Origin: a virus
Virus genome (UHGV): UHGV-1568604
Length of the DNA stretch: 12,140 nucleotides
Reading direction: 5' to 3' (one strand)
The notes beneath the pieces are model-generated. The model had not been told where the DNA came from and did no database searches. It saw only the letters and a program-made list of their open reading frames with translations. Positions 1 through 12,140 of the stretch are shown here, one piece after another. Numbering within the stretch: the first letter of the stretch is position 1; each line of letters begins with the position of its first letter. A program made the translations under genes and the position numbers.

Positions 1-110
1 GCACGTTAAATCATATCAGGCGTAATACCACAACCCTTAAGTTAGCGCTTATGGGAGAGATCCCCGCCACTCTTCGTGTGTCAGGTATCCTCAATGCACC
101 CTTTCCTCTC

Positions 111-137
111 CAAATAAAAAAGCTCCCGAAGGGGCTT
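111..137 (-). terminator. Putative rho-independent terminator after the 169-aa gene
   Basis: Minus-strand read gives AAAGCCCC-UUCG-GGAGCUUU (imperfect stem, one mismatch or bulge) followed by a U-run (UUUUUUAUUUGG), placed 20 nt after the stop at 158. Confidence 0.5.
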
Positions 138-157
138 TAAAATACAAGGGATGACTC

Positions 158-667
158 TTAATCCCACTCAATCCAGTTGTAGACGATACGAAGTGACGGG
201 CGCACAGCGGCAGTCACATCTTCGGTACTAAAGTCGATTGCATCACTGTAGATTTTGCAGTCCAACATTTCAATTGTTGTAGCAGCTTTTGTCACAGCGT
301 TAACCCCGGAAGATTTGGATTCAGGGGTAGCAGCCATCGTGATATCAACATAGTCCTTCGCCGCAATGCGATCCTTAATGAACTGAAGAATATCGCCTTC
401 GATAGTCTCCACGCACTGGACCTGGATTTCCCCAGAGTTTCGAATTGGTCCGTGCTGGTTGAACTTCACACCATTCGGACCATAGTCCTCCACATTCTCT
501 CGAGTCATTTCAGGGATTTGCGACGTGCGAACCAGTACGCTGATATCTTCATGGCCTGCAAAAGTGAGCTGGAATTCAGAAGATACCAGTCGTTCGCCTT
601 TGACCGCGTTGGCAGTATAGCGGCCCTTAATAAATTTACGGTTTCCCTTAGTGTTATTGTGCCCCAT
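158..667 (-). CDS. Small phage tail protein, tail-tube or baseplate tube-initiator-like (169 aa)
   Basis: Intact ORF with AAAAGGA 6 nt upstream of ATG 667, tightly packed behind the preceding gene. Size and C-terminus (..LRIVYNWIEWD) recall T4 gp19-type tube-fold proteins. Family assignment is from recall, not a search. Confidence 0.6.
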   Translation of the reverse strand: MGHNNTKGNRKFIKGRYTANAVKGERLVSSEFQLTFAGHEDISVLVRTSQIPEMTRENVEDYGPNGVKFNQHGPIRNSGEIQVQCVETIEGDILQFIKDRIAAKDYVDITMAATPESKSSGVNAVTKAATTIEMLDCKIYSDAIDFSTEDVTAAVRPSLRIVYNWIEWD

Positions 668-678
668 ATAAAATCCTT

Positions 679-1260
679 TTACTGGAACGCCCGAACAATA
701 TCGGAGCTGTTATATATCGAAGAACCGGTCAACTGGAGGTTGACGGTGTTTTTCAGGAAATATCCATTACTGTCCCTTGGCGCATCGAGATCAAAACTTA
801 AGTCCTGGATGGCGACATCGGTGATGTTGATCCGGCGACCAATGTTTAGCGTCACGCGCTCCGGGATTCGACCACCAACATTGGCCGCTTTTAGTTCCGG
901 GCTAATCATGGCTGTCAACGCGGCGATAGCGCCTGAAACTTCAATGAATGGATTGTTCAAAGCAATGAAAGTTACAGGCAGCGTGAACGTCGGCGGTGTT
1001 CCCCCTTCCCAAACCATTAAGCTGTTCCAACGGGTCACCGACGTTGTTTCAGTACCAACCTGCGCAAAACCACTGAAAGCACCAGCAACAGACCCCATGG
1101 ACATACCGGTAAACGGCGCTTCCCAATTCTGGGCCATGTTCATTGCTGCCCCCTGGCTGATATATCCGGTAACCTGATACTGAGAGTTCGTTAAAGTAAC
1201 TTTCAGATATGGCGATACACCGTCAGCCTGGCTGTAAACCCCATAAGCTATAGGAGCCAT
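679..1260 (-). CDS. Phage structural or morphogenesis protein (193 aa), function unknown
   Basis: Intact ORF in the same co-oriented late-gene string. Its stop is 11 nt before the next gene start. Gly/Ser/Thr-rich with no transmembrane segment. Confidence 0.6.
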   Translation of the reverse strand: MAPIAYGVYSQADGVSPYLKVTLTNSQYQVTGYISQGAAMNMAQNWEAPFTGMSMGSVAGAFSGFAQVGTETTSVTRWNSLMVWEGGTPPTFTLPVTFIALNNPFIEVSGAIAALTAMISPELKAANVGGRIPERVTLNIGRRINITDVAIQDLSFDLDAPRDSNGYFLKNTVNLQLTGSSIYNSSDIVRAFQ

Positions 1261-1270
1261 TCAAGTTAAA

Positions 1271-1288
1271 GGCCGGAGTTCTCCGGCC
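1271..1288 (-). promoter_or_regulatory. Perfect 8-bp-stem hairpin between the Shine-Dalgarno sequence and the start codon of the 193-aa gene
   Basis: Minus-strand read: TAA-AGGAGGA-GGCCGGAG-AA-CTCCGGCC-TTTAACTTGA-ATG. The SD is about 29 nt from the ATG in linear sequence and only comes into range if the hairpin forms. Confidence 0.35.
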
Positions 1289-1295
1289 TCCTCCT

Positions 1296-2111
1296 TTAGC
1301 CAAGGCGCTTACGGCGCAGTTTCATTGACTTTTTGCGGGCAAGTTTTGCCGCGCCGGTCTGGGCTTTTCGACGCGCTTTTTTCAGCGCCGATTTTTGAGC
1401 CGCAGTCAGACGTTTTTTACGCAGGCGTTTACGGATGAGTTTGATCTCACCGTTACGAACAACCTTCTTAAATGATTCAGTCAGCATTTCATCAGAAGTG
1501 CCAGCAACAACAAACGCCGCTTCCAGTTCGTCGCGGTCGTCGCTATCTAAACCAGCGATAGAGGCACCAACATCAGCAGCTGCGTCGTCGTCTTCATCGT
1601 CAGCCAGTGCTTCGATCAGGTCATCATCTACACCGCATGCTGCGAGGAAGTCAGCAACATTTGCCCATGCTTCGTTATAGGCATCGTCCTGTTCTTCTGT
1701 AACTTCGGAGTCGTCGTCATCAGAGATACCAGCGATAGCCTGAACGAAACCATCAAGGGAGTCGAAAGTCAGATCACCGCTATCAGCCCAGGCGAAAACG
1801 GCGTCGGCCGCATCACTCAACGCATTCTGCATAGCACTTCGATTTGCAGCTTCCAGAATCATCTGGTGCGCCTGTTCGACGGTCCATTCTTTACCGTCTT
1901 TCCCTTCCAGGATTTGCTCAGGAGCCGTGGCAGATGGAGCGTTATCGTTAGTCTGTGCCGCCGGTTCCGGATTATTATTAATAACCGGATCTGTTGTCGG
2001 TTCGGCGCTTGCTCGGGCAGACTCCATCAACTGCACAGGATCAGAGTTCAAAGCGAAACGAGACAGTCCATTCCCCAAAAATGCCCCGGATTGAAAAAAG
2101 TTTTTGCTCAT
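1296..2111 (-). CDS. Phage protein with an acidic core and a poly-basic C-terminal tail (271 aa)
   Basis: AGGAA precedes ATG 2111 and overlaps the sheath stop. The middle third is D/E-rich (DDDDSEVTEEQDD, ADDEDDDAAAD) and the last ~55 residues are K/R-rich (KRLRKKRL, RRKRLG). It sits directly downstream of the sheath gene. Confidence 0.7.
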   Translation of the reverse strand: MSKNFFQSGAFLGNGLSRFALNSDPVQLMESARASAEPTTDPVINNNPEPAAQTNDNAPSATAPEQILEGKDGKEWTVEQAHQMILEAANRSAMQNALSDAADAVFAWADSGDLTFDSLDGFVQAIAGISDDDDSEVTEEQDDAYNEAWANVADFLAACGVDDDLIEALADDEDDDAAADVGASIAGLDSDDRDELEAAFVVAGTSDEMLTESFKKVVRNGEIKLIRKRLRKKRLTAAQKSALKKARRKAQTGAAKLARKKSMKLRRKRLG

Positions 2112-2120
2112 TGTATTTCC

Positions 2121-3710
2121 TTACTTAATAAGCAGCGGTACGCCCTGGATACGACGGGCTACGCCAGTCGGGCAGCAGGCCCAGACTACTTCCCATTTAT
2201 CGAATTCCGCCTGCGTAACTTTCAGCACATACGGTTCTGTACCGTCAGCATCAGGATCACGAGGAGCCACCAGAGCGCCGGAGGCGACAAAGCGATCCAA
2301 AAGTTTGGTCATCCCTTTAGTCAGGCCAGACTCAGTAATGCCGTCCGGGTTATGCTTCATCTGTCGGGCTAACTGGACAAAGAAACGGCTGATTGCGTTC
2401 ATCAGGGATGGGACGTGCTGGAAATGCAGATAGTTGTCCTGCGTGCAGCAAGTTAAAGCATCATCGATGATCATCTGGCCCGAAGTACCTACAGATACTT
2501 TATTGAGTCGGCCCTTGACCATAGCTTCTTCGTCCGGGGTGTCTTCAGGATACAGCGGCTGAAGTGATGCACGAGCAATGACGGCACGTTCTTCACCAGC
2601 CGGTGAGTAATGCCAACCGCCGACATCGGAGTTTTTCTTGACGCCACGAGCTATCGCCGCATACGCCGCGCCAGACAGACCGAAGATCACGCGGGATTGG
2701 GTCCATTTGTCTTTGCAGGAGAACGGGAAATGATAGACAGCACAGCTTACATAATCGGTACCAAGTAAACCGGTATCTTCAACAGCAGAGATCGCTTCCG
2801 TGTACGTCAATGTCGGTTTGACATCAAAGAAGCCATCAATCAGGCGATCAGAACAGATATTACCTAACGCAGTGATCGCCGCATTGTCATAGCAACCCAG
2901 GCCGAGAACAGCGGTGTACATGTACGGCGCATTGTTCAGCACTTTCACCGCACGCAGGTAAGCAGCAGTGGAAATGTTCGACTGATCGCCGTTGGTACCG
3001 CCAGTGAACGCCAGCGATTTTTTATTTGTTACTTTCGCCGTCGAAATCAGCTCTTCATTAACAACCGCGCGCAGATATTTAGAACGGGCTTCCAGAGCCG
3101 TAGGCAGATAACACAAGCGGCCCATGTCATCTTTCGCTTCTTCCGCCAAAGACACAGTGTGTGTCTCCAGGGTCGTTACCACACCGAGCGAAGTCGTCTG
3201 GGTCAGTTTTAAGAGGAAGCGTTCATTACCCGCGCTGTCCGCTGTTGCCGTTTCGATGGTTAACTCACGGGTAGGAGAAATACACGGATCACCATCATCA
3301 ACGTAGATAGCAAAGGCTTCGCCGCTATCAAGTTCAATTTCAGAACCGTATGGCAACGCACTGTAAGCCGGTTCGCCTGATTCATCGAACATAATAATCG
3401 GGAACTTCGCATCATCCGGAACAGCACGGACAACATAACCAGACGTTTGCTGAATAGCTTCGTACACATGGCGAATTGGTTCGAACTGTGAGCCGGAGGA
3501 CGGCTTCAGCGGTTCGCCGAGAACATCTTCGTAATTGGACTCAGTAACCGCAAGAACAGTAAACGGCTTGCCACGCGCAAATACGCCAATACCAGCCCAC
3601 AAGCTGCTATTTAATACAACACCGGTAGATAACGTCGCATCGGCATTGATCGGGCTAACAGCGACACCGGATGCATTACCTAATGACTGTTGAATTGAAT
3701 ATTGAGACAT
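2121..3710 (-). CDS. Contractile tail sheath protein (529 aa)
   Basis: Intact 529-aa ORF with AGGGAAAG before ATG 3710. Size and C-terminal region resemble myovirus sheath proteins, and it follows the capsid gene in a late operon. Likely equivalent to P1 gene 22, by recall only. Confidence 0.8.
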   Translation of the reverse strand: MSQYSIQQSLGNASGVAVSPINADATLSTGVVLNSSLWAGIGVFARGKPFTVLAVTESNYEDVLGEPLKPSSGSQFEPIRHVYEAIQQTSGYVVRAVPDDAKFPIIMFDESGEPAYSALPYGSEIELDSGEAFAIYVDDGDPCISPTRELTIETATADSAGNERFLLKLTQTTSLGVVTTLETHTVSLAEEAKDDMGRLCYLPTALEARSKYLRAVVNEELISTAKVTNKKSLAFTGGTNGDQSNISTAAYLRAVKVLNNAPYMYTAVLGLGCYDNAAITALGNICSDRLIDGFFDVKPTLTYTEAISAVEDTGLLGTDYVSCAVYHFPFSCKDKWTQSRVIFGLSGAAYAAIARGVKKNSDVGGWHYSPAGEERAVIARASLQPLYPEDTPDEEAMVKGRLNKVSVGTSGQMIIDDALTCCTQDNYLHFQHVPSLMNAISRFFVQLARQMKHNPDGITESGLTKGMTKLLDRFVASGALVAPRDPDADGTEPYVLKVTQAEFDKWEVVWACCPTGVARRIQGVPLLIK

Positions 3711-3725
3711 AACTTTCCCTGTTAT

Positions 3726-3743
3726 GCGCCCCGCACGGGGCGC
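3726..3743 (-). other. GC-rich hairpin in the capsid-sheath intergenic spacer
   Basis: GCGCCCC-GCAC-GGGGCGC (7-bp all-GC stem) between the capsid stop (3770) and sheath start (3710), with no U-tract after it on the minus strand. Confidence 0.35.
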
Positions 3744-3769
3744 TATGTTAAACGGAGAACTTCCCCTGA

Positions 3770-4951
3770 TTACTCAGAGTCACCGGCATCAATCGTGTCG
3801 CCGCTTATAAAGTTAAGCCCGCCTTTTTTGGCCATTGTCAGCGTTACACGAGTGAAGTAATCAGCGCCGTTGCGTGGGTGCATATCGTTGATAGCCGAAC
3901 CCCACAGCGTGGTACGGTTGACCAGCGCCGGAGTGGTCGGATGCTGGAACGGGATGGCCGGGACAGCATCACCAGTCACGAAGCCTGCTTTACCCGGATT
4001 TTCATCACGGACGTAGCACAGCACATCCATCGAGCTGAACTGAATGTTCTCTGTCGTTAAGTTCTTACAAATACCAGCAGGTACTTCGTACACTTTCACG
4101 TTACCGAACAGGGTACCGATGTAGTGAACATACGGAGTCTGGATATAGTCTTCGGCTGACTGGAAGAAATCCTTCGGCAACTGTTTGAAGAAAGATGCTG
4201 CATCAGCACCAGCAAACATCCCCATCGCACCAGAAGATTTAACGCGCTCAATAATGTCGCGATATACAGTCTGGAATTTGCCACGAATGATGGTTGCCCA
4301 TACATCAAAGGACTGGTTAACCGGCAGAGCGATGTCAAAGGTGTCGGTCGCAAGAGTACGCCAGATCATGATGCGAAGACGCAGCATATCCTGTTCATGA
4401 GACAGGTATTCCTTCAGGGTGCGGAACTGTAGGGAACCCAGGTCCAGACCAAATTCACGCTGTGCTTCATACGCCGCCTGTACCGTGTGCTCAGCCGCGA
4501 TAACGAACTGACTTGGGAACAGGGTGTATTTCTTCATTTCGTGGTTGATCAGCGGGATCAGCTCAGGAGCGGCTTCAATATTGATTTCCGTCTCAATTGC
4601 GATCTCAGTGCCTTTATCCGGCGCTTTGGAGAACGACAGGGCAATCTGACCAATGTTGTAGTTCAGAGAGCAGGTAACAGTGATTTGCTCACCAGCAGCA
4701 TTAGTAAACGAGTGAAGTAGGCTGCCGGAACCGTTATCAACAACAGACTTAATACGGTTAACGTAGATGTTAGTGCGACCTTTTCGGATTGGTACATTCT
4801 GGCCTTCGAAGTCTTCCATCTTGAAGGTTGCGGTTTTGCTGGTGCCATCGGAGCTTGCCAGCAGCATAAGAACCAAAAGATGAACCTGCCACGTTAAAGA
4901 CTTCATAGATGTCGGACTGGTCACGCGTAACCGGAATGAAGGTACACGCAT
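3770..4951 (-). CDS. Major capsid protein precursor, C-terminal part (frameshifted relative to the N-terminal part)
   Basis: Long ORF whose protein-like translation begins around ASSDGTSKTATFKMEDFEG (about 4858 downward). The first ~30 codons after the nominal ATG 4951 are out-of-frame read-through with no SD. Together with 4770..5411 it spans 1642 nt (3n+1). Confidence 0.7.
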   Translation of the reverse strand: MRVPSFRLRVTSPTSMKSLTWQVHLLVLMLLASSDGTSKTATFKMEDFEGQNVPIRKGRTNIYVNRIKSVVDNGSGSLLHSFTNAAGEQITVTCSLNYNIGQIALSFSKAPDKGTEIAIETEINIEAAPELIPLINHEMKKYTLFPSQFVIAAEHTVQAAYEAQREFGLDLGSLQFRTLKEYLSHEQDMLRLRIMIWRTLATDTFDIALPVNQSFDVWATIIRGKFQTVYRDIIERVKSSGAMGMFAGADAASFFKQLPKDFFQSAEDYIQTPYVHYIGTLFGNVKVYEVPAGICKNLTTENIQFSSMDVLCYVRDENPGKAGFVTGDAVPAIPFQHPTTPALVNRTTLWGSAINDMHPRNGADYFTRVTLTMAKKGGLNFISGDTIDAGDSE

Positions 4952-5411
4952 CAGCGGTAGCTGCCCCCAACTGAACAGGCAGGATCATCGCGAGGAATAA
5001 AGGCAGACGCATAACACCGTCAGAAACGCTCATCATCTCTGCTGCGACGGATTCCAGCATCGCTTTATTAGTGGCATCCATGCTATTGCGGGTGGACTCA
5101 ATCAGGCAGTTTTCCAGCGTCTGGTGGCAGGAGGCCAGAATTTCCGGACGCGGCATAGATTTATGTGCTGCGGCGTAGTCAGCCAGTGCACTTGCCCACG
5201 CTGTAGCGATTTGAGCGGTGGCATTATCAGAGATACCCGCAAAAACCGGGTCTTTACGTGCAGCTTCAAGGATAGATGCGGCACGCGCGGCATCATCTTT
5301 AATGAATTGGTTATCAGTACCGAACTGCGCAGTGCTTGCCCAGCCAAGCACAGCTTTAGAGCGTTTTGCGATATCTGCAATACGATTCTGGTATTCGCGT
5401 AAGTTACTCAA
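4770..5411 (-). CDS. Major capsid protein precursor, N-terminal part with delta/scaffold-like domain (frameshifted)
   Basis: AGGAAG sits 6 nt upstream of TTG 5411, giving MSNLREYQNRIADIAK...; the ORF track's TTG 5432 start would translate through that SD. Ala-rich helical N-terminus resembles a capsid delta domain. The frame stays protein-like to about ..GSSFGSYAAG (near 4857), then becomes R-rich junk until the stop at 4770. Confidence 0.65.
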   Translation of the reverse strand: MSNLREYQNRIADIAKRSKAVLGWASTAQFGTDNQFIKDDAARAASILEAARKDPVFAGISDNATAQIATAWASALADYAAAHKSMPRPEILASCHQTLENCLIESTRNSMDATNKAMLESVAAEMMSVSDGVMRLPLFLAMILPVQLGAATADACTFIPVTRDQSDIYEVFNVAGSSFGSYAAGKLRWHQQNRNLQDGRLRRPECTNPKRSH

Positions 5412-5426
5412 TTTACTCTTCCTTAA

Positions 5427-5491
5427 ACACAAGGCACTTGTGTGAATCCCTTTTCGGAAGAGATTTTATTGAAAGTCACTTGTTGACTTTC
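5427..5491 (-). promoter_or_regulatory. Candidate late promoter/operator upstream of the capsid gene
   Basis: Perfect inverted repeat GAAAGTCA-cttgt-TGACTTTC at 5471-5491 and a second one ACACAAG-gca-CTTGTGT at 5427-5443, the latter 4 nt upstream of the capsid SD. An A/T homopolymer tract lies at 5505-5519. Confidence 0.3.
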
Positions 5492-5544
5492 TCGTGACAA
5501 GCAATTTTTTTATTTTTTTCGGGAGTAGGGGAGGAAGGTAAAAT

Positions 5545-5635
5545 CCAAGGTGAAATCGTGGCGATTTCACCTTGAAATTTTAGAGGGATTTACTTTAAAA
5601 ACAGTAGGTTAATAGTGAAATTTGAATGGCGAAAG
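5545..5635. other. parS: parS partition site (P1-type box A heptamers and box B hexamers flanking an AT-rich IHF-like core)
   Basis: Box A-like heptamers (ATTTCAC/ATTTCAA) at 5550-5556, 5564-5570, 5572-5578 and 5615-5621. Box B (TCGCCA, seen as TGGCGA) at 5559-5564 and 5627-5632. AT-rich core about 5580-5612. Immediately downstream of parB. Motif identity is from recall of the P1 system. Confidence 0.75.
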
Positions 5636-5636
5636 T

Positions 5637-6638
5637 TTAAGGCTTCGGCTTTTTATCGAGGCTCTTTCTAAGGATATGCCCAATCATCCTGTCGAGTTCT
5701 TCCTGTAGCTCTTTTGAAAGTCGATTAAACTCATAAGAAAATGCACGGCCTTTCACGCGCTTCCTTGCAAAGCGATCCTTGTCCTCAAATTTCCATAATT
5801 CAGTAACTACGGACTTATCTTTAGAACCTTTATCCGTGAGTAGTGAGGCTTCCTTTGTTATCAAGCGCAGGATTTTATTTTTAACTTCATCTTCGGCCAT
5901 TTCTTCAATGGATAAGATGTCGTTTATTTCCGGGGATATGTTTTGAATAAGCTGATCAAACTCTAAATTCTTGTTCCCCATTTCGTCGCCAACAGCACAA
6001 AGCGTTTTGTAGTCCGAAAAGGTTAATTCCGACTGCACAGGGAAAAGGGCGACTAATTCTTCCGGAGCACTCGCTGCCTGGAGAGCACGCGTGACCTTCG
6101 CCTGAGACAGCCCTTCTTTGGCTGCAATATCCTTCTGACTCATCCCATCATTTTTCATTCGCATCAAACGCAGACCTATTTCTCGAATGCTGTGCTGCAA
6201 TGCTGTCTGAACGTCTTTCGCTAAATTTTGCGCTTCCTGAACGCTGATCTCCTGGTCCGTGACTAAAACCCGCAACCCTACGTTCTCTAAGATGGCAGAA
6301 GCTCGACGCCGGGAACCATCCAAAATTTCAATTTTCCCTGTAGCCCGTCTAACACCTATTGCAGGGTAAAATTGCTGATGCTTAATAGTGCTTCGGATAC
6401 TTTTTAATGATTTTGGCGTAAGAGATGTCTGGTCACGCCCGTTGTTATGCTGATCAACAAAGGTATCGCTTTCTACCTGGTTCGGAGGTATTACCTCTTC
6501 AATAAATGTGGCCTGGCGACCAGTTGATAACTTGAATACCTGCTCGACTCGATCGCCAGAGGCTGAAGAACTATCAAATCCGCTTAATATTGAAGGATTA
6601 AGGGTTCGCCCAATTGTTGGTCTGTTTTTCTTTGACAT
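5637..6638 (-). CDS. parB: Partition protein ParB (centromere-binding, 333 aa)
   Basis: 333-aa ORF directly downstream of parA with parS after its stop. Sequence is recognised as P1-type ParB from memory and includes a helix-turn-helix-like segment (MSQKDIAAKEGLSQAKVTRAL). Confidence 0.93.
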   Translation of the reverse strand: MSKKNRPTIGRTLNPSILSGFDSSSASGDRVEQVFKLSTGRQATFIEEVIPPNQVESDTFVDQHNNGRDQTSLTPKSLKSIRSTIKHQQFYPAIGVRRATGKIEILDGSRRRASAILENVGLRVLVTDQEISVQEAQNLAKDVQTALQHSIREIGLRLMRMKNDGMSQKDIAAKEGLSQAKVTRALQAASAPEELVALFPVQSELTFSDYKTLCAVGDEMGNKNLEFDQLIQNISPEINDILSIEEMAEDEVKNKILRLITKEASLLTDKGSKDKSVVTELWKFEDKDRFARKRVKGRAFSYEFNRLSKELQEELDRMIGHILRKSLDKKPKP

Positions 6639-6654
6639 GGGGGTTTCTTACTCC

Positions 6655-7851
6655 TCAGTTAGATCTGATAAATTCAATACGGTCAAAAACTGCTTTAGCA
6701 AAATCTTCCGCAGCAATTCGCGCGTTCTTCAATGCATCAGCACTACCAACATACGTTGCCGGGTTAGCTGAAATAACAGTGTCAAAAGACTCGCCGCAGC
6801 GTTCAAAACCGTCAAGGCGAGGGAGGACAACATCAAGCATATCCCCACCGAACACTTCTTTAGCCAGGCTATGGCAATACTTATGGTCTGCCTTGTTACT
6901 CAACTTGGACATAAAACCAATGTTAGTTGCAAGCTGACACTCGCAGCCTTCATCCGAAATGAGTTTCACCAACTCAGGAAGGCGGGCAACGTATTTAAGC
7001 GATGAGTGGAAATCAACCGTTGCAGGCGGCAGAGGTGTAAACAGTATATTGGCCGAGGCCAAAGCATTTTTCAGGAAGGCGTCAAGGTGAGGACCACTAT
7101 CAACGAGGATAAAGTCATAATCGCTCTTCAGCTTATCAATCACATTTTCTTTCAGGACTGCATGGATGTTCTGACCCGGTAGATGCTCATTGCACAGCTC
7201 TCTCCAATCGGATGCAATAAAGGCATCGTCAATCGACGCAGGCATAACGTCAACCCCAGGTACAACAGAAGGAACAATAAACTCCTCTAACAGCTCTTCA
7301 CGGCTTACATTCTGCAACATAGCCTGTGCAGATGTTGCGTTTACGATACCAATAGAGTGTTTATGGCTTAAAAACATCGTTGCTGAAGATTGCGGATCAA
7401 GGTCAATAACCAGAATCCTTAAATCTTCCATCAGAAGATGAGGATGAGCACGCATTGCATGCGCCAGAGAAACCGTCGATACAGTTTTTGACACACCGCC
7501 TTTAAGATTGGAGATGAAAATCACATACGCTTCGCTGTAGCGATCCCGGTATTTTGGCACTCCGCGATGTTCATATATGTCAATGATGTTCTGAATTGAC
7601 ATCGCATATTTCATTGAAGAGCCAGCAGGGCGTTTATCGAAAACATAACCCTTTTCTTCCATTTCACTTACGGCATAGTCAACGTTCGCACGAGTCAGTA
7701 GAGGCAATTTTGCCAGTGCCGCTTTCGCATAGACCTGGTAAAACTCGTTCGCGTGTAGCTCATCCTTTTGCAACTGTACTTGTTCAGTCAGAACATTGAG
7801 CATTCTATTTGCTCTTTGAGCAACCTTGTGAAGCTGGCTGGAATCACTCAT
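6655..7851 (-). CDS. parA: Partition ATPase ParA (type Ia, 398 aa)
   Basis: Deviant Walker A motif (NLKGGVSKT), Walker-type ATPase architecture and a long N-terminal regulatory extension typical of type Ia ParA. Recognised as P1-type ParA from memory. AAGGA precedes ATG 7851. Confidence 0.95.
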   Translation of the reverse strand: MSDSSQLHKVAQRANRMLNVLTEQVQLQKDELHANEFYQVYAKAALAKLPLLTRANVDYAVSEMEEKGYVFDKRPAGSSMKYAMSIQNIIDIYEHRGVPKYRDRYSEAYVIFISNLKGGVSKTVSTVSLAHAMRAHPHLLMEDLRILVIDLDPQSSATMFLSHKHSIGIVNATSAQAMLQNVSREELLEEFIVPSVVPGVDVMPASIDDAFIASDWRELCNEHLPGQNIHAVLKENVIDKLKSDYDFILVDSGPHLDAFLKNALASANILFTPLPPATVDFHSSLKYVARLPELVKLISDEGCECQLATNIGFMSKLSNKADHKYCHSLAKEVFGGDMLDVVLPRLDGFERCGESFDTVISANPATYVGSADALKNARIAAEDFAKAVFDRIEFIRSN

Positions 7852-7985
7852 CGAAAGCCATCCTTTATGCTGTATTTTTGAATTTAATTAAAAATGCTGC
7901 ATAAAATAATAATGTATGCGTAGATGCTTGTACATAGCATTCTCTGCATGTTTGGTTCATTTTGCACGATTGAGAGTTACAAGGA
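7852..7985 (-). promoter_or_regulatory. par operon promoter/operator region
   Basis: AT-rich ~130-bp leader upstream of parA with near-palindromic elements (ATGCTTGTACATAGCAT, TTTAATTAAA). Type Ia ParA proteins autoregulate at such operators (established knowledge); exact promoter not mapped. Confidence 0.4.
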
Positions 7986-7991
7986 GGGCAC

Positions 7992-8012
7992 AAAAAAGCC
8001 CCGTTCAGGGGC
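7992..8012 (-). terminator. Rho-independent terminator after the 269-aa gene
   Basis: Minus-strand read GCCCC-UGAAC-GGGGC followed by UUUUUUG, beginning 8 nt after the stop codon at 8020-8022. It insulates the par promoter from upstream transcription. Confidence 0.7.
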
Positions 8013-8019
8013 ATCAGTG

Positions 8020-8829
8020 TTATTTGCTAAGAGCAGCGAATAATCGTTCGAAATCGATAGTATCTATAGCACGCGTAAGCGCCGGAAGTTCAGCCTCAAA
8101 GTACCCGTGTCGATCGTAAAAGAAGGGACCGAAGAGCGAGGCATGTTGGATTCTACTTCGCCCCAGCCCGGACACACAGTTAAGCCCATTACCGGCTAAA
8201 AGGCTAAAAAACTTCTCTGGATTATCGTGGTAAAGCTGGGAATCAATGGTGGCGGTTAACTCTTCCATAGGGAAGCACACCCGCCCTGTATCCCAGGGAT
8301 ATTTAGTCCGAAGCATAAACATTGCTTTCAGCAATTCACATTGAGCGCGGATCGCGTCCGGTTCATAGCCAGATATGGAGACATAAGCCACGTCCCTCAT
8401 TCCTGCGTCATCTTTGAAAGTCACGATAGAAGTAACATCCAGCTCTTTTTCGAAAGAGCAAGCAGCATCTACTGGACGCTGAAGTAAATCATTCGACTTA
8501 ATGCGCTCGAGAATCCCTCCCCACATATCATTTAGATATTCGATATGAGCCAAAACCTTATCAAGACACTCTCGTGTAAACCATTCAGTATGCCCGCCAC
8601 CGACGCTTTTCTCCCACGGCGCATTCCAGGGGAAAAAGGTTGCGTGTAAAGCCCGCTCAAGATTAACCATTGCCAAACGCGTACCACGATAGACCCGTGA
8701 AAGCGCAAAATCGGGACTCACTTGTAGCCCTTTAAACCGTGCCAATGGACCACATGAAATGCCGATTTTAAAAGTATCTCCGTTCTCTGGCACCAGAACG
8801 TAGAGGTAGTGTTGTTTCTCTTCTTGCAT
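8020..8829 (-). CDS. T5orf172/GIY-YIG-like nuclease-domain protein with an uncharacterised C-terminal domain (269 aa)
   Basis: N-terminal ~110 aa carry the T5orf172/GIY-YIG-like pattern (YLYVLV..., FKIGIS, LERALHATF, TEWF). C-terminal ~150 aa have no feature I recognise. Single gene with its own terminator, between the iteron field and the par promoter. Confidence 0.75.
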   Translation of the reverse strand: MQEEKQHYLYVLVPENGDTFKIGISCGPLARFKGLQVSPDFALSRVYRGTRLAMVNLERALHATFFPWNAPWEKSVGGGHTEWFTRECLDKVLAHIEYLNDMWGGILERIKSNDLLQRPVDAACSFEKELDVTSIVTFKDDAGMRDVAYVSISGYEPDAIRAQCELLKAMFMLRTKYPWDTGRVCFPMEELTATIDSQLYHDNPEKFFSLLAGNGLNCVSGLGRSRIQHASLFGPFFYDRHGYFEAELPALTRAIDTIDFERLFAALSK

Positions 8830-8863
8830 ATCAATACCACTGCTTGATGAGAACCGCGCAAAT

Positions 8864-9119
8864 GTTGACTATGCGCGAAGGTTAATGTGAATAGTTGACT
8901 ATGCGCGATGTGACTACAGTCAAAAGTTGACTGTAGTCGATTTAACTCCACCAAAGATCGACTATGTAAGATATTGTCGGGAGAAACGTTGACTATACGC
9001 GATGAAATGCCCCTAAAAGCCATCTCAATAGCGACTTGCAGAATATTGACGCCAGCAAAAATCCACCAGCGTCAACGAATGTCGCCTATAGTCAACTTCT
9101 CGCTATCGCATATAGTCAA
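8864..9119. repeat. Iteron field downstream of repA (incA-like copy-control locus)
   Basis: Direct copies of GTTGACTAT(G/A)CGCGA at 8864-8878, 8894-8908 and 8988-9002. Variants at 8926-8940 and 8957-8971. Inverted copies at 8910-8923, 9083-9097 and 9106-9119. Same core as the origin iterons. Confidence 0.8.
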
Positions 9120-9121
9120 TA

Positions 9122-10006
9122 TTATGGATTGCGCTTATGGATCTGGAAGCCGATTTTCCTGCCGTTTTTTATCTCTGAAAATTTAAGATATTCAATAGCT
9201 TCCAAATCTTTCATGGCTTTTCTGATAACGCTATTTTGCACGCTAACGGATGATTTGAGATTAAGCCTCGCTCTAAGGCGCTCAATGCTGACAGGTGCCG
9301 GGTTGGCGGGTAGAGCCTCAAAGAATGTATACAGTACCTTGGCCGTCTCTTTGCGCCCTAGTTTATCCAGCATCTTCAGCTTCAGGATTCGCTTATAGTC
9401 AACATAGTAAAGTTCAGATAGCTGTTTCTGCGGCTGGATCTCGATAACATCAAGCTCGGTATTCAGGCTGCTATATGCCAACAAGTTGACGTTAATGTTA
9501 TTGAGATGACCTTTTGCCGCCGGGAAGCGGAATTTGACAACTGTCTGCTGAATGCGTGTCAGAGAGTCATCAATACTTTTACGGAACGCCTTTGAAAGGC
9601 GCTTACGTGGATAGCCGCATCGATCGGCAAACTCGGAGAATGGCAGGGTGATTATGCCGTCATCATCAGGTGCGTAGTCAAACAACGCGGAGGTTATGCC
9701 CACCCACACCTTAAAATCAGTATCCATATCCAGGCGTGGACCATGAATTTCAATTCCCTCATAGCCTTCCTGCTCAACAATTTTGAGGCTTGATAGTTCT
9801 TCAGTTGCGTTCGTTGTGTTTGTTGTAACTGACGATCCGCGACGTAGCGCCACATTGGTAGATTTTAAGGTTGGCACAAACACACCTAAGCGCAACAAAG
9901 CGATGGGTTGTATAGTGCTGTTGTTATTGGGCTTCAGGCTGTGGATTTCTCCTGTATTTCCTGCAACTTCTTCAACGCTAAGGAAGCCTTTACTTTCTTC
10001 CGGCAT
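9122..10006 (-). CDS. repA: Iteron-binding replication initiator RepA (Rep_3 family, 294 aa from ATG 10006)
   Basis: Flanked by iteron arrays on both sides. Conserved initiator segments are present (QPIALLRLGVFVP, GPRLDMDTDFKVW). GGAGA lies 7 nt upstream of ATG 10006; the ORF track's TTG 10042 has no SD. Confidence 0.88.
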   Translation of the reverse strand: MPEESKGFLSVEEVAGNTGEIHSLKPNNNSTIQPIALLRLGVFVPTLKSTNVALRRGSSVTTNTTNATEELSSLKIVEQEGYEGIEIHGPRLDMDTDFKVWVGITSALFDYAPDDDGIITLPFSEFADRCGYPRKRLSKAFRKSIDDSLTRIQQTVVKFRFPAAKGHLNNINVNLLAYSSLNTELDVIEIQPQKQLSELYYVDYKRILKLKMLDKLGRKETAKVLYTFFEALPANPAPVSIERLRARLNLKSSVSVQNSVIRKAMKDLEAIEYLKFSEIKNGRKIGFQIHKRNP

Positions 10007-10087
10007 CACGGTTTCTCCATGTGTGGCGCGGCCTGACGTCAATTTGGATGGCTGTTATCAACAGCTGTGAATATTCAGACTCTAAAA

Positions 10088-10187
10088 TCGCTTACAGTCA
10101 ATGTTTCTGTCGCGTATAGTCAACAATAAATCGCGTGCAGTCAACAATAAATCGTGCACAGTCAACATAAAATCGCGTATAGTCAAT
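10088..10187. repeat. Origin iterons: five direct repeats with ~21.5-bp phasing
   Basis: TCGC(G/T)TRNAGTCAA(C) at 10088-10101, 10110-10124, 10131-10145, 10152-10166 and 10174-10187 (spacing 22/21/21/22 bp), immediately upstream of repA. An inverted repeat GCTGTT-atc-AACAGC at 10051-10065 contains the DnaA-box-like TTATCAACA. Confidence 0.85.
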
Positions 10188-10190
10188 GTT

Positions 10191-10298
10191 GATCCCATTT
10201 CAGGCCAGTAATGACGCGGCTTACAGCGATCCGGGATCTTCTTTGGATCTTCCTAGGTTCTCTTTAGGATCTGTTTATTGGATCTATGCTGTGGATAA
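10191..10298. other. Origin auxiliary region: GATC (Dam) cluster plus consensus DnaA box
   Basis: GATC at 10191, 10228, 10235, 10246, 10268 and 10281, four of them in GGATCT contexts. Perfect DnaA box TTATCCACA (seen as TGTGGATAA) at 10290-10298. Same architecture as P1-type oriR, by recall. Confidence 0.75.
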
Positions 10299-10299
10299 G

Positions 10300-10327
10300 T
10301 TGAATAAACCGGCCAACAAAGCCGGTT
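10300..10327 (-). terminator. Putative rho-independent terminator after the 130-aa gene
   Basis: Minus-strand read AACCGGC-UUUGUUG-GCCGGUU followed by UAUUCAACUU, about 15 nt after the stop at 10342, just before the origin. Confidence 0.55.
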
Positions 10328-10341
10328 GGAAGGAAGTCATA

Positions 10342-10734
10342 TTATTCTACGCTTTCGATAAGAAGACCATGTTCATAACATTTAAGCTCATCGCCTTCGT
10401 ACAGGAATTGGTATCCAATACCACCATTTTCATGGACATTAGGGAATAACTCATAACTCACTGAAGAGCAAATCACACCAATGCAGCGATCAACGCCTTC
10501 TCGTTCTTCAGTGCTGAAAAAATCCTCTTCGGTAAGGACATGAGTACATTGCTCATCAGCATAGGTCGGAAATACATGCTCGATGCAATCCGGGTGTTTT
10601 AAACCAAGCTGATCGGCAAGCTCGAAAGCATGACGGTATTGTTCAGATCCTGGCTTGCCAACAGTGATGTGCTCAATTTTGTAGATTGAAGTTGCTTTGT
10701 TGATAGTTTGCTTTACTGTTACTTTATCAGACAT
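10342..10734 (-). CDS. Hypothetical cytoplasmic protein (130 aa), Cys/His-containing
   Basis: AAGGGA lies 5 nt upstream of ATG 10734, which is 9 nt after the lipoprotein stop (translational coupling plausible). No transmembrane segment or signal peptide. Position matches where I recall P1 upfA (tentative). Confidence 0.65.
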   Translation of the reverse strand: MSDKVTVKQTINKATSIYKIEHITVGKPGSEQYRHAFELADQLGLKHPDCIEHVFPTYADEQCTHVLTEEDFFSTEEREGVDRCIGVICSSVSYELFPNVHENGGIGYQFLYEGDELKCYEHGLLIESVE

Positions 10735-10745
10735 AAAAATCCCTT

Positions 10746-11078
10746 TTAGTTACCTCTGATAGCGCGGTTGTAATCATTAACGTTGCGATTCTTCCTGTTA
10801 ATCCCCATCAGCATCGTTTCTGTATCGAGGATATACGCTGGCAGATCATCAAAATATTCACTGCTAAACTCTGGCATCCTGCACATAAATGCACTTTTGG
10901 GGGCAGGGTGGTTAACCTTTGTCGGCGTCGGCGTTAAATTCGCTGATCGACTGCCGGAGCAACCGCTGAGTGTCAGCAGGAATGCGCTGGCGAACATTAC
11001 CCGCCGCAACCAGTTGTTTCTGAACTTCAGCTTTTCGTTCCATTTGCCTGTCAGCATATTTGGCTTGTTCTGATTCAT
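10746..11078 (-). CDS. Lipoprotein, Rz1-like outer-membrane spanin candidate (110 aa)
   Basis: AGGAAG lies 6 nt upstream of ATG 11078. Lipobox LTLSGC, then a Pro/Thr-rich mature region (LTPTPTKVNHPAP). Its first 167 nt overlap the 3' end of the upstream gene in another frame. Could correspond to P1 mlp (tentative). Confidence 0.7.
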   Translation of the reverse strand: MNQNKPNMLTGKWNEKLKFRNNWLRRVMFASAFLLTLSGCSGSRSANLTPTPTKVNHPAPKSAFMCRMPEFSSEYFDDLPAYILDTETMLMGINRKNRNVNDYNRAIRGN

Positions 11079-11334
11079 TTTTCACTTCCTGGCTGTGAAA
11101 ATGTTGCTCTGCTTTGTTCATCGTCTCAATGGTCTGGTTAAGATCCATTATTGACTTATCACGTTCCTTAACAGCCTGATCAAGACTGCCAATTTTCTCC
11201 ATGGCTTGCTTTAGCTGATGACGTTCCCATGCAAACCCAGCACCAACAAGTGCGCAAATCAGAACAAGAACACCAGTAGCAGCAAGTTTCTCCTTCAAAG
11301 ACAAAGCTGTTTTTAACGTAGAAAAGAATGACAT
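10912..11334 (-). CDS. Rz-like inner-membrane spanin candidate (140 aa from ATG 11334)
   Basis: AGGAGG lies 5 nt upstream of ATG 11334 (MSFFSTLK...). One N-terminal transmembrane helix (LAATGVLVLICALVGAGFAW), then a charged helical region. C-terminal stretch (VAAGNVRQRIPADTQRLLRQS) resembles lambda Rz by recall. Could correspond to P1 ppfA (tentative). Confidence 0.72.
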   Translation of the reverse strand: MSFFSTLKTALSLKEKLAATGVLVLICALVGAGFAWERHQLKQAMEKIGSLDQAVKERDKSIMDLNQTIETMNKAEQHFHSQEVKNESEQAKYADRQMERKAEVQKQLVAAGNVRQRIPADTQRLLRQSISEFNADADKG

Positions 11335-11373
11335 GTCTTCCTCCTGAAGAAAAATTATCAATGAAGTCCTTTG

Positions 11374-11910
11374 TTACTGTGCCGCTTTGTTTAATTCATC
11401 AAGAACAGAATCAGGAACCAAAGCGGCAACTGCGCTGGCTGTGCTGACCTTATTTGCTGATGCTTCCGCAAGCGCGGTACCGATAGCATGGTTATAAGCA
11501 GTTATGGCTACGTTGGCGCTTTCATTCGCTCGTTCATACTGCTGTTGTAACGCAGTTGTGGGCGTTGTTGTCTGGTTGAAAACAACCCCAAACTGTTCAG
11601 TTGCTACTTTCAGAGATTCAATTTGCTCTTCTGTTAGTGCTGGTGGGGGAGTGGCAGTGCCGCCGCCTGAACCAGAGCCTGACGAGCTTCCTGAGCCAGT
11701 GTTAAGGGTCTGGTTAATCTCCCCCATAGCAGCGACTAAACTTGATGTATTAAGCGCGTTAACAGCGTCCTCAAGCGATTTAGTAATATTCACATCACCA
11801 ATGGCAATAGAGATCGGCAGTTCTGAAACTTCTCGCTCATTAGCACGGCAGTAAACATCCCAACCAATATCGAGTTGAAGCAGCATTGACAGATCTGCAT
11901 AACCAGCCAA
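11374..11910 (-). CDS. Hypothetical two-domain protein with a Gly/Ser-rich linker (178 aa); start uncertain
   Basis: ORF from TTG 11910 with only a weak SD. The frame stays open and protein-like for 29 more codons upstream to a TAA at 11998-12000, with no canonical start there. Central linker is GSGSSSGSGSGGGTATPPP. Confidence 0.5.
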   Translation of the reverse strand: MAGYADLSMLLQLDIGWDVYCRANEREVSELPISIAIGDVNITKSLEDAVNALNTSSLVAAMGEINQTLNTGSGSSSGSGSGGGTATPPPALTEEQIESLKVATEQFGVVFNQTTTPTTALQQQYERANESANVAITAYNHAIGTALAEASANKVSTASAVAALVPDSVLDELNKAAQ

Positions 11911-12140
11911 CAGGTCCGCGTGCTTAGTTGCCAGTTCTCCAATGTTCGTTAAGTCGGTTGTGGTTGTTCTTATCGTTGAAACGGTGATGCTGCCAACTTA
12001 CTGATTTAGTGTATGATGGTGTTTTTGAGGTTCTCCAGTGGCTTCTGTTTCTATCAGCTGTCCCTCCTGTTCAGCTACTGACGGGGTGGTGCGTAACGGC
12101 AAAAGCACTGCCGGACATCAGCGCTATCTCTGCTCTCACT

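Follow-up and report, generated by a model that had tools for sequence, protein, structure and literature searches.

A 65-nt deletion splits the major capsid gene 23 of a plasmid that probably descends from a P1-like phage

We analysed a 12,140-nt stretch of DNA, UHGV virus genome UHGV-1568604 (hereafter the window), and conclude with high confidence that its copy of gene 23, which in P1-like phage-plasmids encodes the major capsid protein, has been inactivated by a 65-nt deletion in a plasmid lineage that has decayed from a phage. In a direct alignment, P1 gene 23 spans 1707 nt versus 1642 nt here, and the 65 missing nt form a single gap. Apart from this gap, the span is 99.6% identical to P1 gene 23 (NC_005856 57067-58773, major capsid protein). 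Plasmid unnamed2 of E. coli CB6886 (97,572 bp; human, Germany) contains the whole window, letter for letter, at 84846-96985, and the RefSeq PGAP annotation calls the same span (plasmid record 88615-90256) "frameshifted". The features of the region are listed in Table 1.

Table 1. Features of the gene 23 region, in window coordinates
Feature	Position	Strand	Basis
Gene 23 (P1 major capsid protein), predicted pseudogene	3770..5411	-	1642 nt vs 1707 nt; P1 alignment
Translatable 213-aa stub	4770..5411	-	Translation; PHROG 1014 positions 3-186
Stranded C-terminal coding region, gp23 A207-E568	3770..4858	-	Translation; PHROG 1014 positions 208-567
Deletion junction, TGG microhomology common to both breakpoints	4858..4860	-	Breakpoint computation
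Gene 23 start region: TTG (5411-5409) and AAGGAAGAG Shine-Dalgarno (5424-5416)	5409..5424	-	Sequence
Late promoter LP23, retained	5463..5481	-	Mapped from P1 annotation 58825-58843 (window = P1 - 53362)

The ORF list contains two minus-strand ORFs, at 3770-4951 (393 aa) and 4770-5432 (220 aa), which lie in different frames and overlap by 182 nt (4770-4951), as the initial annotation of the window had described. Reading the sequence directly from the TTG start to the stop gave the 1642-nt span that had also been reported there. The upstream frame encodes native sequence to ..GSSFGSYAAG, the end point that had been recognized earlier, followed by KLRWHQQNRNLQDGRLRRPECTNPKRSH and a stop, and the downstream frame is protein-like from ASSDGTSKTATFK onward. 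The upstream half matches positions 3-186 of the PHROG 1014 profile (E 2e-65) and the downstream half matches positions 208-567 (E 4e-168), leaving about 21 profile positions absent between the two matches. Because both halves match one family, and both matches are far beyond chance, the ORF pair is one gene read in two frames and not a chance arrangement. The earlier identification of the gene as a P1-type major capsid gene is borne out by these matches and by the identity to P1 gene 23. A Pfam scan of gp23 and both halves, with a Pfam copy that lacks DUF8615 (the model that one RefSeq record names), returned no family.

The TTG start is the start given in the P1 annotation, and window 4858-7950, which takes in LP23, matches P1 58220-61312 without gaps. 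On the left side, the match to P1 stops at gene position 554; the right match starts 3 nt earlier, so the two breakpoints share the sequence TGG. In P1 gene coordinates, the missing stretch runs from position 552/555 to position 616/619, and the sequence across the junction is ...GCTGCTGG/CAAGCTCC.... The initial annotation had placed a lesion near 4851-4862 and had proposed one extra nucleotide, possibly in the AA dinucleotide at 4855-4856. The location was right to within about 2 nt, as the shared TGG at 4858-4860 falls inside that interval, but the lesion is a 65-nt deletion and not a gain of one nucleotide. Since losing 65 nt has the same effect on the frame as gaining one nucleotide, the 3n+1 arithmetic misled the earlier reader, and the case is a worked example of how a "3n+1" length need not mean a one-base insertion. 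Alignment to capsid homologues from P1-like phages, which the same annotation had recommended, is what defined the indel exactly.

In P1, an 8-nt direct repeat, TGCTGGTG, occurs at gene positions 549 and 611, with the copies 62 nt apart, and the P1 breakpoints lie within and beside this repeat. The homology at the junction is only 3 nt, and the loss is offset by 3 nt from the 62 nt expected of a perfect 8-nt repeat. We considered a 62-nt slip between the perfect repeats and rejected it, as 65 nt are gone and one TGG remains where TGGTGG would be expected. The deletion probably arose through replication slippage or through microhomology-mediated illegitimate recombination.

The deletion removes residues D186-V206 (21 codons) and 2 additional nt. 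Putting the 65 nt back yields an ORF of 568 codons whose product matches P1 gp23 except for P440S, which indicates that the lesion is probably a single event in an otherwise intact gene. This sole amino-acid difference from P1 gp23 results from C1318T (gene position 1318; window 4094, minus strand) and falls in the C-terminal region that is now out of frame. Residue 440 is Pro in phage phi456 as well, so the change may postdate the inactivation. Identity to P1 is mosaic, being 97.4% over window 116-4866 (bplB to the first part of gene 23) and 99.2% over window 4858-7950 (the junction through parA). The switch in the level of divergence may fall near the capsid gene and hints at earlier recombination among P1-like elements.

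Translation from the normal TTG would give gp23 residues 1-185, 28 out-of-frame residues and a stop, for a total of 213 aa. As mature P1 gp23 begins at Ser121 (SVAAEM) by Edman sequencing, with the first 120 residues forming a propeptide (PMC9024508), the stub consists of the 120-aa propeptide and 65 residues of the mature protein, followed by the out-of-frame tail. The maturation site, ..LE/SVAAEM.., is present in the stub as NKAMLESVAAEMM. The 362 C-terminal residues (A207-E568) are out of frame with the normal start and are not made from it. Structures of P1 gp23 have been solved (PDB 9ukm and 9vl4), and the residues named as capsomer contacts in a preprint on the P1 head structure, which fall between 297 and 563 (bioRxiv 10.1101/2025.11.26.689930), are all inside the stranded part. 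Reading the sequence for in-frame ATGs in the C-terminal part, we found one at 4951, which opens with 31 junk codons, and one at 4819, which is native M220; neither has a good Shine-Dalgarno sequence, in agreement with the earlier statement that the downstream part has no such start of its own. Gene callers begin a 349-aa ORF at M220. Since the sequence is homologous to P1 gp23 over its full length and the single uninterrupted ORF of ~568 codons is missing, we regard the gene, on sequence grounds, as a pseudogene of the gp23 family and not as a functional member.

Homologues of the gene have the 65 nt that are missing here. All 23 phage records match the gene in two pieces and have a span 65-66 nt longer than the query. 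The best-ranked matches of 751 PLSDB plasmids likewise all consist of two pieces with the extra 65 nt, and among the best-ranked of 756 E. coli records, which also match in two pieces, only the two CB6886 records match in one. The top-ranked matches, drawn from ~750 other P1-like records per collection, have 366 nt where the window has 301. The six phage genes that we examined in detail were either single 1707-nt ORFs or had the same 65- or 66-nt excess. According to the initial annotation, homologues naturally encoded as two ORFs with the same junction would argue against inactivation; there were none among the best-ranked of the ~750 other P1-like records per collection.

We asked what else of P1 the CB6886 plasmid retains. 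The plasmid covers 26.6% of P1 DNA. Using tblastn (E <= 1e-5) to search the whole plasmid with 44 P1 proteins, we found Cre, Phd, Doc, Lpa, PacA, ParA, ParB, a divergent RepA, gp22, gp21, PmgG, and BplB. In the same search, 25 of the 44 proteins were not found. These included two head-assembly partners of the capsid protein, the portal Prt and the prohead protease Pro; the endolysin Lyz, the holin LydA, DarA, and the tail fibre proteins S and R; gp16, the baseplate protein BplA, Sit, the tail tube protein Tub, PmgB/C, PmgS/T, and gp5/6/24/7/25/26; and RepL, Ban, and Dmt. In the PGAP table of the plasmid, darB and ref are truncated, and pacB is apparently truncated, with just a 351-nt "large terminase" ORF annotated. 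The plasmid thus lacks the complete set of virion, lysis, and lytic-replication genes of a functional Punavirus. As most of these genes are absent, the element has ceased to be a phage and is a plasmid with a P1-like phage-plasmid as its ancestor, and it is predicted to be incapable of making virions whatever the state of gene 23. The initial annotation had raised the decay of a phage-plasmid into a plasmid as one reading of the split gene, and the retention of ~27% of P1 together with the loss of portal, protease, lysis, tail, and lytic-replication genes strongly supports it.

The genes for maintenance are still present. The window contains repA with its iterons as well as parA, parB, and parS; c1, phd/doc, and cre map to other parts of the plasmid. 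The neighbours of gene 23 in the window, bplB, pmgG, 21, 22 (tail sheath), parB, and parA, are full length, with zero indels within the ORFs. The full-length reading frames of the tail genes 22, 21, pmgG, and bplB might suggest that these genes are being retained, but recent decay predicts the same equally well. The pmgG ORF (window 679-1260, minus strand) encodes 193 aa, of which 187 are identical to P1. At this site RefSeq has only a 79-aa protein and a 70-aa ORF on the opposite strand, and in L010, a near-identical relative described below, gene callers gave 154 aa; the short call is probably a start-site or annotation quirk.

The replicon (window 7950-10212) differs in type from that of the P1 reference. 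Its RepA, encoded on the minus strand at 9122-10006, shares only ~41% amino-acid identity with P1 RepA, parA and repA are separated by a minus-strand gene for a GIY-YIG nuclease (8020-8829), and iteron-like repeats with the core TATAGTCAA occur on both sides of repA (8859-9120 and 10083-10207). The module is 98-100% identical in phages phi456, RCS47, SJ46, and JL22. We therefore rejected a foreign origin for this part of the window, which is a common alternative P1-like replicon (phi456, RCS47, SJ46).

The plasmid also carries acquired cargo. The PGAP table lists many IS elements, Tn3-family transposons, tet(A)/tetR, and a polysaccharide and rhamnose biosynthesis cluster, as well as an autotransporter, a group II intron, and extra toxin-antitoxin pairs. 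This element thus combines the features of a P1-derived plasmid, with P1 maintenance genes kept, phage genes lost, and cargo gained. P1 ref is split by an insertion of ~30 kb (record 10111-41372, L004) that is bounded by fragments of Tn3-family transposases and holds an IS1-flanked polysaccharide/capsule cluster (rfbBDAC and several glycosyltransferases). The P1 remnant is itself bounded by insertion sequences: an IS1 from 11983 cuts upfB, and the end of an IS421 transposase gene lies 2 nt to the left of the window start. We considered the IS421 junction, together with window 1-400, as a marker of the degraded lineage and dropped it, since this junction is common to 171 E. coli genomes; it is a long-standing feature shared across a large P1-like sublineage and is not peculiar to the degraded plasmid.

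The deletion allele is present well beyond a single assembly. The 37-nt junction sequence was found in the metagenome contig OGDM01000468.1, which matches the window perfectly for 10.4 kb but has 43 differences in the last 1.6 kb, and is thus a different molecule. The exact 213-aa stub occurs on at least 37 contigs (NCBI, Logan, and ENA), and the intact P1 gp23 sequence on at least 1000. Six loci from different assemblies or SRA runs all contain the junction, with 99.6-100% identity to the window; one of these, a 73-kb contig, is a perfect match to the CB6886 plasmid but rearranged. The near-identical relative L010 was compared with CB6886 over 15 kb, and the degradation of the whole replicon is a finding for CB6886 only. 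In a one-genome-per-species contig collection, which contains few E. coli, the junction 37-mer had no matches. Carriers have 0 SNPs over 10.4 kb and no differences in gene 23. They form two haplotypes that are identical over window 2-10398 and have 43 differences (~2.7%) in 10399-11982, a region spanning upfA-mlp-ppfA-upfB (L008, L011, and L012). This divergent region looks like a recombination tract, and in the second haplotype the P1-like sequence is ~300 nt longer before the IS1 end. From these comparisons, we conclude that the deletion is real and is inherited within a plasmid lineage that is nearly clonal. The junction is also a convenient exact marker with which this plasmid lineage can be traced in public data.

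These data bear on other explanations for the split gene. One is that the gene is intact in the cell and that the 65 nt were lost in sequencing or assembly, a version of the sequencing indel that the initial annotation had listed. The deletion occurs in two complete-genome records, NZ_JBVDMN010000004.1 and NZ_OZ392450.1, which are of equal length and coordinates and derive from the same CB6886 isolate, so they are not independent. However, the junction recurs in independent assemblies, including the metagenome contig that differs elsewhere, and the truncated product is encoded on 37 contigs, some from unrelated SRA runs, which together exclude a sequencing error. In addition, the remaining coding regions of the window are full length without stray indels, and a loss of 65 nt is atypical of base-calling errors. 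We give the artefact essentially no weight. A second explanation, programmed +1 (or -2) ribosomal frameshifting, would fuse both ORFs into one capsid protein and would account for the 182-nt overlap of the frames and for a downstream part without its own start. This too can be set aside with near certainty, because homologues encode the protein in one frame and have 65 additional nt exactly at the junction, so that the two-frame arrangement is not conserved; because even a perfect fusion would be short of 21 residues of the mature capsid protein; and because the portal, protease, and tail that the product would need are missing from the plasmid. The +1 recoding that had been considered a less likely reading thus fails on the same comparison that defined the deletion.

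A further explanation accepts the deletion but gives the stub a use. If produced from LP23 at superinfection, a protein consisting of the propeptide and 65 residues could poison capsid assembly of an incoming P1-like phage and so act in defence. The start codon, the Shine-Dalgarno sequence, LP23, and the activator gene lpa are all kept, the allele is present in many samples, and the N-terminal 120 residues have been suggested as a possible scaffold (PMC9024508). Against this, no sign of selection was seen, the carriers are essentially identical over the region, and clonal inheritance of the plasmid explains the spread of the allele. Out-of-frame reading makes the 28-residue tail a random sequence, the plasmid already carries c1 immunity, and we found no experiment or precedent for this protein. 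We consider a useful stub very improbable, and rate as slighter still the chance that the stub has been kept in the lineage as an Lpa-switched dominant-negative capsid fragment that blocks head assembly of superinfecting P1-like phages.

Inactivation by deletion in a decaying plasmid also agrees with comparisons to known systems. Over the whole gene and its flanks, the sequence has 99.6-99.8% nucleotide identity to P1 gene 23 (NC_005856; the protein of PDB 9ukm and 9vl4) and to phi456 (OR339795). As in these phages, the gene has a TTG start and a late promoter, with parS/parB upstream and the tail sheath gene 22 downstream; unlike theirs, it has lost 65 nt, its ORF is broken, and it carries P440S. 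P1-like phage-plasmids have been described to turn into plasmids by gene loss, with resistance gained through IS elements (PMC10879196). Like the P1-derived plasmids of that study (Pfeifer and Rocha, 2024, PMC10879196), the CB6886 plasmid has kept P1-type replication, partition, and addiction genes, has lost most phage genes, and has acquired resistance and other cargo through IS elements and transposons (tet(A), Tn3-family, IS1, IS3, and IS66). Relaxase or oriT gain was reported in most, not all, P1-derived plasmids (Pfeifer and Rocha, 2024, PMC10879196); the PGAP table of the CB6886 plasmid, taken as annotation only, names no relaxase. The closely related set in that study kept at least 75% of conserved P1 gene families, whereas the CB6886 plasmid has ~27% of P1 DNA, and it is more eroded than most of the P1-derived plasmids described there. 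The element also resembles defective or cryptic prophages, in which a single indel breaks an unselected structural gene while flanking genes are intact. Unlike cryptic prophages, it is extrachromosomal, kept by its own replicon, par, and toxin-antitoxin genes, and not integrated.

Virion, lysis, and lytic-replication genes have mostly been lost to deletions and replacements associated with IS elements and transposons, and the capsid gene is probably a neutral relic decaying alongside the other phage genes. Gene 23 of this element is an ordinary pseudogene in a P1-derived plasmid; this kind of decay has already been documented, and the gene had already been flagged by RefSeq. The appropriate label for the element is P1-derived plasmid rather than inducible phage-plasmid, a distinction that bears on how phage-plasmids are counted and on predictions of whether cargo of the tet(A) type is spread by transduction.

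Follow-up and report, generated by a model that had tools for sequence, protein, structure and literature searches.

In I-TevI and in SegA-G of T4, an N-terminal catalytic domain of ~100 aa is followed by a linker and a C-terminal targeting domain, and these endonucleases are encoded by free-standing genes situated between conserved genes. The T5orf172 genes of phages (ICP1, T5-like) have likewise been described as free-standing putative homing endonucleases that lie beside essential genes at the boundaries of genetic exchange (Barth, Dunham and Seed 2023, PMC10448857). It has also been shown that origin-directed nucleases arise repeatedly from T5orf172 genes by fusion to initiator domains (PMC8263062), and CapR, a repressor derived from a homing endonuclease, provides a precedent for the domestication of proteins of this lineage (PMC8096241).

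The replicon to which the present locus must be compared is that of P1 (Lobocka et al., NC_005856), where the origin iterons, repA, the control iterons, the par promoter Ppar, parA and parB follow one another in this order. Resistance genes such as blaCTX-M are often carried by P1-like phage-plasmids, which are typed by two replicon types, IncY and p0111 (PMC9603915). The swapping of replication cassettes among these elements is already published. Additionally, two unrelated ORFs (1.27 kb) have been found inserted between repA and parA of the P1-like plasmid pSvP1 (PMC6906374), and the slot between incA and Ppar seems to be a general hotspot.

The DNA analysed here, called the window throughout, is a stretch of 12,140 nucleotides (UHGV virus genome UHGV-1568604) recognised as a P1-like phage-plasmid of the SJ46/RCS47/"p0111" type from its ORFs, its Pfam domains and its similarity to annotated records. 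Its gene content includes the tail sheath gene 22, the capsid gene 23, parB, parA, a Rep_3-type repA (repA'), upfA, mlp and ppfA. Positions 7850-9130 are 99-100% identical to phages phi456, SJ46, JL22, RCS47 and others, and equally (99-100%) to hundreds of E. coli and Salmonella plasmids, and the replicon is the 'p0111' variant of the P1-like phage-plasmids. The gene under study, ORF269, travels with this replicon type. The relevant features are the following:

5637-6638, minus strand: parB, encoding a protein 100% identical to P1 ParB; it flanks the replication cassette and lies outside it.
6655-7851, minus strand: parA, encoding a protein 100% identical to P1 ParA; also flanking the cassette and outside it.
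7906-7934, minus strand: Ppar, the promoter of the par operon (-35 TGTACA, 17 nt, -10 TATTAT), which matches the annotated Ppar of P1.
7951-7954, no strand: par-side junction of the cassette, ~66 nt past the stop codon of ORF269 and ~20 nt upstream of the Ppar -35.
7998-8012, minus strand: intrinsic-terminator-like hairpin GCCCCTGAACGGGGC followed by TTTTTT, 8 nt past the stop codon of ORF269.
8020-8829, minus strand: ORF269, a two-domain protein of 269 aa with an ATG start.
8864-9120, both orientations: incA-like copy-control iteron array, with four iterons (8864, 8894, 8926, 8988) and two opposed ones (9081, 9105).
9122-10006, minus strand: repA', a p0111 / RepFIB-like Rep_3 initiator, 42% identical to P1 RepA.
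10087-10187, minus strand: five origin iterons with 21-bp spacing, equivalent to incC/oriR.
10212-10341, minus strand: the other junction of the cassette, where homology to P1 (94%) resumes.

Outside the region of interest, the capsid gene 23 of the window is broken into two overlapping minus-strand ORFs (3770-4951 and 4770-5432) by a 56-bp deletion relative to P1, located between short direct repeats (CACCAGCA) at 4858-4866. The deletion junction is present in none of the other loci compared (0/51), and it may mean either that the window element is a defective prophage or that the assembly contains an error.

The initial annotation of this DNA had proposed that an ORF of 269 aa, followed by a terminator of its own, occupies 8020-8829 between the copy-control iterons and the par promoter, and the ORF listing and the iteron search agree with it. 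The window contains 12 copies of the 16-nt iteron GTTGACTATRCGCGAT, where chance alone predicts 0.14: six are found between repA and ORF269, one within repA and five at 10087-10187, and the last control iteron ends 34 nt before the ATG of ORF269. The proposed terminator is found as a GC-rich hairpin and T-run read from 8012 to 7998 (-11.9 kcal/mol; z = -2.8 against shuffled sequences), and it is predicted to end the transcription unit of the repA side upstream of Ppar. As the minus strand between repA and ORF269 has no predicted promoter-like or terminator-like site, the simplest reading is that the gene is reached by read-through; ORF269, whose ribosome-binding site is weak, would then receive a low level of transcription from the repA promoter, which RepA autoregulates, and its terminator would end this read-through, keeping Ppar insulated.

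Some details of the neighbouring replication region deserve mention. The start of repA' is likely the ATG at 10006 rather than the TTG at 10042 given by the mechanical ORF, as suggested by a GGAG Shine-Dalgarno sequence at about 10016-10019 and by the homologue in locus L002; the predicted protein would thus have 294 aa instead of 306. The iteron inside repA' (9388-9403, two mismatches) has an equivalent at 7613-7628 in the L002 repA, which is 83% identical, and may be a conserved internal RepA-binding site. The control array consists of six iterons in two orientations, arranged as opposed groups of four and two, while incA of P1 has nine (compared with locus L001, 6276-6560).

Homology to P1 (99%) extends from the capsid gene, across parBA and Ppar, as far as 7950-7953. 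Between this point and the second junction, a block of 2.26 kb (five origin iterons, repA', six control iterons, ORF269 and its terminator) replaces a P1 block of 1.5 kb made of the incC iterons, repA and incA, and the excess length of the cassette over its P1 counterpart is essentially ORF269. The part of oriR that contains the DnaA box TTATCCACA (10288-10296) and the GATC cluster is common to both replicons, as are, without any difference, ParA and ParB; by contrast, the iterons of the window are unlike those of P1 in sequence, its initiator is the diverged one listed above, and it has a gene and a terminator where P1 has a non-coding spacer. In reference P1, about 190 bp without any gene separate Ppar from the first incA iteron, so that the layout given in the initial annotation, with incA abutting the par promoter, was right, and in IncY elements whose par is of the P7 type the slot, also empty, measures 112 bp. 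The gene is thus absent from the P1 and P7 layouts, as anticipated. The idea that it is a discrete insertion into a P1-type repA-parA interval has to be abandoned, however, since the alignment of this interval with P1-like elements places the boundaries at 7950-7953 and 10212 and, therefore, ORF269 must have come within a whole replaced cassette of iterons, repA', iterons and ORF269. In other words, ORF269 is the par-proximal end of an alternative plasmid-replication cassette and not a simple insertion.

Two other origins for this arrangement were considered and rejected. The spacer of 190 bp in P1 is not a recognisable remnant of a deleted copy (tblastn with the four proteins of the family gave a best E value of 0.33, and blastn gave nothing), and an insertion of ORF269 within the iteron array was discarded because no iteron is found on its par side. 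As a separate observation, an iteron-like stretch (ACACACAGCACATCCTCCC) lies downstream of the nuclease gene in locus L003 (8880-8960). The differences from P1 along parA show no interpretable gradient of co-conversion.

The product of ORF269 consists of two domains:

about aa 1-105: N-terminal T5orf172 domain (GIY-YIG superfamily).
about aa 128-269: C-terminal domain after a linker, with a winged-helix core at aa 157-231 in the model.

The assignment of the N-terminus to the T5orf172 branch of the GIY-YIG superfamily, made initially from the motifs YLYVLV, FKIGIS, LERALHATF and TEWF (all of which are present), is borne out by profile and structure searches. The Pfam profile T5orf172 (PF10544) matches aa 8-85 at 26.9 bits, above its gathering threshold of 20 (E 6.9e-6; profile positions 2-87 of 101). 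A second match, at E 7e-9, is to phrog_681 ('endonuclease'), and Foldseek gives the same answer; MUG113 (PF13455), also suggested at the outset, stays with 15.3 bits under its cut-off of 22.3. An AlphaFold2 model built from five sequences (mean pLDDT 73, medium confidence) gives a GIY-YIG-type fold for the N domain, and its Foldseek matches in BFVD are confined to this domain and include T5orf172 phage proteins, ICP1 ORF88 (Odn) among them, proteins with CapR homology and a putative homing endonuclease. From its sequence, then, ORF269 is best described as an accessory gene of the T5orf172 branch of the GIY-YIG superfamily.

The pattern of a catalytic domain is present: a tyrosine in strand 1, K-x-G in strand 2, an arginine in helix 1 and a glutamate before the W-F motif. 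Y10, K21, G23, R31, E58 and E82 are invariant in seven sequences that are about 25% identical, H62, W83 and F84 do not vary among the four full-length lineages described below, and the equivalent motif positions are invariant in 13 outgroup proteins. Such invariance at ~25% identity argues for a working, if putative, active site. The roles suggested for individual residues are putative, drawn by analogy with E180 of Odn (PMC8263062) and with I-TevI.

The C-terminal part was initially said to match nothing recognisable, and at the sequence level it does remain an orphan: its ~165 aa have no match in Pfam (E up to 10), in NCBIfam or in PDB by sequence or profile. Scanning the whole protein against NCBIfam also gave no match, PADLOC-DB 2.0 gave no defence family at E up to 1, and Pfam scans detected no CapR-type zinc finger, Bro-N or KilA-N module. 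The model is more informative, since the core at aa 157-231 has the order helix-strand-helix-helix-strand-strand of a canonical winged helix, which, with medium confidence, appears closest to the WH1 domains of iteron initiators. Structure prediction of both domains, recommended initially, thus yields a GIY-YIG-type N domain and a winged-helix C domain in a model of medium confidence. In each of the four lineages the whole protein has an acidic pI (5.4-5.6), and so does the C domain (5.1-5.2), which is unexpected in a sequence-specific DNA binder and makes a protein partner as likely a target as DNA. An acidic pI is also unusual for sequence-specific homing endonucleases, judging from I-TevI-type enzymes.

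The resemblance to WH1 domains raises the question of whether ORF269 might be an origin-directed nuclease like Odn (ICP1 Gp88; PMC8263062, PMC10448857), which also joins a T5orf172 nuclease to an initiator-type domain, as ORF269 would according to the model. Here, the C domain would be a highly diverged WH1 domain of an iteron initiator that guides the nuclease to the iterons of rival P1-like elements, or to iteron-bound RepA, and destroys the rival replicon. The gene always adjoins repA and its iterons, chimeras of origin-cutting T5orf172 nucleases with initiator domains have evolved repeatedly (PMC8263062, PMC10448857), and the N domain aligns with ICP1 ORF88 itself in Foldseek. Unlike that of Odn, however, the C domain lacks sequence homology to the DNA-binding domain of an initiator: comparison with its own RepA, with P1 RepA and with an alignment of five RepA members gave BLASTP E values above 2 and an hhalign probability of 0.2%, and the C domain has no Rep_3 match in Pfam. 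Moreover, the iterons of the window and of L002 are near-identical, yet their C domains are only 32% identical, and the acidity of the domain also counts against this possibility, which we consider doubtful. A recent Odn-like chimera with the neighbouring initiator was rejected on the BLASTP and hhalign results.

In PLSDB, about 392 records have the cassette and about 391 have the full-length gene, and the window-type gene is thus linked nearly one-to-one with its RepA type; another 143 PLSDB records have the complete P1-type arrangement without ORF269. Among 5,426 complete E. coli genomes, 412 (about 8%) carry the gene, nearly always on plasmids. A profile search of 1.84 billion representative proteins returned 161 matches at E up to 1e-3, and nearly all of the best 150 of these cover essentially only the N-terminal domain, none extending past profile position ~175. 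Leaving aside fragments of the window type, three relatives among the matches listed are full-length, namely P0004 (44% identical), P0009 (27%) and P0011 (25%), which makes four full-length lineages among these matches, the window included, with identities of 25-44%. Searches for further lineages in genome, viral and metagenome contigs found the window type only, plus one relative with just the N domain, and tblastn with P0009 and P0011 in PLSDB found the window type only. The public call of P0004 (311 aa; L002 8001-8123) begins 41 codons early and reads through the iterons, producing 'AYSQH' peptides; by alignment, the true start is the methionine that matches M1 of the window protein.

All four lineages occupy the same slot in P1-like elements, flanked on one side by repA and its control iterons and on the other by parA, and they adjoin three types of RepA. 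The RepA of L002 is 83% identical to that of the window, those of L003 and L004 (Salmonella) are 83% identical to the IncY RepA of P1 and are accompanied by P1-type iterons, and that of L005 is of a third type (43-48% identical to the others). At this one homologous locus, the gene is therefore polymorphic for presence and absence, the slot being filled in the four lineages and empty in P1 and in IncY elements with P7-type par. Between L002 and L003, ParA does not differ and ParB is 98% identical, yet their repA and nuclease genes are wholly different, which indicates that the unit formed by rep and this gene was exchanged as a block, and the junction of this exchange is again about 100 nt upstream of parA. 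The divergence of the gene does not follow that of RepA. The proteins of the ORF269 family are 44% identical between the window and L002, versus 83% for RepA, while between L003 and L005, which differ in par type, the figures are 40% and 43%. Such incongruence may point to recombination or to movement independent of repA, with the reservation that only four lineages are compared, and recombination within the iteron arrays is an alternative source of it in these same four lineages.

The nearest outgroup relatives of the N domain are found in accessory islands of Cupriavidus (two loci: L082 5953-7750 and L083 1799-7983). At one of these loci, two GIY-YIG genes stand in tandem, with transposases and a RelE/ParE toxin-antitoxin pair nearby, and at the other the relative lies beside Mrr_cat, WYL and Hypoth_Ymh genes, in a defence-island-like setting. 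These surroundings bear, weakly, on the main rival to a conflict or selfish nuclease, namely a general defence effector: ORF269 would be expressed during lysogeny and degrade unrelated incoming phage or plasmid DNA, with neither homing nor competition between replicons. Apart from the company of the Cupriavidus relatives (Mrr_cat, WYL, Hypoth_Ymh, a second GIY-YIG gene, transposases and a toxin-antitoxin pair, over the two loci), this would suit the prophage-state expression expected from a plasmid-maintenance region and the relaxed or diversifying evolution and frequent loss that are typical of defence genes. By contrast, no PADLOC model matches the protein, no partner sensor gene is present and, instead of being spread over defence islands, the family is restricted to one slot of one group of phage-plasmids. 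We therefore regard a general defence effector as rather unlikely.

The evolution of ORF269 is much faster than that of its neighbours. In 45 window-type loci, dN/dS is 0.33 for the whole gene (0.31 for the N domain and 0.34 for the C domain), compared with 0.021 for repA and 0.002 for parA, so that the value for ORF269 is 15-fold or more above those of repA and parA in the same loci. Disrupted copies make up 11 of the 70 that could be assessed (16%) and result from at least six independent events, which comprise three nonsense mutations (codons 68, 112 and 228), one frameshift and two interruptions; in one further record, the gene contains an IS1 insertion. The nonsense mutation at codon 228 is that of the copy in phage SJ46 and, as SJ46 has a phage genome record, an intact gene appears not to be needed for the viability of the phage. 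These sequence comparisons indicate that ORF269 is dispensable for replication and maintenance. The initial suspicion that ORF269 is no characterised or essential core gene of these replicons is upheld by the disrupted copies, by a dN/dS of 0.33 and by its absence from P1 and from IncY elements with P7-type par.

One could argue from the many independent nonsense, frameshift and insertion alleles that ORF269 is a functionless passenger, the decaying remnant of an old invasion kept solely by its linkage to repA', and in the literature searched no function has been reported for it. Plain vertical inheritance of such a passenger would also explain the tight linkage between the gene and RepA. Nevertheless, a dN/dS clearly below 1 in both domains implies that ORF269 is under some purifying selection, 59 of the 70 copies are intact, and full-length ORFs with conserved motifs persist across lineages that are only 25-44% identical, all of which makes a mere passenger very unlikely.

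The same data bear on the opposite possibility, a domesticated, non-cutting accessory of plasmid maintenance that, like CapR, would have abandoned nuclease activity and would bind DNA or RepA to modulate copy number or handcuffing, or would insulate rep from par. The position between incA and Ppar is conserved in the four lineages, co-transcription with repA is likely according to the predictions, the WH1-like fold of the model could pair with RepA, and there is the precedent of domesticated T5orf172-lineage proteins (PMC8096241). However, the putative catalytic positions are invariant, the P1 and P7 replicons function without the gene, and neither the disruption of 16% of the copies nor a dN/dS at least 15-fold above those of repA and parA is what such a role predicts, so we find it improbable.

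Taken together, a conflict or selfish nuclease is better supported than a housekeeping role, and all three functions suggested at the outset, a selfish homing-type gene, a defence or anti-defence effector and a plasmid-competition factor, are compatible with the evidence. We tentatively give first place, while accepting that it may well prove wrong, to a nuclease that acts on related DNA lacking the gene and thereby favours itself and the adjoining replication cassette, and this reading is ranked highest because what is observed agrees with the published view of T5orf172 genes in phages (PMC10448857). The T5orf172 profile, the invariant motifs, the single slot, the 66 nt that separate the gene from the junction, its fast evolution and its frequent disruption were counted in its favour; the acidic protein and the failure to detect any of the DNA-binding modules usual in homing enzymes were counted against it. 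The position of the junctions at the end of the par homology is expected for any cassette swap.

According to this proposal of a conflict nuclease, the N-terminal domain would cut or nick DNA, and the C-terminal winged-helix domain would pick the target, either DNA or a DNA-bound protein, on non-self DNA belonging to related elements with another cassette or without the gene. The cut DNA would then be repaired with the resident copy as template, or the rival would simply be destroyed, and either outcome would favour the gene and the cassette next to it; ORF269 would thus behave as a free-standing endonuclease of the homing or marker-exclusion kind, positioned at an exchange boundary. The marker exclusion and co-conversion of flanking DNA caused by I-TevI and SegA-G offer a model for such a spread of the cassette, and ORF269 shares with these enzymes the order of catalytic domain, linker and targeting domain and the free-standing position between conserved genes. 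It differs from them in matching a Pfam model other than the classical GIY-YIG one, in being acidic instead of basic, and in that no zinc-finger, NUMOD or HTH modules were found in it. Likewise, ORF269 resembles the phage T5orf172 genes in combining a T5orf172 catalytic domain with a targeting domain that is separate and variable, in standing alone beside essential genes at a boundary of mosaic exchange and in its patchy presence among close relatives. By contrast, its catalytic domain is N-terminal, its partner domain is an acidic winged helix without sequence relatives in place of the CapR/DUF723-type zinc finger, Bro-N or KilA-N, and its setting is the replication cassette of a plasmid prophage rather than the genome of a lytic phage, homing by ORF269 being putative.

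A more specific version, to which we give only a small chance, would make ORF269 a drive or killer at the level of the replicon: a T5orf172 nuclease anciently fused to a copy of an iteron-initiator WH1 domain would target rival iterons or iteron-bound RepA, and cut rivals would be repaired from the resident copy, which would convert their cassette. Such a drive would account for the finding that about half of the P1-like phage-plasmids have the nuclease cassette, on backbones that are otherwise nearly identical to that of P1. If true, this would extend the principle of Odn from the conflict between phages and satellites to competition between plasmid replicons.

More generally, if ORF269 is an active nuclease against rivals, it would offer a mechanism by which replicon cassettes are replaced and phage-plasmids exclude one another, would be a plasmid-borne example of the T5orf172 nucleases now emerging at recombination boundaries, and could add to the site-specific nucleases a new one whose targeting domain is unusual; otherwise, ORF269 would be an ordinary accessory gene. 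In the literature searched, we found no description of the restriction of this family to one slot across three initiator types, of the fast evolution and frequent inactivation of the gene, or of its winged-helix, Rep-WH1-like C-terminal domain. The single paper that mentions the gene names its product an unknown protein, and existing annotations call it 'GIY-YIG nuclease family protein' or 'T5orf172 domain-containing protein'. In the record of phage phi456 (OR339795.1), the feature under the ORF269 match is labelled 'terminase small subunit', which looks like a mis-annotation of the T5orf172 gene or of a neighbour.

Follow-up and report, generated by a model that had tools for sequence, protein, structure and literature searches.

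A p0111-type replicon beside a P1-type partition module in a segment of a P1-like phage-plasmid

We analysed a stretch of viral DNA of 12,140 nucleotides (UHGV virus genome UHGV-1568604; hereafter, the window), which belongs to a P1-like phage-plasmid and covers its plasmid-maintenance region. With high confidence, we read positions 7954–10203 as the p0111 basic replicon, placed at the site of the IncY replicon of P1 and adjoining an unchanged P1 parABS system; this replicon most likely works like P1 oriR. The anatomy, homology relations, breakpoints and distribution set out below are direct observations. The IncY/p0111 mosaic is itself already known, the p0111 type having been documented in several studies (PMC9603915, PMC11165635, PMC5241659, PMC10879196). 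We found no open-literature description of p0111 iteron anatomy. To what is known, we add a map at single-base resolution of the origin and control iterons of p0111, the precise joints, related modules from other backbones and a count of genomes with one or both replicon types.

The order on the minus strand is bplB, pmgG, 21, 22, 23, parS, parB, parA, a 269-aa T5orf172 gene, an iteron array, repA, the origin, upfA, mlp, ppfA and upfB. Outside 7954–10203, the DNA was mostly 94–100% identical to phage P1 when compared in 250-bp windows. The flank genes (bplB, pmgG, 21, 22, 23, upfA, mlp, ppfA and upfB) likewise showed 94–100% identity to P1, and residence in a P1-like phage-plasmid backbone, a feature of the p0111 replicon type, is therefore seen here. 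Gene 23, a capsid gene, has a frameshifting 65-bp deletion, and upfB is interrupted by an inserted IS1, the end of which (11983–12140) closes the window. An Rfam scan of the window returned no RNA family, and thus no evidence for control of the antisense-RNA type.

The preliminary description of this DNA had proposed that a P1-type partition system is paired with a different iteron family, and had recognised ParA, ParB and the parS motifs as P1-type. Comparison with P1 bore out this assignment for all components of the module:

5550–5632, minus strand: parS centromere of P1 type, by alignment to annotated P1 and P7 parS
5637–6638, minus strand: parB of P1 type, with a product identical to P1 ParB at 332/333 residues
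6655–7851, minus strand: parA of P1 type, with a product identical to P1 ParA at 397/398 residues
7849–7934, minus strand: par operator and promoter Ppar, conserved with P1, from the P1 annotation; promoter-like site at 7934–7906

In DNA sequence, the partition module as a whole (5440–7953) showed 99.0% identity to P1, and P7 par DNA was only ~64% identical to that of the window. The A boxes (heptamers) and B boxes (hexamers) of parS were all identical to those of P1, and the B boxes were unlike those of P7. Four substitutions relative to P1 were found in the parS spacer, two of them inside the annotated IHF site (5606–5607). We also considered a statement, relayed in PMC5241659, that ParA/ParB of RCS47 are P7-like, and rejected it, as RCS47 ParB matched P1 ParB at 333/333 residues.

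Just upstream of Ppar, homology to P1 ended sharply at 7953 in the BLAST comparison, where 99% identity gave way over a few bases to sequence that did not align, and region 7954–10203 gave no DNA alignment to P1. The right joint was gradual: the GATC/DnaA part of the origin was ~80% identical to P1 from about 10204, and upfA was about 97–98% identical. The swapped segment measures 2.25 kb here versus 1.48 kb in P1, and the excess consists mainly of the T5orf172 gene with its terminator-like hairpin. In PLSDB, 382 records contained the whole block from parS to the origin, and a second class of records matched only up to 7953, which indicates an invariant left joint. The mosaic that had been proposed is thus upheld, with a P1 partition module lying beside a non-P1 segment whose RepA is only 42% identical to that of P1.

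This boundary could alternatively have arisen by divergence in place from the P1 replicon, without recombination, in a fast-evolving region that would be no mosaic at all. Such an origin would accord with an architecture equal to that of P1, and with the host-factor end of the origin, where ~80% identity to P1 fades gradually. We nevertheless consider it very unlikely, because alignment is lost abruptly at 7953 while both flanks are 98–99% identical to P1, and because the segment contains the extra T5orf172 gene. Furthermore, the same replicon family occurs in D6-like and divergent P1-like backbones, and 17 replication-type switches have been inferred on a core-gene tree of phage-plasmids (PMC11165635). 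Our searches also found no bridging RepA, as nothing lay between 84% and 53% identity. Replacement of the P1 replicon by a p0111 replicon accounts for the segment, the content of which is complete: positions 8865–10298 hold an iteron replicon on the minus strand with a DnaA box, five GATC sites, five direct iterons, repA and a downstream array.

8865–9002, plus strand: distal part of the copy-control (incA-like) array; iteron starts at 8865, 8895, 8927, 8958 and 8989, 30–32 bp apart
9047–9076, no strand: imperfect palindrome with TTGACGC half-sites (sequence reading)
9082–9119, minus strand: proximal part of the copy-control array; two iterons, 9082–9095 and 9106–9119
9122–10006, minus strand: repA, probable Rep_3-family initiator of the p0111 type, 294 aa; start codon per phi456 and RefSeq annotation
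9389–9402, minus strand: iteron-like site TTGACTATAAGCGA within the repA CDS, one mismatch; chance expectation in the CDS 0.001
10055–10063, plus strand: DnaA-box-like 9-mer TTATCAACA, one mismatch, between repA and the origin iterons
10088–10186, minus strand: five origin iterons (incC equivalent); starts at 10088, 10110, 10131, 10152 and 10173, spacing 22/21/21/21 bp
10228–10284, no strand: cluster of five GATC (Dam) sites, ~80% identical to the corresponding part of P1 oriR
10290–10298, minus strand: perfect DnaA box, TTATCCACA (motif match)

The core of the iteron is TTGACTRTRCGCGA. With up to three mismatches allowed, 14 sites were detected versus 3.0 expected, a number reached in 0 of 200 shuffles; 12 of these 14 had no more than two mismatches, and all 12 lay within 8865–10186. 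Exact copies were found at five positions (8865, 8895, 8989, 10110 and 10173), and the iteron at 8958 was decayed, with four mismatches. An independent repeat finder returned the same iteron families. The distal-array iterons are inverted relative to the origin iterons, and the two proximal ones (9082 and 9106), which adjoin the repA stop codon, have the orientation of the origin iterons. In total, the downstream array comprises 6–7 iterons in two orientations. The iteron-like site inside repA was also present in the D6-like plasmid NZ_CP085065.1, and the palindrome element TTGACGCTGGTGGATTT was kept in related replicons (NZ_CP085065.1 and a contig from run ERR2144811).

The annotated P1 record contains 14 RepA-binding iterons of 19 bp, with the form GATGTGTGCTGGAGGGAAA and variants. 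The P1 form given in the preliminary description was therefore right, and the window contained no iterons of the GATGTGTGCTGGAGGGAAA type at up to three mismatches. Reference P1 did not have the TTGACTAT(G/A)CGCGA core described there for the present repeats, and its RepA was far from near-identical to the one encoded here, so the claim that the iterons are unlike those of P1 holds.

It is extremely unlikely that the ligand of these repeats is not RepA but, for example, the T5orf172 protein or a host regulator, with replication specificity residing elsewhere. The distal array does lie directly upstream of the T5orf172 start at 8829, which would suit such a role. However, the number, phase and position of the repeats equal those of the RepA-binding iterons of P1 on both sides of repA, and the repeats are kept together with RepA in a D6-like plasmid without a T5orf172 gene. 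In addition, pO111_2 has a split T5orf172 gene yet carries the replicon.

RepA, the presumptive ligand of these iterons, showed full-length homology to P1 RepA (E = 9e-71), with 42% identity over 272 aligned residues, which agrees with the earlier view of a P1-related yet divergent initiator; the same identity to P1 RepA has been published for SJ46 RepA (PMC5241659). We tested the Rep_3 domains with Pfam PF01051 and PF21205 (WH1 and WH2). Rep3_C scored 27.3 bits (cut-off 21.1), and Rep3_N scored 22.0 bits, just under its cut-off of 22.4. For P1 RepA the scores were reversed, with Rep3_N over the cut-off and Rep3_C slightly under it. No match to RepA was detected in NCBIfam or PADLOC, and there was no sequence match in the PDB.

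Among its relatives, RepA was 292/294 identical to the pO111_2 protein, 100% identical to RepA of phi456 and RCS47, and 99.7% identical to RepA of SJ46 and JL22. These relatives formed a tight group with at least 84% identity; the next proteins (RepFIB-like proteins, SSU5 and P1) reached at most 53%. At 53% identity, a proteus-type relative had different repeats. When species-representative genomes were scanned for relatives of RepA, one exact copy only was returned, from an Escherichia genome, and no intermediates.

By analogy with P1, we infer that RepA binds the repeats and represses its own gene, that handcuffing takes place, and what the compatibility phenotype would be. RepA monomers would bind the five phased origin iterons and, together with host DnaA at the box at 10290–10298, would open the adjacent GATC-rich region, the use of which may be timed by Dam methylation. 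RepA bound to the origin iterons may also repress repA; this step is proposed by analogy only, because a simple scan for a consensus sigma-70 promoter of repA found none within the origin iterons. The downstream array of 6–7 iterons would titrate RepA and pair with the origin (handcuffing), and copy number would thereby stay low.

Between the downstream array and Ppar, the segment contains a gene and a hairpin:

7998–8012, minus strand: terminator-like hairpin just 3' of the T5orf172 gene, in the non-P1 segment (scan and sequence reading)
8020–8829, minus strand: T5orf172/GIY-YIG-family gene, 269 aa, without a P1 counterpart (Pfam PF10544; phrog_2876)

The T5orf172 domain scored 26.9 bits against PF10544 (cut-off 20) over residues 8–85, and the protein matched phrog_2876 over its full length. 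No match was found in NCBIfam or PADLOC, nor any sequence match in the PDB, and the protein represents nearly an orphan family. The AlphaFold2 model rested on an alignment of three sequences and was poor (mean pLDDT 51.6). The gene is annotated as adjoining repA in the p0111-type records listed. Because it lies beside the p0111 replicon in the sampled P1-like backbones, and a copy with 44% identity occupies the equivalent position in a divergent P1-like element, it might contribute to the function of the replicon module and not be a passenger, encoding a putative nuclease, of a homing type or directed at competitors, that would cut the IncY allele or a rival plasmid. We regard this as unlikely. 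If true, such a nuclease would favour the recurrent IncY-to-p0111 replacements apparent on trees of phage-plasmids, and could add to the near-absence of genomes that carry both IncY and p0111.

Judged from its sequence, the present replicon is the p0111 replicon of P1-like phage-plasmids, from which nothing of substance differs. DNA of positions 8800–10330 was 100% identical to phage phi456 and many plasmids, and 98–99.9% identical to SJ46, RCS47, JL22 and others. Replicon DNA matched 399 PLSDB plasmids. MOB-suite typing in PLSDB calls this replicon 'IncHI1B', which is a naming quirk. P1-like phage-plasmids have been found to carry either IncY (31/55) or p0111 (24/55), and JL22 has repA (p0111) and gp57 in place of repA (IncY) (PMC9603915). 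In phage-plasmids of ~90–100 kb, such as NZ_CP027133.1, this was the sole replicon type in PLSDB typing, which implies that it is functional.

The window also shows decay elsewhere, in the 65-bp frameshifting deletion of gene 23 and the IS1 insertion, and some p0111 plasmids have been typed with several replicons (PMC10879196). Both would fit an inactive remnant in an element maintained by another replicon outside the window. We find this scarcely probable, given that repA is intact and identical to that of phi456 and RCS47 (99.7% for SJ46 and JL22), that the iterons, DnaA box and GATC sites are all intact, and that JL22 is inducible and able to lysogenise (PMC9603915).

For a functional p0111 replicon, incompatibility with P1 can be considered separately for replication and partition. 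As both RepA and the iteron differ from those of P1, each initiator should ignore the iterons of the other, and replication-based (incA/incC) incompatibility with IncY/P1 is predicted to be lost. A difference in incompatibility, as had been suggested from the repeats, would hold only for these replication-based determinants. Since the parS boxes are identical to those of P1, partition-mediated (incB) incompatibility is predicted to stay; the parS (incB) determinant is shared with P1, as is, probably, the rest of the P1 backbone. In the literature, the IncY and p0111 types have been suggested to be possibly compatible (PMC11165635), and exchange of replication and partition genes has been argued to be a means of escaping incompatibility (PMC10879196).

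We then counted both types in 5426 complete E. coli genomes. IncY was present in 361 and p0111 in 415, with a union of 774; only 2 carried both, compared to 27.6 expected under independence (hypergeometric P = 7e-11, ignoring phylogeny). No single record from these genomes contained IncY and p0111 together. IncY and p0111 are thus almost never found in one cell in complete E. coli genomes despite their different initiators, indicating that a different replication specificity does not give free coexistence. Such rarity among double carriers is what the shared parS would lead one to expect, and is also compatible with some residual cross-interference. Shared immunity would equally yield this rarity, and the immunity genes lie outside the window. 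P1-like phage-plasmids spread blaCTX-M, blaSHV, mcr-1 and other resistance genes among Enterobacteriaceae, and screening for them targets the IncY or p0111 replication genes. Knowing that P1 partition is combined with a p0111 replicon helps to predict coexisting plasmids, a point already made in the literature.

Among known systems, pO111_2 of E. coli O111:H- 11128, the p0111 reference, has the same replicon. The block compared with the window (parS-parB-parA-T5orf172-repA-oriR) was 98.7% identical at the nucleotide level over 5440–10400 (4961 bp), and the T5orf172 gene is split there but intact here. From the plasmid name pO111_2, we take NC_013370 to be the RefSeq copy of AP010962. The latter (pO111_2) serves as the reference for the 'p0111' replicon (PMC11165635). 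Relative to p0111 records, the present copy differs in sitting in an element with the 65-bp deletion in gene 23 and the IS1 in upfB.

Two relatives were found in other backbones. The D6-like E. coli plasmid NZ_CP085065.1 has a RepA that is 85% identical, five origin iterons TTGACTATGTGCGA in 21-bp phase, a downstream array, a DnaA box and a GATC cluster. Its replicon lies between pmgB and tub, the site of an unrelated 251-aa Rep in D6, and three iteron remnants of the D6 type are retained beside it. In contrast to the window, it has no T5orf172 gene, and its partition system is ParM/ParR, located elsewhere on the plasmid. A divergent P1-like contig (run ERR2144811) carries a RepA with 84% identity; its origin again combines five iterons in 21-bp phase with a DnaA box and a GATC cluster. 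Its ParB is of a third kind (67% identical to P1, 42% to P7), and its T5orf172 gene (44% identical) is located as here, between the control iterons and parA. Across the two relatives, the iteron core was TTGACTATGTGCGA or TTGACTATACGCGA. That RepA relatives at 84–85% identity keep the core iteron and the five-iteron phase shows, on sequence comparison, co-conservation of initiator and repeats. As the partition partners of the two relatives differ, the replicon family is a module found with at least three partition systems.

These data are also evidence that the p0111 replicon family replaced the resident replicon in D6-like phage-plasmids, only some of which carry it. Phage D6 itself was considered as the source of the p0111 replicon and rejected, since its Rep is the unrelated 251-aa protein and its iterons differ. 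RepFIB-type replicons (IncFIB, FIB(K) and SSU5-like phage-plasmids) belong to the same Rep_3/RepFIB family, with 44–49% identity to the present RepA; this is about equal to the identity of P1 RepA, and the gap between 84% and 53% argues against a close relationship. Some database records label the p0111 RepA as 'RepFIB replication protein A'.

Compared with P1, the iteron TTGACTRTRCGCGA is unrelated to the P1 form GATGTGTGCTGGAGGGAAA, and identity between the two RepA proteins is only 42%. Downstream of repA there are 7 iterons here versus 9 in P1, a single outer DnaA box replaces two tandem boxes (a 7-bp alignment gap), and the interval from the array to Ppar contains an additional T5orf172 gene. 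Nevertheless, the overall architecture is kept, as the preliminary description had stated: the present replicon shares with the P1/P7 (IncY) type an initiator that probably belongs to the Rep_3 family and the common order of DnaA box, five GATC sites, five phased iterons, repA and downstream array. The incC iterons 10–14 of P1 (9389, 9411, 9432, 9453 and 9474 in the P1 reference) are spaced by 22/21/21/21 bp, exactly as here, and DnaA-box-like sequences occur in P1 at the place matching 10055–10063. In incA of P1, the repA-proximal copies have the origin orientation and the distal copies are inverted and about 31 bp apart (copies 1–6), an arrangement that the array downstream of repA in the window resembles.

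D6-type iterons adjoin a p0111-family replicon in the D6-like Escherichia coli plasmid NZ_CP085065.1 (L007), whose RepA is 85% identical to that of the window. These surviving iterons are a footprint showing that the replicon has been replaced in a second group of phage-plasmids as well.

Features of the window and of L007
Window 4857-4866: deletion in gene 23, by comparison with phi456 and P1; ORFs affected, 3770-4951 and 4770-5432
Window 8020-8829: T5orf172/GIY-YIG gene
Window 9047-9076: TTGACGC half-sites forming an imperfect palindrome, with the proximal control iterons on one side and the distal ones on the other
Window 9389-9402: iteron-like site with one mismatch, within the repA coding sequence (codons V-D-Y-K-R)
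Window 11983-12140: IS1 end, 98.7% identical to the IS1 copies of P1 and other phages
L007 6159-6325: three D6-type iterons, GGTGTAAGATTTGCCCTCAA, with 1-3 mismatches

Two candidate sites were identified in and around repA of the window. Only ~0.001 iteron-like sites would be expected by chance in the repA coding sequence; the one observed was also found in L007. The palindrome is a putative site that could be bound by RepA dimers. Its element TTGACGCTGGYGGATTT is present at the equivalent position in both L007 and L013, a divergent P1-like contig (run ERR2144811) with a RepA 84% identical to that of the window. The T5orf172 gene is nearly an orphan. A single cluster at 90% identity (1241 sequences) and truncated forms were found, and the sole further homologue, 44% identical, has the corresponding location in the contig from run ERR2144811. 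Because the pO111_2 copy is split into two ORFs, the gene is dispensable for maintenance.

On the partition side, parS differs from that of P1 by four substitutions (5586-5587 and 5606-5607), two of which fall within the annotated IHF site, and every ParB box is unchanged relative to P1. RCS47, which has the same p0111 replicon, has been described as carrying P7-like partition proteins, a claim relayed in PMC5241659. However, this is contradicted by the RCS47 ParB (L018 5590-6588), which is identical to P1 ParB at 333 of 333 residues.

Outside the replicon, the major capsid gene (gene 23) is frameshifted by the loss of 65 bp relative to phi456 and P1, and short CCAGCA-type repeats flank the deletion. 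Either the element is unable to make capsids, or the frameshift is an assembly error. At the right end, upfB is interrupted by the IS1 end, the last P1-homologous base being 11982. The upfB part at 11501-11982 is 86-92% identical to P1 and P7 alike, with neighbours at 98-99%, and forms a further small variable patch. At the left end, bases 1 to ~115 matched neither P1 nor P7, and Rfam gave no match; over bases 1-55 the sequence is identical to that of a fragment labelled phage ECO111 5-P. In pO111_2, a hokD locus sits immediately outside bplB.

The outer end of the origin also differs from the reference phages. A single DnaA box lies within 10290-10312, whereas both P1 and P7 carry a tandem pair, which leaves the alignment with a 7-bp gap. 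Of the P1 GATC sites the fourth has been lost, but a new GATC lies 11 bp away, and the count therefore remains five.

Follow-up and report, generated by a model that had tools for sequence, protein, structure and literature searches.

The closest described relatives of the locus analysed here are the ppfA and mlp genes of phage P1, and it is Summer et al. 2007 who, going by the credit given in a 2022 paper (PMC9025707), named the two genes as the P1 spanins. In P1 these predicted spanin genes lie in an operon that is unlinked to the other lysis genes (PMC9025707). SpaninDataBase lists the system under the family name 'P1' and in the architecture class ovl, with gp064 as the i-spanin (36 residues in the N-terminal part and 104 in the periplasmic one, without periplasmic Cys) and gp063 as the o-spanin (a signal of 39 aa and a mature part of 71 aa, with one periplasmic Cys; PMC6139136 supplement). 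In RefSeq the name 'Rz-like spanin' is borne by P1_gp063. A periplasmic Cys is available in 507 of the 528 spanin systems of Kongari et al. 2018 (PMC6139136). Following the criteria for two-component spanins of Summer 2007 and Kongari 2018, we looked for an i-spanin with a single N-terminal membrane helix and a helical periplasmic domain of two segments joined by a linker, for an o-spanin with a lipoprotein signal, a lipobox Cys and a +2 residue fit for the outer membrane, for an o-spanin gene embedded in, overlapping or following the i-spanin gene, for at least one periplasmic Cys allowing a homotypic disulfide, and for late expression.

The window, that is, the whole 12,140-nt stretch of DNA that was analysed, belongs to a P1-like phage-plasmid of E. 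coli, with 94-99% identity to P1 outside a swapped replicon. Positions 10300-11950 share 95-99% identity with Punavirus records, P1 and P7 among them, and several of these records annotate the pair as Rz/Rz1 or as Rz-like spanin. High identity (95-99% at the DNA level over 1.65 kb) and the shared order upfC-upfB-ppfA-mlp-upfA-oriR place the pair in the orthologous group of P1 ppfA/mlp; the overlap, the start sites, the flanking upfB and upfA and the orientation toward oriR are the same. What differs from P1 is that the adjacent replicon (iterons and repA) has been exchanged for a 42%-identical replacement, that a gene for a T5orf172-domain protein has been added, and that upfB is cut by IS1. 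The features of the region are as follows.

10083-10298, no strand: plasmid origin, with five 21-bp-spaced iterons (10083-10207), a GATC cluster (10191-10284) and a DnaA box, TGTGGATAA (10290-10298)
10313-10329, minus strand: weak terminator-like hairpin with a T-rich tail, just past the upfA stop and before the origin (1 found versus 2.4 expected by chance, not significant alone)
10342-10734, minus strand: upfA, 130 aa, 96% identity to P1 UpfA, phrog_1453, last gene of the co-oriented block
10746-11078, minus strand: mlp, o-spanin candidate, precursor of 110 aa, 97.3% identity to P1 Mlp (3 amino-acid differences)
10970-10959, within mlp: lipobox LSGC of Mlp with Cys40 and Ser at +2; the mature part runs for 71 aa from Cys40, and its second Cys is residue 66
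11078-10962, minus strand: pre-Cys region of Mlp (residues 1-39), a strongly basic leader
10912-11078, minus strand: overlap of ppfA (frame 0) and mlp (frame +1), 167 nt, the 'ovl' class of SpaninDataBase
10912-11334, minus strand: ppfA, i-spanin candidate, 140 aa, 98.6% identity to P1 PpfA (2 amino-acid differences)
11004-10978, within ppfA: break in the C-terminal part of PpfA (residues 111-119), followed by a helix (120-139)
11286-11230, within ppfA: membrane helix of PpfA (residues 17-35), preceded by cytoplasmic residues 1-16 and continued by a periplasmic helix to residue 110
11085-11090, minus strand: Shine-Dalgarno motif AGGAAG of mlp, within the ppfA coding sequence, 6 nt upstream of the ATG at 11078
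11340-11345, minus strand: Shine-Dalgarno motif AGGAGG of ppfA, 5 nt upstream of the ATG, the same motif being marked in SpaninDataBase
11374-11982, minus strand: upfB, the block's upstream gene, reduced by IS1 to its 3' part; the homology to P1 ends at 11982
11983-12140, no strand: left end of IS1 (an annotated IS1 family transposase lies under the match), dividing ppfA-mlp from everything upstream

The two overlapping minus-strand reading frames are thus located where the preliminary description had put them, and their transcription does run toward the origin. The pair does not lie directly beside the origin, as had been claimed, because upfA sits between the mlp stop (10746) and the origin; two relatives (L006 and L007) are without upfA. 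The right half of the origin is homologous to P1 oriR. In addition to upfA and the upfB remnant (an ORF of 178 aa versus 281 aa in P1, matching positions 85-263 of phrog_1559), the window carries bplB, pmgG, 21, 22, 23, parB, parA, the T5orf172-domain gene and repA, and none of the genes in its 12,140 nt encodes a holin or endolysin. The detachment of the pair from a lysis cassette, also noted in the preliminary description, had previously been stated for P1 by others. A promoter and terminator scan of 9900-12140 gave counts no higher than those of shuffled controls.

PpfA contains a single hydrophobic segment, residues 17-35, which is its best 19-residue Kyte-Doolittle segment (mean 2.35). 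In the AlphaFold2 model (mean pLDDT 73.8, pTM 0.27), this segment is part of one continuous helix (13-110), which is followed by the break and by the C-terminal helix, suggesting a helical periplasmic domain made of two segments and a linker. The hydropathy and the predicted structure therefore agree with the single N-terminal transmembrane helix and the long helices that had been described, and the protein has the one N-terminal membrane helix of an i-spanin, from which we infer an orientation with the C-terminus in the periplasm. PpfA has no Cys outside the membrane helix. Its C-terminal 15 residues are 73-87% conserved among relatives with an overall identity of about 60%. Searches against solved structures gave no matches.

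Mlp starts inside the 3' end of ppfA in another frame and carries the predicted features of an o-spanin, i.e. a lipoprotein signal and a lipobox whose sequence, LSGC, fits the consensus [LVI][ASTVI][GAS]C, followed by a +2 residue compatible with outer-membrane localization, so the earlier reading of this frame as a lipoprotein gene stood. Pro, Thr or Ser make up 44% of the first 25 mature residues. Cys66, at position 27 of the mature part, occurs in all relatives and aligns with a Cys of P2 LysC, and it could provide the periplasmic Cys for a homotypic disulfide. The PROSITE lipoprotein rule demands that the Cys fall within the first 35 residues, and with 39 residues before the Cys, Mlp exceeds what is usual for a lipoprotein signal. 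The unusual length, pointed out in the preliminary description too, had already been flagged by the SpaninDataBase curators, whose entry for P1 Mlp gives LipoP cleavage at residue 39, no PROSITE call and the remark "Too long signal sequence" (PMC6139136 supplement).

The long basic leader looks real, because six diverged relatives retain the upstream ATG and its ribosome-binding site. All seven aligned P1-like sequences and the more distant L010 have an unchanged CAGGA-G motif with an ATG 6-7 nt downstream. Start codon and ribosome-binding site are kept down to 30% PpfA identity, and among the possible mlp starts only the upstream one, an ATG preceded by AGGA(A/G)G, is conserved in all sequences. 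Two shorter starts were rejected as the main start. In relatives, Phe or Leu stands in the place of Met28, and a start at Met28 would lack a basic n-region. The codon found 16 residues ahead of the Cys has no ribosome-binding site and reads TTG or ATG in six of eight sequences and AGG in the other two; a minor second start is conceivable. It seems very improbable that the strongly basic segment of 38-39 residues before the lipobox is a functional device, e.g. for delayed or gated export or for making two products from two starts, and not a by-product of the overlap.

Comparison with other spanin systems suggests that the pair belongs to the P2 LysB/LysC-like family and not to that of lambda Rz. 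P2 LysB and LysC share the overlapped architecture and have similar lengths (141 and 96 aa versus 140 and 110 aa here). By BLASTP, Mlp is 37% identical to P2 LysC over 68 aa (E = 4e-8), the alignment taking in the signal peptide and two conserved Cys, that of the lipobox and a second one, as well as the conserved motif C(R/P)MP, and P2 LysC matches the Mlp family phrog_30284 at 5.4e-4, with reciprocal weak PHROG matches between the Mlp and LysC families. Mlp is a homologue of LysC. A direct homology between PpfA and LysB could not be demonstrated (BLASTP E = 61; hhalign profile against P2 LysB alone E = 0.074; 19.5 bits against the NCBIfam LysB model TIGR03495, whose cut-off is 92.75), and the link between the two is at the PHROG level only. 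That is, PpfA matches phrog_89 ('Rz-like spanin') over its full length at 1.1e-25, P2 LysB matches phrog_89 at 5.8e-61, and Mlp matches phrog_30284 at 1.4e-76 and phrog_456 at 4.2e-5, these matches being partly circular because P1 proteins are probably among the sequences from which the PHROGs were built, and phrog_89 may contain P1-type members. The profile search for spanin families that had been proposed gave these matches to phrog_89 and phrog_456, whereas the curated models miss the pair, Pfam having no match and TIGR03495 one below its cut-off. Two further differences separate the pair from P2: lysB and lysC belong to the P2 lysis cassette, where they immediately follow holin Y, endolysin K and lysA, whereas the P1-type pair is unlinked, and the signal peptide of LysC begins opposite residue 24 of Mlp, which has about 23 extra basic N-terminal residues.

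The lambda-Rz-like stretch that had been perceived at the C-terminal end of PpfA was not borne out, as the likeness amounts to a match of 14/35 at residues 91-123, not at the end, with a BLASTP E-value of 0.37. Neither protein matches the Pfam Rz or Rz1 models at E <= 1, and with respect to the PHROGs of lambda Rz and Rz1, phrog_13 is absent from the PpfA matches and phrog_3198 reaches only E = 0.059 against Mlp. By these comparisons, membership of the lambda Rz/Rz1 sequence family seems not to apply. The likeness to lambda instead concerns the topology of the components and the presumed mechanism, i.e. a type II protein of the inner membrane, made of two helical segments, paired with a small, Pro-rich lipoprotein of the outer membrane whose gene uses the +1 frame. 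The lambda system differs in that Rz1 is fully embedded in Rz, whereas mlp extends 166 nt past ppfA, and in that Rz has two periplasmic Cys and PpfA none; mature Rz1 measures 40 aa, compared with 71 aa for mature Mlp. T4 PseT.3/PseT.2 resembles the pair in having spanin genes unlinked to the holin and endolysin genes, an i-spanin without periplasmic Cys and a disulfide capacity in the o-spanin only (PMC6139136), but its genes are separated and do not overlap, its o-spanin has two Cys, and no sequence relation to the present pair was found.

Taken together, the pair is very probably the two-component spanin of a P1-like phage-plasmid. The present analysis establishes the P1 orthology, the membrane and lipoprotein signals, the overlap, the homology of Mlp and LysC and the conservation of both frames and starts in diverged relatives, while the spanin designation and the late transcription in P1 come from the literature. 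The spanin reading of the preliminary description is upheld by this evidence, together with the SpaninDataBase listing and the anatomy of the i-spanin. The mechanism would be that of the lambda Rz/Rz1 model, from which we borrow lipidation, outer-membrane sorting, complex formation, disulfide and membrane fusion by analogy. The N-terminal helix would anchor PpfA in the inner membrane, with the long helical domain reaching into the periplasm, and Mlp would be exported, lipidated at Cys40 and, in view of the Ser at +2, presumably sorted to the outer membrane. The two proteins may then join via their conserved C-terminal regions to form a periplasm-spanning complex, for which Cys66 of Mlp could supply a homodimer disulfide. 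Lysis would end with the collapse of these complexes and the fusion of the inner with the outer membrane, after degradation of the cell wall by the P1 holin and the SAR endolysin Lyz.

The reading of mlp as a chance open reading frame within and after ppfA would agree with the fact that gene callers often miss it (28 clusters for Mlp versus 76 for PpfA) and that several records annotate merely a fragment of 44-52 aa, but it is refuted by the comparative data and can practically be dismissed. The frame begins 256 nt into ppfA and is open in eight of eight sequences, with the overlapped layout kept in the seven other than the present one. In six diverged P1-like elements, which keep both the upfC-upfB-ppfA-mlp synteny and the overlap, the frame is conserved at 51-75% identity, and the lipobox, Cys66 and the C-terminal half are conserved, the identity being highest (60-82%) in the part outside the ppfA overlap. 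In the most distant relative, Mlp is 51% identical versus 30% for PpfA. Together with the conserved ribosome-binding site and ATG and the homology to P2 LysC, this argues for mlp as a real gene, as judged from sequence conservation. Very unlikely, though less so, is that the pair serves the plasmid-prophage state instead of lysis, e.g. in envelope exclusion or surface modification like the lipoproteins Bor and TraT, and is kept beside the maintenance region because of expression in the lysogen. It is true that all P1-like elements examined have the pair within the par-rep maintenance neighbourhood and that it stays with the origin even after a replicon swap, that its promoter annotation in P1 is limited to the predicted sigma-70 promoters P1ppfA and P2ppfA, and that CRISPRi in P1 has scored both genes as non-essential for plaque formation (EOP of 1.3 and 1.2 for ppfA, 0.24 and 0.19 for mlp; PMC10695390). 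In the same CRISPRi study lambda Rz was scored essential in one assay (PMC10695390), and spanins are dispensable for lysis in shaken laboratory cultures (PMC9025707). Against a role in the prophage state, published RNA-seq of P1vir shows upfC, upfB, ppfA, mlp and upfA rising from a log FC of 4.1-5.6 at 10 min to 10.5-11.2 at 30 min (ppfA from 5.6 to 11.2, mlp from 4.1 to 10.5), with the same late kinetics as lydA, lydB, lyz, 22 and 23 (PMC8201110 Table S1). The pair is thus of the late class, like the genes for lysis and morphogenesis and in contrast to parA, parB and repA; at 10 min the log FC of parA, hrdC and dmt has already reached 8.8-9.5 (PMC8201110 Table S1). Moreover, the layout of an i-spanin with an overlapped o-spanin is specific to spanins, Mlp is homologous to an o-spanin of the P2 lysis cassette, and PADLOC defence-system models gave no matches.

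The late kinetics pertain to the P1 operon and not to the present IS1-interrupted copy, and it is quite possible, if somewhat short of an even chance, that the genes are true spanin genes but an unused relic in an element that makes no capsids and whose late transcription was severed by IS1. The major-capsid gene 23 is frameshifted by a 65-bp deletion between 9-bp repeats, which is missing from all 40 sampled relatives, and IS1 is inserted in upfB at 11982/11983, thereby cutting the block 650 bp upstream of ppfA. Since the late kinetics cover the whole upfC-upfA block, they suggest, without showing it, that a promoter lies on the upstream side of the IS1 site. The P1 annotation has no late promoter for the block, and a search with the -22 box of P1 LP23 gave only chance-level hits with 2 mismatches, one of them at 11372, just upstream of ppfA. 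On the other hand, both reading frames, both ribosome-binding sites and 42 bp with the predicted P1ppfA promoter are intact and identical to P1, the gene 23 deletion could be an assembly error, and IS1 can give outward transcription. A query with the IS1 end matched 4973 of 5426 genomes, but the junction itself, i.e. a query coverage of at least 80%, is shared by only 26. The element carrying the window is probably defective, and because it looks so, the pair may be idle in this copy although its genes are intact; the IS1 cut and the frameshift in gene 23 make its use in this element doubtful. Such disuse concerns this copy and not the identity of the genes, and is compatible with the pair being the spanin of a P1-like phage-plasmid.

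The spanin reading, the overlapped layout, the separation from the lysis genes and the over-long signal have all been published or catalogued before, and with the pair in both the literature and a curated database, its discovery value is small. The useful outcomes are corrective, in that the window is recognized as a P1-like phage-plasmid, the pair is grouped with P2 LysB/LysC and the upstream mlp start gains comparative support. The conservation of that start with its ribosome-binding site, and the late kinetics of the P1 operon as taken from published RNA-seq, are small additions. As to distribution, a HMMER family search against 1.84 billion representatives gave only 34 hits, all of them P1-like or low-complexity coiled coils and none placed in a classical lysis cassette, and a viral-contig scan with P0085 gave no matches. 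PpfA is present in 631 PLSDB plasmids, and its cytoplasmic N-terminus of 16 residues is unusually well conserved.

By alignment, the window comes from a P1-like phage-plasmid of E. coli. Bacteriophage P1 (NC_005856) matches it at 94-99% identity over 116-7950 and 10212-11982, the 1.65 kb around the ppfA/mlp pair are 95-99% identical to P1, P7, SJ46, RCS47 and other Punavirus records, and many E. coli plasmids of 80-120 kb match the entire window at ~99.5%. Every gene lies on the minus strand, in the following order:

158-667, minus, bplB
679-1260, minus, pmgG
1296-2111, minus, gene 21
2121-3710, minus, gene 22 (sheath)
3770-5432, minus, gene 23 (major capsid, broken)
5637-6638, minus, parB
6655-7851, minus, parA
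8020-8829, minus, T5orf172-domain gene
8859-9120, iterons
9122-9982, minus, repA
10083-10298, origin
10342-10734, minus, upfA
10746-11078, minus, mlp
10912-11334, minus, ppfA
11374-11982, minus, upfB remnant
11983-12140, IS1 end

Both spanin ORFs were present exactly as in the preliminary description (140 aa for ppfA, 110 aa for mlp), as was their overlap, which amounts to 167 nt, the mlp start lying in the +1 frame after 256 nt of ppfA. The pair had also been placed beside the replication origin, which did not hold since upfA stands between them in the window. In the loci L006 and L007 (4423-4978), from P1-like plasmids that have diverged (their query protein, P0053, carries the source name 'ppfA [Klebsiella aerogenes]'), upfA is missing, so that ppfA and mlp directly adjoin the origin/repA region.

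The ppfA gene carries AGGAGG 5 nt 5′ of its ATG, and its product, the candidate i-spanin, has a single hydrophobic segment by hydropathy (residues 17-35). The AlphaFold2 model of PpfA, built with ten homologues as input (mean pLDDT 73.8), predicts two helices, at residues 13-110 and 120-139, interrupted by a break at 111-119 (AAGNVRQRIP). Mlp, the candidate o-spanin, contains the lipobox LSGC with Cys40 and a Ser at +2, followed by a mature part that opens Pro/Thr/Ser-rich and has a second Cys at residue 66. A side observation concerns the cytoplasmic residues 1-16 of PpfA (window 11287-11334; MSFFSTLKTALSLKEK), which are 81-88% conserved in relatives of ~60% overall identity, whereas the adjoining membrane helix is only ~30% conserved; such a weighting towards the cytoplasmic N-terminus is unusual for an i-spanin.

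The spanin reading is right, and every element of it was already on record for the P1 orthologues, from which PpfA differs by two residues and Mlp by three. That is, P1 ppfA and mlp have been designated spanins, for which Bednarek et al. credit a 2007 paper by Summer et al. (PMC9025707), and SpaninDataBase (Kongari et al. 2018, supplement, PMC6139136) contains a P1 row with architecture 'ovl' and family 'P1', listing gp064 as i-spanin with AGGAGG marked and gp063 as o-spanin with AGGA marked, a signal of 39 aa and a mature protein of 71 aa, and one periplasmic Cys for the o-spanin against none for the i-spanin ('one in TMD'). P1_gp063 is entered in RefSeq as 'Rz-like spanin', and the pair appears as Rz/Rz1 in several P1-like GenBank records. 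The observation is real and correctly interpreted, but it had already been catalogued for this classic phage. The introduction of PMC9025707 labels ppfA as o-spanin and mlp as i-spanin; the sequences say the reverse, the lipoprotein being Mlp.

Comparison with relatives shows that the overlapping mlp frame is a genuine gene. The frame is open, the lipobox and Cys66 are kept, and mlp conservation is highest outside the ppfA overlap (60-82% identity) in six diverged elements of P1 type, namely Cronobacter phage JK004, a Salmonella Newport plasmid, a 94-kb IMG/VR contig and three metagenomic/SRA contigs. Mlp retains 51% identity in the most remote relative, versus only 30% for PpfA. The best-conserved periplasmic regions are the C-terminal 15 residues of PpfA and residues 56-110 of Mlp.

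The unusually long lipoprotein signal was borne out as well, and is the same oddity that the SpaninDataBase curators had flagged ('Too long signal sequence'), noting a LipoP cleavage at the 39th position and no Prosite match (PMC6139136). As P2 LysC begins at the position of Mlp residue 24 in the alignment, we examined whether the upstream ATG is the true mlp start. A CAGGA(A/G)G motif with the mlp-frame ATG 6-7 nt downstream is present in 7/7 aligned P1-like sequences and in the more distant L010, and the N-terminal extension is always basic (net charge ~+4 to +6). The shorter candidates fail as main start: Met28 is not conserved among the relatives, and the position 16 residues ahead of the Cys varies between ATG (three sequences), TTG (three) and AGG (two), with no ribosome-binding site preceding it in any compared sequence. 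The annotated upstream start is therefore the best supported, and, with this start conserved and the alternatives not, the long basic n-region appears to be genuine; a minor internal start in addition to the upstream ATG is still conceivable. The simplest reading is that the start is fixed where the Gln-Glu codons of ppfA (CAG-GA-) happen to supply a ribosome-binding site, the sole demand on the extension being that it stay basic.

The family assignment is less close to lambda than had been described. The 'lambda-Rz-like stretch' at the PpfA end turned out to be a match of only 14/35 residues, located mid-protein (E = 0.37). The lambda family could be rejected for the pair, as the Pfam Rz and Rz1 models matched neither protein and lambda Rz/Rz1 belong to phrog_13/phrog_3198, whereas PpfA and Mlp match other PHROGs. 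PpfA matches phrog_89 (1.1e-25), as does P2 LysB (5.8e-61), and Mlp matches phrog_30284, a small family of its own, and phrog_456, the LysC family. The solid, non-circular family link is that of Mlp to P2 LysC (37% identity, 68 residues, E = 4e-8), in an alignment that runs from the hydrophobic core of the signal through the lipobox Cys and the Pro-rich tether to the second Cys (C-R-M-P versus C-P-M-P). Direct PpfA-LysB homology was not demonstrable (BLASTP E = 61, hhalign E = 0.074), and PpfA scored 19.5 bits against TIGR03495 (cut-off 92.75). When 1.84 billion representative proteins were searched with a PpfA profile, 34 matched, all P1-like or spurious coiled coils, which points to a narrow family.

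The pair most likely works by the membrane-fusion model established for lambda Rz/Rz1 (PMC6139136, PMC9025707). PpfA would be anchored in the inner membrane, its helical domain reaching into the periplasm, and Mlp would be lipidated and then sorted to the outer membrane, the two making contact via their C-terminal parts and Mlp Cys66 forming a homodimer disulfide; once the murein has been destroyed by the SAR endolysin Lyz and the holins of P1, the complexes would fuse both membranes. With one Cys in the o-spanin and none in its partner, the pair fits the general spanin rule of at least one periplasmic Cys. Transcript timing in P1vir supports a late role: by RNA-seq, upfC, upfB, ppfA, mlp and upfA show log fold-changes of 4.1-5.6 at the 10-min time point and 10.5-11.2 at the 30-min one, values indistinguishable from those of genes 22 and 23, lydA (5.2 to 11.8), lydB (3.4 to 11.0) and lyz (6.1 to 11.3), while the neighbouring parA, parB, hrdC and dmt have reached 8.8-9.5 as early as 10 min (PMC8201110). 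Separation from holin and endolysin genes is not unusual, given that T4 spanin genes are likewise unlinked to theirs (PMC6139136) and P1 lysis genes are known as scattered (PMC9025707). CRISPRi knock-down in P1 gave EOPs of 1.3 and 1.2 for ppfA and 0.24 and 0.19 for mlp, both scored non-essential (PMC10695390), which fits spanins being dispensable in ordinary laboratory conditions and is not positive evidence. The P1 annotation holds no late promoter for the upfC-upfA block, only two predicted sigma-70 promoters within upfB, and a crude search with the LP23 -22 box yielded 2-mismatch matches of a quality also met elsewhere by chance. One of these resembles the P1 LP23 -22 box plus -10: directly 5′ of the ppfA ribosome-binding site, and identical in P1, lies AAAGGACTT-N6-TAATTT (11352-11372, minus), which holds GATAAT at 11359-11354.

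In this copy, upfB is interrupted at 11982/11983 by the left end of IS1 (11983-12140), at a distance of ~650 bp upstream from ppfA, leaving an upfB ORF of 178 aa versus 281 aa in P1; a match to the junction covering at least 80% of the 241-nt query occurs in only 26/5426 complete E. coli genomes. If the late transcript starts upstream of upfC, the pair would here be severed from it. The 42 bp surrounding the predicted P1ppfA promoter are identical to P1, and predicted P2ppfA has diverged (34/45 positions). Compared with P1, gene 23 has lost 65 bp by a deletion at ~4858-4866, between 9-bp near-repeats (CCAGCAGCA, CCACCAGCA); the resulting frameshift splits this major capsid gene into ORFs of 393 and 220 aa. 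The 65 bp are retained in 40/40 PLSDB relatives sampled across the ranking, and the deletion reflects either a defective prophage or an assembly error. Unless it is the latter, the frameshift would make the element incapable of producing capsids, and the spanin pair of this copy is then intact but probably idle.

Within the otherwise P1-identical backbone the replicon has been replaced: blastn gave no P1 match for window 7951-10211, which carries repA, the origin iterons and the incA-like iterons, and the RepA encoded there shares only 42% identity with its P1 counterpart. Its iterons (TCGCGTATAGTCAAC) differ in type from those of P1: five, at 21-bp spacing, occupy 10083-10207, others lie in inverted orientation at 8859-9004 and 9080-9120, and a single copy falls within repA at 9387. 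The right breakpoint (~10212) falls inside the origin, between the iterons and the still P1-like GATC/DnaA-box half. Between the par operon and the incA-like iterons, where P1 has no gene, lies an extra one (8020-8829, minus) for a 269-aa protein with an N-terminal T5orf172/GIY-YIG-like domain (Pfam PF10544 at 6.9e-6; phrog_2876 at 1.4e-194). The diverged locus L009 encodes a relative at the same position (38% identity over the N-terminal 116 aa), and the gene may resemble homing endonucleases and be carried along as a passenger with the replicon module.
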